From contig CAVXTP010000022.1 of NCBI GenBank assembly GCA_963764715.1, positions 448,001 through 512,000 on the forward strand: a stretch of 64,000 nt of DNA. Reading direction: 5' to 3'. Below, one piece after another: positions 1 to 64,000 of the stretch. The translations under genes were made by a program, and so were the position numbers. Below the pieces are notes generated by a model. The model saw only the letters and a program-made list of their open reading frames with translations, ran no database searches and was not told the DNA's origin. This DNA comes from an uncultured Acidobacteriota bacterium (GTDB lineage: Bacteria; Acidobacteriota; Thermoanaerobaculia; UBA5066; Gp7-AA6). The stretch's first letter is position 1, and every line of letters begins with the position of its first letter.

Positions 1-836
1 TTTCCGTCCGGACCGGCGACGAGGTAGTCCGGCGTCGCCTGCGGCGGGCCGCCCTGCGGGAGCGGGAATTCCGTAATGACGCCCGCCGGCGTGATGCGTC
101 CAATCTGCAACGCCGTCCCCTCCGAGAACCAGAGGTTTCCGTCCGGGCCGACGGTGATGTTCCATGGATCGCTGTCGGCCGTCGGGATCGGGAACTCCGT
201 GATGACGCCCGTCGTCGTGATTCGTCCGATCTTGTTTCCCGCCTGCTCAACGAACCAGAGGTTGCCGTCGGGGCCGGCCGTGATGCCATCCGGCCGGGCG
301 TTGCCCGTCGGAACGGTGTACTCGGTGAAAACGCCGGCCATGGTGAGTTTGCCGATCTTGTTCTTGGAAGCCTCCGTAAACCAGATGAGGCCGTCTGGAC
401 CCGTAGCGACGCCTTCCGGCTCGCTCGACGCCGTTGGGATCGGGAATTCAACGATCACGCCGTCGGTCGTGATCCTCCCCAGTTTGTTCCCGGCAAACTC
501 GGTGAACCAGAGGTTGCCGTCCGGACCGACGATTATCGTTTCGGGGTGGCTGTCGGCCGTCGGGATTGGAAACTCCGTGATGACACCGCTCGGCGTCATA
601 CGGCCAATCTTGTTGGTGTCTTCCTCGCAGAACCAGAGGTTACCGTCGGGCCCCGTAACGATACCTTCGGGCCGGCTGAAGGCCGTGGGGATCGGAGTTT
701 CCGTGATGACCTGAGCTTGGGCGGGCGCCGCCGTGCCCGCGCAGATTACCAGAAGGGCAACCGTGGCCGCGCTCCGCCAGGGGCGCGCTCCCTCGCCGCA
801 AACCGCTCCCGGCCGCCGAAACTGACTCGTTCGCAT
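1..836 (-). CDS. Secreted Vgb (virginiamycin B lyase)-like beta-propeller repeat protein, runs off window edge
   Basis: Minus-strand frame missing from the ORF track: MRTSQ...ALLVICAGTAAPAQA signal peptide, then ~42-aa repeats (ITEFPIPTAxSxPxxIxxGPDGNLWFxExxxNKIGR); GGGAGG SD upstream of the ATG at 836. Confidence 0.85.
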   Translation of the reverse strand, partial: MRTSQFRRPGAVCGEGARPWRSAATVALLVICAGTAAPAQAQVITETPIPTAFSRPEGIVTGPDGNLWFCEEDTNKIGRMTPSGVITEFPIPTADSHPETIIVGPDGNLWFTEFAGNKLGRITTDGVIVEFPIPTASSEPEGVATGPDGLIWFTEASKNKIGKLTMAGVFTEYTVPTGNARPDGITAGPDGNLWFVEQAGNKIGRITTTGVITEFPIPTADSDPWNITVGPDGNLWFSEGTALQIGRITPAGVITEFPLPQGGPPQATPDYLVAGPDG

Positions 837-979
837 CAATCTGCCTCCCGCATTCCGTCTCTTCCGCGCGAAGCAACAACGATGCCGACGGCCCTTCGCC
901 GGGGACGCTCGATACCGAGGTGCTCGTTTGGAAGAGCGCAGGATAACAGAACCGGCCCCCGGCCGACCCGGGACCGGGC

Positions 980-1738
980 TTAGTCCCGGCCGGGTCCGGG
1001 GAGGGCGTCGCGGAACGCGCGTTTGACCCGGTACCGCAAGAGGCTGAACCGTTTGCGGGCGCGGCAGAGGCGCAGGAAGGGGTCGCCTTCCACCACGTCC
1101 TCGTCGAAGAAAACGGCGAACGCCTTGCCCTCGAGCCGGGCGGTCAGGAAACGCTCCCCGGCCCTGCGCAGGGACCCGAGGACGTCGAGCACCCCGGGGT
1201 AGACGATCGGGAAGTCGTCGAAGACGATTGTCCCTCCCGGAGCCAGCACGCTCCGGCAGAACCGGAAATCGGAGACGACGGCGCGGCGGGTGTGCTCGCC
1301 GTCGATGAACGCCACGTGGGGCCGACGGCCGATGGCCGACGGGTCGACCCGCGAGGCGTCCGACTCGAAGCAACGGACGCGCACGAGCCCGGCCGGAGCG
1401 AGCTCGCGAAGCCGGTCGAGCATCCTCTGCGTCGAGTTGCCCTCGTACCCCACCCGGCAGCCGCGCGACCGGTCGTCCGGCTGCGACGCGGGCCGAGGGT
1501 CGATCGAGTAGATCGCCTCGCAGCGCGGATCCAGGAGATACGGCTGGATCGATCCGCCCAGGTGTGAACCGATCTCGAGATAGGCGAATCGGCCGAAGCG
1601 CCGGGCCGTGGACCGCTGGACCGCGAGGAGCGACCGCCGGTCCCTCTCGGACGTCTGGGAGGGGATCGCTTCGAAGAGGTCCGTCGAAAGCGCCTCGACG
1701 CGGTCCGCGACCGTGGCCTCGCCCGCGGTCCGGCTCAT
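980..1738 (-). CDS. Class I SAM-dependent methyltransferase (Methyltransf_24-like)
   Basis: YLEIGSHLGGS motif I; AFIDGEH; LAPGGTIVFDD. Confidence 0.8.
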   Translation of the reverse strand: MSRTAGEATVADRVEALSTDLFEAIPSQTSERDRRSLLAVQRSTARRFGRFAYLEIGSHLGGSIQPYLLDPRCEAIYSIDPRPASQPDDRSRGCRVGYEGNSTQRMLDRLRELAPAGLVRVRCFESDASRVDPSAIGRRPHVAFIDGEHTRRAVVSDFRFCRSVLAPGGTIVFDDFPIVYPGVLDVLGSLRRAGERFLTARLEGKAFAVFFDEDVVEGDPFLRLCRARKRFSLLRYRVKRAFRDALPGPGRD

Positions 1739-1924
1739 CGCGCCCTCACGGCCGTGACGAGCAACCGAGGCGACCCGGCGCGGAACGGCCGTCCGTCGAA
1801 GTCGCCGCGGAGCGAGCGGATGCGAAGGCCCGCGGCCGATAGTAGTCGCGGGCGCTCGCGATCTCCCCGGCCGACTCCGCCATGGGCGAGATGTACCACC
1901 GACGGCGCCCGGTCGCGCGCGTCG

Positions 1925-3451
1925 TTACGCGGGGACTTCGCTCTCCCCCGCCGCCCGCCGCGACTCGGCCTCCGTCGGAAGCACGCCGATGAGCCGGCGG
2001 ATCGGCCCCGAGAAGAGCAGGAGCAGGAGGCCGCCCGCGCCCGTGACCTTCGCGATCGTTCCGAAGAGCGTGGGCAGGGGCATGGTAGAGAAGGCTCCCG
2101 CCGTCAATCCGGCGATGAGGTTGCCGAGCGCGTTGCCCATGAAGAAGGTGCCCATCATCTGGCCGACCAGCCGTCGCGGTGCGAGCTTGGTCACGCTCGA
2201 CAGGCCGACGGGGGACAGACAGAGCTCGCCCACCGTGTGGACGAAATACGTGAGCACGAGCCACCACGGGCCGACCTTGTCCGCTCCGCCGTGGGTGTTC
2301 GTCGCGGCGACGACCATGACGAACATCCCGATCGCCAGGAGCACGAGGCCCAGACCGAGCTTGGCGGGCATGGACGGGCCGCCGTCGCGGAGCTTGAGCC
2401 AGACCAGGCTGAAGACGGGCGACAGCAGGATGACGAAGGTCGGGGGAACCGCCTGGAACCACGAGGCGGGGACCTCCCAGCCGCCGACCATCCGATCGGT
2501 CAGCCTCGACGCGAAGAGGTTGAACGAGGACCCGGCCTGCTCGTAGCCCGCCCAGAAGAGCGACGACGCCAGGAAGAAGAGGAAGATCACGACGACGCGC
2601 TTCTTCTCGGCGACGGTCAGCCCTCCCGAGATGAGGACCGAGCCGAAGTACAGCACGACGATCGATACGATGACGACTCCCGTCCCGCGGGCGGCCGACT
2701 CCAGGCTCAGGTGCGCGAAGGCGCCGGCGACGAGGGCGGCCGCGAGGATCGCGACCCCGATCAGGACCGCGCGGATGGCTCTGGCCCGGGCCACGGGATC
2801 GCGGGCCGGCGGCCGGGGCAGCCCGGCCGCGCCGAGATTTGGCGCTCCCAGCCGGTACTGGATGAGGCCGAGGACCATGCCGACGCCGGCCGCGCCGAAG
2901 CCGAAGTGCCAGTTGAGCCGTTCGCCGAGGAAGCCGCAGATGAAGGGCCCGATGAACGCCCCGGAGTTGATGCCCATGTAGAAGAACGAGAAGCCGGAAT
3001 CGCGGCGCGCTCCCCCTTCGGGATAGAGGTCGCCCACCATGGCGCTGACGTTCGGCTTCAGGAGCCCCGTGCCGACGACGATCAGGCAGAGCCCGAGGTA
3101 GAAAGACGGCACCGTCGGCACGGCCATGCTGAAGTGGCCCGCGGCGATCACGCAGCCGCCGATGAAGACCGCGCGGCGCTGCCCGAAGATCCGGTCCGCC
3201 ACCCACCCGCCCGGAAGCGCCATCAGGTAGACGCCCGCCGTGTAGAGGCCGTAGATCGCCGCCGCCTTCTTGTCCGTCAGGCCGAAGCCGCCGTTCTGCA
3301 CCGAGGCGACGAGGAACAGGATCAGGAGGGCCCGCATCCCGTAGTAGCTGAACCGCTCCCACATTTCGGTGAAGAAGAGCGTGGACAGGCCCCGCGGGTG
3401 GCCGAACCACGTCTTGCCCCCGGGGACGGCGGTCGCGGATGTCGAGCTCAT
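1925..3451 (-). CDS. POT/PTR family proton-dependent oligopeptide transporter (MFS)
   Basis: FGHPRGL...FFTEMWERFSYYGM signature; GTGLLKPN; FYMGINSG; GELCLSPVGLS; start placed at MSSTS. Confidence 0.93.
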   Translation of the reverse strand: MSSTSATAVPGGKTWFGHPRGLSTLFFTEMWERFSYYGMRALLILFLVASVQNGGFGLTDKKAAAIYGLYTAGVYLMALPGGWVADRIFGQRRAVFIGGCVIAAGHFSMAVPTVPSFYLGLCLIVVGTGLLKPNVSAMVGDLYPEGGARRDSGFSFFYMGINSGAFIGPFICGFLGERLNWHFGFGAAGVGMVLGLIQYRLGAPNLGAAGLPRPPARDPVARARAIRAVLIGVAILAAALVAGAFAHLSLESAARGTGVVIVSIVVLYFGSVLISGGLTVAEKKRVVVIFLFFLASSLFWAGYEQAGSSFNLFASRLTDRMVGGWEVPASWFQAVPPTFVILLSPVFSLVWLKLRDGGPSMPAKLGLGLVLLAIGMFVMVVAATNTHGGADKVGPWWLVLTYFVHTVGELCLSPVGLSSVTKLAPRRLVGQMMGTFFMGNALGNLIAGLTAGAFSTMPLPTLFGTIAKVTGAGGLLLLLFSGPIRRLIGVLPTEAESRRAAGESEVPA

Positions 3452-3504
3452 GGGCGAGTGGCGCGAGGCTACCAGAGAACCCCGGACGCGCATAATGATC
3501 CGGC

Positions 3505-5217
3505 ATGCAGGCCCCGGAGTTCCTCGGGCCCCTCGCGTTGATCTTCCTCGCGGCGCTCGGCGCCACGTACGTGCTGCATCGTCTCCGGCAACCTCCGCTC
3601 GTCGGCTTCCTCTCGGCGGGGGCTCTGCTCGGGCCCTTCGGGCTCGGGCTGCTCGCCGACGTCCGCGTCGTCGAAGTCCTCGCGGATCTCGGAGTCGTCC
3701 TCCTCCTGTTCACCGTCGGCCTCGAGCTCTCGCTCGGCAACCTGCGCCGGCTCGGCAAGCTCGTGTGGGTCGCGGGGTCGATCCAGGTCGTCGTCACCAT
3801 CGCTCTCGTCCTGGCCGTCGCCGCCGCCGGCGGGTATCCGCTGTCGCAAGGCCTTTTCTTCGGCTACCTCGTCGCCCTCTCGTCGACGGCGATCGTGCTC
3901 AAGCTCCTGCTGGACCGCCGCGAGCTCGACGCTCCGCACGGCCGCATGCTGCTCGGCATCCTGATCTTCCAGGACCTGGCGGTCGTCCCCATGCTCCTCT
4001 CGCTGCCGACCCTCTCGGCCGGAGGCTCGGCCGGCCTGATGCCGGTCCTGCTCGCCACGGGCAAGACGGTCCTCACGGCCGCCGCTCTGCTGGTCGTCGC
4101 GCGGGTCCTCGTGCCCCGCTTCATCGGCGCCCTGGCCGGAACGCGGCAAAAGGAGATCTTCGTCGTCGCCGTGCTGTTCATCGTCCTCGGCTCGGCGCTG
4201 GCGACCTCCTGGGCCGGCCTCTCGGCGGCCCTCGGGGCGTTCCTCGCGGGCCTCGTGCTCTCGGAGTCCGAGTACGGGCACCAGGCCCTGGCCGACGTGA
4301 CCGCGTTTCGCGACGCTTTCAACGCCGTCTTCTTCGTGTCGATCGGAATGCTGTTCAATCCGCGCGTGATCTTCGAACAGCCCGTGCTCGTGGCCGTGCT
4401 GCTCGGCCTCATCGCGGTCTGGAAGACGATCGCCGGCGGCTCGGCGGTCCTCGCGATGGGCTACGGGTTCCGCGTCGCGACGGTCGTCGGACTGTCCCTC
4501 GCCCAGATCGGCGAGTTCTCCTTCGTCCTGCTGCGCCAGGGCCGGGAGGCGGGGCTGATTTCGAGCGTGATGTACCAGGCGTTCCTCGCCGCTGCGATCA
4601 TCACGATGGTCGCGACGCCGTTTCTCTCGGAGGCGAGCCACGCCGTGGCGTTCCGGCTGACGAGGCGCGAGACCTCCTCCGCGGACCGCGCTTCCCCGCC
4701 GCCGCCCGAGGGCCTCATCCTCGTGATCGGATTCGGCCACATGGGCGAGACCGTCGCCCGCGTGCTCCAGCGCGCGCGCGCGCCGTTTCGGATCGTCGAC
4801 CTCGATCCCGTGCGCGTCAAGAAGGGCGTCGCGAAGCGGCTGCCGATCGAGTACGGCGACTCGACCAACGACGTCGTCCTGCGCCGCAACGGCGTCGAAA
4901 GGGCCCGGGCCGCCATCATCCTGGTCTCCGACCCGCGCGGGACGCGACAGACGATCCGGCACTGCCGCACGCTCGCACCCGCTCTGTTCATCCTCGTTCG
5001 GACCCGCTACGTCTCGGAGATCCCCGCGCTCGTGGCCGCGGGCGCGGACGAGGTCATCGCCGAGGAGTTCGAGACGGCCCTCGAGATCTCGCGCCGCGCC
5101 GTGAAGCGCCTGGGCCTTCCGCTTCCGTGGGTCGAGTCCGAGACGCAGGAGATCCGGCGCATCCGCGAGGAGGGGTTCAAGAGCATCAGCCTCCCGCGCG
5201 CTCCCGACCCGAAGTAG
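3505..5217 (+). CDS. CPA2 cation:proton antiporter (KefB/KefC-like) with C-terminal TrkA-N/RCK domain
   Basis: LLFTVGLE, ALSSTAIV, GILIFQD, LAQIGEFSFV; GFGHMG Rossmann motif. Confidence 0.9.
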   Translation: MQAPEFLGPLALIFLAALGATYVLHRLRQPPLVGFLSAGALLGPFGLGLLADVRVVEVLADLGVVLLLFTVGLELSLGNLRRLGKLVWVAGSIQVVVTIALVLAVAAAGGYPLSQGLFFGYLVALSSTAIVLKLLLDRRELDAPHGRMLLGILIFQDLAVVPMLLSLPTLSAGGSAGLMPVLLATGKTVLTAAALLVVARVLVPRFIGALAGTRQKEIFVVAVLFIVLGSALATSWAGLSAALGAFLAGLVLSESEYGHQALADVTAFRDAFNAVFFVSIGMLFNPRVIFEQPVLVAVLLGLIAVWKTIAGGSAVLAMGYGFRVATVVGLSLAQIGEFSFVLLRQGREAGLISSVMYQAFLAAAIITMVATPFLSEASHAVAFRLTRRETSSADRASPPPPEGLILVIGFGHMGETVARVLQRARAPFRIVDLDPVRVKKGVAKRLPIEYGDSTNDVVLRRNGVERARAAIILVSDPRGTRQTIRHCRTLAPALFILVRTRYVSEIPALVAAGADEVIAEEFETALEISRRAVKRLGLPLPWVESETQEIRRIREEGFKSISLPRAPDPK

Positions 5218-5276
5218 CGCCGGCTCCGTGCCGGCCGTTCGACCTGGCGCAAGCCCGAGACGACCCGGGCGTCGCC

Positions 5277-6593
5277 TCAGGCGAAAGCGGCCGCGAGGCT
5301 CTCCCCGGCCATGCGCGCGGTGCGCCGGATCTCGGCCTCGCCGTGCGCCGTCGAGACGAACCAGGCCTCGAACTGCGCCGGCGGAAGGAAGATCCCGCGC
5401 TCGCGCATGGCGTGAAAGAAGACGGCGTAGCGCTTCGTATCGGCCCGCTTCGCCTCGGCGAAGTCGTGGATCGGGCCCGGCGCGAGAAAGAGGGTCAACA
5501 GGGAGCCCATCCGCGGCAGGCTGACCTGATCGGAAAGGCCGCGGCGGACGATCTCCTCGCGGATCTGCGCTTCGAGCAGGCCTCCGAGACGCTCGAGCTC
5601 GGCGTACGGCGGCCGGCGCTCGATCTCCTGCAGCATCGCGAGACCGGCCGACATCGCCAGAGGGTTCCCCGACAGCGTCCCGGCCTGGTAGACGGGCCCG
5701 GCGGGAGCCATCTTCTCCATGAGGGCGCGCGTCCCGCCGTACGCCCCCACGGGAAGTCCGCCGCCGAGGATCTTCCCGAGCGTCGTGAGGTCGGGAGCCA
5801 CGCCGTAGATCTCCTGGGCGCCCCCCGCCGCGAGCCGGAACCCGGAGATGACCTCGTCGAAGATCAGCAGGGCCCCGTGCCGCCGGGTGAGCTCCCGCGC
5901 GGCCTCGAGGTAGCCCGGCCGCGGGGGAACGAGCCCCATGTTCGCCGCGACGGGCTCGACGATGAAGGCGGCGACGTCCCCGCGGAACTTCTCGAGCGCC
6001 GCCTCGAGCGCGCCGGCGTCGTTGTAGGGGACGACCGTGGTCAGCGCGGCGATCTCGTCCGGCACGCCCGGGCTGCCCGCGATTCCGAGCGTCGCGACGC
6101 CGGAGCCCGCGGCCACGAGGAATCCATCGGCGTGGCCGTGATACCCGCCGTCGGTCTTGAGGATCCGCTTTCGCCCGGTCGCGCCGCGCGCCAGGCGCAC
6201 CGCGCTCATCGTCGCCTCCGTGCCGGAGCTGACGAAGCGCACCATCTCGATCGAGGGAACGAGCTTCGTCACGCGCTCCGCGAGCCGCACCTCGAGCTCG
6301 GTCGGCGCGCCGAAGGACGTCCCGCGGCGGCAGGCCCGGTCGAGGGCCCGCCGCAGAAAGGCCGGCCCGTGACCGAAGAGGTGGGGGCCATAAGACATGA
6401 CGTAGTCGACGTAGGACCGTCCGTCGGCGTCGCGAACGCGGGCGCCCCGCCCGGAGGAGACGAAGAACGGCTCGCCGCCGACCGAAGCGAACGACCGGAC
6501 CGGCGAGCTCACGCCGCCCGGCATGAGCTTCCTGGCCCGCCGAAAGAGAGCCGCCGACCGCGCCGAAGAGCGAGCCTTCCGGGGGTCTTTCAA
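5277..6593 (-). CDS. hemL: Glutamate-1-semialdehyde 2,1-aminomutase
   Basis: [60 protein letters not shown]; TTG start overlaps the hemB TGA. Confidence 0.95.
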
Positions 6594-7582
6594 GCGTCGA
6601 GGCCGCCTTCGCGGAGCCAGCGGGCCGCGTCGCGGGCGTGATACGTCAACACGAAGTCGGCCCCGGCCCTCACGATCGACGTCAGGATCTCGAGCGTGAC
6701 GCGCTTCTCGTCGATCCAGCCGTTGGCTCCCGCCGCCTTGACCATCGCGTACTCGCCCGAGACGTTGTACGCCGCGACGGGGGCGTCGAAGCGCTCCCGG
6801 GCGTCGCGGATCCAGTCGAGGTACGCGAGCGCCGGCTTGACCATGACCGCGTCGGCGCCCTCCTGGAGGTCGAGCGCGATCTCGCGCATGGCTTCGCGCC
6901 GGTTGGCGCCGTCCATCTGGTAGCCGCGCCGGTCGCCGAACTTGGGCGCCGAGTCCGCCGCTTCGCGGAACGGCCCGTAGAACCCGGAGGCCGCCTTCGC
7001 CGCGTAGGCGAGGATCGCCGTCTCGGTGAACCCCGCCCGGTCGAGCTCGGCCCGGATGGCGGCGACGCGGCCATCCATCATGTCCGAGGGCGCGACCACG
7101 TCGACCCCCGCCCGTGCGTGCGAGACCGCCGCGCGCGCCAGCAGCGGCAGCGTGGCGTCGTTGTCGACGCGCCCGTCGCGGATCACGCCGCAGTGGCCGT
7201 GGGAGGTGTACTCGTCGAGGCAGACGTCGGTCATGACCACGAGCCCGGGCACCGTGCTCTTGAGCGCGCGGACCGTTTCCTGGAGGGCCCCGCCCTCGTC
7301 CCACGCCTCGCTCCCGGTTTCGTCCTTGCGCTCCGGGATCCCGAAGAGGATCACGCCGGGGACGCCCAGGGACTGGAGCTCCTGCGCGACGGCGACCGCT
7401 TCGTCGGGCGAAAGGCGCTCGACGCCCGGCAGCGACGAGATCGGCTCGCGCCGGGCCCGGCCCTTTCGGACGAAGAGGGGCGCGACGAACCGGTCCGGCG
7501 TCAGGCGGGTTTCGCGGACGAGGGCGCGCAACGCGGGCGAGCCCCGGAGCCGCCGGAGACGCAGGGTCGGAAATCCGCTCAT
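6590..7582 (-). CDS. hemB: Porphobilinogen synthase (ALA dehydratase)
   Basis: [45 protein letters not shown]. Confidence 0.96.
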
Positions 7583-7595
7583 CGGTCTCCTCAGC

Positions 7596-8333
7596 CTATG
7601 TTCCGGGCGCCGCGCTGGCAAGCCTCGCCAGCGCGTCGGCGGCGCTCCCGAAGCGGGCCTCGCGCGAAAGCTCCGCGCGTTCGACCCCGAGGGACGCGAG
7701 CTTCTCGAGGGTCGAGGGGCCGAGGGCGACCGCCGGGACCCTGCGCAGGCGCTCGGCCGCGGGGGCGGCCAGGCCGGCGAAGAGCCACTCCGCGGCGGCC
7801 GGCGACGTCGGGCAGAACGCGGCGGGCGGCCGTTCGAGGATCTCGGCCGAGAGAGCCGGGTTCGGCGGGGCCGCGCGCTTGCGATAGAGCACGACCCGGC
7901 GGACCTTCGCGCCGCGCTCCTTCAGCAGCGCGTCGAGGTCGACGGATGCGTCCTCGCCACACGGCCAGAGCACGCGGCGGCCGGAGAGCGACGCCGACAG
8001 TCCCTCGAGCATCGAGCGGGCCGAGCCCGCCGCCACGTGGTCGGGCCGGAGGCCGTTTCGTCGCAACGCCTCCGCCGTCGCCTCGCCGACGGCCACGAGG
8101 GTCCCGGCCTCGAGGCCGCGGCGCAGCATCTCGGCGTGGCGGGCGTCTCGCGCGATCTGCTCGACCGCGGTCTGGCTCGTCACGATGACCGTGTCCCATC
8201 CGGAAGCCCAATCGGAGGCGGAAGCCGCGACGGGCTCGACGGTATGGCTGACGTACTCGGCGACCTCGACGCCCGGGACCGAGCCGAACGGCCTCGCTCC
8301 CGATCGAACCACCAGGACGACCGGCCGCTTCAA
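7596..8333 (-). CDS. hemD: Uroporphyrinogen-III synthase
   Basis: [27 protein letters not shown] motifs; position between hemC and hemB. Confidence 0.85.
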
Positions 8334-9235
8334 GCCCCGGCCTCTCCGATCAGCGCGGCCGCTCCGGATTCGAGGAGCCGCCCGCCGAGCTCCCGGCCGA
8401 TCCGCTCGCCGTCCGTCGCGGACCCGGCGGAGCGGTCCCGGAGGACGCGGGCGCCGTCACCGGAGAAGACCGCCGCCTCGACCGCGAGGGACCCGGCCGT
8501 CACCCGGGCCCGCGCGGCCACCGGGGCGCGGCAGCCGGCCTCGAGGGCCGCGAGGACCGCACGCTCGCAGACCACCTCCGCGTGGGAGGCCGCGTCGTCG
8601 ATCGACGCCAGGACGTTCGCCATCCGCGTGTCGCCCTCGCGCGCCACGATCGCGAGGGCCCCCTGGCCGACGGCGGGCAGCAGGATCTCCTCCGGAAAGA
8701 TCTCGACGATCTCCGAGAGCCGGTCGAGCCGGGCGAGGCCCGCGCGGGCCAGGACGATCGCGTCCCACTTTCCCTCCCGAAGCCGACGCAGGCGCGTGTC
8801 GACGTTGCCCCGCGCCTCGAGGACTTCGAGGTCGGGCCGCGCCGCGAGAAGCTGCGCCCGCCGCCGCGGGCTCGACGTGCCGATGCGCGCTCCGCGCGGC
8901 AGCTCGGCAAAGGGACGGGCCGGGTGAGAGATGAGGACGTCGCGCGGGTCCTGGCGCGCCGGCACGGCCGCGAGCAGGAGACCCTCGGCCATCGTCGAAG
9001 GCACGTCCTTGAGGCTGTGGACCGCGAAGTCGACCGTCTTCGACCGGAGCGCCTCGTCGAGCTCGCGGGTGAAGTCGCCCTTCCAGGAGATGGGCTCCCC
9101 CGACGCGGACTTGCGGTCGCCGGTCGTACGGACCTCGACGATCTCGACTTCGGCGGCGCCGGCGAGCGAGCGGGCGACGAGCGTCGCCTGCGCGAGGGAG
9201 AGCGCGCTGCCGCGCGCGCCGAGACGCAGCTTCAT
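8330..9235 (-). CDS. hemC: Hydroxymethylbilane synthase (PBG deaminase)
   Basis: GARGSALSLAQ, AVHSLKDVP, GTSSPRR, RGNVDTRL, PAVGQGAL, LEAGCRAP. Confidence 0.95.
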   Translation of the reverse strand: MKLRLGARGSALSLAQATLVARSLAGAAEVEIVEVRTTGDRKSASGEPISWKGDFTRELDEALRSKTVDFAVHSLKDVPSTMAEGLLLAAVPARQDPRDVLISHPARPFAELPRGARIGTSSPRRRAQLLAARPDLEVLEARGNVDTRLRRLREGKWDAIVLARAGLARLDRLSEIVEIFPEEILLPAVGQGALAIVAREGDTRMANVLASIDDAASHAEVVCERAVLAALEAGCRAPVAARARVTAGSLAVEAAVFSGDGARVLRDRSAGSATDGERIGRELGGRLLESGAAALIGEAGA

Positions 9236-10488
9236 CCGTCGAGGTCGAACAGGTGGCGGACGGCCTCGACGCGGTCGAGCTTGCGCGAGGCGTCGGTTTC
9301 GGACTTCAGGCGGCGCAGGGGCTCGTGCAGCAGCTTGGCGGCGATGGAGTCCGCGAACGACCGGAAGCGCTCGCGGTCGGCGGGAGGGATCCGCTCGAGC
9401 TCCCGGTCCCGGAGGTCGGCCAGGCGCTTCTGGAGATCCGTCAGCGTCGGCACGACGGCGAGATTGCCGAACCAGGCGGTGAAGCGGGCGAGCTCCTCCT
9501 CGAGGATCGCCTCCGCCCGGGGAACTTCCCGCGCGCGCCGCCGGCGGTTCTCTTCCGCGACGCCCTCGAGGTCGTCGATCCCGTACGCATAGACGTTGTA
9601 GACGTCCTTGACGTCGGGTGCGATGTCCCGCGGCATCGCGAGGTCGATGAACATCATCGGCCGGCCGCGGCGGTGCCGCATGGCCGCCTCGACTTCGGGC
9701 CGCGCCACGACCGGGGTCGGGCTGGCCGTCGTCCCGACGACGACGTCGGCGTGCTGGAGGGCCTCCACGAGCCCGTCCCACGGCACGGCCCGGCCGCCGA
9801 TCTTCGCCGCGAGATCCTCGGCCCGCTCGGGCGTCCGGTTCACGATCCGGACGTCCGTGACGCCGGCCTCGACGGCCTGCTTCGCGAAGAGGGTTCCGGT
9901 GTCGCCGGCGCCGATGACGAGAAGCGTCCGCTCGGACATGCGCCCGAAGACCTTCGCCGCGAGCTCGTACCCGATCGAGGCGACGGAGAGAGGGTGCTGC
10001 GCGATCTCGGTTTCCGTCCTCACGCGCTTGCCCGCGGCGAGCGCGCTCTCGAACATGCGGTGGGACACGGCGCGGGTCGCGCCGGCCTCGCGGGCGAGCC
10101 CGAGGGCCGTCCGGACCTGGCCGAGGACCTCGCTCTCGCCGAGGGCCATCGAGTCGAGTCCCGCCGCGACCCGGAAGAGGTGCCGCGCCGCCTCCGGCCC
10201 TTCCCGGAAGAAGCTCGCGCGGACGACCTCGGCCGGGTCGAGCCCTCGCCAGCGCGAGATCAGCTCCGCGATCTCCTCTTGCGGGTGCTCGCCGTCGGAC
10301 AGCGCGTAGATCTCGCTGCGGTGGCAGGTCGCGACGATGACGCTCTCGCTCGCGAGGCCCTGTCCCCGGATGCGCTCGAGGGCCTCGCGGACCTCGTCGG
10401 AGGTGAAGGCGATGCGCTCGCGGACCGAAACGTCGGCGCCGCGGAAGTTCCAGCCGAGGAGCAGCAGGCGGGCTTCGGCGGCCCTCAT
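9232..10488 (-). CDS. hemA: Glutamyl-tRNA reductase
   Basis: [48 protein letters not shown]; ATG overlaps the upstream TGA. Confidence 0.95.
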
Positions 10489-11294
10489 CGGAACCGGTGC
10501 GACTGGCTGAAGACCATGTTCACGACGGTGTACGAGAAGAGGACGAGGCCGAAGCCCAGGATCGAAAGCATGGCGACGCGGGGGCCCTCCCAGCCGCGGC
10601 GGTCCATCCAGAGGAGCAGGCCGTAGACGGCGAGCGTCAGGACGGCCCACTCGATCTTCGGGTCGGCGAGCGTGGTCCAGACCTGCTCCGCCCGCACGAG
10701 GCCGAGAATGAGGGAGATCGAGAGGACGGCCAGGCCGATCGAGACGCTCGTCCGGTTCATCCGGCCGAGCACCTCGAGCGGCGGGAGGCGCGAGAAGAGA
10801 AGCCCCGTCCGCCCCCGGCGGATCTGGCGGCTCTGGACGAGGTACAGGATCGAGATCACGCACGAGAGCGCGAACGCCGCGTAGGCCAGGATCGCGAAAG
10901 TGACGTGAAACGCGAAAAGGGAGCCGTGGGCGCCGGGCGCGGGCGCGGAGGCAGGGTCCGGCAGCACGAGGCCGGCGACCGTCGCGGCGATGACGATCGG
11001 GATGAGGAAGGGGCCGGTCGTCCGCTCCCCGTGCCGCAGGGCGAGGGCCAGGTAGGCGATCCCGAGCATCCAGCCGAAGAAGGAGACCGAGCCGCCGAGC
11101 GTGCGGTATGGAACGGAGTGGAGCACGCGGGCGCGGTTCAGGAGGTCCGCGAAATGCAGGGCCAGCCCCGCCGCGACGAGGATGGGCGCCGCCCGGCCCG
11201 CGAGAGTTCGCGGACGCGCGAGCCAGGCGATCGCCGAAAGCTCCGCCGCCGCGTAGCAAGCGACGGCGAACCAGCCGAGAGCGTGAGATCCCAT
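10485..11294 (-). CDS. CcsA/HemX-like cytochrome c assembly family membrane protein
   Basis: About 8 hydrophobic segments; [21 protein letters not shown] motif; typical position directly upstream of hemA. Confidence 0.8.
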
Positions 11295-11346
11295 GGGGCC
11301 CGAGCAGTTTATCAACGGCCGCGGCCGCGTAATACGATAGCGGCCG

Positions 11347-14181
<2,835 letters not shown>

Positions 14182-14199
14182 GGACGCGCCGCCCGGACG

Positions 14200-16194
14200 C
14201 TAGGGCTTCGTCCGGCCGGGACGCCTGCCCTCGATCTCGTCGATCGTCTTGACGACGACCCACTCGACGGATCGGTCCGCCTTCATCGCCTCGAGCGTCG
14301 GAAGCGCGGCCTTCGCCGCCGGGCCGATGTCGCCGAGGGCATAGGCGTAGGCGCGCAGGGCCTGACCCGACTCGCCCGGGACCTTGCAGGCGGCGATCAG
14401 CGCGGGCACCGCCGGCGCGGCCTTCGGGCCGAGCGTGCCGATGGCCGCGGCCGCCGCGGAGCGGACGTAGACCTCGGGGTCCTTGAGCCCGGCGACGAGC
14501 GCGTCGAGCGACGGCAGCGCCGCGGCACCCGCGTCGCGCAGCCCGACCGCCGCGAGCGTCCGCACCGCCGGGTCGGCGTCGGAGAGCTGCGCCGTCAGCG
14601 TCTTCACGTCGCCCGGCCGGAACGCCGACGGCCGGTCCTCGCCCGCCTTCGCCCAGGCCTCCCGGCCGACGCGCGCGAGAACGACGTTGTCGATGCCGGC
14701 CTTGTATCCGGTCGCCTCGGAGCGCTTGCCCGTGCAGACGAACGTGAGCGTGTGGCGGCCCTTCGTCAGGCGCGGCCAGCCGAGGGGAACGAGCTTGCCG
14801 ACGTAGGTTTCCCAGGCATAGCCGTCGTACTGACCGTCGTTGCGGATGTCGGCGCCCGGCTCGTGCTCGAGCTCGGCCGCCTTCGGCGGCTTGCCGTCGA
14901 GCCAGATCTCGTAGGTTCCGAAGTCGGAGGCCTGCGCGACCTGGGCCTGCAGCTCGTAGTCGCCGTCGGCGGGGACGTCGAACGGAACCTCGATCCGCGA
15001 GCCCGGACCCTCGGCGGCGAAGATGATGACGTCCTTTCCCCAGAAGAGCTCCGGGAAGATCGTCGCGGTGCCGCCCTGCATCTTCGCCTCGGGCAGGGCC
15101 TTCTCGAGCTCGATCTGAAGAGCGTTGCCCTGCGGCAGCCGCGCGCGGCCGTAGGGCACCGCCGGCTGGTCGGTCGCGACGCCCTGCTGGTACCAGTACG
15201 CGACGCTCGACATGTGATCCTCGCGCACGCCGAACGCCGTGCGCACGGTGCCGTCGGGCTTGTAGGTCCAACCCTTGTGCTCGATCTCGACGCGGATGGA
15301 CTTCGTGAAGGGCACCGGTTCTGTCAGGTGCCAGCGGTACGCCGTCATCCGCGCGCCCAGGCCCTCGCCGTCGGCGACCGTGACGCCGGTGTAGTCGCCG
15401 TCGACGACGTGGAGGCCCCAGGCGTCGTTGAAGTAGTCCTCCGATCCCGTGCCCTGGATCGAGGCGACCTTCTCGCCGTCGACGTAGAACATGTCGTCGC
15501 CTTCGCCGAACCAGCCCGGCTCGGCCTGGATGACATTGAGCACGGTGCCGACGTAGAAGCCCCGCCCCTTCGTCTCGAGGAAGACGTAGGGCTTGCCGTC
15601 GGCCGGAGCGGGAAGCTCCTGCCGGTAGCGTGCGTGGAAGTACGCCGTGTCGGGCGGCAGGGACGGCATGCGCTGCCAGTCGACGTGGTAATAGAGCCCG
15701 GTGTAGCGCGAGCTCTCGTTGGTGACCGTGATGCGGCAGCGCTGGCGGAACGGCATCGGCCAGTAGCTGTTGCGCGCCCGCCCGTCGGAGCTGTCCCGGA
15801 TCATCAGCGACTTGACGTTGCGCTCGAGGCCGTGGCCGACGGCGAAGAAGTCGCCCAGCGGCGCGTCGACCGAGGCGACGTCGCTGCCGTCGTAGTAGGC
15901 CCGGATCCGGAGCAGGCGCGGCCAGGCGTACAGCGTGCCCGAGGAGGTCGTCCAGATGTGCGTGACGATGCCGGGGCCCTCGAGGTCCGCGATCGTCAGC
16001 GTCTCTCCAGGAAACAGGTGCGCGCTGTCGTCGTTCCAGTCCGGGTAGCGGGAGTTGGACGAGGACCGCTGGGCCTTGAAATCCTTGAGCTGCGAGAACG
16101 CGAGCGGATCGAACGGCCCGGTGATCGAGGGCTGGGCCGCGGCCGCCGACGCCACGATTCCGGCGAGAAGTCCCAGGACGAGGCTCTTCCGCAT
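14200..16194 (-). CDS. Secreted DUF2961/GH172-like protein with beta-sandwich module and C-terminal HEAT repeats
   Basis: Signal peptide; [39 protein letters not shown]; tail [13 protein letters not shown] / [17 protein letters not shown]; SD GGAGGAG. Confidence 0.82.
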
Positions 16195-16262
16195 TTCTCC
16201 TCCGTTTCGGGGCTGGACGGGGAGTATAGCGGCCCGCCGCGCCGCGCTATATTGGGGCCGCC

Positions 16263-17309
16263 ATGGACGACCGCAGCCCCGCCGCGCGCTTTCTCGACGC
16301 CTGCCGTTCCCGGCCGGTCGACCGGCCGCCCGTGTGGATGATGCGGCAGGCCGGCCGCTACTTGCCGGAGTACCGCGAGGTCCGCCAGGGGGTCTCCTTC
16401 ATGGAGCTCTGCCGGTCGGTCGACCTCGCGACCGAGGTGTCCCTCCAGCCCTTCCGCCGGTTTTCGCCCGACGCCGTCATCTTCTTCTCGGACATCCTGG
16501 TCCCGGTCGCGGCGATGGGCGCGCGCGTCGAGTTCGGCGACGCCGGGCCCGACCTTCCGGAGCCCGTGCGGGACGCGGTGGCCGTCGCGAAGCTCGCCCG
16601 CTTCGATCCGGGCGCGGAGATCGCCTTCACCGGGGAGATCCTCTCCCGCATCCGCCGGGAGGTCGCGGGCCGCGCCGCCGTCCTCGGCTTCTGCGGCGCG
16701 CCCTGGACGCTGGCCTCGTATCTCGTCGAAGGCGGGGGCTCGAAGAGCTTTGCGGAGATCAAGACGATGATGGGCCGGGACCCGGCCACGCTCCGGCGGC
16801 TGCTCGATCTGCTCGCCGACGTCGTCGGCGAAGTGCTGTCGTTCCAACTCGCCTCGGGCGCCGACGCGGTCCAGATGTTCGACACGTGGGCGGGCGAGCT
16901 GACGCGCGAGGACTACCGCGAGTGGGCGCTGCCGGCCGCGGCGCGGGCGATCTCCGGGATCCGGCGGAGCGGCCAGCCCGTCATTCTGTACATCAACGGC
17001 TGCGCCCACCTCGTCGAGGCCATGGCGGAGTCGGGCGCGGACGTCCTCTCGATCGACTGGCGCCTTCCGCTTTCGGAGGCCCGCCGGCGGGTTCCGGGCC
17101 GGCCGCTCCAGGGCAACCTGGATCCCGGCGTCCTCCTCGGCGAGCCCGCCGAGGTCGCGCGGCGCACGCGCGCCATGCTCGAGGAGACGCGCGGGGAGGC
17201 TCACATCGTCAACCTCGGCCACGGAATCCTCCCCGGTGCCCGGCTCGAGTGCGTCGAGGCCTTCTTCGAGGCGGCCCGCCGCGGCGCGGCCGTTCCGGCC
17301 ACCGCATGA
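16263..17309 (+). CDS. hemE: Uroporphyrinogen decarboxylase
   Basis: PVWMMRQAGRYLPEY, IFFSDIL, GFCGAPWTLASY, QGNLDP, NLGHGI. Confidence 0.96.
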   Translation: MDDRSPAARFLDACRSRPVDRPPVWMMRQAGRYLPEYREVRQGVSFMELCRSVDLATEVSLQPFRRFSPDAVIFFSDILVPVAAMGARVEFGDAGPDLPEPVRDAVAVAKLARFDPGAEIAFTGEILSRIRREVAGRAAVLGFCGAPWTLASYLVEGGGSKSFAEIKTMMGRDPATLRRLLDLLADVVGEVLSFQLASGADAVQMFDTWAGELTREDYREWALPAAARAISGIRRSGQPVILYINGCAHLVEAMAESGADVLSIDWRLPLSEARRRVPGRPLQGNLDPGVLLGEPAEVARRTRAMLEETRGEAHIVNLGHGILPGARLECVEAFFEAARRGAAVPATA

Positions 17310-18697
17310 GCAGCGTGCGCGACGTCTCGCTCGCGCTCCTGCGCCGCTACAACGTGCAGGGTCCGCGCTACACCTCGTACCCGACGGCGCCGATGTGGGG
17401 CGAGAACTTCGGGGCCGACGCCTACCATGCGATCCTGGCCGAGAGCGCGGCCACGGCGAGCCCCGCGCCCCTCTCGCTCTACTTCCATCTCCCGTTCTGC
17501 GAGAAGCTCTGCTTCTTCTGCGGCTGCACCGTCGTCATCACGGGCACCCACCACGTCGCGGAAGGCTCCTATCTCGACCTCGTCGAGAGGGAGATCGACT
17601 GGGTCGCCCGCGCGGCCGGCGCCGAGCGTGGCCGGAAGGTCGTCCAGGTCCACTGGGGCGGCGGGACCCCGACCTACTTTCCCCCGCCGCTCCTCGAGCG
17701 CCTCGGCCGGACGATCCGGGAGCGCTTCGACGTCGTCCCCGACGCCGAGCTCGGCGTGGAGGTCGATCCGCGGGTCACGACCCCCGCGCACCTCGAAGCG
17801 CTCGCCGGCCTCGGCTTCAACCGACTGAGCATGGGCGTCCAGGACTTCGACCCGCGCGTGCAGCAGGCGGTCAACCGCATCCAGCCCTTCGAGGCCACGC
17901 GGGACCTCGTCCGCAGCGCGCGCGCCCTCGGGTTCCCGAGCGTCAACATCGACCTCATCTACGGTCTCCCCTACCAGACGCCGTCGGGCTTCTCGACCAC
18001 GATCGACCGGGTCCTCGAGATCGACCCGGACCGGCTCGCGGTCTACTCCTACGCCAACGTCCCCTGGATGAAGAAGCACCAGAGCCTGCTCGAACCGCAC
18101 CTTCCCGACGAGGCCGGGAAGTTCGAGATCTTCCGCACCGCGCTCGACCGCTTCACGGACGCCGGCTACGAGTACATCGGGATGGACCACTTCGCGCGGC
18201 CCGACGACGAGCTCGCCCGGGCCCGGCGGGACCGCACGCTCCACAGAAACTTCCAGGGCTACACGACCAAGGCCGGCACGGACCTGCTCGGCTTCGGGAT
18301 GAGCGCCATCGGGTCGGTCGGCCGGCACTACGTCCAGAACCGCCGGGAGCTCGCCGAGTATCGGGCGCAGGTCGGCGCCGCGGGCGCCGCGACGTTCCGG
18401 GGCGCGCGGCTCTCCGCCGACGACGAGCTGCGGCGGGACGTCATCCAGAGCCTCCTGTGCCACGGCGTGGTGGTGAAGGCCGAGATCGAGGCCCGGTACG
18501 GGATCCGGTTCGACGAAGAGTTCGCCTCCGCGCTCGAGGCCCTGGCGCCCGCGGTGGCCGACGGGCTCGTCGTGCTCGAGCCCGGTGAGGTCCGCGCGAC
18601 CGCCCTCGGCCGCGTCTTCCTGCGCAACCTCGCCATGCCCTTCGACGCGTACCTCGGCCGCACGGCGGAGAAGCCCGTCTTCTCGCGCACGTTGTGA
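17306..18697 (+). CDS. hemN: Oxygen-independent coproporphyrinogen III oxidase (radical SAM)
   Basis: GPRYTSYPTA, CEKLCFFCGC (CxxxCxxC), HWGGGTPT, IGMDHFA, RNFQGY, FSRTL end; ATGA overlap with hemE. Confidence 0.95.
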   Translation: MSSVRDVSLALLRRYNVQGPRYTSYPTAPMWGENFGADAYHAILAESAATASPAPLSLYFHLPFCEKLCFFCGCTVVITGTHHVAEGSYLDLVEREIDWVARAAGAERGRKVVQVHWGGGTPTYFPPPLLERLGRTIRERFDVVPDAELGVEVDPRVTTPAHLEALAGLGFNRLSMGVQDFDPRVQQAVNRIQPFEATRDLVRSARALGFPSVNIDLIYGLPYQTPSGFSTTIDRVLEIDPDRLAVYSYANVPWMKKHQSLLEPHLPDEAGKFEIFRTALDRFTDAGYEYIGMDHFARPDDELARARRDRTLHRNFQGYTTKAGTDLLGFGMSAIGSVGRHYVQNRRELAEYRAQVGAAGAATFRGARLSADDELRRDVIQSLLCHGVVVKAEIEARYGIRFDEEFASALEALAPAVADGLVVLEPGEVRATALGRVFLRNLAMPFDAYLGRTAEKPVFSRTL

Positions 18698-19677
18698 CGC
18701 GCCGCGCGATCCTCTTTCTTCAGCTCGGCGGGCCGGCGACCCTCGAGGAGGTCCCGGCGTTTCTCTACCGCCTGTTTTCCGATCCGGACGTCATCCGGGT
18801 CCGGCCGGCCCTGCTCCGCAAGGCGATCGCCGCGGCCATCGCCGTCGGGCGCAAGAAGGCCTCCCGCGCGCTCTACGCGTCGATCGGAGGCGGCTCCCCC
18901 ATCCTCCCGCTGACGCGCGAGCAGGCCGCGGGCGTCGAGCGGGTCCTGCGCGCCGAGGGGCTCGACGTCGTCTGCCGGGCCGCGATGAACTGCTCGGCGC
19001 CCCTCGTCGAGGACGTCGTCCGGGAGCTGACGGCCGCGGGCGTCGACCGCTTCCTCGCCCTTCCCCTCTACCCCCAGTACTCGCTGACCACGACCAAGGG
19101 GGCCCTCGAACGCAGCCGCGACGCCGTCGCCGCCTCGGCTCCCGCGGCGAAGTTCCACGAGATCGGCTCCTGGCCCACGCATCCCCTCTTCGTCCAGGCG
19201 CACGCCGAGTCGATCCGGGAGGAGCTCGCCCGCTTCGAGGACCCGCGCCCCGAGGCCGTGCATCTGCTCTTCTCGGCGCACTCGATCCCGAAGAAGCTCG
19301 TGACGCGCTCGGGCGATCCCTACGCTTCCGAGGTGGACGCGAGCGTGCGGGCGATCCTCGCCCGCCTCGCGTGGAACGGCCCGTGGTCGCTCGCCTACCA
19401 GTCGAAGCTGGGCCCGGTCGAGTGGCTCGGGCCGCCGACGCTCGAGGTCATTCGCGAGCTCGGCCGGGCCGGCCAGCGGCAGGTCCTCGCCGTCCCGATC
19501 GCCTTCGTCACCGACCACGTCGAGACGCTGTACGAGATCGACCAGCTCTTCGGGGAGGAGGCCCGGACCGCCGGCATCGCGCGGTTTCTCCGGACCCCCG
19601 GGCTCAACAGCCGGCCCACGTTCCTGCGGGCCCTCGCGGACCTCGTCCGCTCGGCCGACGGGTTCTGGAAGGACTGA
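18694..19677 (+). CDS. hemH: Ferrochelatase
   Basis: LQLGGP, IGGGSP, PLYPQYS, FSAHSIP, YQSKLGP, FVTDHVETLYEID. Confidence 0.95.
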   Translation: MTRRAILFLQLGGPATLEEVPAFLYRLFSDPDVIRVRPALLRKAIAAAIAVGRKKASRALYASIGGGSPILPLTREQAAGVERVLRAEGLDVVCRAAMNCSAPLVEDVVRELTAAGVDRFLALPLYPQYSLTTTKGALERSRDAVAASAPAAKFHEIGSWPTHPLFVQAHAESIREELARFEDPRPEAVHLLFSAHSIPKKLVTRSGDPYASEVDASVRAILARLAWNGPWSLAYQSKLGPVEWLGPPTLEVIRELGRAGQRQVLAVPIAFVTDHVETLYEIDQLFGEEARTAGIARFLRTPGLNSRPTFLRALADLVRSADGFWKD

Positions 19678-21017
19678 TGCCGCAGACGGCGTCCACGGTC
19701 GTCGTCGGCGCGGGGCTCTCGGGCCTCGCGGCGGCGTTGAAGCGGGTCCGCGCCGGCGTCGATACCGTCCTCCTCGAGCGCGACGCGCGTCCCGGCGGGG
19801 TGGTCCGATCCGAGCGGCGCGACGGCTTTCTCCTCGAGAAGGGACCCAACACCGTCCGGCCGACCGAGGCGGTCATGCGGCTGGCGGCCGATCTCGGGCT
19901 CGGCGCCGAGGTCCTCCTGAGCGATCCGAAGCTTCCGCGGTACGTCGACTTCCGCGGGGAGCTCCATGCGCTGCCGTCCTCGCCCGGCTCGCTCTTCTCG
20001 ACGCGGCTCCTGTCGGCCGCGGGCAAGTGGCGGATCTTCGGAGAGCCGTTTCGCCGGGGCGGCAGGCCGCCCGAAGAGAGCGTCCGCGACTTTTTCGCGC
20101 GGCGCCTGGGCCCGGAGATCGCCGACCGGATCGTGACGCCGTTCGTCGGGGGGATCTTCGCGGGCGATCCGGCCCGTCTCGCCGTGGCGGAAGCCTTCCC
20201 GTCCCTCGCGCGCTGGGAGCGGGAGCACGGAAGCATCGTCCGGGGCGCGATCCGCGAGGCCCGGTCGAAGCGCCGCCAGTCGCCCACGCCTGCGCCCGCG
20301 CCGAAGGTCCGCGGGCTCCTGTCCTTCCGCGACGGTCTCGAGACGCTCCCGCTCGCCATGGCGCGCGCCCTGGGGCCGGCCTTCCGCCCGTCCTCCGGCG
20401 CGGTGGAGCTCTCCCCGCGCCCGGGCGGCTGGCGCGTCACGACGGCCGCCGGCGAGTGGGACGCCGCGGAGGTCATTCTCGCGGCGCCGGCGACCGCCGC
20501 CGCCGAGCTCGTCCGGCCGTTCGCGGCCGACGCCGCCGCGGCCCTCGCCGCCGTGCCGCACCCTCCGCTCGCCGTCCTGCACCTCGCGTGGCCCACGGCG
20601 TCCCTCGCCCGTCCCTTCCACGGCTTCGGCCACCTCGTCGTTCCGGACCCGTCGCGGCGGGTGCTCGGCGCCGTGTGGAGCTCGAGTCTCTTTCCCGACC
20701 GCGCGCCCGCCGGCCAGGTCCTCGTCACGGTCTTCCTGGGCGGCGCGCGCGACCCGGACGCTTTCGCGCTCTCGGACGACGAGCTCGTCGCCGCGGCGGG
20801 CCGCGATCTCGAGGCCGAGGGTATCGTGCGCGGGAAGCCCCGGCTCGTGCTCCTGACACGCTGGCCGCGGGCCATCCCGCAGTACGAGCGCGGCCACGGC
20901 GCGCGCATCGAGGCCCTCGCGAAGGCCGAGGCCCGACTTCCCGGACTCCGGTTCGTCGGGAACTACCGCGCCGGCATCTCGGTCGGCGACGTCCTCGCCT
21001 CGGCGTTCGCCGTCTAG
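19677..21017 (+). CDS. hemG: Protoporphyrinogen oxidase (HemY-type FAD enzyme)
   Basis: VVGAGLSGL, GFLLEKGPN, GGIFAGD, FGHLV, WPRAIPQY, GNYRAGISV; TGATG overlap. Confidence 0.92.
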   Translation: MPQTASTVVVGAGLSGLAAALKRVRAGVDTVLLERDARPGGVVRSERRDGFLLEKGPNTVRPTEAVMRLAADLGLGAEVLLSDPKLPRYVDFRGELHALPSSPGSLFSTRLLSAAGKWRIFGEPFRRGGRPPEESVRDFFARRLGPEIADRIVTPFVGGIFAGDPARLAVAEAFPSLARWEREHGSIVRGAIREARSKRRQSPTPAPAPKVRGLLSFRDGLETLPLAMARALGPAFRPSSGAVELSPRPGGWRVTTAAGEWDAAEVILAAPATAAAELVRPFAADAAAALAAVPHPPLAVLHLAWPTASLARPFHGFGHLVVPDPSRRVLGAVWSSSLFPDRAPAGQVLVTVFLGGARDPDAFALSDDELVAAAGRDLEAEGIVRGKPRLVLLTRWPRAIPQYERGHGARIEALAKAEARLPGLRFVGNYRAGISVGDVLASAFAV

Positions 21018-21532
21018 TCCTCCTCGTTCCCGGGCGGCGTGAGCGCCTTCTCCTCCTCCGGCGTGAGCTCGGGAAGGTGGCGAAGGAACGCGACGATCTT
21101 CCAGATCTCCTCTTCCCGGTGCGTCGGCCCGAACGCCGGCATGCCCGTCATGCGCAGCCCGTTCTGGACGATCCAGAAGAGCTCGCCGTCGGTCCGGGCC
21201 TGGACCTTCGGGAGCGTCAGATCGGGCGCCGGTGGATTGAGGCCTTCGCCGATCTCGGACGGGTCGACGCCGGGCGCGCCGTGGCAGGTCACGCACATGG
21301 ACCTGTAGTGCACGAGGCCGGCGGCACGGTTCTCGGCGGTTGGCGCCGTCGGGTTGGGCCTGCGCGGAGCGCGCCGGGCGACGGAACGGTCGACGGCGAA
21401 AGTCGCGAGCTTGCGTTCGAGGTCGCCGGGCGGCGACGTCGCGCCGACGGACATGACTCCGCTCGCGATCACGAGTCCCGCCGCGAGGGCGAGTAAGACG
21501 AGGCCGGCCACGAGTCCGGACAGGAACTTCAT
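21014..21532 (-). CDS. Membrane-anchored monoheme c-type cytochrome
   Basis: N-terminal TM helix; CVTCH heme motif; GLRMTGMPAF axial Met; SD GGAGGAG. Confidence 0.88.
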   Translation of the reverse strand: MKFLSGLVAGLVLLALAAGLVIASGVMSVGATSPPGDLERKLATFAVDRSVARRAPRRPNPTAPTAENRAAGLVHYRSMCVTCHGAPGVDPSEIGEGLNPPAPDLTLPKVQARTDGELFWIVQNGLRMTGMPAFGPTHREEEIWKIVAFLRHLPELTPEEEKALTPPGNEED

Positions 21533-21571
21533 CGCTCCTCCCCTGCTCGGGGCCGATGATACGCTGACGCC

Positions 21572-22021
21572 ATGGCGCAGAAGCGCATCATCGTCGCCAT
21601 CGATTTCTCCAAGGACTCCCTCCGGGCCCTTGCTGCGGCCCGCGCGCTCGCGCGCCGAACCGGAGCCGGCCTGACGCTCGCCCACGTCCGGCCGTTTTCG
21701 GACGTGCGGGCCGCCGTCTCCGAGGAGCGCGGCGACCTGGTGCGCGCCGGCGGCCGCGTCCTCGTCCGCGAGCTCGCGGCGCACTACGCCAGACGGCTCG
21801 GCGCCCTGGCCCGGACGGGCGACGGCGACCAGATCCTCGTCCTCCGAGGCGCTCCCGAGATCGAGCTCGCGCGCGCGGCGCACCGGGGCTACGAGCTGCT
21901 CGTCATGGGCCGCCGCGGGCGCAACACCGTCTCCACCCTCCTGCTCGGCAGCACGGCCGAGAGGGTCCTTTCCCGCTCCAGCGTTCCCGTCCTCATCGTT
22001 CCCGGCCGCGGGCGCAGCTAG
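21572..22021 (+). CDS. Universal stress protein
   Basis: IIVAIDFSKDS; LLVMGRRG...LLGSTAERVL...PVLIV. Confidence 0.9.
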   Translation: MAQKRIIVAIDFSKDSLRALAAARALARRTGAGLTLAHVRPFSDVRAAVSEERGDLVRAGGRVLVRELAAHYARRLGALARTGDGDQILVLRGAPEIELARAAHRGYELLVMGRRGRNTVSTLLLGSTAERVLSRSSVPVLIVPGRGRS

Positions 22022-22032
22022 CTCTCAGGCGG

Positions 22033-23298
22033 TCAGAGGAAGGGCGCGAGCCGCTTCGCGATCTGGTCGCCCATCCGGTGGATCCCGCCCCGCGCCTGCC
22101 AGGAGGCGAGGCGGATCTCCTCGGACTGGCCCAGGTCCTTCACGAACTGCTCCTCCATCCGGGCGCCAGTCGCCTCGTCCAGGATCAGGAAGTTGCACTC
22201 GGCGTTGAGCTCGAAGGAGCGAAAGTCGAGGTTGCTCGAGCCCACGACCGAGAGGTATCCGTCGGCCACGAACGTCTTGGCGTGCAGGACGGCCGGTTGG
22301 TACTCGAAGATCCGGACGCCCCGCCGGAGCAGGCCGGAGAAGAACCCGTGCCCCGCGTGGCGGACGACGCCGACGTCGGTTCGTCCGGGAAGGAGCAGGC
22401 GCACGTCGACGCCGCGGCGGGCCGCGGCCCCGAGGATGTCGAGGCCCCGCCGGCGCGGGGCGAAATACGCCACGGTGATCCAGAGGCGCTCCCGCGCGGC
22501 CGACGCGATCGCCGCGAAGACCGAGCTGACTTCGCGCTGCCCGCGGCCCGGGCGCGAGTCGAGGACGAGGACCCGCGGGTCGGACCGCGCGTCGGCGGCC
22601 AGGGGCTCGAGACCCAGGCCCGCCCCGCCGGCGTCCTGCCACGCTTCCTGGAAGACGAGGGCGAGCCCCCAGGCCGCGCTCCCTTCGACGCGGGCGTGCG
22701 TGTCGCGCCAGAGGCCTTCCCGTGGCAGGAGCGACGATCCGTACTCGTCCCCGATGTTCATCCCTCCCGTGAAGGCGACCTTCCGGTCGGCCACGAGGAT
22801 CTTGCGGTGGTCCCGCCGGAGGAGGCGCAGCGGGAAGCCGAGCGGCCGAAAGAGGCGGGCGTCGACGCCGCCCCGCGCGAGCTCGTCCCAGAACGCCCGC
22901 CGCGTGCCGATCGACCCGATGCCGTCGGCGAGAACGCGCACGGTCACGCCGCGGCGGGCCGCCCGGAGCAGCGCCGCCTGGAACCGGCGGCCCGTGGGGT
23001 CGTCCTTGAAGATGTACGACTCGAGGAGGACCTCCTCGCGCGCGCCGTCGACCGCATGGAGCATGGCGTCGAACGCCTGCTGCCCGTCGAAGTACACCTC
23101 GGTCGCGACCGCGCCGTGGAAGCGGTCGTCGTCGATCCGTTCGATGAGGGCCGCGAGGCGGGGATCCCGGACGCCGTCGAGCGTCGAGGCCGTCGTGGCG
23201 GCCCGCCGGGGCGAAAGCTCGCGCGGAAGGTGCCGGCTGGGCGCCGGGCGCAGCCGAGGAAGCCGGCTCTCCCGGGTGCGGGGGCGTCCTCGCGCCAC
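22033..23298 (-). CDS. clsB: Cardiolipin synthase B-like phospholipase D
   Basis: Two HKD motifs (DHRKILVAD, LHAKTFVAD), GGMNIG, GSSNLD; no N-terminal TM; true start uncertain. Confidence 0.85.
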   Translation of the reverse strand: MARGRPRTRESRLPRLRPAPSRHLPRELSPRRAATTASTLDGVRDPRLAALIERIDDDRFHGAVATEVYFDGQQAFDAMLHAVDGAREEVLLESYIFKDDPTGRRFQAALLRAARRGVTVRVLADGIGSIGTRRAFWDELARGGVDARLFRPLGFPLRLLRRDHRKILVADRKVAFTGGMNIGDEYGSSLLPREGLWRDTHARVEGSAAWGLALVFQEAWQDAGGAGLGLEPLAADARSDPRVLVLDSRPGRGQREVSSVFAAIASAARERLWITVAYFAPRRRGLDILGAAARRGVDVRLLLPGRTDVGVVRHAGHGFFSGLLRRGVRIFEYQPAVLHAKTFVADGYLSVVGSSNLDFRSFELNAECNFLILDEATGARMEEQFVKDLGQSEEIRLASWQARGGIHRMGDQIAKRLAPFL

Positions 23299-23335
23299 CT
23301 AGCCCACGCGGTGGGCGCCGCCCCGGGGCCGCCGC

Positions 23336-24244
23336 TCACGCATGGCGCACCGCCGACCGGCAGTCCGCGTCGTCTTCGAGCTCGACCTGGATGGTGGCGT
23401 GATCGACGCCGGCGGTCTCGCGGAGCACGCTCTGGACGTTCCGGAGGATCTCGCTCCGCGAGCTCGCGGCGGCCGCCCGGATGTGGACGCTCGCCGAGTG
23501 CTGGCCCGACGTCAGGGTCCAGAAGTGGAGATCGTGGACCGCTTCGACGCCCGGCAGGGCGAGGATCGCGGAGCGCATCCCCGCCACGTCGATCTCCGCG
23601 GGAGCTCCCTCGAGAAGGATGTGGGCGGCTTCGCGCAGGATTCCGACGGCCCGCGGAAGCACGAGCAGGGCGATGCCCGCCGACACGAGGGCATCGAGGC
23701 CGTACCAGCCCGTGCGGGCCATGACGAGGGCGCCGGCGAGGACCCCGAGCGATCCGACCGCGTCGGCCAGGACCTCCAGGTACGCCGCCCGCATGTTCAG
23801 GCTGTCGCGCCGCGCCGCGCGCAGCAGCGCGATCGCCCCCACGTTGGCGGCGAGCCCGGCGGCCGCGACGGCGAGCATCAGGCCGGTGCGGATCGGGGCC
23901 GGCGAGTGAAACCGCCGCCAGGCCTCCCAGAGGATGCCGCCGGCGGCGAGCAGGAGAAGCTGGGCGTTGACGAAGGCCGCCAGCACCTCCGCGCGGGCGA
24001 GACCGAACGTGTGGCGGCCGGTCGGGGCGCGGTCCGAGAGCGCCATGCCGGCCCAGGCCAGCGTCAGCGCGGCGACGTCGGTGAACATGTGCGCGGCGTC
24101 GGCGAGCAGCGCGAGGCTTCCCGTGGCGAGCCCGCCGGCGACCTCCAGGCCGAGGACCGAGAGCGTGAGGATGAGGGCGGCGCGGATCCGGCTCCGGCGC
24201 CAGGCCCCGTCGGGCATGGTCGACGCCGGGGCGGCGGCGCTCAT
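23336..24244 (-). CDS. Cation diffusion facilitator (CzcD/ZitB-like) metal exporter
   Basis: SLALLADAAHMFTD, TFGLARAE, NMRAAYLEVLAD, VHDLHFW, HATIQVE. Confidence 0.9.
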   Translation of the reverse strand: MSAAAPASTMPDGAWRRSRIRAALILTLSVLGLEVAGGLATGSLALLADAAHMFTDVAALTLAWAGMALSDRAPTGRHTFGLARAEVLAAFVNAQLLLLAAGGILWEAWRRFHSPAPIRTGLMLAVAAAGLAANVGAIALLRAARRDSLNMRAAYLEVLADAVGSLGVLAGALVMARTGWYGLDALVSAGIALLVLPRAVGILREAAHILLEGAPAEIDVAGMRSAILALPGVEAVHDLHFWTLTSGQHSASVHIRAAAASSRSEILRNVQSVLRETAGVDHATIQVELEDDADCRSAVRHA

Positions 24245-26284
24245 GCCGTCGACGCCCGTTCGACTTCGACGCGCGCGTCGTTGAAGCAGGCGCCGCCGGC
24301 GAGGTCGGTCAGCGTGTCCGGCGCGAGGGCGTTGGCCGTCGTGCCGCTGTCGGTGTTGTGGGCCCAGATCCCCTTGGGCAGGAGAACGACGCCGGGGCGC
24401 AGCGGCGCTCGCACGCGCGCCCGGCAGCGGACCTCGCCGAGCTCGTTGAAGACGCGCACGGGCTCGCCCGTCCGCGATTCCGCGGGCGGCGGCGTCCTCG
24501 GGATGGAGCTCGAGCGGGACCTGCGGAGCGATGGAGCTCGCCGAGGGTCGAGCTGATCGTCCGGTCCGTCGCCGGCGAGATCAGCGCGAGCGGAAAGCGC
24601 GCCGCTGCCGGGATCGGGCCGGTAGCCATAGAGCCCTCCCGGGGCCTCCGCGTCGAGGGCCTCGGGCACGAGATGCACCCGCCGTCCGCGCGTCTGCGGG
24701 AAGACGTCGACGAACTGGACCGGCGTCGGGCCTTCCGGCGGGACTGGCGTCGTCGCCACGCCCGGCCGCCGCCCGAAGCTCCCCGCCGCGCCGCGACGAG
24801 CCGTACAGCGCGTCGGCGAGCTCCTCCGCCGTCTCGGGGTCGCCCGGCTTCGCCACGCCCGTCCGGCGGCAGAGCTCGGCGAAGACCTCGTGGTTCGGCC
24901 GGGCCTCGCCGTGGGGCGGGACGACCGCCTCGGCATCCTGGAGAACGAGCGCGCCGTAACCGCGGCGAGATCTCGCGGCGCTCGAGAAACGTCGCGGCCG
25001 GCAGGATCACGTCGGCGTAGCGCGCCGTGTCCGTCAGGACCGGATCGAAGACCACCGTGAAGAGGTCCTCGCGGGACAGAGCCGGCGCGGACTTTTTCCT
25101 GCGCCGGGATCGTCATCAGCGGATTCGAGTTGTAGACGAACAGCAGGTCGACGGACTCCGAGCCGGTCGCGGCCAGCGTTTCGCCCAGCCGGTTCATGTT
25201 GACGAGGCGCGTCGCGGGCTCGACCGCCGCGGCGCCGGCCAGGCCCTTCAGCTCCCGCCACGCGGAGGAGTTGCGACATGGTGTAGCCGCCGCCGCGGAC
25301 GCCGAATTTCCCGGCCACGGCCGGCAGCGCGAGGATCGCCGCCGTCGCCGAGCCGCCGCTGCGGCTGCGCTCCGGCCCCCAGCCGCACTTGAGAGCCGCC
25401 GGGGACGAGTCGGCGTAGAGGGAGGCGAACTTCTCGATGTCCGACGCCGGGACGCGCGTCTCGGCCGCGGCCCGCTTCAGCGTCCACGCGGATGCGCGGC
25501 GCTCGAGCTCGGCGGCGCCCGTCGCGTGCGCCTCGAGAAACGCGCGGTCGGCCCGGCCGTTCGCGAAGAGCCACCGGATGACCGCGAGGGCGAGCGGCAG
25601 ATCGGTTCCGGGATGCGGAGCGAGATGGAGGTCGGCCCGTTCGGCCACGCGGGTTCGCCGCGGATCGACGACGACGAGGCGGGCCCCGTTCCGCTGCGCC
25701 TCCTGGACGTACGGCAGGAGGTGAATGCCCGAGACCGAGGGATTGACGCCCCAGAGGACGATCAGCTTCGCCCGCGCGTAATCCGGATAAGCGATGCCCG
25801 TCATCTTCCCGTACAGGCCGGCGTTGGCGGCGGTCGACGGCGCGGCGCAGACGGTCCGGGCGAGGCGCGAGGCCCCCAGGCGGTAGAAGAGCCGGGCGTC
25901 GGTCGTGTCCTGCGAAAGGTACCCGTTGGAGCCGCCGTAGGAGAACGGGAGGATGCCCTCTCCCCCCCGGCCGTCGCGCACCGTCTTCAGCCGGCGAGCC
26001 ACGAGGTCGAGCGTCTGGTCCCAGGACGCGCGCTCGAACCTCCCCTCGCCCTTCTTGCCCGCTCGGATGCCGGGGTGGAGGATGCGTGCCTCGCCGTACA
26101 TGTGCCGCGGGAACTCCCGCACCTTGGCGCAGATGTAGCCCTGCGTCACGGGGTTGACTCGGGAGCCTCCGATCTCGACGACCCGGCCGCCCTCGACGGT
26201 GACGTCGAGGCTGCAGGCGTCCGGACAGTCGAGCGGGCAGGCGCTCGCGACGTGCCGCGCCGACTCTCCGGGCCCGGAGCTCAT
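24241..26284 (-). pseudogene. Molybdopterin-dependent oxidoreductase, reading frame broken by about 7 indels (probably sequencing errors)
   Basis: CPLDCPDAC and ICAK N-terminus, WGVNP, DPRRT, YNSNP, TDTARYADVILPA, DLAGGACFND distributed over three frames between 24.45 and 25.28 kb. Confidence 0.8.
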
Positions 26285-28077
26285 CCCGTGAACTCCAGGA
26301 TGCGGTCCACGCTGTCCACCGAGATGGGATGGTAACCCGGCCGGGCCTTGCGGTAGATGGCGAGGCTGCGCTCGCGGCCGTCGGGAGCGGCCTTCGCGAG
26401 CTCCTCGTAGAGCGGCTTGATGTACTTCCGGCGGCCGATCGAGACGAGGAACGCCTCGAGCCGGGCGTCCGCCGCGCGGTACCCGGCGCGAATGGACATC
26501 AGGAGCCACTGGAAGGCGACCTCGTTGTTTCCGGTCGAGGTCAACCGGAAGGCCTCGTCGAGCTCCCGCATCCGGTCGAGAGGAAGCGGCGTCGGAAGCT
26601 TCCGGAGAAACGCCAGGCGCTCCTGCGTCGCCCAGCCGCCGAAGGGCACGTCGGCGGCGCGCAGGGTCCCGGCGCTCCACGCGTCGGCGCGGCGTCCCAC
26701 CTCGACGAGCCTCTCCGAGACGGGACGCGGCGCCTCGTCCGGCAGGCCCGGCGCCTCCGTCCACTTCTCGAGCGGCACCTTCGCGGCGAGGCGACCGTCC
26801 TTCGAGAGGAGGTTCTCCCTCAGGTACGCGAGGAAGTCGGCGGTCGTGATGCTCTGGAATGCGAAGTGGTCGAAGTAACCACGGAGGAACTCGTCGAAGG
26901 GGCCGCGGCCGTAGAGATCCTCCAGAGAGCGCAGGAAGAGGCAGCCCTTCTCGTACGGAACGCGGGTGGCGCCGTCGTCGGGGTCCCGTCCCCCGAGGTC
27001 GATGTGCAGGATCTCGTCGCGGTCCTCGAGGCGCGCGATCTCGTCCTCGAGGTCCTGGCGCCCGAGCACCGCCTCCATCCGCGCGAAATCCGCGCCGTAG
27101 ACGTCCTCGCTGATGCGCCGCTCGAGATACGTCGTGAAGCCCTCGTTCAGCCAGAAGTCGCTCCAGGTCGCGTTGGTCACGAGATTGCCCGACCACGAGT
27201 GCGCGAGCTCGTGGGCGATGAGCGACACGAGGCTGCGGTCCCCGGCGAGGACCGTCGGCGTCGCGAACGTGAGGCGCGGATTCTCCATCCCTCCGAACGG
27301 AAAGCTCGGGGGCAGGACCAGGATGTCGTAGCGGTCCCACCGGTACGGCCCGTACAGGCGCTCGGCCGACTCCATCATCCGCTCGGTGTCGGCGAACTCG
27401 TGGGCGCTCGCCGCGAGGAGGGAGGGCTCCGCGTAGACGCCCGAGCGGGGGCCGAGAGGCGCGAACTCGAGGTCCCCGGCGGCGATGGCGAGCAGGTACG
27501 CCGGGATCCGTTGCGGCATCGAGAACCGGTACGTCCCTCCGCGCTCCCGGGTCGGGTTGCCGGCCGCGCTCATCACGGCCACGAGCTCGGGCGGCGTCCG
27601 GATCGTCGCGCCGTACGTGATCCGGACCTGCGGCGTGTCCTGGATCGGGATCCAGCTGCGGGCGTGGATCGCCTGGGATTGCGAGAAGAGAAACGGGTGT
27701 TTCTTGCCCGCCGTCTGCGGCGGAGTGAGCCACTGGAGGCCCGAGGCGCCCGGGCGGGTCGCGTAGCGGACGCGCACCCGGTCGGCGCCCGGGGGAAGAG
27801 CGATCGTCAGCGGCGATCCCAGGATCGGGTCGGCCGGCCCCACCTCGAACCGCGCGGGCGCGAGCGAGGCCCCGCTTCCAGCCTCGACCCCGGACACGTC
27901 GAGGCCGCGGGTGTCGAGAACGAGGCTCGCGGCCGCCGGGTCGACGCGCTCGACCGTCAGCGTCGCGGTGCCCTCGAGGATCCGGCGCTCGAACCGGACG
28001 TCGAGGTCGAGGTCGGCGTGACGGACGCGGATCCGCGCCGGGTCGGAGTACGAATGAACGTCGCGGGCCGCGGTCAT
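26281..28077 (-). CDS. M1 family aminopeptidase (leukotriene A4 hydrolase-like)
   Basis: GGMENP, HELAHSW...E (HExxH-x18-E), PYEKG, GRRKY. Confidence 0.93.
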   Translation of the reverse strand: MTAARDVHSYSDPARIRVRHADLDLDVRFERRILEGTATLTVERVDPAAASLVLDTRGLDVSGVEAGSGASLAPARFEVGPADPILGSPLTIALPPGADRVRVRYATRPGASGLQWLTPPQTAGKKHPFLFSQSQAIHARSWIPIQDTPQVRITYGATIRTPPELVAVMSAAGNPTRERGGTYRFSMPQRIPAYLLAIAAGDLEFAPLGPRSGVYAEPSLLAASAHEFADTERMMESAERLYGPYRWDRYDILVLPPSFPFGGMENPRLTFATPTVLAGDRSLVSLIAHELAHSWSGNLVTNATWSDFWLNEGFTTYLERRISEDVYGADFARMEAVLGRQDLEDEIARLEDRDEILHIDLGGRDPDDGATRVPYEKGCLFLRSLEDLYGRGPFDEFLRGYFDHFAFQSITTADFLAYLRENLLSKDGRLAAKVPLEKWTEAPGLPDEAPRPVSERLVEVGRRADAWSAGTLRAADVPFGGWATQERLAFLRKLPTPLPLDRMRELDEAFRLTSTGNNEVAFQWLLMSIRAGYRAADARLEAFLVSIGRRKYIKPLYEELAKAAPDGRERSLAIYRKARPGYHPISVDSVDRILEFTG

Positions 28078-28094
28078 GGCCCGCAGAGAGTAGC

Positions 28095-28128
28095 AAAAAA
28101 AGGGGCGCGCCCCCGGAGGAGGCGCGCC
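28095..28128 (-). terminator. Rho-independent terminator of the 28157-28399 gene
   Basis: Minus strand GGCGCGCC...GGCGCGCC stem followed by a run of 7 T. Confidence 0.8.
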
Positions 28129-28156
28129 AATCGAATGGAGCGCGAAGAGGAAGGCG

Positions 28157-28399
28157 TTACTGCTTGGCAGCCGGCGTCGCCGCGGGCTTGGGAGCCTCGG
28201 TCGACTTCTTCGTGGTGCTCTTCTTGTGGTGGGTCGTCGACTTGTGCGTGGTCTTCGCGGAGGCGTCGGACTTCGGAGCGTCGGTCGCAGCCGGGGCCGG
28301 CTTCGGCGTGGCGGCCGGGGCCGAGGACGACTGCTGCGCGGACGCGGCGACGGGGAGCGCCAGGGCGAGGACGAGGGCCAGGGACTTCTTCATTTTCAT
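28157..28399 (-). CDS. Small secreted Ala/Lys/Thr/His-rich low-complexity protein (Asr-like composition)
   Basis: SD AAAGGAG; signal peptide MKKSLALVLALALPVAASA; KTTHKSTTHHKKSTTKKST; own terminator. Confidence 0.75.
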   Translation of the reverse strand: MKMKKSLALVLALALPVAASAQQSSSAPAATPKPAPAATDAPKSDASAKTTHKSTTHHKKSTTKKSTEAPKPAATPAAKQ

Positions 28400-28530
28400 C
28401 TCTCCTTTGGACGCGGTGCCTGCTTGCCACGCGTCACGCTGCCGAAGGTACGCGGGCGGAGATGAACGGCCGATGAACGGCCGGGCCGGAGATAGAATCT
28501 CCGCCGCTTCCCCCGTCCGAAGGAGCTCGC

Positions 28531-30750
28531 ATGCGCCAGAGCCTGATCTTCGCCGCCGCCACGCTCGGACCGGTCCTCCTCGCCTCCCTCGGCGCCGGGT
28601 CCCCGCCCGAAGCGGCCCCGGCGCCTCCCGATTCGCCGTCGCGGCCCGTCACCGACCGTTACTTCGACGTCGAGGTCACGGACGGCTTCCGCTGGCTCGA
28701 AGACTGGACCGATCCCGCCGTGAAGACCTGGAGCGAGGGCCAGAACGGTTTCGCCCGGTTCGTCCTCGACGGGCTCCCCGGCGTCGCCGCCCTGCGGGAG
28801 CGCGTCCGGGCGATCGCTCAGTTCCCGTCCCCGGGGTATTCCTCGATCGTCCGGCGCGGGAAGACCCTCTTCGCGATCAAGAACCAGCCGCCGAAGCAGC
28901 AGAGCTTTCTCGTGGCTCTCCCCTCCGCCGAGGACCCGGCCGGCGAGCGGACGCTCGTCGATCCCAACGCCCTCGACTCCAAGGGGGGCGTGGCCATCGA
29001 CTGGTTCGTGCCCTCCTTCGACGGCCGGCTCGTCGCCGTCTCGCTCTCGGAGGGAGGAAGCGAGGCGGGCAACCTCCGCGTCTACGAGACGTCGACCGGC
29101 CGCGCCCTCGCCGACGCCATCCCGCGGGTCAACGGCGGCACCGCCGGCGGCGACGTGGCGTGGAACGGCGACGGCAGCGGGTTCTTCTATACGCGCTACC
29201 CGCGCCAAGGCGAACGGAGCCCGGCCGACCTCGACTTCTACCAGCAGGTCTACTTCCACCGCCTCGGCACGCCGGCCACGGACGACGCCTACGCCGTGGG
29301 GAAGGAATTCCCGCGGATCGCGGAGACGACCCTCGAGTCTTCCGAGGACGGCCGGTTCGTCCTCGCGTCCGTCAAGAACGGAGACGGCGGCGACGAGTCG
29401 CAGTACCTTCGCGCGCCCGACGGGAAGTGGACGCGGCTCGCCGGCGATGCCGACCGGGTCGTGGACGGCCGCTTCGCCGCCGACGGCTCGCTCTACCTGC
29501 TCTCACGGCTCGACGCTCCCCGGGGCCGGATCCTTCACCTCGCCGCGGGCCGGACCGATCTCGCCTCGGCCCGCGTCCTCGTTCCCGAGGGCGACGCCTC
29601 GATCGAGGGCTTCTGCCTGACGGAGAACCGGATCTTCGTCCAGGAGCTCACCGGCGGGCCCTCGCGCCTGCGCGCCGTCGGAAGGGACGGCCGGACGGTC
29701 TCGACCGTTCCGATCCTGCCGACCTCCTCGGTCTCCGACCTCGCCTCGGCCGGGGACGACTCCGTCCTCTTCCAGAACCAGAGCGCGCTCGTCCCGCCGG
29801 CCTGGTATCGCGCCTCGGCCGACGGGAAGGTCGCGAAGACCGCGCTCGTTCGCCGGTCTCCGGTCGATTTCTCCGACTGCGAGGTCGTTCGCGAGTGGGC
29901 CGTCTCGCGGGACGGGACCCGCGTGCCGATCGACGTCCTGCGCCGGAAGGGCACGACGCTCGACGGCAACAACCCCGTGCTCCTCTACGGCTACGGCGGC
30001 TACTCGATCAGCCAGAAGCCGGCCTACTCCGCCATGCGCCGGGTGTGGCTCGAGCAGGGCGGCGTCTTCGCCGTCGCCGGGCTCCGCGGCGGGGGCGAGT
30101 TCGGAGACGAGTGGCACCGGGCCGGCCACCGCACCCGCAAGCAGAACGTGTTCGACGACTTCGCCGCCTGCGCCCGTCGGCTCATCGAGCTCGGCTACAC
30201 GAGACCCTCCCGCCTCGGGATCGAGGGCGGCTCGAACGGGGGCCTCCTCATGGGGGCGGCGTTCGCCCAGCATCCCGATCTCTTCGGGGCGGTCGTCGCC
30301 CACGTCGGCATCTACGACATGCTCCGGGTCGAGATCTCGGCCAACGGGCAGTACAACGTGACGGAGTTCGGGACCGTGAAGAACCCGGACGAGTTCCAGG
30401 CGCTCTATGCCTACTCCCCGTACCATCACGTCAAGGCGGGAACCTCGTATCCGCCGGTCCTGTTCATGACGGGGGCCAACGACGCGCGCGTCGACCCGAT
30501 GCAGTCGCGCAAGATGACGGCCCTCATGCAGAGCGGCGGCGCGAAGCGGGGGTCGGTGCTGCTCCGAACGAGCGCCTCCTCGGGCCACGGCATCGGCAGC
30601 TCGCTCGACGAGAAGACGGCCCAGGCCGTCGACGTCTACGCGTTCCTGTTCGCGAAGCTGGACGTGACCTACCGCCCGACGCCCGCCTCCCCTCCCCCCG
30701 GGCGGGGGGAGGGGGCCGGGACGGAGGAAGCGGTCAGAACCGGACGGTGA
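28531..30750 (+). CDS. Secreted prolyl oligopeptidase (S9A)
   Basis: Signal peptide; YGYGG, RGGGEFG, GGSNGGLL catalytic Ser, DARV, GHG; SD AAGGAG. Confidence 0.94.
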   Translation: MRQSLIFAAATLGPVLLASLGAGSPPEAAPAPPDSPSRPVTDRYFDVEVTDGFRWLEDWTDPAVKTWSEGQNGFARFVLDGLPGVAALRERVRAIAQFPSPGYSSIVRRGKTLFAIKNQPPKQQSFLVALPSAEDPAGERTLVDPNALDSKGGVAIDWFVPSFDGRLVAVSLSEGGSEAGNLRVYETSTGRALADAIPRVNGGTAGGDVAWNGDGSGFFYTRYPRQGERSPADLDFYQQVYFHRLGTPATDDAYAVGKEFPRIAETTLESSEDGRFVLASVKNGDGGDESQYLRAPDGKWTRLAGDADRVVDGRFAADGSLYLLSRLDAPRGRILHLAAGRTDLASARVLVPEGDASIEGFCLTENRIFVQELTGGPSRLRAVGRDGRTVSTVPILPTSSVSDLASAGDDSVLFQNQSALVPPAWYRASADGKVAKTALVRRSPVDFSDCEVVREWAVSRDGTRVPIDVLRRKGTTLDGNNPVLLYGYGGYSISQKPAYSAMRRVWLEQGGVFAVAGLRGGGEFGDEWHRAGHRTRKQNVFDDFAACARRLIELGYTRPSRLGIEGGSNGGLLMGAAFAQHPDLFGAVVAHVGIYDMLRVEISANGQYNVTEFGTVKNPDEFQALYAYSPYHHVKAGTSYPPVLFMTGANDARVDPMQSRKMTALMQSGGAKRGSVLLRTSASSGHGIGSSLDEKTAQAVDVYAFLFAKLDVTYRPTPASPPPGRGEGAGTEEAVRTGR

Positions 30751-32917
30751 GCTGCGCGGTCACCCCGCGCGGGGCCGCCACGTAGAACTGGCTGTCGCCG
30801 ATCTCGCTCTCGGTCGTGTAGTGCCGGGAGTCGCCGAGGTTGCGGCCGATCACGGCGATCTGGAAGTGCTCGAGGCTGTACGACAGGCCGGCGTCCGTTT
30901 CGTAGAACGACGGCGTGTAGAAGGTGTTGCGGCGGTTCAGGGGCCGATGGTTCTGATGACGCACGGCCACGAACCCGCCGATCCCCTTCGGGGGCGCCAG
31001 GACGAACTTGAAGTTCCAGAAGTCCCGCGGATCGAGCTCGACCTGCTTGCCGTCGACGACACGGTATTGCCCGTCCGGCGTGAAGAACGAGAACTGCTTG
31101 AAGCGCGAGTCGTGGTGGGCGTAGCCGCCGTAGAGCGAGAGGTTCTCGACGAACGGGAGGGCGTAGCCGATCTCCACTTCCGTGCCCTGGAAACGGACCT
31201 TGCCGGCGTTCGTCAGCGCGGGTCCGTCCGGCGTCAGCGTCCCGACGACGAGGTTGCTGAAGATCATGTGGAACCAGGTCACGTTGAAGGACAGCTTCCC
31301 GCAGAGCCAGAGGGTCTTGAGTCCCGCTTCCTGCGTGTTGGTCGTCTCGGGCTCGAGGATCTCGGCGTCTTCGGCCTCCGTCAGGTTCGGCGCGGCCGGC
31401 TTGAAGTTGCGCCGGGCCGCGCCGTAAAGGCTGACGCCCGACAGGTAGTCGTTCGGCCGGTCCACGATCTGGAAGAGACCGGAGACGCCCCAGGAGAATT
31501 TGTTGACGTTCTTCGAATCCGTGGCTTCGTCGAACTCGGGGTCGCCGATCTCCTGCTGGAAGACGTGGAGCGTCTCCTTCGTGAAGTCCTCGCGGCCCCC
31601 GACCGTCAGCGTGAACCATTCGATCGGCGTCCACTGGTCGTTGACGTAGAGGCCGATGAACGTCCGCTCGTCCTTGAAGTTGCGGTTGTCCCCGAACGGG
31701 AACGAGCCGTAGACCGGGACGACCTGCGGATCGATCTGGAAGTTGAAGTCGAAGCCGTGGCCCTCGGCCGTCGTCTGGCCCCAGGTCAGGGCGGCTCCGG
31801 CCACGAGCTGGTGTTTGCCTGCGGCGTCGAACCGCGCGGTGACGTGGGCGTCGTCGTAGACCACCGTCTCCTTGGGATAGAGCGCGATGCCCTCGGAGGT
31901 CCCCGTATTGCCGTTCACGGAGGTCATCCAGGAGCGGATCTGGCCCTGGTTGTCGTTGGTCACGCCGAGGATGTTCTCGAACGTCAGGTTCGAATTGATC
32001 GGAGTCGAGATGTTGTTGAAGAGCCCGATCGTGTGGTGGTCGACCCGCGCGCCCTGGACGGCGAAGTTGAGATCCGGGTTCTGGAACCCCGGAATCGGCT
32101 CGCCCGCATCGACCGGCACCGGTGAGCCCCAGAAGTTGGTATCCCGGAACCAGAGCACGGAGGTCGTCATCTTCGTCTGCCCGAACGTGTTGTCGAACGA
32201 GAGCCGGAGCTGCTCGCGCGTGAAGTCCGTGCGCTCCTGCCAGCCTCCGCCCTGGGCGATCGAGCCGTTCAGCCGGATGGCGAAGTCGGGATTCACCTGG
32301 GTCCCGACGTTGACGTCGCCCCAGCCCTGGGCGAAGGCGCCGAAGCCCCCGACCGTCGCGCTGCCCCAGGTGGTTCCGCCCGTGTGGGACCGGGTGAAGA
32401 TCTGCACCATCCCGGCGAAGGCCGACGTGCCGTACAGCGTGCCCTGGGGACCGCGGACGATCTCGATCCGGTCGATGTCGTCGACCGGAATCATCGCGAG
32501 GTTGGGATTGAACGGCCCGCCGACCGGCACGCCGTCGAGGGTGATCATGAGGGCGTCGAACTCCTTGATGCCGTACACCCCGATGTTCGGCAGGCGCGGG
32601 CCGTTGTCGGAGCCGTTGCCGGTGTCGATGCCGACGACGTTTTGCAGGGCGTCGGCGAGCGTGCGGGTGCCCCGGCGGCGAAGCTCCTCGCCGCTGACGA
32701 CGCTGACCGCGTTCGGGATCTCGAGGACCTCCTCGGAAACCTTGGTGGCCGAAACGACGACGTCCTCCTCGAACGACGGGTTCGTGGCCGACGAGGGCGC
32801 CGGAGTCGGCGAAGGCGTGGGCGCCGGGGTCGTGGTCTGCCCGCTCAGGGCGGCGCCCGAGCCGAGCAGGATGGCCGTCAACGCGCCGGCGAGCCGGCGC
32901 GCAATTCTCCACTTCAT
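30734..32917 (-). CDS. TonB-dependent receptor
   Basis: Signal peptide; TonB box EDVVVSAT; plug IDRIEIVRGPQGTLYG; C-terminal Phe (LTVRF); SD GAAGGAG. Confidence 0.93.
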   Translation of the reverse strand: MKWRIARRLAGALTAILLGSGAALSGQTTTPAPTPSPTPAPSSATNPSFEEDVVVSATKVSEEVLEIPNAVSVVSGEELRRRGTRTLADALQNVVGIDTGNGSDNGPRLPNIGVYGIKEFDALMITLDGVPVGGPFNPNLAMIPVDDIDRIEIVRGPQGTLYGTSAFAGMVQIFTRSHTGGTTWGSATVGGFGAFAQGWGDVNVGTQVNPDFAIRLNGSIAQGGGWQERTDFTREQLRLSFDNTFGQTKMTTSVLWFRDTNFWGSPVPVDAGEPIPGFQNPDLNFAVQGARVDHHTIGLFNNISTPINSNLTFENILGVTNDNQGQIRSWMTSVNGNTGTSEGIALYPKETVVYDDAHVTARFDAAGKHQLVAGAALTWGQTTAEGHGFDFNFQIDPQVVPVYGSFPFGDNRNFKDERTFIGLYVNDQWTPIEWFTLTVGGREDFTKETLHVFQQEIGDPEFDEATDSKNVNKFSWGVSGLFQIVDRPNDYLSGVSLYGAARRNFKPAAPNLTEAEDAEILEPETTNTQEAGLKTLWLCGKLSFNVTWFHMIFSNLVVGTLTPDGPALTNAGKVRFQGTEVEIGYALPFVENLSLYGGYAHHDSRFKQFSFFTPDGQYRVVDGKQVELDPRDFWNFKFVLAPPKGIGGFVAVRHQNHRPLNRRNTFYTPSFYETDAGLSYSLEHFQIAVIGRNLGDSRHYTTESEIGDSQFYVAAPRGVTAQLTVRF

Positions 32918-32920
32918 GGA

Positions 32921-32967
32921 CTTCTCCTTCGAATTTGAATTGGGACGAAGCCGCGGGAACGGAGAAG
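32921..32967 (-). promoter_or_regulatory. Putative SD-sequestering hairpin of the TonB receptor
   Basis: mRNA CUUCUCC-g-UUC (32967-32957) is complementary to GAAGGAGAAG (32930-32921), which contains the SD. Confidence 0.55.
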
Positions 32968-32969
32968 GT

Positions 32970-33641
32970 CTAAAGGCGGAGAGGAAGAGGCGGCGGGATG
33001 GGGACGGCGGCTTCGCGCCGCGCGGCGGGGGACGGCGCGACGGCGGAGCGAGCACCGATTCTCGACGGCGCCGGCGGGCCGAAGGCGCCGGGGTCGGGCT
33101 CCTCGGCGTCGCCGTGCGCGGCCCGGCGCTCGGACCACGCGGGCTCGCGCCCCAGGCTCTGATCCAGGAAATCTTCGGCGTCGAACTCCGCGAGCGCCTC
33201 GCGAGTCCACCACTCCGCCGCACCGCGCGTCAGTCCGGCGCCGTCGGGGCCCGCGCCGGCGACGATCGCGAACCGCGCGCTCACGAGAACGACGCGCTCC
33301 TCGCCGGGCTCCCCGTCCCGTCCCCTCCGCAGGCCCAGCCGCGCTCGGGTTGTCGCGACGTCCGGGACCCGCCAGGCGTGACCCGAGAGGCACGCAGGCA
33401 TTTCGCCCGTCAGCCGGATGGGAAACGTGCGGCCGTCGTCGAGCGACAGCACGAGCTCGCCCTCGTGCTCGCGGTCCCGGTCGCACGGCGCGGTCCACGA
33501 CGCCTCGACGGTCGTTCCCGCCGAAAACGACGCTGCCGCGCCGGGGAACCGGAAGCCTTCGGCGGCCGCGGCGAGCGCGCACGCCAGGAGGCCGAGGACG
33601 CCGACGGCGAGCGTCCGGGGTCGGAGCATTGACCGGGACAT
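32970..33641 (-). CDS. Secreted hypothetical protein, paralogue 1, ending PLRL
   Basis: Signal peptide; VLSLDDGRTFPIR, WRVP and AEWWT shared with the neighbour; TAGAAT -10 box 8 nt before the ATG. Confidence 0.75.
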   Translation of the reverse strand: MSRSMLRPRTLAVGVLGLLACALAAAAEGFRFPGAAASFSAGTTVEASWTAPCDRDREHEGELVLSLDDGRTFPIRLTGEMPACLSGHAWRVPDVATTRARLGLRRGRDGEPGEERVVLVSARFAIVAGAGPDGAGLTRGAAEWWTREALAEFDAEDFLDQSLGREPAWSERRAAHGDAEEPDPGAFGPPAPSRIGARSAVAPSPAARREAAVPIPPPLPLRL

Positions 33642-33695
33642 TTCGGGAGATTCTAAGGGAGCCCCGGCGCAAACGGCACGACGATTCGCTGGCCG

Positions 33696-33738
33696 AAGAA
33701 AAAGGCGGCCCGTGCGGACGGAGGGCCGCACGAGCCGC
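33696..33738 (-). terminator. Rho-independent terminator between the two paralogues
   Basis: Minus strand GCGGCTCGTGCGG / CCGCACGGGCCGC 13-bp stem followed by CTTTTTCTT. Confidence 0.8.
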
Positions 33739-33867
33739 ATGAAAGACCGGGATGAGCTCGGCGAAAAGGACGTGAGATCAGCCCGGGAAAACGTTCGCGG
33801 TGCGGCGCCTCACGAGGCGCGCGCCGCGCTCGCCATCCCGGACCGAAGCTCCCGACCGAAGAGGGGT

Positions 33868-34557
33868 CTAGAGCCGCAGCGGAGCGGCGGCGACGGGGCG
33901 GAAGGAGAGAACGGACCCGCCGCGAGGAGCGGAGCCGGCGGAATGCGCGATGCCGACGACCGCTCGGCCGATCTCCCGCCCGGTGGCCGGCGACGGGGCG
34001 CCGGCGATCTCGGTCGCGACGAAGGGGACGAGGATGCGTCCGGCCGCGGAGGACATCGCGCCGCCGAACAGGTCCTCCGCCGTCAGCACGGTCGCTTCGG
34101 GGGGCGTCCACCATTCGGCGGTCCGCCGGTAGAGCTCCTGGACCCGGCCGTCGACGTCCGACAGGATCCGGAAGTCGCCGCTGACGGCCCGGAGGCGTTC
34201 GGTCCTCCCCAGACCCTCGGATCCCGTGCGGAGCGCGAGGCGAGCTCGGCCCGTCGCCAGCGCGGGCACACGCCAGAGGTAGCTGGTCGCGCACGGGTGG
34301 AGCTCGTTGGACACGCGGATCGGGAACGTGAGACCGCCGTCGAGCGAGAGGACGACCTCGGCTTCGTCGGCGCTATCGCCGGTCGCGCTCGCGCTCGCGC
34401 AGGCCGACGCCCAGCGCACCTCGACGATCGATCCCGGAGCGAGGGATTCGCCGCGGCCCGGCGAGAGAAACGGCGACGACACCTCGCCACGCGCCGCCAA
34501 CGCGGCCGCGAGCGAGACGAGGACCGCGAGCCCCGTCCTCCATCGCCCCGATGACAT
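33868..34557 (-). CDS. Secreted hypothetical protein, paralogue 2, ending PLRL
   Basis: Signal peptide; VLSLDGGLTFPIR, WRVP, AEWWT; TATAGT -10 box 7 nt before the ATG. Confidence 0.75.
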   Translation of the reverse strand: MSSGRWRTGLAVLVSLAAALAARGEVSSPFLSPGRGESLAPGSIVEVRWASACASASATGDSADEAEVVLSLDGGLTFPIRVSNELHPCATSYLWRVPALATGRARLALRTGSEGLGRTERLRAVSGDFRILSDVDGRVQELYRRTAEWWTPPEATVLTAEDLFGGAMSSAAGRILVPFVATEIAGAPSPATGREIGRAVVGIAHSAGSAPRGGSVLSFRPVAAAPLRL

Positions 34558-34600
34558 TGCGCGGACTATAACCCGCAGGGGACTGTTCCGGCCAACGCGA

Positions 34601-34990
34601 TCAGTGAGGAGCGGGCGTGGGGCCGGGAGCCGCATACCCTTCGCGGCGCGTGCCGTCCGGGTTCAGAGGCGCCGGGCCGCAGATGTAGGCCTCCCCCAGG
34701 CGGCCGTCGCCACGCACCAGCACCGTGTCGGCGCCCGCGAGCACGGCCTGCGTCCGGAAGTAGTCGGGCACCTGGGAGGGAGCCGGGACCAGGACCGGGT
34801 CGTACTGCGGCTCGATGTTCTTGACGAATTTGCAGGTTCCCTGGACCTTCTCCGCGTCCTCGGTGAGGCGGACGGCGTACTTGCCCTTCGTCGTCGCCTC
34901 CTCCTTGGCCTTGTCGGCTTCCTTCATGCTCGTGCAGGCGGCCATCACGAGGATCGCCGCCAGGCCGGCCGCCGCCGTTCTCATCTTCAT
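34601..34990 (-). CDS. Small lipoprotein (DUF4156-like)
   Basis: Lipobox MAA-C; CKFV...GADTV...GEAYIC Cys pair. Confidence 0.65.
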   Translation of the reverse strand: MKMRTAAAGLAAILVMAACTSMKEADKAKEEATTKGKYAVRLTEDAEKVQGTCKFVKNIEPQYDPVLVPAPSQVPDYFRTQAVLAGADTVLVRGDGRLGEAYICGPAPLNPDGTRREGYAAPGPTPAPH

Positions 34991-35327
34991 GACGTCAGTA
35001 TCGCACCGATCGCCACCTCGTAATTCCCCCAGTCGATCGCGGGACCCGCGACGGGTACATTCCGCCGGTCCGGCCGGGCCGGTCCGAGTGGTCGGCCCCC
35101 GGACGTCCGTAGAGTTTTTGCTCTCGCGAGCATCGGGCGCGGCGACAGCCGCGCCCACCTTTTTCCGATCAACTCGAGACCTGGGGCCTCGGCAATTCGA
35201 GAGAAATGTGATTCGGCGGTCACTGGTCGGTCCCCGGGGGATTTCTTCGCTGTCCATGGGGCGGACACAATCCGTCGGGATTGCGTGCCGGCGAAATGTG
35301 CGTCCCCATCCGGCTGTTGAAGGCGGC

Positions 35328-35864
35328 ATGCCCATCACGGACGGAGGCCCGCTTTCCGGGCGGACGTGCCCGGCGTTTCGTTTACTGACCCTCCTTTCCG
35401 CCGGCTTCGCGCTGGCGGCAACCGCCGCCCCCGTACCGGCCGAAAAACCCGACGTCCGGGCACGGATCGTCGCCGTCCCCAGCCAGCCCGCCGGCGATCG
35501 GACCGTCGTCACCGTGGAGCTCTCGATCGGCCCGGGGTGGCACGTCAACAGCCACACTCCTCTGGACGCCTTTCTCATCCCGACCGACCTTTCGCTCGCG
35601 GCGTCGGCCGGCACCCTCTCGCCTGTTCGTTACCCCGAACCCCGGGAACGGAATTTCTCCTTTTCCGAGAAGCCGCTCAGCGTGTACGAGGGAACCGTGA
35701 GTCTCGAAATGGACCTCCAGCTTCCGACGGCGAGCGGAAAGGTCCATCTCTCGGGGAACCTCACGTATCAGGCCTGCAACGATCGGCAATGCTTCGCCCC
35801 GGCGACTCTCTCGCTCGAATCGAACATCACGACCACGGACGCCCCGCCGTCCTCCGGCCCGTGA
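35328..35864 (+). CDS. Stand-alone DsbD N-terminal (Ig-like) domain protein
   Basis: Signal peptide; IGPGWHVNS, VRYP, VYEG, YQACNDRQCFAP. Confidence 0.82.
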   Translation: MPITDGGPLSGRTCPAFRLLTLLSAGFALAATAAPVPAEKPDVRARIVAVPSQPAGDRTVVTVELSIGPGWHVNSHTPLDAFLIPTDLSLAASAGTLSPVRYPEPRERNFSFSEKPLSVYEGTVSLEMDLQLPTASGKVHLSGNLTYQACNDRQCFAPATLSLESNITTTDAPPSSGP

Positions 35865-36068
35865 GACCGAAGCTCCTTTCGCTTGTCGTCGCGAAGACGC
35901 CCGCGCGTTCCCTCCATGGGACACGCCGCCCCCGCCGGAGGTCACCCTGGTCGATCCCCGGAGCGCCGATGGTTCGGCTACAGGTCTCGCGAATGGGCGG
36001 TTTGCAATGATTTCACCGATGGTCGAAAGTGGCCCTGCGATTGCAGGAGCTCGATCTCTCGAAAACTG

Positions 36069-36803
36069 ATGCAGCCAGGGCGAGGGTCCGGCAAGGGGTT
36101 CCGACGGGGCATGGCACTTGGCGGCCTGCTGTCGCTCCTTCTTGGGATCCTCGGACCGGGCGCAGCGCTCGCCGCCGACCCCGCCGGAAGTGTCGATTTG
36201 CATCGGCTCGACGGCAACCCCCTCGCCCTCGACGCTCTCAGGGGCAGGGTGGTCATTCTCGATTTCTGGGCCTCCTGGTGCGTACCGTGCCGGACGAGCT
36301 TTCCGTTCTTCGACGCTCTCCAGCGAAAGTACGCGTCCCAGGGGCTGACCGTCATCGGACTGACGCTCGAGACCAGCGAGCACACGATCAAAGCCTTCCT
36401 CGATACCGTGCCCGTCGACTTCACCATCGCCCGCGATCCGACGGGACGGGCCGGCGTGGCGTTCGACGTCGTCGCCATGCCCACGACGTTGCTCCTCGAC
36501 CGGGAGGGCCGGGTGGCCGCTCGCTTCGAAGGAGGCGACAAGGAGACTCACGCGAAGCTCGAGGCGGCGGTCGCGCTCCTCCTCGCCGGCGATGCCCTGC
36601 CGAAGGGAACGGGAGTGCGCGTCTCGGGGGATCTCGAAGCGACGGGCACGATCAAGGCGTGGCAACGCGGATACCTCGCCGACCCGATCATGAGCCTCGA
36701 CGGCGACCCGGCGAGTCGCATCTTCAAAGAACACATCCACGCGAGCAAGGAGGCGGCCGCCGGCGACGGCGGCGCGGCGGGGGGCGGCTGTGGCTGCAAC
36801 TAA
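36069..36803 (+). CDS. TlpA/ResA-like thioredoxin fused to a DUF4266-like domain
   Basis: LDFWASWCVPC and AMPTT, then in the same frame IKAWQRGYLADPIM...HIHASKE...GGGCGCN; start may be 36111. Confidence 0.82.
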   Translation: MQPGRGSGKGFRRGMALGGLLSLLLGILGPGAALAADPAGSVDLHRLDGNPLALDALRGRVVILDFWASWCVPCRTSFPFFDALQRKYASQGLTVIGLTLETSEHTIKAFLDTVPVDFTIARDPTGRAGVAFDVVAMPTTLLLDREGRVAARFEGGDKETHAKLEAAVALLLAGDALPKGTGVRVSGDLEATGTIKAWQRGYLADPIMSLDGDPASRIFKEHIHASKEAAAGDGGAAGGGCGCN

Positions 36804-38010
36804 CCCTGTTCCGAACCCCGTGGCGCGACACGGTCGGCGCTCGTTCGGTGACGTTCCATGGATCGCCGCCGGGCTGGGAGCCCTCGCCGCGCGGCACGCG
36901 CAGGCACAGTCCTCGGTCGATGCGCAATTTCTGTTCTACAAGGAGTCCGGGGGACGAACCCAGGTCCTCAACCCCCTGATTCTCTGGAACCAGGACTTTG
37001 GAAAGACCGGCGGCGAGCTCGGTCTGACGCTCGGCTACGACTCGATTTCCGGAGCCTCGCCCACGGGGGGCTACCCCACGTCGGACGTGACCACGTCGGC
37101 ATCCGGCACGGTGACCCAAAGCGGGAACATTCCCCAGGCCGAGTACCAGGACACGCGCAAGTCCGTGGGACTCACCTACGGGCGTCGGTTCGGGGCCAAC
37201 CTTCCGAACGTCAATCTCGCCTACGCCCAGGAGAACGACTACACCGCGCGTGGCATCGGGCTCTCCGATTCGTGGACGCTGGTGGGAGGCCGGGCCACCC
37301 TCCACTTCGGGGCCGCCCTCTCGCGCGACACCGTCTCGCCTGTGTCTGGCCCGGAGGTCGGGCAGCACCTGCCCAAGAACACGAACGGGTTTTCCATCGG
37401 TTGGAGCTGGATCTTCGGCGAGAAGGACCTCGCGGACATCTCGGTCTCCCTGATGAATCTGTCGGGCTATCTCAACGACCCGTACAAGATCGTTCCGATC
37501 GGAGGGAGCGATTCCACGGAAACCGTTCCGGACTCGCGGCCGAGCACGCGCTCGCGCCGCGCGGTGGTCGCCAAGTACAGTCACTCTTTCGGAGGGGATG
37601 CATCGGTCAACTTCTTGTACCGCTACTACGGGGACGACTGGTCCGTTCACGCCAATACGCTCGACGTGACTTACAACCAGAAGCTCGGTGCCGACTGGAT
37701 CGTCTCCCCCGAGATCCGCCTCTACACGCAAACCGGCGCTTACTTCTTCGGTAACCGCTTCCTGGTCGTTCAGCCCTACATGTCGGCCGACTACAGGCTG
37801 TCGCCGTTTGGGAGCTTCCTCGGCGGCCTGACCCTCACTCGTCGCCTCCAGGACTCCCTCAGCGCGAACGTGGGGGCGACTTTTCTTTCCCAGCACGGGC
37901 GCGATCGCATCATCCTTCCGCCCACCGGCGAGACTCGCGGCGTGACTTCAGTGTCGGCGGCCGACATGAGCGTCAGCACCGTCACGTTCGGTCTCGTCTG
38001 GAGCTACTGA
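36790..38010 (+). CDS. DUF3570-like outer-membrane protein with a flavinylation motif
   Basis: DSISGAS (SGAS) motif; ENDY, GYLNDPY, YRYYGDDW, RLYTQTGAYF, SADYRLS; aromatic C-terminus; overlaps the GCGCN end of the upstream gene. Confidence 0.8.
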   Translation: MAATNPVPNPVARHGRRSFGDVPWIAAGLGALAARHAQAQSSVDAQFLFYKESGGRTQVLNPLILWNQDFGKTGGELGLTLGYDSISGASPTGGYPTSDVTTSASGTVTQSGNIPQAEYQDTRKSVGLTYGRRFGANLPNVNLAYAQENDYTARGIGLSDSWTLVGGRATLHFGAALSRDTVSPVSGPEVGQHLPKNTNGFSIGWSWIFGEKDLADISVSLMNLSGYLNDPYKIVPIGGSDSTETVPDSRPSTRSRRAVVAKYSHSFGGDASVNFLYRYYGDDWSVHANTLDVTYNQKLGADWIVSPEIRLYTQTGAYFFGNRFLVVQPYMSADYRLSPFGSFLGGLTLTRRLQDSLSANVGATFLSQHGRDRIILPPTGETRGVTSVSAADMSVSTVTFGLVWSY

Positions 38011-38054
38011 CGGAGCCCGCCGGACGCGTCCTGTATACGCGCCGCTTCCCCCTC

Positions 38055-38981
38055 ATGGGAGGAAGCGCGGTCGTCGAATTCGTGGACGACAGGGGCAGGG
38101 ACAGGGCCGAAGCCCTGGCCCGCGCGGTCGAAGCCGAGGCACGCCGCATCGAGAGGAAGTTCTCCCGCTACCTCGAATCGAGCGTGGTCTCGGAAATCAA
38201 CCGGAGCGCGGGTCGCACGCCCGTCGCGGTCGATCAGGAAACCGAGATGCTCGTTCTCGCCGCTCTCGACATGACGCGCATGACCGGCGGGCGCTTCGAC
38301 CCGACGGTGGGGGTGCTCCGACGCGTCTGGGACTTCAAGAGCCATCGCGTGCCGACCCCGGACGAGGTGGCCGCCGTCCTCCTCCTGGTGGACGCCGGCG
38401 CGGTGGCGGTGCGCGACCGCACCGTGTTCCTGCGAAAGCCGGGTATGGAAATCGACCTCGGCGGAGTGGGGAAAGAGTACGCCGTCGACCGGGCGGCACG
38501 GATTCTCGAGCGCGAAGGCATCCGCTCCGCCATCGTGAACTTCGCGGGCGATGTCCGTACGATTGGAAGCCGCGGGGACGGGCAACCCTGGAAGGTGGGC
38601 GTGGCGGATCCTCGCGAAAGAGGTCGCTGCCGCTTCGCGGTTCGGACTCTCGCGGGCGCCGGCATCGCCACGTCGGGTGACTACGAGCGCGGATTCGTCC
38701 AGGACGGCGTTCGCTATCACCACATTCTGGACGCGCGGACCGGCTGGCCGGCCCGGGGCCTGGCGTCGGTTACCGCAATCGCTGCCTCGGCCTTTCGCGC
38801 GGGCCGCTTTGCGACCGTGGCCTTTCTGCTGGGAGCGGAGGCGGGTCTCGCCCTCCTCGAAGACACCCCCGGGATCGAGGGCACCCTGATCACGGACGCA
38901 GGCGCCATCCTGGCCACGGCCGGGATGAAGATTCTCTCGGACCTGCCCGGCAGCCTCTGGGCGGCGCTGCAGCTGTTCTGA
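38055..38981 (+). CDS. apbE: FAD:protein FMN transferase
   Basis: GRFDPTVG, IDLGGVGKEYAVD, ATSGDYER, YHHILDARTGWP; frame is open back to a CTG at 38007. Confidence 0.92.
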   Translation: MGGSAVVEFVDDRGRDRAEALARAVEAEARRIERKFSRYLESSVVSEINRSAGRTPVAVDQETEMLVLAALDMTRMTGGRFDPTVGVLRRVWDFKSHRVPTPDEVAAVLLLVDAGAVAVRDRTVFLRKPGMEIDLGGVGKEYAVDRAARILEREGIRSAIVNFAGDVRTIGSRGDGQPWKVGVADPRERGRCRFAVRTLAGAGIATSGDYERGFVQDGVRYHHILDARTGWPARGLASVTAIAASAFRAGRFATVAFLLGAEAGLALLEDTPGIEGTLITDAGAILATAGMKILSDLPGSLWAALQLF

Positions 38982-38996
38982 AGCGACACGCGAGCT

Positions 38997-39044
38997 TGAC
39001 GGGGAGTGGTGGCCCCAACGGGAATCGAACCCGTGCTCCGGCCT
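38997..39044 (-). repeat. 48-bp direct repeat of the tRNA-Glu 3-prime half plus trailer (matches 39123-39170 with 1 mismatch)
   Basis: tgacggRgagtggtggccccaacgggaatcgaacccgtgctccggcct occurs twice, offset 126 bp. Confidence 0.92.
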
Positions 39045-39132
39045 CCGGGGGCTCGGGGGCCGCAAGGCCCCCGCTCAAGGAGCCGGCCGTGTCCGACACG
39101 GCGGACCAGCGAGACGTGAGGGTGACGGAGAG

Positions 39133-39207
39133 TGGTGGCCCCAACGGGAATCGAACCCGTGCTCCGGCCTTGAAAGAGCCGTGTCCTAACCGTTAGACGA
39201 TGGGGCC
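39133..39207 (-). tRNA. tRNA-Glu (UUC)
   Basis: GGCCCCATCGTCTAACGGTTAGGACACGGCTCTTTCAAGGCCGGAGCACGGGTTCGATTCCCGTTGGGGCCACCA: cloverleaf, TTC anticodon, encoded CCA. Confidence 0.96.
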
Positions 39208-39241
39208 GTCCGGGGTCGAAAAATAGCACGCCGGCCTGCAC

Positions 39242-39274
39242 AAAAACAGAACGGGCGGGGTCGACCCCCGCCCG
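39242..39274 (-). terminator. Probable Rho-independent terminator of the 39300-39596 gene
   Basis: 9-bp CGGGCGGGG/CCCCGCCCG stem followed by TTCTGTTTTT on the minus strand. Confidence 0.65.
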
Positions 39275-39299
39275 ATCGAAACACCGCGTGATTCCGACG

Positions 39300-39596
39300 T
39301 TACTTCTTGGGCTGCATCGCTCCGACGTGCACCGAGCTGGCCCAGGTCTTGCCGTCCTTGTCGGCGGCCTTGACGTGAACCATCTCCCCTTCCTTCGGCG
39401 TGCCCTGGACCTTCGTCGTGTCGTTCCAGTAGATCGTCGTTTCCTTGCCGTCGGCGGTCTTGACGACCATCGACTTGCCCGCCATGTCGACCTTCGAGAT
39501 CGTGCCCGAGATCGACTTGCCGTCCATGTGCTGGCCGGCGAGACCGACGACCGCGCAGAACACCGCAACCACCGCAAGAGCCAGAACCTTTTTCAT
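39300..39596 (-). CDS. Small secreted OB-fold-like protein
   Basis: SD GGAGGA; signal peptide; GTISKVD...VVKTADGKETTI...KEGEMVHV pattern. Confidence 0.75.
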   Translation of the reverse strand: MKKVLALAVVAVFCAVVGLAGQHMDGKSISGTISKVDMAGKSMVVKTADGKETTIYWNDTTKVQGTPKEGEMVHVKAADKDGKTWASSVHVGAMQPKK

Positions 39597-39708
39597 TTGA
39601 TCCTCCGAATGCGCCGGCGCTCTATTGCGCCGTACGACCGAGGGTCACGTTAGCGGCGCGAGCGTGAACGAAGGATGAACGCCGCAAGTCGTTCGCCCGC
39701 AAAGGCGT

Positions 39709-39737
39709 TTGACTTGCCCGACCCCCAAAAACATAAT
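39709..39737 (+). promoter_or_regulatory. Sigma70-type promoter of the APC transporter
   Basis: TTGACT-N17-CATAAT. Confidence 0.7.
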
Positions 39738-39763
39738 CCGCCCCGCCCCGGAAGGGCACAACC

Positions 39764-41758
39764 TTGCCCACGACAATCAAGACCATTCTCGTCGGGAAGG
39801 CCCGGGATCCGATGGATCCTCGAGTCTTTCACGCCGTCTCGCTCGCCGCCTTCCTCGCCTGGGTGGGCCTCGGCGCCGACGGCCTCTCGTCCTCGGCCTA
39901 CGGCCCGGAGGAAGCGTTCAAGGCGCTCGGGTCCCACGCCTACCTGTCGGTCTTCCTCGCGCTGATGATCGCGGCCACCGTCCTCATCATCTCGGCCTGC
40001 TACAGCAAGGTCATCGAGCTCTTCCCCGGCGGGGGTGGCGGTTACCTGGTCGCCACCAAGCTCCTCGGCCCGCGCTTCGGCGTGGTCTCGGGCTGCGCCC
40101 TCATCTTCGACTACGTGCTCACGATTTCGACATCGGTGGCCTCCGGAATCGACCAGATCTTCAGCTTCCTGCCGCTGTCGTGGAGCGGCTACCGGTTCGT
40201 GTTCAAGCTGCTGATCCTCGGCGTCCTCGTGCTGCTCAACCTCCGGGGCGTCAAGGAAAGCGTCCAGATCCTCGTTCCGATCTTCATCGTCTTCGTCGTC
40301 ACCCACTTCCTCATGGTCGTCGTGGCGGTCGGTCAGCACCTGTTCGACCTTCCGCGCATCTACCTCGGGGCGATTCGGGAAGCGCAGGGGACGGCGAGCG
40401 AGATCGGGGGGCTCGCCACGCTCTTCATCATCTTCCGGGCCTACTCGCTCGGTGCCGGTGCGTATACGGGCATCGAGGCCGTGTCGAACGGCGTTCAGAT
40501 TCTCCGCGAGCCCAAGGTCGCCAACGCAAAGCGAACCATGGCTTACATGGCCACCTCGCTGGCGGTCATGGCGGCCGGCATTATCCTCGGCTACCTGCTG
40601 ACCGACGCGCGTCCGACTCCCGGCCGCGTCATGAACGCGATCCTCGCCGAGAAGGTGTTCGGCGGCTGGACGATCGGCGGATTCGGCATCGGGCATGTCA
40701 TAGTGGTCCTGACGCTCGCCGCCGCGGGCTCGATTCTCTTCGTTGCGGCCCAGACGGGCTTTCTCGACGGACCGCGGATTCTGGCCAACATGGCGGTCGA
40801 CTCCTGGGCCCCCCGCCGGTTCGCCCAGCTCTCCGACCGTCTCGTGACGAACAACGGCGTTCTCCTCATGGGGATCGCCGCGGCGGCAACGCTCGTCTAC
40901 ACCCGCGGCTCCGTGTCGAGCCTGCTCGTCATGTACGCGATCAACGTGTTCGTGACGTTCAGCCTCACGCTCATCGGGATGACGCGCCACTGGTGGCAGG
41001 AGCGCGGGCGCGACGCCGCCTGGAAGAAAGGCTTCGCGCTCCAGGGCTTCGGAGCGGTCCTCTGCATCGGGATCCTCATCATCACGGTCTACGAGAAGGC
41101 CTACGAGGGCGGCTGGATGACGATCGTCGTGACGACGCTGCTCGTGACCCTCGCCTTTTCGATCAAGCGCCATTACCTGCGCGTCCGAGACCAGCTCCGG
41201 CGGCTCGACGAGCAGCTCCTCGACATTCCCGTGCGTCCCCACCCGCAAGAGGCCGGGGAGATCTCTCGGGAGGAGCCGCTCGCCGTGATGCTGGTCAATG
41301 GATTCTCGGGTCTCGGCGTCCACACGGTGCTGTCCGTTCAGACACTCTTCCCGCACCAGTACAAGAGCTACCTCTTCGTCTCGGTGGGCGTCATCGATTC
41401 GGCGATCTTCAAGGGCCATTCCGAAATCGAGGCCCTCGAGAAGCACACGGTCGAGGACCTGAAGAAGTACGTGGACTTCGCCCGCAAGCTCGGCTTCAAG
41501 GCGGACTACCGGTACAAGATCGGCACCGAGGCGGTCGAGGCGGTCGTCGACGTCTGCGAGGACGTTGGCAAGGAATTCCCGAGATCCATCTTCTACCTCG
41601 GCCAGCTCGTCTTCGAAAACGACAAGTTCTACTACCGCCTGCTCCACAACGAGACGGCATTCGCCATCCAGCGCCGCCTCCAGTTTGCAGGGCTGCAGGC
41701 GGTCGTGCTGCCGATCCGGGTGCTGGAGTCGAGGAAACGCCTCAAGAAGGCGTCCTGA
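39764..41758 (+). CDS. APC family permease, KimA/YdaO-like (possible K+ importer)
   Basis: DGLSSSAYGPEE, FPGGGGGY, DYVLT, NLRGVKES, TGIEAVSNG, YAINVF; cytoplasmic tail with LLHNET. Confidence 0.85.
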   Translation: MPTTIKTILVGKARDPMDPRVFHAVSLAAFLAWVGLGADGLSSSAYGPEEAFKALGSHAYLSVFLALMIAATVLIISACYSKVIELFPGGGGGYLVATKLLGPRFGVVSGCALIFDYVLTISTSVASGIDQIFSFLPLSWSGYRFVFKLLILGVLVLLNLRGVKESVQILVPIFIVFVVTHFLMVVVAVGQHLFDLPRIYLGAIREAQGTASEIGGLATLFIIFRAYSLGAGAYTGIEAVSNGVQILREPKVANAKRTMAYMATSLAVMAAGIILGYLLTDARPTPGRVMNAILAEKVFGGWTIGGFGIGHVIVVLTLAAAGSILFVAAQTGFLDGPRILANMAVDSWAPRRFAQLSDRLVTNNGVLLMGIAAAATLVYTRGSVSSLLVMYAINVFVTFSLTLIGMTRHWWQERGRDAAWKKGFALQGFGAVLCIGILIITVYEKAYEGGWMTIVVTTLLVTLAFSIKRHYLRVRDQLRRLDEQLLDIPVRPHPQEAGEISREEPLAVMLVNGFSGLGVHTVLSVQTLFPHQYKSYLFVSVGVIDSAIFKGHSEIEALEKHTVEDLKKYVDFARKLGFKADYRYKIGTEAVEAVVDVCEDVGKEFPRSIFYLGQLVFENDKFYYRLLHNETAFAIQRRLQFAGLQAVVLPIRVLESRKRLKKAS

Positions 41759-41768
41759 GGAGGGGCCG

Positions 41769-42756
41769 CTACTCGGGCCGCAGGGCCCGCTTCATCAGGC
41801 CGTCGACGGCCTCGCGCGCCGGAACGCCCTCGTAGAGCACCTGGACGACCGCCTCCGCGATCGGCGCGTCGGAGCCCCCGGCCGCGGCGAGCCGCGGGAC
41901 CGCGAGGCACGTCCGCGCGCCCTCGGCGACTTCGGGCATCTCGACGAGCACCTCGGAGAGCGTTCGGCCCCGGCCGATCTGCTCGCCGACGAAACGGTTC
42001 CGCGACTGCTGCCCCATGCACGTCAGCATGAGATCGCCGATCCCCGCGAGGCCATGGATCGTGCGGTCCTGCCCTCCCCCGGCCCGCACGATCCGTCCGA
42101 TCTCGGCGAGGCCGCGCGTCACGAGGGCCGCGAGCGTGTTCGGCCCGAAGCCCAGGCCCGCGACGATGCCGGCCGCGATCGCGACGACGTTCTTCAGCGC
42201 TCCGGCGAGCTCGACGCCCACGACGTCGTCGGAGCGGTAGAGGCGAAAGCACGGGCTCGAGAGCGCCTCCTGGAGCTCCTGGGCGAAGCCCCCGTCGCCG
42301 GACGCGACGACGGCGGCCGTCGGGTCGCCCCTCGCCACGCCCTCCGCGAAGGTCGGGCCCCGACAGCGCGGCCACGACGGCGCCCGGATAGTGCTCCCGC
42401 ATGATCTCGGTCATCCGCCGCAGGGTGTCGGGCTCGATGCCCTTGGCCGTCGAAACGAGCCGCAGCGGCCGTCCCTCGGCGGCCGGGGACAGGGAGAGCA
42501 GGGGGCGGAGCGACGCGCAGGGCACGGCGACGAAGATGGTCTCGCTGAACGCGAACGCCTCGGCGAGGTCCGACGACGTCCTCGTCGACGACGGGATCGG
42601 GTAGCCCGCGAGCCGGCGCGGGTGCCGGCCGTCGGCTTCGATGCGCGCCGCGACCTCCGGATCGCGGCCCCAGAGAAGGACGTCGTGCCCGGACCGCGCG
42701 AACTCGATCGCGAGCGCGGTGCCCCAGGAGCCCGCCCCGAGGATGCCGACCCTCAC
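41769..42756 (-). CDS. gpsA: NAD(P)H-dependent glycerol-3-phosphate dehydrogenase (one +1 frameshift near 42360)
   Basis: GAGSWGTAL, TAKGIE, LSGP|TFA, GALKNVVAI, GLAGIGDL, SRNR, VAEG; span is 3n+1. Confidence 0.9.
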
Positions 42757-43350
42757 CGGGCCCCCAGCTTGCGTTCCGTCCCGGAGGCGAGCCGCCCGAG
42801 GTTGTCTCGATGCTTCAGGACGACGAGCACCGCCGTGGCGGCGGCCGCGAGGACGACCGGGCGGGGGGCATGGAACGACCAGCCCGGCGATCGGGGGCAG
42901 GAGGACGATCGCGACGACCGAGCCGAGCGAGACGTAACGGGTGACGGCGACGACGAGTACGAAGATCCCGACGCACACGAGCGTCGGCCACGGCGCCAGC
43001 ACGAGGAACGCGCCGACGGCCGTCGCGACGCCCTTCCCGCCGCGAAAGCCGTAGAAGAGGGGGAACACGTGCCCGAGCACGGCCGCGAAGGCCGCCGCCG
43101 CGGCGTAGCGCGGGTCCGCCGTCGCCAGACGCACGAGGACGACCGCGAGGGCTCCCTTGGCGATGTCGAGCGCGGCCACGGCGAGCCCGAGGCCCTTGCC
43201 GTGGGCCCGGAGGACGTTGGTCGCACCGGCGTTTCCGGAGCCCTCGGTGCGGATGTCCTTGCCGGTCGAAAGGCGCACGAGGAGGACCGCGAACGCCACC
43301 GACCCGAGCAGGTAGGCGACTCCGACGAGCGCCGCCGCGGCCGGGTTCAT
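42753..43350 (-). CDS. plsY: Glycerol-3-phosphate acyltransferase (one +1 frameshift near 42880)
   Basis: YLLGS, GSGNAGATNVLR, DIAKG, GHVFP, GGKGVAT, YVSLGS, KHRDNL...GTE. Confidence 0.9.
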
Positions 43351-43935
43351 GCGCCTACCGCCTGGCGCGCGCCGGCGAAGACGAGCGTCCGGAGCGGCGT
43401 GTGGACCGCGCCCGACGGCTCGAGCCGGCTCTCGTACAGCACGCAGGAGCGCGCGTCCCAGGGGGGCAGCTCCCACCCGTCCGACGTCGCGCCGGAACTC
43501 CTCGACGGCCGTCGCGGTCCACGGATCGCGCAGCCGGGCGAGGGTCAGGTGAGGATGGAAGGAGCGGCCTTCCCCGGCGAGGCCGGCCCGCCGGGCCGCC
43601 GCTTCGACGGCCGCCGCGAAGGACTCGAGCGCCGCGACACCGTCCGAGGGAAGGAAGCCGAGCCCGAGAACGCGGGGCCGCCCGCGCGGAGGGAAGACGA
43701 CCGCGCCGCCCTTCTCGAGTCGCATCGCGCCGGCTCCCCCGGCGATCGACGCGAGATCGTCGGCGAGGCGTTCCGCGGCCGCGGCCTCGATCTCGCCCAG
43801 GAACTTCAGGGTGAGGTGCCAGGCTTCCGGGCGGGTCCACGACGCTCTCGGCAGGGAGCCTCGCAGCCGTACCGCGAGCCGGCCGGCGCCCTCGACCCAC
43901 GCGGGGTCGGGCGGCACGGCCAGAAACGCCCTCAC
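43347..43935 (-). CDS. thpR: RNA 2',3'-cyclic phosphodiesterase / 2'-5' RNA ligase (one +1 frameshift near 43478)
   Basis: RAFLA, WHLTLKFLG, HPHLTLAR (two HxT motifs), LYESRL...GAVH. Confidence 0.88.
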
Positions 43936-45200
43936 CGGCCGGCCTCGCCGCCGACGAGGCGCCGGCGCAGGAGCTCGAGCGCGTGGATCGCCGCGGCGCG
44001 GCGGATGACGAGCCGGTCGCCGCCGAAGAGCCGCTTCTTTGCGGTCTCCGCTCCGCCGCGCTCGGCGAGGGCGAAGAACACGGTCCCGACCGGCTTTTCC
44101 GCGGACCCCCCGTCGGGCCCGGCGATCCCGGTAATCGCCACGGCGAAGTCCGAGCCGAACCGCTCGAGCGTGCCGCGCGCCATCTCGGCGGCCGATTCGG
44201 CCGACACGGCGCCGTGCGCGCGCAGCGTCTCCGCCGAGACCCCGAGGAGCTGCCGCTTCGCCTCGTCGGCATAGGACACGACCGATCCCAGAAAGTAGGC
44301 GCTCGAGCCCGGCACGTCGGTGAGCATGGACGACGCCAGGCCGCCCGTGCAGGACTCGGCGAAGGCGATCGTCCGGGAGGACTCGCGCAGCAGGCGCCCG
44401 ACGACGGCCGCGAGATCGTCCGCGTCGGCGCCGAAGATGCGGTCGCCGAGGATCGCCCGGAAGTCCTTCTCCATCGCCGAGAGCCGCGCCTCGGCCATGT
44501 CGGCTTCGCCCCGCACGGCCAGATGCAGCTGCACCTCTCCCGGCGACGCGAGGATCGTGACCGGGTCGTCCTTCCACCGGGCGTACACCGGCGCGACGAG
44601 CTCCTCCACGGCCGACTCCCCCATCCCGGCGATCCGGAGCACCCGGCGGCGGCCCACGGTGCCGCCCGCGCTCTCCCGCAGTTCCGGGAGGACGCGGTTC
44701 TCGAAGATCTCCTTCATCTCCGACGGGACGCCGGGGAGGATGATGATCTCCGTCTCTCCGCGCTTCGCCCGGAACCCCGGGGCCGTGCCGTTGGGGTTCT
44801 CGAGGACTCGCGCGCCCACGATGAAGTCGGCCTGCTTCTCGTTGCAGGCGGGCATCGCGATCCCGCGGCGCTCGAAGCGCCGGCGCATGCCCGCCAGGAA
44901 TTCCTCGTTGCGCTCGAGGTCGGCGGGAAGCCAGGCCGCGACCGACGCCACGGTGACGTCGTCGGCCGTGGGCCCGAGGCCGCCGGTCGTCACGACGAGG
45001 GCCGCGGCGCGCGAGGCGCTCTCGAGCTCGTCGGCGATCAGGGCCGGGTCGTCGCCCACGATCGACTTGCGCACCACCGGGATCCCGATCTCCTCGAGGC
45101 GCGCCGAAAGCCAGAGGGAGTTGGTGTCCTGGCGCAGGGGCCCCAGCATCTCGCTGCCGATCGCGATGATCGCGGCCGAGGACGGGCGGCTCGAGGTCAC
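43932..45200 (-). CDS. cinA: Competence/damage-inducible protein A (MCF domain + NMN deamidase)
   Basis: IGSEML, DTNS, TGGLGPTADD, GTAPG, LPGVPSEM, AESCTGG, GSSAYF, GAVS, ITGIAGP, KPVGTV. Confidence 0.93.
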   Translation of the reverse strand: MTSSRPSSAAIIAIGSEMLGPLRQDTNSLWLSARLEEIGIPVVRKSIVGDDPALIADELESASRAAALVVTTGGLGPTADDVTVASVAAWLPADLERNEEFLAGMRRRFERRGIAMPACNEKQADFIVGARVLENPNGTAPGFRAKRGETEIIILPGVPSEMKEIFENRVLPELRESAGGTVGRRRVLRIAGMGESAVEELVAPVYARWKDDPVTILASPGEVQLHLAVRGEADMAEARLSAMEKDFRAILGDRIFGADADDLAAVVGRLLRESSRTIAFAESCTGGLASSMLTDVPGSSAYFLGSVVSYADEAKRQLLGVSAETLRAHGAVSAESAAEMARGTLERFGSDFAVAITGIAGPDGGSAEKPVGTVFFALAERGGAETAKKRLFGGDRLVIRRAAAIHALELLRRRLVGGEAGR

Positions 45201-47171
45201 GATTCGCGCGGCACGGCCTTCTCGGACTCTTCCGAGAGGCGGGCCCACTCCTCGACCAGGCCGTCGAGCTCGGCCTTGAGACCCGACTTCTTCGTCGCGA
45301 GCTCGTGCGCGGCGACGGGGCCGAGGGTCAAAGCCTCCTCCCAGAGCCGCGTCTCGAGGGATTCGATCTCCGTCTCGAGCGACTCGATCTTCTCCTCCAG
45401 CGTGCGGATGCGCCGCCGGCGGCGGGCGGACTCCTTGTCTTCGGAGCTCTCGGCCTTCCGGACCGGGCGCGGCGCGGGCTTTGCCGGCGCGGGCTCGACC
45501 GGTCGCGGAGGCGACCCCGGCTCGACCCGCGTCGAAGCGGCCGGCCCCGGCGAGGGCTCCGGATACTTGCGGCGCTCCGCCCGGGCCTCGGCCGTTTCCG
45601 TGTAGTTGCCCGGATAGAGGCGCGCCCGGCCCTCCCGCAGGTCGATGACCCGGGTCGCGAGGCGGTCGATGAACGCGCGGTCGTGCGAGACGAACACGAT
45701 CGACCCCGGAAACTCCTCGAGGGACTCCTCGAGGGCCTCCCGCGAGTCGAGGTCGAGATGGTTGGTCGGCTCGTCGAGGAGCAGCAGGTTGTGCCGCTGC
45801 TGCATGACGACGGCGAGCGTCAGGCGGCCCTTCTCGCCGCCGGAGAGCCCCGCGATCGGGAGGAAGACGTCGTCGCCCGCGGAAGGCGAAGCGCGCGAGG
45901 TAGGAGCGCATGGCGCCCTCGGTCTCGGACGGCCGGCCGTCCCAGACGGCGTCGATCGCCCGGCCCCGGGGATCGAGGTCCGAGAGCTCCTGGTCGTAGT
46001 AGCCGATCGACACGTCGTGCCCCGTCGTGGCCGAGCCGGCGAGGGCAGGCAGGCGGCCGGCGAGCGTCTTCAGCAGCGTCGTCTTCCCCGTCCCGTTCTC
46101 GCCCAGGATCGCCAGGCGCTCGCCGCGAAGCAGCTCGAAGCCGACGTCCCGCACGATCGGTTCGCCCGCAGCGTAGCCCACGTCGAGGTGGTTGCGCCCG
46201 CAGGAAGCTGCGGCCGCCGATGCGGGCCGCGTCGAACCGGAAGCTCACGGCCGTCGTGTCCTCGGTCGGCTTCTCCAGCCGCTCGACCCGCGCGAGCTTG
46301 GTGCGGCGGCCCTTGGCCTGGCGGGAGTTCTGCGCCGGCGATGTTCCGGCGGATGTACTCCTGCTCCTTGTCGATGAAGTCCTGCTGCTTGTCGAAGGCC
46401 CGCGTCGCCGTCAGGATCCGCTCGGCCTTCTGCCTCCGGTAGGAGGTGTAGCCGCCGGAGTAGGACGACAGCCTCCCGTTCTCGAGGTCGATGATCTCCT
46501 CGGCGACCCGATCGAGAAACCGGCGGTCGTGGGTCACGACGAGATAGGCCCGCCGCGACTTCGCCAGGTACTCCTCGAGGAACTCGACGGCCTGGAAGTC
46601 GAGGTGGTTCGTCGGCTCGTCGAGCAGCAGCACGTCCGGCGACGAGAGGATCGCGCGCGCGAGCATCGCCCGGTTCTTCTGGCCGCCCGAGAGCTCGGCG
46701 AGCGGACGCTCGAAGTCCGTCTTGTCGAACCCGAGGCCCGACAGGGTCTTGTCGACCTCGGCGACCATGTCGTAGCCGCCCTCGTTCTCGAAGCGGTGCG
46801 TCAGGCGCGTCGTAGCGGTCGTGGAGCGCGACGGAGGCGTCGCCCTCGGCCATGCGGTGCTCCATCGAGCGCAGCTCCGCCTCGATCGCGTGGAGGTGGG
46901 CGAAGGCGCTCGCCGCGAAGTCGTGGAGCCGCTCGGCGAGGTCCGCCTCCAGGGCCTGGTCCACCGTCGCGATCCGCACGGCGTTGGCCTTGACGAACTC
47001 CCCCGCGTCCGGTTCCTCGCGACCGAGGGCGATCCGCAGGAGCGTGGTCTTGCCGGCCCCGTTGCGGCCCACGAGGCCGACCTTCTGCCCGGGGTTGTGC
47101 TGCCAGCTGACGTCCCGGAGGACCTCCTTCGGGCCGTAGCTCTTGCGCACGTGATCGAACCGGTACAGCAC
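45197..47171 (-). CDS. ABC-F family ATPase (four +1 frameshifts)
   Basis: Two Walker A motifs (GRNGAGKT, GENGTGKT), LSGG twice, LLLDEPTNHLD twice, coiled-coil tail; 1975 nt minus 4 gives 657 codons. Confidence 0.88.
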
Positions 47172-47191
47172 GGGCGGATTGTATCGGGAGA

Positions 47192-48352
47192 CTAGAACCG
47201 GGCCCGATTCGCGTCGTACGTCCGGCCGCGCCAGTGGACCTCGCGGTGCAGGAAGCGGCGCGCGAGGGACCGCACGGTGATTCCCGCCCAGACGGCCGCG
47301 GTGATCGGCTGGGTCACCGCCGTCCAGGCCGGGTAGCGCAGGTAGGCGCCCATCGCCAGGCGCGCGACGACCGTCAACCCGAAGGCCGTCGCGGCGAGGG
47401 CGACGTCCCGGGAGGGAATGCGCACGCCGACCGCGGCGACCCCGAGGACGACCGCCGGGAGCGTCCACGCCAGGAATGTGAAGAAGGTCGACACGGCGAG
47501 AAACACGCCCATGGCGCCTTCGAAGACGCAGGCCATGTTCTTCGTGAAGCCGTCGACGACCTCGCGGAAGCCGCGGTACATGCGGAGGCGGACGCGATGG
47601 TCGGCCATCGCCATTCGGCAGCGGCCCCCGGCGCGGCGAACGCGGATCGCGAGCCCGATGTCGTCGATGACCGACTGCTTGAGCGCCTCGTGGCCGCCCG
47701 CCGCCCGGTAGGCCGAGGCGCGGACGAGCATTCCGGCGCCGCCCCCCGCCGCGTACCGCTTCTGGAGGTCCGAGTTGACCCAGAAGGCCGGACCGAAGAA
47801 GTAGGACACCGCGAGGTAGGGCATCAGCGCGTTCTCCCAGAAGCCCCGCATCTCGACGCGCGGGAAGAGCGCGAGGAAGTCGATGCGCTTGCGCTCGAGC
47901 ATCGCGATCGCTTCGGAGAGGGCGGGCGGGTCGTAGTGGACGTCGGCGTCGGCGAACAGGATGACGTCCCCCGTGGCGCGGGACGCCCCCTGGAACAGGG
48001 CGTGGGGCTTCCCCAGCCAGCCCTCGGGCGGCTCGACGCCCGGGACGACGGTCAGGCGCAGGTTCTCGGCCTCCAGCCGCGCGAGGATCCCGGCCGTGCC
48101 GTCCGTCGAGCGGTCGTCGACGACGATCACCTCGAACGACGGGTAGTCCTGGGCGAGGTGCGAGCGGACGGCCGCCTCGATGTCCGCGGCCTCGTTGCGC
48201 GCCGGGACGACGATCGAGACGCGCGGCGCTCCCGGGGGGAAACCGCCGGCGGGCGCGAGCCGACGGATCGCGAGGACGTTGATCGCCAGGAAGACGAGCG
48301 AGATGGCCGCGAGGGCGGCCGACGCGACGAGCGCCCCGTGGACGAAGCCTAC
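47192..48352 (-). CDS. GT2 family glycosyltransferase; start codon unresolved
   Basis: PRVSIVVPARNEA (upstream of the called ORF start, same frame), VDDRSTDGT, GWLGKP, FADAD, IDD, RMY, WRGR. Confidence 0.85.
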   Translation of the reverse strand, partial: VGFVHGALVASAALAAISLVFLAINVLAIRRLAPAGGFPPGAPRVSIVVPARNEAADIEAAVRSHLAQDYPSFEVIVVDDRSTDGTAGILARLEAENLRLTVVPGVEPPEGWLGKPHALFQGASRATGDVILFADADVHYDPPALSEAIAMLERKRIDFLALFPRVEMRGFWENALMPYLAVSYFFGPAFWVNSDLQKRYAAGGGAGMLVRASAYRAAGGHEALKQSVIDDIGLAIRVRRAGGRCRMAMADHRVRLRMYRGFREVVDGFTKNMACVFEGAMGVFLAVSTFFTFLAWTLPAVVLGVAAVGVRIPSRDVALAATAFGLTVVARLAMGAYLRYPAWTAVTQPITAAVWAGITVRSLARRFLHREVHWRGRTYDANRARF

Positions 48353-49044
48353 GACAGCGGGACCTTCTGCCGGGCGTCGGCGCGGTAGGGCGAGTTCGGG
48401 TAGTCGGTGATCAGCCGCTGGTACGTGGCGCGGGCGTCGGCGGCGGCGCCGCTCGCCTCGTAGATCTGGGCGAGCGTGAAGAGCAGCGCGTCCTTGGGGG
48501 CGGCGGTCGACGCGGAGTCGATGGCCCGCTTCAGCCGGTCGACGGCCTCGGTCGTTTTGCCGTCGGCCGCGAGGAGCTTCGCCGCGTCGATTTCCGCGGC
48601 GGCCGCGGCCTCGGAGCGCCCCTTGCGGGCCGCGTTCTCGAAGGACTGCACCGCCTCGGCGGGCTTCTGCGAGCCGGCGGCCGCGAGGATCACCTGCGCC
48701 GCACGGCCCGACGGCGTCGAGCCGCGGGCCGCCGCCTTGCGCAGGAAGGGCTCGGCCTCCGCCTGGCGCGCCGCGGCGTTCGGATACGTCTTGGCGGCGC
48801 TCGGCTGCTCGGTCACGAGCGGCGTCGAGAGGATGGCGAGGGCCTCGGAAAGGTTCCGGCCGGCCGAGCGGTCCGCCCAGGCGCGGTAGGCGAAGAACGC
48901 GGCCACCAGGACGGCGAGCCCCACGGCGATCGCCACGGACTCGGCGACGCCCTTCTTGTGCCCGCTGACGTAGTCGACCGTCTTGCCGACGGTCTCGGCG
49001 AGCTCGTTGCGCTTCATGTCCCGGCGGGTGATCCTCTGCGTCAT
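48349..49044 (-). CDS. Membrane-anchored TPR protein (YfgM-like)
   Basis: RRDMKRNE N-terminus, single TM helix, TPR helices ending YQRLITDYPNSPY. Confidence 0.75.
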   Translation of the reverse strand: MTQRITRRDMKRNELAETVGKTVDYVSGHKKGVAESVAIAVGLAVLVAAFFAYRAWADRSAGRNLSEALAILSTPLVTEQPSAAKTYPNAAARQAEAEPFLRKAAARGSTPSGRAAQVILAAAGSQKPAEAVQSFENAARKGRSEAAAAAEIDAAKLLAADGKTTEAVDRLKRAIDSASTAAPKDALLFTLAQIYEASGAAADARATYQRLITDYPNSPYRADARQKVPLS

Positions 49045-49124
49045 GTCGGCCTGCTCTCCGAAAAACGGGGCATTATGTCCGAGCCGGCGAGGCCCGTCAA
49101 TCGCGGCGCTATACTCGATCGGGC

Positions 49125-49718
49125 ATGGGCATGGACGAGATCAAGATCACCGGCGAGCCGTCGCGCGCCGGAGACCGTTGCGCGTTCACCGTCGACCGGC
49201 CCCTGCTCCCCGGGGACTCGGCGCACTTCGCGGGGCCGGGCGAGTCCCGCCACTCCCCTCTCGCCGCGGAGCTGCTGGCCATCCCCGGCGTCGAGGGGGT
49301 GCTCTTGGCCGACAACACCGTGACGGTGTCCTCGGCCCACCCGGTCGACTGGCCGGCCCTCGGCATCGGAAACGTCATCCGCAGGCACCTCCGGACCGGG
49401 GCGCCGGTCGTCTCGCCGGCGTACTTCGAAGAGCTCCCGTCGGAAGGCGACCTGAAGTGGGCGATCCGCGACCTGCTCGACCGCGAGATCAATCCGGCCG
49501 TCGGGCAGCACGGCGGGTTCGTCGAGCTGATCGACGTCCGGAAGAACAACGTGTACCTGCGCCTGGGCGGCGGGTGCCAGGGCTGCGGCGCCGCCGACGT
49601 CACGCTGAAGCAGGGCATCGAGAAGGCGATCCGGGGTCTCGCGCCCACGATCGGCGAGGTCCTCGACACGACCGACCACGCCGCCGGCCGCAACCCCTTC
49701 TACGCCCCGGCCAAGTGA
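49125..49718 (+). CDS. NifU/NfuA-type Fe-S carrier (Nfu_N + NifU-C)
   Basis: SPLAAELLAIPGV; INPAVGQHGG, GGGCQGC, TLKQGIE, DTTDH...NPFY. Confidence 0.88.
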   Translation: MGMDEIKITGEPSRAGDRCAFTVDRPLLPGDSAHFAGPGESRHSPLAAELLAIPGVEGVLLADNTVTVSSAHPVDWPALGIGNVIRRHLRTGAPVVSPAYFEELPSEGDLKWAIRDLLDREINPAVGQHGGFVELIDVRKNNVYLRLGGGCQGCGAADVTLKQGIEKAIRGLAPTIGEVLDTTDHAAGRNPFYAPAK

Positions 49719-49736
49719 CGCCGGCGCGCTCGCGCG

Positions 49737-50969
49737 TCAACCCACTCGAAACGTGAGCCGGCGGTGCGCCTCGCGCAGGGCCGCCTCTGCCTGGGCGGGG
49801 CCCGCGCACCGCGCGAAGATGAATCCCGGGTAGCGGGAGCCCTCGGGCCAGGCAACGAGCCTTTCCCCGGGGTGGGCGGAGATCGTGACCTCTTCGATGC
49901 CGTCGACTGCGCGCGCGGCGTCGAGGCCCTCGACCTCCTCGAGCACTCCTTCCCGCGGCACCGGGATCATCATCACGCCCGCGGCCCGTCCGTCGAGGCT
50001 CCCCTCCGGTCGTTCGAGGCCGAGGGCCTGCCGGAGGACGAGCTCCTCGAGCGACATCCCGGTCCCGAACCGCAGCGTCCTCGAGCAGAGCCCGCCGATC
50101 GAGCGGGCCGCGAGCTCGATGATCCAGGCGCCGCGGGCGTTCCAGCGGAGCTCGGCATGGACGGGCCCGTCCGTCAGCGACAGGGCCCGCGCTCCGGCCT
50201 CCGCCGCGGCCCGGATCGACGCCTGCGCCTCCTCCGGGAGGCGGGACGGGGTCACGTAGATCGTCTCCTCGAAGAAGGGGCCGTCGAGCGGATCGGGCTT
50301 GTCGAAGAGCGCCAGCGTCTCGAGGCGCCCGCCGGCGAGCAGGCCTTCGAGCGCGACCTCGACGCCGCCGACGAAGTCCTCGACGAGGATCTCCCGCGCG
50401 GCCTGTCCCCCGCGGCGGGCGAGGTCGGGCGCCGAGAGCAGCGCCGCGATCCGCCGCCATGCCGCCTCGAATCCGGCGGGATCGTCGGCGCGGATGACGC
50501 CCCGGCTTCCCGCGAGAAACGTCGGCTTGAGCACGCACGGGTACGTCACGGACCGGGCGGCCTGGCCGGGGTCGTCGTCGAGCGTGAAGATCCGGTGCGG
50601 CGGCGAGGGCGCGCCGGCCCGCGCGAGCGCCTCGCGGAGCCTCCCCTTGTGGCGCGCGGCGGCGACGGCTTCGCGGGGGTTGTGCGGCAGCCCGAGCGCC
50701 TCGGCGATCGCGGCCGCCGCCACGACGGTGTCTTCGTCGACGCCGACGACCGCGTCGACCCGCGTCCGCCGGGCCCAGACGGCCGCCGCGAGGGCGCAGG
50801 CCTCCGGATCCCGGAAGTCGAGCGTCAGGAGACCCGCCGGGTTCAAGTGCTCGAGCGCGCTCGTCTCCTCGACGCCGACGGACACCTCGACGCCGAGCGC
50901 CTGCGCCGCCCGCATGAAGTCCGGCGTCCGGTAGCTCGTCGTCGGCAGAAGGAGAAGAACGCGCGCCAC
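49737..50969 (-). CDS. ATP-grasp protein (L-amino acid ligase-like)
   Basis: YPCVLKP...GSRGVIR, LVEDFVGG.EVALEG, GPVHAELR, IELAARSIGG. Confidence 0.85.
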   Translation of the reverse strand: MARVLLLLPTTSYRTPDFMRAAQALGVEVSVGVEETSALEHLNPAGLLTLDFRDPEACALAAAVWARRTRVDAVVGVDEDTVVAAAAIAEALGLPHNPREAVAAARHKGRLREALARAGAPSPPHRIFTLDDDPGQAARSVTYPCVLKPTFLAGSRGVIRADDPAGFEAAWRRIAALLSAPDLARRGGQAAREILVEDFVGGVEVALEGLLAGGRLETLALFDKPDPLDGPFFEETIYVTPSRLPEEAQASIRAAAEAGARALSLTDGPVHAELRWNARGAWIIELAARSIGGLCSRTLRFGTGMSLEELVLRQALGLERPEGSLDGRAAGVMMIPVPREGVLEEVEGLDAARAVDGIEEVTISAHPGERLVAWPEGSRYPGFIFARCAGPAQAEAALREAHRRLTFRVG

Positions 50970-51034
50970 CGGGCGATCCTAGCCGGATCTTGACGCCCGT
51001 GCGCGGCCACGCGCCGCACTGATACGGTCGGCCG

Positions 51035-52480
51035 GTGGGCCTCATCCTTCTGACCGGAGCGACCGGGTACGTCGGCGGACGACTCCGCGTCGAGCTCGAG
51101 CGCCGGGGCGTTCCCCTCCGCTGTTTCGCCCGGCACCCGGAGGTCCTGCGGGCCCGGGTGGCGCCGGCGACCGAGGTCGCGGGCGGGGACGCCCTCGACG
51201 CGGCGGCCGTGGGGCAGGCGCTCCGCGGAGTCGACGTCGCCTACTACCTCATCCACTCGATGGCCTCGGGCGAGGACTTCGCGGCCCGCGACCGGGAGGC
51301 GGCGCGGATCTTCGGGGCCGCGGCGGCGCAGGCGGGCGTGCGCCGGATCGTCTACCTCGGCGGGCTCGGCGAGAGCTCGGCCCCGCTCTCCGAGCACCTG
51401 CGCAGCCGCCAGGAGACGGGCGACATCCTCCGCGCCTCGGGCGTTCCGGTCGTCGAGTTCCGCGCCTCGGTCGTGCTCGGCTCGGGCAGCCTGTCGTTCG
51501 AGATGATCCGCGCCCTGGTCGAACGGCTTCCCGTGATGATCTGCCCCCGCTGGGTGGGCGTCGAGACCCAGCCGATCGCCGTCGAGGACGCGATCGCCTA
51601 TCTGGCGGACGCCATCGACCTTCCCGCCGGCGCCGAGCGCGTCTACGAGATCGGCGGCCCGGACCGCGTGACGTATGGCGACCTGATGCGCGAGTACGCC
51701 CGCCAGCGGGGCCTGCGCCGCTGGCTGATCCCGGTCCCGGTGCTCACGCCGCGTCTCTCGAGCCTCTGGCTCGGCCTGGTGACCCCGCTCTACGCCCGGG
51801 TCGGCCGCAAGCTCGTCAACAGTCTCCGGAATCCCACGATCGTTCGCGATCCGGCGGCGCGCACCGCGTTCTCCGTCCGTCCGCGCCCGACCGGAGAGGC
51901 GATCGCGCGCGCCCTGCGGAACGAGGACCGCGAGTTTGCACAGACGCGGTGGTCGGACGCCTTCTCCGCCGCCGGTCTCCGGGACGCCACGGGCCTCGAG
52001 CGGATCGGAACGCGACTCGTCGATTCGCGCGCGATCTCGGTCGCCGTCCCCGCGGAAGCGGCCTTCGCCGTCGTGCGCCGGATCGGCGGCCGGAGCGGCT
52101 GGTACTACGGGAACTGGATGTGGCGGGTGCGCGGATTCCTCGACCTGCTCGCCGGGGGCATCGGTCTGCGGCGCGGCCGGCGCGACCCCGAGAACCTCGC
52201 GCCCGGGGACGCCGTCGACTTCTGGCGCGTCGAAGGGTTCGAGCCGGACCGCCTCCTGCGGCTGAAGGCGGAGATGAAGCTGCCCGGCCGGGCCTGGCTG
52301 CAGTTCGAGACGACGCCCGAGGCGAGGGGATGCCGGATCCGGCAGACCGCGATTTTCGACGCCTCGGGGCTCGCGGGCCTCGCCTACTGGTACGCGCTCT
52401 ATCCGTTTCACCGCCTCGTTTTCGCGGGCATGCTGCGGGCGATCGCGGCGCGGGCCGCGGGCGGTACGATCGCGCCATGA
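51035..52480 (+). CDS. Atypical SDR oxidoreductase with C-terminal DUF2867 (YbjT-like)
   Basis: TGATGYVGG, YYLIHSM, IVYLGGL, SEHLRSR, GSLSFEM, IGGRSGWY, AEMKLPGRAWL. Confidence 0.88.
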   Translation: MGLILLTGATGYVGGRLRVELERRGVPLRCFARHPEVLRARVAPATEVAGGDALDAAAVGQALRGVDVAYYLIHSMASGEDFAARDREAARIFGAAAAQAGVRRIVYLGGLGESSAPLSEHLRSRQETGDILRASGVPVVEFRASVVLGSGSLSFEMIRALVERLPVMICPRWVGVETQPIAVEDAIAYLADAIDLPAGAERVYEIGGPDRVTYGDLMREYARQRGLRRWLIPVPVLTPRLSSLWLGLVTPLYARVGRKLVNSLRNPTIVRDPAARTAFSVRPRPTGEAIARALRNEDREFAQTRWSDAFSAAGLRDATGLERIGTRLVDSRAISVAVPAEAAFAVVRRIGGRSGWYYGNWMWRVRGFLDLLAGGIGLRRGRRDPENLAPGDAVDFWRVEGFEPDRLLRLKAEMKLPGRAWLQFETTPEARGCRIRQTAIFDASGLAGLAYWYALYPFHRLVFAGMLRAIAARAAGGTIAP

Positions 52481-52632
52481 AGAGGAAAACCGGGAAGGCC
52501 AGGCCGAAGGGCGGAAAGGCGAAGGGGCGGCGCGCGAAACCGATCATGCGCCACTCCAAGGAGGGCCTGCGGGAAGCTACGAGTGGAGGTCCTCGAAGTA
52601 CCCGTGGAGGTCGCGCAAAGCCTGGCGGTTGA
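52477..52632 (+). CDS. Possible small basic (Lys/Arg/Gly-rich) protein
   Basis: ATGA overlap with the SDR stop; TACGAT 6 nt upstream; MKRKTGKARPKGGKAKGRRAKP. Confidence 0.35.
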   Translation: MKRKTGKARPKGGKAKGRRAKPIMRHSKEGLREATSGGPRSTRGGRAKPGG

Positions 52633-53683
52633 TCTCCTGGCGGCGGGCCGACTCGCGAAGAAGCGAGAGCGCGGCCATGCCTTCGGGCGCCATCTTCAGC
52701 TCCGAGATGATCGGGAGCGCCACGGCGATCTCGCGCTGCGCCTCGGCGTCGCGCCCGCTCTCGAGCAGGAGGTCCGCCACGACGAGGTTGAGCGCGGCGA
52801 CGTCCGCCCGCATGCCGATCGCGGCGAACTCCTCCTGCGCCCGGCGGTAGGCCTCGATCGAGGCGTCGATCCGCCCGGTCTCGCGCAGGAGCGTGGCGAC
52901 GCCCCACTGCACCTTCGCGAGTGAGATCAGGTCCTTCTGGCGCCGGAGAACCGGAATGGCCTTCGCCGAGGCGGCCAGGGCGGCGTCGGCGTTGCCGAGC
53001 ATCGCGTGAAGGTGCGTCAGGTTGCAGTAGGCGCTCCCGAGCAGCTTCGCGTTGCCGAGCGCCTCGGCCTCGTCCACGATCGCCTCGAAGACCCGCATCG
53101 CGGCGGAGAGCTCGTCGGACTCCATCAGCGCCAGCCCCTCGAGGAAGCGGCACTTCAGGGCGTCGTCGCGCATCTCCAGGCCGCGGAAGCTCTCGATGAG
53201 CGGCGGCAGCATTTCGAGGACGACGTCGATCTGCCGCTCCTCCAGCCGCTCGGCCAGGCGCTGATAGCCGAGGCGCGACAGGTCTCCGGCGGCATTCACC
53301 GTGTGCCGGAACCCGGCCTCCGCCCGATCGAACCAGATGTGCACCTCCTCGCGCCGGGACAGTTGCCGGCAGGCCGTTCCGGCGAGAAGCGCCGTCTCGC
53401 CCAGGAAGTACTCGCGTTCGTCGAAGAGGCCGATCTCGCGGCGCGGCGACTCGATGAAGCGGTACAGGAACTCCGCCTCATCGCGCACGACCGCCGGAGA
53501 GGAGTCCATCCGCTGTCGGAGCAGGCTGCAGAGGGACAGCAGCGTCTCGGGATCCTCGAGCTGCAGGGTCTCCGCGAGAGCGAAGCGGTCTTCGATCGGC
53601 GTGGCGAGGACCTTTTCGGCGGCGGATGCGCCGGCCTCCGACGACAGCGGCACGCGCGGAAAGTGGATGACCTTGCCGGTCAC
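52577..53683 (-). CDS. Cytoplasmic TPR-like alpha-solenoid protein
   Basis: GTG overlaps the upstream TGA; repeated ~40-aa helical units (LGSAYCNLTHLHAMLG, LAKVQWGVATLLRETG, VAALNLVVADLLLESG). Confidence 0.8.
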   Translation of the reverse strand: MTGKVIHFPRVPLSSEAGASAAEKVLATPIEDRFALAETLQLEDPETLLSLCSLLRQRMDSSPAVVRDEAEFLYRFIESPRREIGLFDEREYFLGETALLAGTACRQLSRREEVHIWFDRAEAGFRHTVNAAGDLSRLGYQRLAERLEERQIDVVLEMLPPLIESFRGLEMRDDALKCRFLEGLALMESDELSAAMRVFEAIVDEAEALGNAKLLGSAYCNLTHLHAMLGNADAALAASAKAIPVLRRQKDLISLAKVQWGVATLLRETGRIDASIEAYRRAQEEFAAIGMRADVAALNLVVADLLLESGRDAEAQREIAVALPIISELKMAPEGMAALSLLRESARRQEINRQALRDLHGYFEDLHS

Positions 53684-54048
53684 GACCGCTCCTCCTCGAA
53701 GCGCCGGTCGAGGTCGGTGGCCACGTCGTCCGGCTCGCGCGCCAGCAGGTCGTTCAGGTCGGAGTCGGGAGACTGCTCGCCGCCGAGCTTCCAGAGCTGG
53801 AAGGACCGGCCGTACTGGCACGCCGCCGAGAGCAGCGAAAGCCGCATCAGTTTGGCGGGCATCTGTCCGGATCCTCCACGGCGGGCGAGCCGCTGGAACC
53901 ACATCCAGAGGTCTTCTTCGGCTCCCTTCGCCTCGGCTTCGCTCAGCCGATAGTACGAAACGAGAGCCGAATGGATGACATTCAGCGCCCGATCGAAAAC
54001 GGTCTGAATGTCGCTCGAAGTTCGGGCCGACGGTTCTTCCACCCGCAC
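53680..54048 (-). CDS. Hypothetical protein resembling an isolated sigma-70 region 2
   Basis: Helical pattern aligns by eye with region 2 of the ECF sigma at 57976; translationally coupled to the TPR gene. Confidence 0.6.
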   Translation of the reverse strand: MRVEEPSARTSSDIQTVFDRALNVIHSALVSYYRLSEAEAKGAEEDLWMWFQRLARRGGSGQMPAKLMRLSLLSAACQYGRSFQLWKLGGEQSPDSDLNDLLAREPDDVATDLDRRFEEERS

Positions 54049-54139
54049 GCTCTTCGGCTCAGATTACACCAAGGGCGTCGGCGGCCTCCGGTCGGCTGCG
54101 GGGAGCAGGCGGAAGGTCCTCGGCAGGCAGGCTTTAGCT

Positions 54140-54280
54140 TCAGCTCGGGATCGTGCCGGCGATCTTGATGACGAAACGCGAGGGCTTGCGCTGGGGCCAC
54201 GTGGCCGGATGAGAACCGGACTCGCGGGTCGCGGGCTGGGAGCGCTCGGGAACCCGAACGGGGGTGAGCGGCGTCGACAT
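54140..54280 (-). CDS. 46-aa small protein/peptide
   Basis: Strong SD AAAGGAG 6 nt before the ATG; MSTPLTPVRVPERSQPATRESGSHPATWPQRKPSRFVIKIAGTIPS. Confidence 0.55.
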   Translation of the reverse strand: MSTPLTPVRVPERSQPATRESGSHPATWPQRKPSRFVIKIAGTIPS

Positions 54281-54421
54281 GGATGATCTCCTTTCACCGG
54301 GCTCGGAAACGCCGAGCGCAAAAGAATCAGCCCCCATTCCACCACAACGGACGGCCGGCTGTCCCGGGTCTTTTTTCGAGGCTTCCCCGGGCGGGACCGG
54401 CCGGAGGATCATGGGCCGGTC

Positions 54422-55696
54422 ATGGCCGCGCCCGCCGCCCATCACGTCGTCGTCGTCGGCGCCGGCTTCGGCGGTCTGGAGGCCGCGCGCGGCCTGTCCG
54501 ACGGGCCAGTGCGCGTGACCGTCGTCGACCGGCGCAATCACTACCTGTTCCAGCCGCTTCTCTACCAGGTCGCGACGGCGGCGCTCTCCCCCGCCGACAT
54601 CGCCTACCCGATCCGCTCGATCCTCCGCCGGCAGAAGAACGCCGACGTGATCCTCGCGGAGGTGCGCTCGGTCGACCCGGCGCGGCGGGAGGTGCGCCTC
54701 GCCGACGGAAGCTCGATCGCCTACGACACGCTCGTCGTCGCGGCCGGCGCGCGGCACGCCTATTTCGGCCACGAGGCCTGGGAGGCCCGCGCCCCGGGAC
54801 TCAAGAGCCTCGAGGACGCCCTCGAGATCCGCCGCCGCATCCTGCTGGCGTTCGAAGAGGCCGACCGCGCCTCCGACCCCGCCCGCCGGCGGGCGCTCCT
54901 GACCTTCGCGATCGTCGGAGGCGGCCCGACGGGCGTCGAGCTCGCCGGCGCCATCGCCGAAATCTCCCGGCACGTCCTCGTCGACGACTTCCGCCACGTC
55001 GACCCGCGCGAAGCCCGGATCGTTCTCGTCGAGGCCGGCCCGCGGGTCCTGCCGACCTACTCCGAGGCCTCGTCGGAGAACGCCCGGGCCGAGCTCGTCC
55101 GGCTCGGCGCCGAGGTCCGAACCGGCGCTCCCGTCACCGCCGTCGACGCCGACGGCATCGCGATCGGAGACGGCGAGAGAATCGAGGCGGCGACCGTGCT
55201 CTGGGCCGCGGGCGTCGCAGCGTCGCCGGTCGGAAGTTTCCTCGGCGTTCCGCTCGACCGCAACGGCCGCGTCGTGGTCGAGCCCGACCTCACCGTGCCC
55301 GGCCGCCCCGAGATCTTCGTGATCGGCGATCTCGCGCTCTTCACGCACCAGGGAGGCCGGCCGCTCCCGGGCGTCAGCCCGGTCGCCATGCAGCAGGGCC
55401 GGCACGTGGCGCGGTCGATCCGGCGGCGGCTCGGCGGAGGGGCGGCCGAGCCGTTCCACTACCTCGACAAGGGCAGCATGGCGGTCGTGGGGCGCTCCGC
55501 CGCGGTCGCCGAGATCTTCGGCCTGAAGCTCCGGGGCCTGCCCGCCTGGCTCGCCTGGTGCTTCCTCCACATCTTCTACCTCATCGGGTTCCGCAACCGC
55601 TTCGTCGTCATGTTCGAGTGGGCCTGGTCCTACGTCAGCTACCAGCGCGGAGCGCGTCTCATCACGGGCGACCTCGCGGGGCCGAGGCCGCGATAG
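54422..55696 (+). CDS. ndh: Type II NADH:quinone oxidoreductase
   Basis: GAGFGG, FQPLLYQVAT, PGLKSLEDA, GGGPTGVELAG, WAAGV, IGD, AMQQG, LIGFRNR. Confidence 0.93.
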   Translation: MAAPAAHHVVVVGAGFGGLEAARGLSDGPVRVTVVDRRNHYLFQPLLYQVATAALSPADIAYPIRSILRRQKNADVILAEVRSVDPARREVRLADGSSIAYDTLVVAAGARHAYFGHEAWEARAPGLKSLEDALEIRRRILLAFEEADRASDPARRRALLTFAIVGGGPTGVELAGAIAEISRHVLVDDFRHVDPREARIVLVEAGPRVLPTYSEASSENARAELVRLGAEVRTGAPVTAVDADGIAIGDGERIEAATVLWAAGVAASPVGSFLGVPLDRNGRVVVEPDLTVPGRPEIFVIGDLALFTHQGGRPLPGVSPVAMQQGRHVARSIRRRLGGGAAEPFHYLDKGSMAVVGRSAAVAEIFGLKLRGLPAWLAWCFLHIFYLIGFRNRFVVMFEWAWSYVSYQRGARLITGDLAGPRPR

Positions 55697-55754
55697 GATC
55701 TCCGCAACCGATCCCGGGAACCGAAGCCCGTTCGACTTTTCGCCGGAGGTGGCC

Positions 55755-57050
55755 ATGCGCGTCGACCGCAGGACCCTGTTCCGTGGCCTGGGGGCCGGGG
55801 CGGCGCTCGCCGCGTTCCGCGCCGACGCGATCGCCCGGGTCGGAGAGGCCGGGAAGGCCGCCGCCGGGAAAACTCCCGCCGCCCTGGCCTCGGACGAGGC
55901 CTACTGGTTCGAGGTCGCCCAGGCGTTCGACGTCGACCGCACGCTCGTCAACCTCAACAACGGAGGGTGCAGCCCGGCGCCCGCCCACGTCCTGAACGCC
56001 ATGATCCAGGACCTGCGCTTCTCCAACGAGATCCCCGTCTACCACATGTGGACCGTGCTCGAGCCCCGCATCGAGTCGTGCCGCCGGGAGCTCGCGGCCG
56101 AGTTCGGCTGCGACCCCGAGGAGATGGCGATCACGCGCAACGCCTCCGAGTCCCTCGAGACGCTGATCTTCGGCGTCGACCTGAAGGCCGGCGACGAGGT
56201 CGTCTACACGAACCAGAACTACCCCCGCATGATCACCTCCTGGGAGCAGCGCGCGCGGCGGGACGGCATCGTGCTCAAGCCGATCAGCTTCCCGGTCCCG
56301 CCGAAGTCGTCCGCGGAGGTCGTCGCCCGGTTCCGCGCCGCGATCACGCCGAAGACCCGCGTCATCGAGGTCACGCACATCACCAACCTGACCGGCCAGA
56401 TCCTTCCCGTGCGCGACATCGTCCGGCTCGGGCGGGAGCACGGGATCGAGGTCTTCGTCGACGGCGCCCACGCCTTCGCGCACTTCCCGTTCACGCGCGA
56501 CGAGCTCGAGTGCGACTACTACGCCACGAGCCTCCACAAGTGGCTCTTCGCGCCGATCGGGACCGGGTTCCTCTACGTCCGACGGAACAAGATCAAGAGC
56601 ATCTGGCCCCTGATGGCCGCGCCCGCCAAGATGGACGAGGACATCCGCAAGTACGAGGAGATCGGGACCCACCCCGCCGCCAACCACAACGCGATCGCTG
56701 CGGCGATCGCCTTCCACCGCGGGATCGGCGTCGAGCGCAAGGCCGCGCGCCTGCGCTGGCTGCGCGACCGATGGGCCATCCGGCTCACGGCGGCCGACCC
56801 CCGCGTCCGGGTCCTGACGCCCCTGAACGACACCGAGTCCTGCGGGATCGCACTCATCTCGATCACGGGCTTTGACACCAACAAGCTGCACGCGTATCTC
56901 TGGGACAAGCACCGCATCATGACGACGCCGATCATCCACGACGAGTTCCAGGGCCTGCGGATCACCCCCAACGTCTACACGTCCGCGGCCGAGATCGACG
57001 TGTTCTGCGACCGGATGGAGAAGACCCTCAAGACCGGGATCCCGGCCTAG
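55755..57050 (+). CDS. Tat-signal class V PLP enzyme (isopenicillin N epimerase / cysteine desulfurase-like)
   Basis: DRRTLFRG twin-Arg signal; NLNNGG, RNASE, VDGAH, SLHKW PLP lysine, EEIGT. Confidence 0.85.
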   Translation: MRVDRRTLFRGLGAGAALAAFRADAIARVGEAGKAAAGKTPAALASDEAYWFEVAQAFDVDRTLVNLNNGGCSPAPAHVLNAMIQDLRFSNEIPVYHMWTVLEPRIESCRRELAAEFGCDPEEMAITRNASESLETLIFGVDLKAGDEVVYTNQNYPRMITSWEQRARRDGIVLKPISFPVPPKSSAEVVARFRAAITPKTRVIEVTHITNLTGQILPVRDIVRLGREHGIEVFVDGAHAFAHFPFTRDELECDYYATSLHKWLFAPIGTGFLYVRRNKIKSIWPLMAAPAKMDEDIRKYEEIGTHPAANHNAIAAAIAFHRGIGVERKAARLRWLRDRWAIRLTAADPRVRVLTPLNDTESCGIALISITGFDTNKLHAYLWDKHRIMTTPIIHDEFQGLRITPNVYTSAAEIDVFCDRMEKTLKTGIPA

Positions 57051-57071
57051 CCCCCGCCCTCCCGTCGGCCG

Positions 57072-57099
57072 GGAACTTCCGCGGGGTCCCGGTGTCCTT
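57072..57099 (+). promoter_or_regulatory. ECF (RpoE-like) promoter
   Basis: GGAACTT-N15-GTCCTT upstream of the operon containing an ECF sigma. Confidence 0.6.
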
Positions 57100-57119
57100 T
57101 CCTGGCGGAGGGACAGTTC

Positions 57120-57914
57120 ATGAGCCGCCACGCCCGGTCGCGTCTTCTCGCTCTCGCATTCGCCGGCCTCGCGGGGCCTCTCGCCGCGGCCGACCAGAAC
57201 GGTTTCCAGCTCTCCGTCCGCATCGACGGCGCCCCCGCCGAGGAATACGCGGCCCGGGGGCGCGTCTACATCGAGGCCCTGAAGGGGCGAGAGTTCGTCG
57301 TCCGCCTCTCCAACCCCGGCCCCGAGCGGGTCGCCGTCGCCCTCTCCGTCGACGGCCGCAACGTGATCGACGCCAAGCGCACGAGCGCGCTCGACGCGGC
57401 CAAGTGGATCCTGGCCCCCGGCCAGACGATCGACGTTCCCGGCTGGCAGATCTCGGGCGCCGCCGCGCGCAAGTTCTTCTTCACCGAGACGTCGAAGTCC
57501 TACGCGAAGTGGCTCGGCGACACGGCGAACGTCGGCACGATCGAGGCCGTGTTCTATCGCGAGAAGCGCCGCCCGACCGCCGTGATGCCGAACGACGAGC
57601 TCGACGACCCGCGCCGCGAGGCGGGGGCGTCGGGCCGCGCGGATTCCCGGGCGCCGTCGGCCCCGTCCGCCCAGAGCAAGGAGCGCTCGGCCGAGAGCTT
57701 CGCCGCGACCGGGATCGGCGACAAGACCGACTTCGCCGTCCAGTGGATCGCCTTCGAGGAGGAGAAGGCGCCGTCGGCCCGGATCGCCCTCCGGTACGAG
57801 TTTCGGACCGAGCTCGTCCGGCTCGGTGTCCTGCCCCGCGGGGAGGACCTCTTCGCCCGCGACCGGGCCCATGGCTTCGAGCACGATTACGCACCCGATC
57901 CGTACCGGCGCTGA
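57120..57914 (+). CDS. Secreted hypothetical protein
   Basis: SD GGAGGG; signal peptide; beta-rich domain (LSVDGRNVID, VPGWQ, FFFT, NVGTI, ATGIG, LRYE). Confidence 0.78.
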   Translation: MSRHARSRLLALAFAGLAGPLAAADQNGFQLSVRIDGAPAEEYAARGRVYIEALKGREFVVRLSNPGPERVAVALSVDGRNVIDAKRTSALDAAKWILAPGQTIDVPGWQISGAAARKFFFTETSKSYAKWLGDTANVGTIEAVFYREKRRPTAVMPNDELDDPRREAGASGRADSRAPSAPSAQSKERSAESFAATGIGDKTDFAVQWIAFEEEKAPSARIALRYEFRTELVRLGVLPRGEDLFARDRAHGFEHDYAPDPYRR

Positions 57915-57975
57915 AGGCGCTCCGCGGATTCGCCGTAGAATCGAGGCGCAGCCGCCCCTGCGGCGGCAGTCGCCT

Positions 57976-58554
57976 TTGACGCAACCCGAGCGGACCGACG
58001 AAGAGCTTCTCGACTCGGCCCGGGAGGGCGACGAGGAAGCGTTCGGCGCCTTCGTCCGCAGGCACACGGCGACGGTCCACCGGTGGATGGCCCGAGCCGT
58101 CGGCGAGGGCGACGCGGACGACATGACCCAGGATGTGTTTCTCAAGGCGTACCGGGGGCTGCCCCGCTTCCGCGGCGAGGCGCCGCCGAGGGCCTGGCTC
58201 GCCTCGATCGCCGACAACGCCGTGAAGAACCGCTACCGCTCGCGCAGCCGCTTCCGACGCATCTTCGCCGGTTCGAGCGACGCCCGCCCGGAGCTCGATC
58301 CCGCCGCGACCGCCGCGGGGCCCGAGGACGAGGCCCGCGCCGGGGAATCTCGGCGGCTCGTCGCCGAGGCGCTGAAGAGCCTCGAACCGGAGTTTCGAAT
58401 GCCGGTCGTCCTGCGCGATCTCGAAGAATGGAGCTACGAGGAGATCGCCGTCTCGCTCGCCCTGCCGGTCGGCACGGTGAAGTCGCGGATCGCCCGCGGG
58501 AGGGGACGGCTGAAGGAAGTCCTGACGCCACTGATCACGGGAAGGCACGCATGA
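57976..58554 (+). CDS. ECF RNA polymerase sigma factor
   Basis: DADDMTQDVF, AWLASIA (region 2); SYEEIA, PVGTVKSRIARGR (region 4); TTG start. Confidence 0.92.
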   Translation: MTQPERTDEELLDSAREGDEEAFGAFVRRHTATVHRWMARAVGEGDADDMTQDVFLKAYRGLPRFRGEAPPRAWLASIADNAVKNRYRSRSRFRRIFAGSSDARPELDPAATAAGPEDEARAGESRRLVAEALKSLEPEFRMPVVLRDLEEWSYEEIAVSLALPVGTVKSRIARGRGRLKEVLTPLITGRHA

Positions 58555-59645
58555 TCTCGACGGAAATCCACCCGGCCGAATCGGCCGAGTTCCTCTCGCG
58601 TCTCCACGACGGCGACCTCGAGCCGGCCGAGGCGGCGGCTTTCGAATCGCACCGGGCCGAGTGCGCCGACTGCCGCGCGTCGGTCGCCGCCTTCGAGCGC
58701 GCTCTCTCGGCCTACCGCGAAGCGCCGGTTCCCCCGGTCGCCTCGGACCTCTCGGCGAGGATCCTCAGGAAGATCCGGGCCACGACCCCGTCGCGGCGGC
58801 CGTTCGGCGTCACCTTCGGGATCGACGTGCGCTGGGCCGGAGTGCTGGCCGCGGCGCTCCTCGTGCTCATCATCGGCGCGCCGGTCTTCTCCCGTCACCC
58901 GTTCGCCCGAACTCCCGCGGCGCCGCCTCGTCCCGCGGCCCCGGTCCCGGAGGCGATCTCCGCCTACGTGGTCGACGCCGCGGAGGCGCCGCGGGCCGCC
59001 GACGAGGTCGCTCCGGCCGCGCCTCCCGCCGCCGAGCTCCGCGCCCCCCCGAAGGTCGCACCCGCCGCACCGGCCCGGCCGCCCCGCGTGGCGGAGTCCC
59101 GCAGGGAGGAGTCCCGACAGGAACCGGGCTTCGCCGCTCCGCCGCCCGCCGCCGCGCCACGCGAGGACGCCGCCGCCGCGCGGCCCGACGCTGCCGGGAA
59201 CGTCGCGCCGGCCGGGCCCGAGGCCGACTCCGATTCGCGCGCGGCCGGCAGGCTCGCGAAGGAGAACGCGCCGAGCCTCCGCGCCCGGCGGCCGTCGGCC
59301 TCCGCCGAGCCGCCCGGAGTCGAGGCCGGCCAGGCGGGCGCCCTCGAAGCGCGCCTCGAGGTCCGCCTGGCGATCCGCGCGATCGACGGCGAAGGCACGG
59401 CGCCCGGCGTCCTCCGGACCCCGCCCGACGACCGTCTCGCGCCGCTCCGCGGCCGCGAGTTCGTCCTGCTCGTCGAGACCGGCGGCCGCGTCCGCTCCGT
59501 CGAGGAGCGGCCCGAGCGCAAGGCGAAAGACGAGGCTTCCGCCGCGCCGGCGCCCTCCTCCACGGAGGACCCGGGCGCGGTTCTGCGGGAGCTCGTCTTC
59601 CAGCCCGGCGACCGCTCGCGCCGCCTGACAGTCCTCGTCCAGTAG
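58551..59645 (+). CDS. ZAS (zf-HC2) anti-sigma factor with TM helix and Pro/Ala-rich periplasmic part
   Basis: HRAECADC (HxxxCxxC); ATGA overlap with the sigma gene; TM WAGVLAAALLVLIIG. Confidence 0.85.
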   Translation: MISTEIHPAESAEFLSRLHDGDLEPAEAAAFESHRAECADCRASVAAFERALSAYREAPVPPVASDLSARILRKIRATTPSRRPFGVTFGIDVRWAGVLAAALLVLIIGAPVFSRHPFARTPAAPPRPAAPVPEAISAYVVDAAEAPRAADEVAPAAPPAAELRAPPKVAPAAPARPPRVAESRREESRQEPGFAAPPPAAAPREDAAAARPDAAGNVAPAGPEADSDSRAAGRLAKENAPSLRARRPSASAEPPGVEAGQAGALEARLEVRLAIRAIDGEGTAPGVLRTPPDDRLAPLRGREFVLLVETGGRVRSVEERPERKAKDEASAAPAPSSTEDPGAVLRELVFQPGDRSRRLTVLVQ

Positions 59646-59651
59646 GTCGCG

Positions 59652-60647
59652 TCAGTCGAGCGTCAGCACGGCCGCGCCGTGGACGGCGCCGCGCTTGACC
59701 CGCACCAGGGCCTCGTTCGCCTCTTCGAGCGCGTAGCGCTCGACCTCGGCCCGGACCGGGATCTCGGCGGCGAGCGCGAGAAAGTCCTCCGCGTCCCGCC
59801 GCGTGAAGTTCATGACGCTCCGCACGCCCCGCTCGCCGGCGAGCGTCGCGTACGGGAAGGACGGGATGGGGCTCATGTGGATCGCGTTGACGGCGACCGT
59901 TCCGCCCCGCGCCAGGCGCGCGAGCGCCGCCGGCACGAGCTCGCCCGCCGGAGCGAAGGTCACCGCCGCGTCGAGCGGAACGCCCGGGTCCCCGTCCGCC
60001 GGTCCCGCCCAGGCGGCGCCCATCTGAATCGCGAGCTCCCGGTGGTGCGCTTCGCGCGTGAACGCGTACACCGAGCAGCCCCAGTGTCGCGCGACCTGGA
60101 TGGCGAGATGGGCGGACGCTCCGAACCCGAACAGGCCGAGCCGGCCGCCCGGCGCGATTCCCGAGAGCCGCAGGGACCGGAACCCGATCACACCCGCGCA
60201 CAGCAACGGCGCGGCCTGCGCCGCCGTGAAGCCCTCGGGGAGGCGGTACGTCCAGCGCGCTTCGGCGGTCATGCGCTCGGCGTACCCGCCGTCGCGATCG
60301 CAACCCGTGAAGCGCGCCGTCGCGCAGAGGTTTTCCCGTCCCGAGACGCAGAACGCGCACCGGCCGCACGTCGAGGCGATCCAGCCGACCCCGACGGGAT
60401 CGCCGGGAGCGAGATCCTCGACTCCCGCGCCGACCGCGACCACGCGGCCCGCAGCCTGGTGGCCGGGAACGACGGGGAGCCGGGCCGGTACCTCTCCTTC
60501 CAGGATGTGGAGATCGGTCCGGCAGACGCCGCAGGCCTCGACGGCGATCTCCACCTCGCCCTCGCCGGGCGGCGTCGCGGGCCGGTCCTCCGCGACGAGC
60601 GGCCGCTCCTCCGGGGGACCCGTGCGAGAAAGCCGCATCGCCCGCAT
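59652..60647 (-). CDS. Zinc-dependent alcohol dehydrogenase family protein
   Basis: CGVCRTDLH, PGHQ, CGRCAFC...ENLC, APLLCAG, FGFGASAH. Confidence 0.92.
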   Translation of the reverse strand: MRAMRLSRTGPPEERPLVAEDRPATPPGEGEVEIAVEACGVCRTDLHILEGEVPARLPVVPGHQAAGRVVAVGAGVEDLAPGDPVGVGWIASTCGRCAFCVSGRENLCATARFTGCDRDGGYAERMTAEARWTYRLPEGFTAAQAAPLLCAGVIGFRSLRLSGIAPGGRLGLFGFGASAHLAIQVARHWGCSVYAFTREAHHRELAIQMGAAWAGPADGDPGVPLDAAVTFAPAGELVPAALARLARGGTVAVNAIHMSPIPSFPYATLAGERGVRSVMNFTRRDAEDFLALAAEIPVRAEVERYALEEANEALVRVKRGAVHGAAVLTLD

Positions 60648-60653
60648 TCGAAA

Positions 60654-60661
60654 ACTATAAT
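60654..60661. promoter_or_regulatory. Overlapping divergent -10 boxes (TATAAT plus strand, TATAGT minus strand)
   Basis: 22-bp intergenic gap; boxes lie 8 and 6 nt from the two ATGs. Confidence 0.65.
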
Positions 60662-60669
60662 CGTCGCGG

Positions 60670-61116
60670 ATGAAGCGCGTCGACGCCCTCCTCGGCGACT
60701 ACGCCTCGAGCCACCGGACTCGCGGGAACCTCGCCTGTCACGCGGCGGGCATCACGCTGATCGTCTTCGGCGTCTTCTCGCTCCTCGGCACGGTTCCCCT
60801 CGGCCGGGGCTGGACCGCGAGCGAGGCGCTCATCGGCCTCGCGTTCTTGGCGTACGCCGCCCTCGACCTGCCGCTCGCCCTCGGGGTCCTCGGGTTCGCC
60901 GCCGTGCTCGACCTCGCGGCGCGGTCGATCGGCGACTGGCGCGCCGGGGCGTGCGCCTTCGCCGCGGGGTGGATCTTCCAGGCGGTCGGCCACGCGGTGT
61001 ACGAGAAGAACAAGCCGGCCTTCTTCCGGAACCTCGTTCATCTGCTGGTCGGCCCGGCCTATCTCGTCGCGGAGGCCCTCGGCCTGCGGCGCCGCGCCGC
61101 GGGACCGCGCGCCTGA
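60670..61116 (+). CDS. Mpo1/DUF962 family membrane protein
   Basis: Y...H...N...H..G; GWIFQAVGHAVYEKNKPA. Confidence 0.88.
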   Translation: MKRVDALLGDYASSHRTRGNLACHAAGITLIVFGVFSLLGTVPLGRGWTASEALIGLAFLAYAALDLPLALGVLGFAAVLDLAARSIGDWRAGACAFAAGWIFQAVGHAVYEKNKPAFFRNLVHLLVGPAYLVAEALGLRRRAAGPRA

Positions 61117-61120
61117 CCGT

Positions 61121-61432
61121 TCAGCAGAACGTCGTCATCACGGCGTCGGGATGCTCGAGGCGGAAGCCGTCGCCCGCGGGGTCCGGATCGACCTCGAGGA
61201 CCGCGCCCTGGAGCCTCCGGAACGCGTGCTCGTCCATGACGACCGGGATGCCCGACGCCGTGAAGCGGTGGCCCTCGTCCGGAACGTTTTCCTCGACCGA
61301 GATCCGGAACCCGGACCCGCCGCAGCCGAGCATGTGGCGGACGCAGAGGACCGCGCGCGAGAAGTCCGCCTCGCCCCGCAGCCGCTCCGCGGCCTCCGGG
61401 GTGATCGTCAGGGGAACGCCGTCGCCGGACAT
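61121..61432 (-). CDS. HesB/IscA-like protein with an atypical Cys set
   Basis: LTITPEAA, GCGGSGF, GIPVVMD, LQGAVLEV, GFRLEHP. Confidence 0.75.
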   Translation of the reverse strand: MSGDGVPLTITPEAAERLRGEADFSRAVLCVRHMLGCGGSGFRISVEENVPDEGHRFTASGIPVVMDEHAFRRLQGAVLEVDPDPAGDGFRLEHPDAVMTTFC

Positions 61433-61444
61433 AGGATGATTCTA
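61432..61444. promoter_or_regulatory. Interlocked divergent -10 boxes (TAGGAT plus strand, TAGAAT minus strand)
   Basis: CATAGGATGATTCTATG: each box is 6 nt from its own ATG and shares a base with the opposite start codon. Confidence 0.65.
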
Positions 61445-62247
61445 TGAGCAAGCGGCCGCCGACCGCCGTGTCGATCGCCACGTCCGACTCCGGAGGCGGG
61501 GCGGGGATCCAGGCGGACCTGCTGACGTTCGCGGCGCACGGCGTCTACGGCGCCACCGTGCTCGCCGCCGGCACCGCGCAGAGCACGCGGGGCGTCACGG
61601 GGATCGAGACGTTCTCGGCGCGCTTCCTGACGCGCCAGCTCGACGCGGTCTTCTCCGACCTGCGCCCGCGCGCCGTCAAGATCGGGATGCTCTTCGACGC
61701 GCCGCGCATCCGGGCCGTGGCCCGCGGGCTCGCCCGCCATGGCGCCGTCAACGTCGTGCTCGATCCCGTCATGGTCTCGAAGAGCGGCGCCCGCCTGCTC
61801 GCCCGCCCCGCGGTCGCGAGCCTCGAGCGGGACCTGCTCCCGCTCTGCGACCTCGTGACGCCGAACCTTCCGGAGGCGGCCGCCCTGACGGGACTCCGCG
61901 TGTCCTCGCCCGCCGAGCGGCGGGTCGCCGCGGGAGCGATCGCGGCCCTGGGCGCCCGGACGGTCCTGATCAAGGGGGGGCACGGCCGGGGAAACGAGGT
62001 CCGCGATCTCTTCTTCGACGGGCGTTTCTTCACGGAGTTCGTGTCGCCGCGCATCCGGACCCGCGCCACCCACGGGACCGGATGCACGCTCTCGTCTGCG
62101 ATCGCGGCGAACCTCGCCCTCGGCCGGCCGCTCGAGGACGCGATCCTCCGGGCCATCCACTACCTGCGGGCGGGGCTGGCGCGCGGCCTCTTTCCCGGCG
62201 GCGGGTTCGGCGTTCCCGATCACTTCCCTCCGCGTCCCTGGAAGTGA
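61444..62247 (+). CDS. thiD: Hydroxymethylpyrimidine/phosphomethylpyrimidine kinase
   Basis: SDSGGGAGIQADL, VKIGML, VLDPVM, TPNLPEA, IKGGH, THGTGCTLSSAI. Confidence 0.95.
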   Translation: MSKRPPTAVSIATSDSGGGAGIQADLLTFAAHGVYGATVLAAGTAQSTRGVTGIETFSARFLTRQLDAVFSDLRPRAVKIGMLFDAPRIRAVARGLARHGAVNVVLDPVMVSKSGARLLARPAVASLERDLLPLCDLVTPNLPEAAALTGLRVSSPAERRVAAGAIAALGARTVLIKGGHGRGNEVRDLFFDGRFFTEFVSPRIRTRATHGTGCTLSSAIAANLALGRPLEDAILRAIHYLRAGLARGLFPGGGFGVPDHFPPRPWK

Positions 62248-62277
62248 GGCGGGGCGGCGAACCGCCCCCGCCGCGGG

Positions 62278-62700
62278 CTACCTGATGTAGTAGCCCGAGA
62301 CCCTCCAGGTCCCGTCGGGGTCCTTCATCGGCGTCACCGTCTCGGTCATCCCCTTGCGCTTCTCGAAGTCGGTGGCGTACTGGAGGACGACGTACTCCCC
62401 CGCCGGCGCACCCGGAAGCTGCGTCGCAGGCTGGCTCGACGCGAGACTTCGCGAAACGACGCGGCCGAGGGGAGCGCGGGCCTTCTCGAGCGCCGCCTCC
62501 CACTGCGGCTTCGTCAGGGACTTGCGGAAGAGCGCCGCCGAGGCGTCCCAGCTTGCGCCGTACCGGCCGGCGTCGACGATCGCGAGCCAGGTCCGGGACG
62601 CCGTTTCGGCGGCCTTCCCCGCGTTCTCACCGCCGGCCGCGCCACCTGCGGCGAGCAGCGCTCCCGCCAGGGCCAGCCCGAGGATCCGCCGCATGCTCAT
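62278..62700 (-). CDS. Secreted DUF4019-like protein
   Basis: Signal peptide; WLAIVDAGRYGASW, RAPLG, LPGAPAGEYV, ETVT, WRVSGYYIR. Confidence 0.82.
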   Translation of the reverse strand: MSMRRILGLALAGALLAAGGAAGGENAGKAAETASRTWLAIVDAGRYGASWDASAALFRKSLTKPQWEAALEKARAPLGRVVSRSLASSQPATQLPGAPAGEYVVLQYATDFEKRKGMTETVTPMKDPDGTWRVSGYYIR

Positions 62701-64000
62701 TCCCACAGGGGGAACCCGTACCCGAGTGCCGTGTACGCCGTCTCGGAGATCGCGGTTTGCTGGGCGTCCCGGTTCTTGTCCATCTCCTTCAGGTGGCCGA
62801 CCATCCGGTACTTGGCTCCCTGGACGAACGCCTTCGCGAGGCGCACCTCCTCGGCCGCCTTCTCGGCCCCGGAGCGGCCGATCGCCGCGGTCGCACGCGA
62901 GAGAACGGCGAGCGAACCGTACAGGTCGATCGCCACGTTGGCGAGCCGCTCCTGGTGGTACTCCTTCTCGATGACGCCCTTGCCGTACTTCCGCAGCAGC
63001 GTCTCGGCCGCGTTGCCGGCGGCACGGGAGTACTTCGCGACGAAATCGCCTTCCACGGCGAGCTCCGGCGCGAGCTTCGTCAGGCGCCCCGGCACGACGC
63101 CCCGGATCTTGCGCACGGCGTAGTCCGAGAGGATCCCGAGCGAGGAGAGCGGCGCCTTGAGCGCCCGTCCGACCTCCTTCAGGTCCTCGCCCACGTCGCG
63201 CATCCCCGAGAGGGCGACGAGAACGCGGAGGATCTCGTTCGTCCCTTCGAAGATCATGTTGATGCGCGAGTCGCGCAGGGCCTTCTCGTACGGATACTCC
63301 TCCATGAAACCGTTGCCGCCCGCGATCTGGAGGGCGTCGTTGATGTTGGACCAGACGGTCTCCGTGCCGAAGATCTTGCAGCAGGCTCCCTCCAGCGAGT
63401 AGTCCTGGAGCCCGCGGTCGATGAGGCCGGCCGTCAGGTAGACCATGGACTCGAGGGCGTAGGTCGACACGACCATCCGGGCGAACTTGGCCCGGATCAT
63501 CTCGAAGTCCGCGATCCGGGTGCCGAACTGCTTGCGCTGCGTGGCATGGAGCGCCGCTTCGCGGAGCATCGCCTTGCAGCCGCCGATGCATCCCGCCGCG
63601 AGCGACGTGCGTCCGGTGTTGAGGATCTCCACCGCCATCTTGAACCCCTGCCCCCGCTGTCCGAGGACGTTCGAGGCCGGGACGCGGACGTTCTGGAGCT
63701 CGATCGGGACGGTGGAGGAGCCCTTGAGCCCGAGCTTGCGCTCCTCCTTGCCGGGAACGACGCCGCCGAGGTCCTTGGTGACGACGAAGGCCGTGATCCG
63801 CCGGTGCTCGTCCTTCTCGGGAAGGTTCACGTCCTTCGCGAACACCGTGAAGAACTCGGCGAACCCGCCGTTGGAGATCCAGTGCTTGGATCCGTTCAGG
63901 AGAAACGTGTCGGTCTTTTCGTCGTACACGGCGGTCGTGCGGATCGAGGCGGCGTCCGAGCCGGCCTCGGGCTCCGTCAGCGCGAAGGCCGCCAGCATCT
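62697..64000 (-). CDS. Acyl-CoA dehydrogenase (VLCAD/ACAD9-like), 5-prime end outside window
   Basis: AFALTEPEAGSDA, GSKHWISNGG, KLGLKGSST, RKQFG, GGNGFM, RINMIFEGTNEILR plus C-terminal extension. Confidence 0.93.
   Translation of the reverse strand, partial: MLAAFALTEPEAGSDAASIRTTAVYDEKTDTFLLNGSKHWISNGGFAEFFTVFAKDVNLPEKDEHRRITAFVVTKDLGGVVPGKEERKLGLKGSSTVPIELQNVRVPASNVLGQRGQGFKMAVEILNTGRTSLAAGCIGGCKAMLREAALHATQRKQFGTRIADFEMIRAKFARMVVSTYALESMVYLTAGLIDRGLQDYSLEGACCKIFGTETVWSNINDALQIAGGNGFMEEYPYEKALRDSRINMIFEGTNEILRVLVALSGMRDVGEDLKEVGRALKAPLSSLGILSDYAVRKIRGVVPGRLTKLAPELAVEGDFVAKYSRAAGNAAETLLRKYGKGVIEKEYHQERLANVAIDLYGSLAVLSRATAAIGRSGAEKAAEEVRLAKAFVQGAKYRMVGHLKEMDKNRDAQQTAISETAYTALGYGFPLWE

What the first reader, a model, noticed from the sequence alone, without database searches (positions are those of the whole stretch)
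32917..34570. Tandem secreted PLRL-stop paralogues upstream of a TonB receptor: candidate new ribosome-arrest leader system
Seen: two adjacent paralogues (223 and 229 aa) share a signal peptide, a beta-rich domain with two aligned Cys (W-x3-C...VLSLDxGxTFPIR...C-x4-WRVP...RARLxLRxG...AEWWT-x8-AED), and the same last four residues PLRL followed by TAG-ACC. The tail between AED and PLRL does not align, yet AED-to-end length is 69 vs 70 aa. Known: SecM, VemP, MifM and the DUF2946/CruR uORFs upstream of TonB transporters combine an export signal, a spacer and a conserved C-terminal stalling motif. Inference: PLRL-stop is a stalling motif released by pulling from translocation or folding (possibly disulfide- or ligand-dependent), and it controls the downstream gene. 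I do not recognise this family.
Basis: partly seen in the sequence, partly recalled or inferred. Interest (0 to 1): 0.82.

Follow-up and report, generated by a model that had tools for sequence, protein, structure and literature searches.

The report
PLRL-tailed secreted partners of TonB receptors
Two neighbouring genes encode members of an undescribed family of secreted proteins that always end in Pro-x-Arg-x after an 80-residue spacer and sit in front of an outer-membrane TonB receptor, whose ribosome-binding site is locked in an RNA hairpin starting right after their stop codon.

Summary
Both genes lie on the minus strand (A 33868-34557, B 32970-33641), upstream of a TonB-dependent receptor (30734-32917). 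They belong to an unnamed Acidobacteriota family. Arg at position -2 is present in 120 of 121 and 113 of 114 members in two searches, and Pro at -4 in 116 of 121. The unconserved tail is 80 +/- 1.6 residues long.

New findings:
- Family genes look leaderless: a -10 box lies 6-12 nt before the start in 54 of 71.
- In receptor-proximal copies an anti-Shine-Dalgarno stretch starts about 4 nt after the stop and pairs with the receptor's SD (38 of 49 junctions). The two arms covary.
- This is the RNA layout of CutF- or SecM-type leaders.

Against a pure leader role, 17 A-type copies, including window A, have no gene downstream on their strand and a conserved terminator of their own. They still keep TPLRL, the tail length and TAG. 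The last residue varies. The Cys pair is not family-wide.

Best reading (0.45): a receptor accessory protein with a C-terminal docking motif on a tether, translationally coupled to the receptor. Termination arrest remains open (about 0.27). Stalling itself is untested.

The parts
34565..34570 (-). -10-like box TATAGT, 7 nt before the A start codon. There is no SD, so A is probably a leaderless mRNA.
   Evidence: Sequence. Family-wide, TAnnnT lies 6-12 nt before 54 of 71 family starts, against 5 of 2840 control positions.
33868..34557 (-). Paralogue A (229 aa, P0001), including the TAG stop at 33868-33870.
   Evidence: Best family match 3.9e-70.
34486..34557 (-). A: N-terminal signal-peptide-like segment (residues 1-24).
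   Evidence: By inspection. Helix 5-22 in the AF2 model. No signal-peptide predictor was run.
34108..34470 (-). A: FnIII/Ig-like beta-sandwich with an Asp-box (LSLDGGxTFP), residues 30-150.
   Evidence: AF2 pLDDT is mostly above 90. VIA-align best Z 7.8 to FnIII modules. Invariant residues listed.
33883..34107 (-). A: unconserved tail rich in Ala, Pro, Ser and Arg, of fixed length (residues 151-225).
   Evidence: pLDDT 50-62. Family tail length 80 +/- 1.6. Low information content.
33871..33882 (-). A: terminal PLRL codons (CCG CTG CGG CTC).
   Evidence: Family statistics.
33699..33867 (-). A 3' UTR: a long GC-rich hairpin, then a nearly invariant element ending in a terminator-like hairpin (33705-33738, loop CCUCCGUCC) and a U tract.
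   Evidence: Terminator scan. Fold -94.6 kcal/mol, z -4.4. Conserved in 17 loci, with 8 of 30 pairs showing double changes.
33650..33655 (-). -10-like box TAGAAT, 8 nt before the B start codon. There is no SD.
   Evidence: Sequence. The same box is seen in L035, L053, L054, L056, L057 and L073.
32970..33641 (-). Paralogue B (223 aa, P0002), including the TAG stop at 32970-32972 and the PLRL codons at 32973-32984 (CCT CTC CGC CTT).
32961..32968 (-). Anti-SD stretch CCUUCUCC, starting 2 nt after the B stop codon.
32921..32929 (-). Shine-Dalgarno region AAGGAGAAG of the receptor gene. It pairs with the anti-SD.
   Evidence: Fold (MFE -12.0 kcal/mol, z only -0.28). Comparative support.
30734..32917 (-). 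TonB-dependent receptor (727 aa, P0003) with a Plug domain and a 22-strand-type barrel. It ends TVRF.
   Evidence: Pfam Plug 1.4e-22 and barrel 5.2e-30. NCBIfam siderophore-receptor subfamily match below its cut-off.

Best explanation
A and B belong to an undescribed Acidobacteriota family of Sec-exported accessory proteins of TonB-dependent receptors. Each has an FnIII-like beta-sandwich, a flexible tether of about 80 residues and a C-terminal P-[LRKM]-R-x-COOH. I read that motif as a docking motif of the mature protein. Its partner would be a conserved periplasmic or outer-membrane component: the receptor's plug face, or the Ton or Bam machinery.

The receptor-proximal copy (B) is the first gene of a leaderless two-gene operon. 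The receptor's SD is locked by an anti-SD that begins a few nucleotides after the B stop codon. Only a ribosome that has read B to its end can open it. Receptor synthesis is thereby coupled to synthesis of its partner.

Shown here:
- the family, the motif and the tail-length ruler;
- the gene order;
- the promoter-like boxes;
- the hairpin and the covariation of its arms;
- the stand-alone status of A-type copies.

Inferred:
- that the motif acts after translation and docks to a partner;
- the identity of that partner;
- that the hairpin works by coupling.
For: 1. The motif is kept where nothing can be regulated in cis.
- 17 A-type copies keep T-P-L-R-[LC], TAG and tails of 79-81 residues.
- 6 are in tandem before B, 10 are convergent with the receptor, and 1 is convergent with a peptidase.
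- They end in their own conserved terminator and start at their own -10 box.

2. The shape of the motif suits docking.
- Arg at -2 is invariant, the motif is obligatorily terminal, and the last residue varies (L 105, E 30, I 15, Q 14, V 7).
- Positions -3 and -1 covary in charge: in the 121-protein set, basic -3 always goes with Glu at -1 (PRRE 11, PKRE 4). In the second set PRRE 9, PKRE 8, one PLRR.
- These two residues would face the same side of an extended strand.

3. The domain is strongly conserved (16 invariant columns in 57 sequences), as expected for a working protein.

4. The motif is specific to this family: among 3146 long ORFs of the genome, one ends PLRL.

5. Linkage to a receptor is strict across unrelated flanks and across two receptor architectures.

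6. The hairpin.
- The SD pairs with nt 1-25 after the stop in 38 of 49 junctions.
- A junction's own SD pairs better than the SDs of other loci (-15.4 against -12.4 kcal/mol; 0 of 10000 permutations reach this).
Against: - No partner has been identified.
- The tail length is the same (80-81) whatever the receptor type. That fits a ruler set by a universal machine, which could also be the ribosome plus SecYEG.
- In 44 loci the family stop is TAG 36, TGA 5, TAA 3. The receptor stop in the same loci is TAG 26, TGA 15, TAA 3. Docking does not explain this constraint on the stop codon.
- An anti-SD placed after the stop, rather than inside the coding sequence, is the layout of arrest-controlled operons.
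- A deviant subclade (L040, L044, L051) lost the motif, the 80-residue tail and the post-stop anti-SD together. This may be a single event.
- The window hairpin is not unusually stable on its own (z -0.28).
Confidence: 0.45

Rival explanations
1. Termination-arrest leader. The nascent P-x-R-x slows peptide release at the stop codon, mostly UAG. The parked ribosome melts the anti-SD:SD helix and licenses receptor translation. Export and folding of the beta-sandwich, possibly ligand-dependent, pull on the 80-residue spacer and release the arrest. That spacer would span the exit tunnel plus SecYEG.
For: - The motif is exactly terminal and nearly invariant.
- The tail is a ruler of 80 +/- 1.6 residues with no sequence conservation, and its length does not depend on receptor type.
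- About 65-75 residues from the peptidyl-transferase centre to the far side of a translocon is a figure I recall from the literature, not from a call.
- The anti-SD starts a median of about 4 nt after the stop. That is inside the footprint of a terminating ribosome, and it covaries with the SD.
- TAG is kept while the neighbouring receptor's stop drifts.
- The deviant subclade loses all three features together.
- Precedent: CutF combines a signal peptide, a ligand site, a C-terminal stalling-like motif and an SD-shielding stem-loop (PMC9973294: abstract, section 10 and passages).
Against: - The 17 monocistronic A-type copies keep the motif, the tail and TAG with nothing to regulate downstream.
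- The residue on the P-site tRNA varies widely.
- Only 3-4 residues are conserved, and upstream tunnel positions carry 0.7-1.4 bits.
- Charge covariation between -3 and -1 has no obvious meaning inside the tunnel.
- In E. coli, a basic residue at -2 favours termination and Pro must be last to hinder it (recalled, not from a call).
- The Cys pair is not general.
- No stalling data exist.
Confidence: 0.27
2. C-terminal processing or degradation tag. The exposed P-L-R-x-COOH on a disordered tail is recognised by a periplasmic C-terminal protease or PDZ protein, or cut after Pro by the neighbouring secreted prolyl oligopeptidase. This would set the protein's lifetime or release a peptide.
For: - The tail is disordered with a terminal motif and a variable last residue.
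- A secreted S9 prolyl oligopeptidase lies convergent to the receptor in the window, and a prolyl oligopeptidase also lies in L033, L035 and L073.
Against: - The peptidase is adjacent in only a few closely related loci out of about 67, so this is lineage synteny.
- A degron does not explain the fixed tail length or the strict pairing with a receptor.
Confidence: 0.1
3. General envelope sorting signal, of the kind of PEP-CTERM, the T9SS C-terminal domain, or a beta-signal mimic for BAM. The receptors of this genome end [RK]-F.
For: - The receptors of this genome end VRF, VRF and VKF, so hydrophobic-Arg-hydrophobic-COOH resembles the local beta-signal.
- Hydrophobic residues are favoured at -1, -3 and -5.
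Against: - Only the two family members in the genome carry the motif.
- There is no C-terminal hydrophobic helix or domain.
- Pro at -4 and often at -6 breaks a strand.
- Giant proteins built from the same module lack the motif.
Confidence: 0.06

Closest known systems
CutF of Rhodobacter capsulatus and CutF-like/DUF2946 proteins, including CruR of Bordetella (PMC9973294; read: abstract, section 10, passages)
   Same: - An exported protein is encoded directly upstream of a metal- or transport-related gene.
- It has a Sec signal and a conserved C-terminal motif.
- An intergenic stem-loop holds an anti-SD that shields the SD of the next gene.
- CruR precedes a TonB-dependent transporter.
   Different: - CutF-like proteins were defined as under 150 aa, with a PP motif in the last 15 residues and Cys/His metal sites.
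- This family is 210-230 aa with a folded FnIII-like domain, no Pfam DUF2946 match and P-x-R-x at the very end.
- It has an 80-residue ruler tail and leaderless starts.
- It includes stand-alone copies with no downstream gene.
SecM, VemP, MifM (export-monitoring arrest peptides; recalled, and named in PMC9973294)
   Same: - An export signal and a C-terminal functional motif.
- A downstream SD held in a hairpin that a stalled ribosome would open.
   Different: - Those proteins regulate Sec or YidC components and have no conserved folded domain.
- They use 15-20 conserved tunnel residues and stall during elongation.
- Here the downstream gene is a TonB receptor and only 3-4 terminal residues are conserved.
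Termination-arrest peptides TnaC, SpeFL, PepNL (PMC8450073, 10.1101/604074, PMC11890864; seen only as search listing and abstract starts)
   Same: The ribosome would be held with a stop codon in the A site.
   Different: - Those are short cytoplasmic leader peptides that sense small molecules in the tunnel.
- None ends P-L-R-L. That statement rests on recall and on one search that found no paper joining PLRL with TonB.
C-terminal docking motifs with an invariant penultimate residue, such as HbYX or GQYL tails of proteasome activators (recalled, analogy only)
   Same: - A flexible tail, an obligatorily terminal motif, an invariant penultimate residue and a variable last residue.
   Different: Those belong to cytoplasmic ring complexes. 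There is no sequence or structural relation, and no partner is known here.
Ordinary translational coupling through SD-sequestering structures in bacterial operons (recalled)
   Same: Translation of the upstream gene is needed to expose the downstream SD.
   Different: In textbook cases the masking arm usually lies inside the upstream coding sequence. Here it lies just after the stop.

Membership tests
TonB-dependent receptor (downstream gene) | Plug domain followed by a TonB_dep_Rec beta-barrel | tested here: met
   PF07715 at 1.4e-22 and PF00593 at 5.2e-30. The same holds for the downstream genes of 18 further loci. Four of these carry CarboxypepD_reg plus OMP_b-brl_4, and two of the four also match PF00593.
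CutF-like / DUF2946 | Pfam DUF2946 match; under 150 aa; PP motif within the last 15 residues; Cys/His metal site (criteria quoted from PMC9973294, section 10) | tested here: not met
   - No Pfam family at E <= 1 other than a sub-threshold SEF14_adhesin match.
- Lengths are 223 and 229 aa.
- Cys is not conserved.
- The family terminus is P-x-R-x, not PP.
CutF-like / DUF2946 | Intergenic stem-loop with an anti-SD that shields the SD of the next gene | tested here: met
   For receptor-proximal copies, 38 of 49 junctions show it, and the arms covary. It is not present as such after A-type copies.
Exported arrest peptides (SecM, VemP, MifM) | Nascent chain stalls the ribosome at a defined codon | not testable with these tools
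   This needs toeprinting, peptidyl-tRNA detection or ribosome profiling.
Exported arrest peptides (SecM, VemP, MifM) | The regulated downstream gene encodes a component of the monitored export pathway | tested here: not met
   The downstream gene is a TonB-dependent receptor. 17 A-type copies have no downstream gene on their strand.
Exported arrest peptides (SecM, VemP, MifM) | N-terminal export signal | tested here: inconclusive
   The N-termini are signal-peptide-like by inspection, with a helix at 5-22 in the model. No dedicated predictor was available.
FnIII / Ig-like beta-sandwich (Kre9_KNH-like Asp-box module) | Seven-stranded sandwich fold; Pfam PF10342 match | tested here: inconclusive
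   - VIA-align Z 7.8, rmsd 2.8, 88 residues aligned to CbhA FnIII modules. This is only generic.
- Foldseek best E 8e-4.
- Atlas neighbours score below 0.9 and some carry Kre9_KNH.
- No Pfam hit.
General C-terminal sorting signals (PEP-CTERM, T9SS CTD, LPXTG) | Motif followed by a hydrophobic helix and basic tail, or a folded C-terminal domain; carried by many proteins of a genome | tested here: not met
   - The motif is the very end of a disordered tail.
- Only the two family genes are in the genome.
- One PLRL terminus among 3146 long ORFs.

The most novel reading that the evidence does not exclude
A new class of exported sensor-leader. A full-size secreted protein, translated from a leaderless mRNA, pauses the ribosome at its own stop codon through a four-residue P-x-R-x motif. 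The 80-residue unconserved tail is a ruler that spans the exit tunnel plus SecYEG. Folding or ligand binding of the FnIII-like domain in the periplasm then releases the ribosome and sets how long the abutting anti-SD:SD hairpin stays open. This would give feedback control of a TonB receptor by periplasmic substrate. Stand-alone A-type copies would use the same pause for another output, perhaps through their conserved 3' UTR RNA.
Probability: 0.25. Interest if true: 0.88.

Novelty: new variant of a known kind. Interest (0 to 1): 0.68.

Why it matters
TonB-dependent receptors dominate nutrient uptake in soil Acidobacteriota, yet their accessory proteins and their control are almost unknown in that phylum.

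This is a widespread module: 223 clusters at 50% identity match at E <= 1e-30. It has no Pfam or NCBIfam family.

It combines four sharply defined and easily mutated features:
- a leaderless start;
- a fixed-length unconserved tail;
- an invariant terminal P-x-R-x;
- an SD-locking hairpin that abuts the stop codon.

Whichever reading is right, a short set of reporter and toeprint experiments can decide between them. If the motif is an arrest signal, it would be the shortest known termination-arrest motif and the first periplasmic-folding sensor to control an outer-membrane transporter. If it is a docking motif, it identifies a new partner of TonB receptors.

Tried and rejected
- Complex prediction of the receptor (residues 27-727) with B (residues 28-223), both given as alignments, scored 0.00. 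The tool returned no verdict. It counts neither for nor against binding.
- No RNA sequencing run is listed as holding the region. The DNA holders have only small word shares.
- Rfam: no family at E <= 1 in 32500-35200 except a spurious snoRNA-like row at 0.44.
- Search for targets of the 3' UTR loop (complement GGACGGAGG, up to 1 mismatch): 40 matches against 64 expected. Nothing specific, so this was dropped.
- Fold searches gave only generic FnIII, Ig, ML, LPMO and CopC-like sandwiches. No functional assignment follows.
- Disulfide dependence: rejected as a family-wide feature, because the Cys pair is missing in distant members.
- RNA-level explanation of the motif (the codons being part of a structure or an anti-SD): rejected, because synonymous codons vary freely.
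- Prolyl oligopeptidase as an obligatory partner: rejected, because it is adjacent only in a few related loci.
- Read-through fusion to the receptor: rejected, because the gap lengths from stop to start (48-69 nt) fall in all three frames.
- Literature: a search for PLRL, C-terminal and TonB listed no paper joining PLRL with TonB. Supplementary figures S4-S7 of PMC9973294 (cluster logos) were not seen and could hold related clusters.

Full report
**1. What is in the window**

All parts lie on the minus strand.
- Paralogue A is 33868-34557 (229 aa).
- Paralogue B is 32970-33641 (223 aa).
- A TonB-dependent receptor is 30734-32917 (727 aa; Plug plus barrel).

A and B are 40% identical over residues 30-168, and their tails do not align. 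Both carry AEWWT-x8-AED. From the A of AED to the end is 70 aa in A and 69 aa in B. Both end PLRL, then TAG, then ACC. No Pfam or NCBIfam family matches either protein. The genome holds only these two copies.

An AF2 model of A, built from an alignment of 57 sequences, gives a confident beta-sandwich for residues 30-150. The tail (residues 160-229) has pLDDT 50-62. Fold searches give only generic FnIII/Ig-like matches: Foldseek best E 8e-4, and VIA-align best Z 7.8.

**2. The family**

A word-indexed search gave 126 relatives at E <= 1e-3. Of 121 sequences examined:
- 120 have Arg at -2;
- 116 have Pro at -4;
- position -3 is L 96, R 11, M 5, K 4;
- position -1 is L 78, E 22, Q 9.

A profile search of 1.84 billion cluster representatives found 2495 proteins at E <= 1e-3 and 223 at E <= 1e-30. 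Of the 132 new sequences among the best 150:
- 114 are short. Of these, 105 end P-x-R-x and 113 have Arg at -2.
- 18 are giant proteins (1241-6457 aa) that hold 5-27 copies of the sandwich module alone and lack the terminus.

In the 121-protein set, basic residues at -3 always go with Glu at -1 (PRRE 11 and PKRE 4). In the second set PRRE 9, PKRE 8, with one PLRR.

Codons at the four positions vary freely among synonyms. The peptide is therefore what is selected, not the RNA.

From the invariant Trp (W149 of A) to the end, 184 non-redundant motif-bearing sequences have median 80 and sd 1.6, and 177 lie within +/-3. Positions -6 to -40 carry only 0.7-1.4 bits and are rich in Ala, Pro, Arg and Ser.

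**3. Genomic context**

A scan of 401 genomes of the phylum found matches in 42. Many of these are only the module inside large proteins. One of the 42, G024, is flagged unpublished, and nothing else here rests on it.

I fetched 20 loci from 16 genomes and 49 loci from named Acidobacteriota/Thermoanaerobaculia MAGs. One bin is labelled Eisenbacteria and one Saccharimonadaceae. Two loci duplicate earlier ones.

In 19 of the first 20 loci a TonB receptor follows directly on the same strand. 18 are shown by Pfam. L041 is shown only by tblastn. Both classical receptors (about 700 aa) and CarboxypepD_reg-type receptors (about 950-1000 aa) occur. The other flanks are unrelated between loci.

Over all loci there are 83 family genes:
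- 54 have a receptor called directly downstream by a strict script rule.
- 17 are A-type copies.
- 12 are unresolved: contig ends, receptor fragments or partial genes.

The 17 A-type copies are orthologues of window A and end TPLRL or TPLRC. Window A ends APLRL. They divide as follows:
- Six lie in tandem before a B-type copy (window, L053-L057).
- Ten are convergent with the receptor. In eight of those ten loci the receptor's own B-type copy is seen on the other strand.
- One (L033, same genus) faces a prolyl oligopeptidase. That 16.7-kb locus has no B copy and no receptor.

**4. Transcription units**

A TAnnnT hexamer lies 6-12 nt before 54 of 71 family start codons, against 5 of 2840 control positions inside the genes. 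Only 6 of 71 have an SD-like core. Several also have a TTGAC(G/A) box further upstream. In the window the boxes are TATAGT (34565-34570) for A and TAGAAT (33650-33655) for B. The genes therefore look like leaderless first cistrons.

Downstream of A-type stops lies a structured 3' UTR. In the window it folds at -94.6 kcal/mol, z -4.4, and 0 of 200 shuffles fold as well. It ends in a terminator-like hairpin with a U tract (33738 to 33705). This element is nearly invariant in 17 loci and better conserved than the coding sequence. 8 of 30 predicted pairs show double compensatory changes. A-type genes thus appear to be monocistronic.

**5. The junction with the receptor**

In receptor-proximal copies of the main clade, the gap from stop to receptor start is mostly 48-69 nt. 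A pyrimidine stretch (CCUUCCU, CUCCUCC, CUUCUCC and others) begins 1-8 nt after the stop. It is complementary to the receptor's SD (AGGAAGG, GGAGGAG, GGAGAAG and others).

Over 49 non-redundant junctions:
- Duplex energy of the 20 nt after the stop with the SD region averages -13.4 kcal/mol.
- Dinucleotide shuffles average -10.1, and windows from the coding sequence average -7.5.
- In minimum-energy folds, at least 5 SD nucleotides pair with nt 1-25 after the stop in 38 of 49.
- 24 of 49 beat 95% of their own shuffles.

For 33 short-gap junctions, the SD of the same locus pairs better than SDs of other loci (-15.4 against -12.4). None of 10000 permutations reaches this value. Relatedness inflates such a test, but at least four distinct complementary pair types occur.

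The window's own hairpin is modest: -12.0 kcal/mol, z -0.28, and 70 of 200 shuffles fold as well. The support is therefore comparative, not thermodynamic.

A ribosome with the stop codon in its A site would cover and unwind roughly the first 6-10 nt after the stop. That footprint figure is recalled, not from a call. It corresponds to the anti-SD arm.

**6. Stop codon**

Among 77 non-redundant motif-bearing genes the stop is TAG 61, TGA 11, TAA 5. TAG is followed by A in 40 of 61.

The background in the genome is TAG 35% of 3146 long ORFs.

A paired control uses the 44 loci with classical receptors:
- the family gene has TAG 36, TGA 5, TAA 3;
- the receptor gene in the same loci has TAG 26, TGA 15, TAA 3.

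The PLRI clade mostly uses TGA. There is thus some constraint on TAG in the main clade, but it is not universal.

**7. Weighing the readings**

All three hold. The hairpin abutting the stop is the RNA layout described for CutF-cutO (PMC9973294: abstract, section 10 and passages).

A deviant subclade (L040, L044, L051; ends R-[LR]-N-x; tails 87-106) also lacks the post-stop anti-SD. This fits a linked device, but it may be a single evolutionary event.

Several facts argue against the motif being only a cis-acting arrest signal:
- A-type copies have their own promoter box and terminator and no downstream cistron. They still keep the motif, TAG and a tail of 79-81 residues.
- The residue that would sit on the P-site tRNA varies widely.
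- Positions -3 and -1 covary in charge, as side chains on one face of an extended strand would.
- Only three or four residues are conserved.
- The domain has 16 invariant columns.

The pattern is an invariant penultimate residue, a variable last residue and an obligatorily terminal position on a flexible tail. That pattern is typical of C-terminal docking motifs (an analogy recalled from memory).

I therefore favour (0.45) a receptor accessory protein whose terminus docks to a conserved envelope partner, with plain translational coupling through the hairpin. The arrest model stays a serious rival (0.27), for three reasons. The tail ruler is independent of receptor type. The stop codon is constrained. 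The masking arm lies after the stop. A degradation or processing tag (0.10) and a general sorting signal (0.06) are less likely: the peptidase neighbour is lineage-specific, and only the family itself carries the motif in this genome.

**8. What is known and what is new**

The family fails the stated criteria of CutF-like/DUF2946 proteins (length, PP motif, metal site, Pfam match). It shares their stem-loop logic. It is not a Sec or YidC monitor. I found no paper joining a PLRL terminus with TonB systems.

It is best filed as a new variant of translationally linked accessory or leader genes of transporters. It is carried by a new protein family with an unusually sharp set of features.

**9. 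Limits**

- No stalling, expression or binding data exist.
- Start codons, promoters and receptor starts were assigned by simple rules. Receptor starts were chosen by best SD, so the figure of 45 of 46 with an SD is partly circular.
- Loci are related to one another, so counts are not independent.
- The signal peptides were judged by eye.

Noticed in passing
window 33699-33867 (minus strand); same element in L033, L053-L063, L065-L068: The 3' UTR of A-type genes holds a nearly invariant element of about 75 nt: ...UUUCGCCGAGCUCA..., then a hairpin with the loop CCUCCGUCC, then a U tract. A long GC-rich hairpin with compensatory changes precedes it. The element is better conserved than the coding sequence and has no Rfam match. 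It is a candidate 3'-UTR-derived small RNA or a special terminator.
   Followed up: partly
window 34565-34570 and 33650-33655 (minus strand); 54 of 71 family genes in the loci: -10-like TAnnnT boxes lie 6-12 nt before the start codons and there is no Shine-Dalgarno sequence. The family genes seem to be leaderless mRNAs, while the receptor behind them has a strong SD.
   Followed up: yes
L040, L044, L051: A subclade of the family ends LLL[TS]-x-R-[LR]-N-x instead of P-x-R-x. It has longer tails (87-106 residues) and no anti-SD after the stop, yet it still precedes a TonB receptor.
   Followed up: partly
proteins P0123-P0128, P0141, P0177, P0186, P0237 and others: The same roughly 80-residue Asp-box sandwich module occurs 5-27 times in giant proteins of 1241-6457 aa. 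These look like adhesins and do not carry the P-x-R-x terminus.
   Followed up: no
window 26281-28077 (-) and 28531-30750 (+): An M1 aminopeptidase (leukotriene A4 hydrolase-like) and a secreted S9 prolyl oligopeptidase flank the receptor. The peptidase is convergent with it. This synteny is shared with L033 and L035, and the prolyl oligopeptidase also with L073.
   Followed up: partly
window 35366-38981 (+): A cluster of four genes: a DsbD-N-like ORF (no Pfam hit), a Redoxin fused to DUF4266, DUF3570, and an ApbE flavin transferase.
   Followed up: no
window 34601-34993 (-): A small lipoprotein-like ORF (130 aa, no Pfam) lies directly upstream of A. It is conserved next to A in L033 and L035.
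   Followed up: no
L098 and L096: Family loci occur in bins labelled Saccharimonadaceae and Candidatus Eisenbacteria. The first is probably a binning error, because those organisms are not expected to have TonB receptors (recalled).
   Followed up: no
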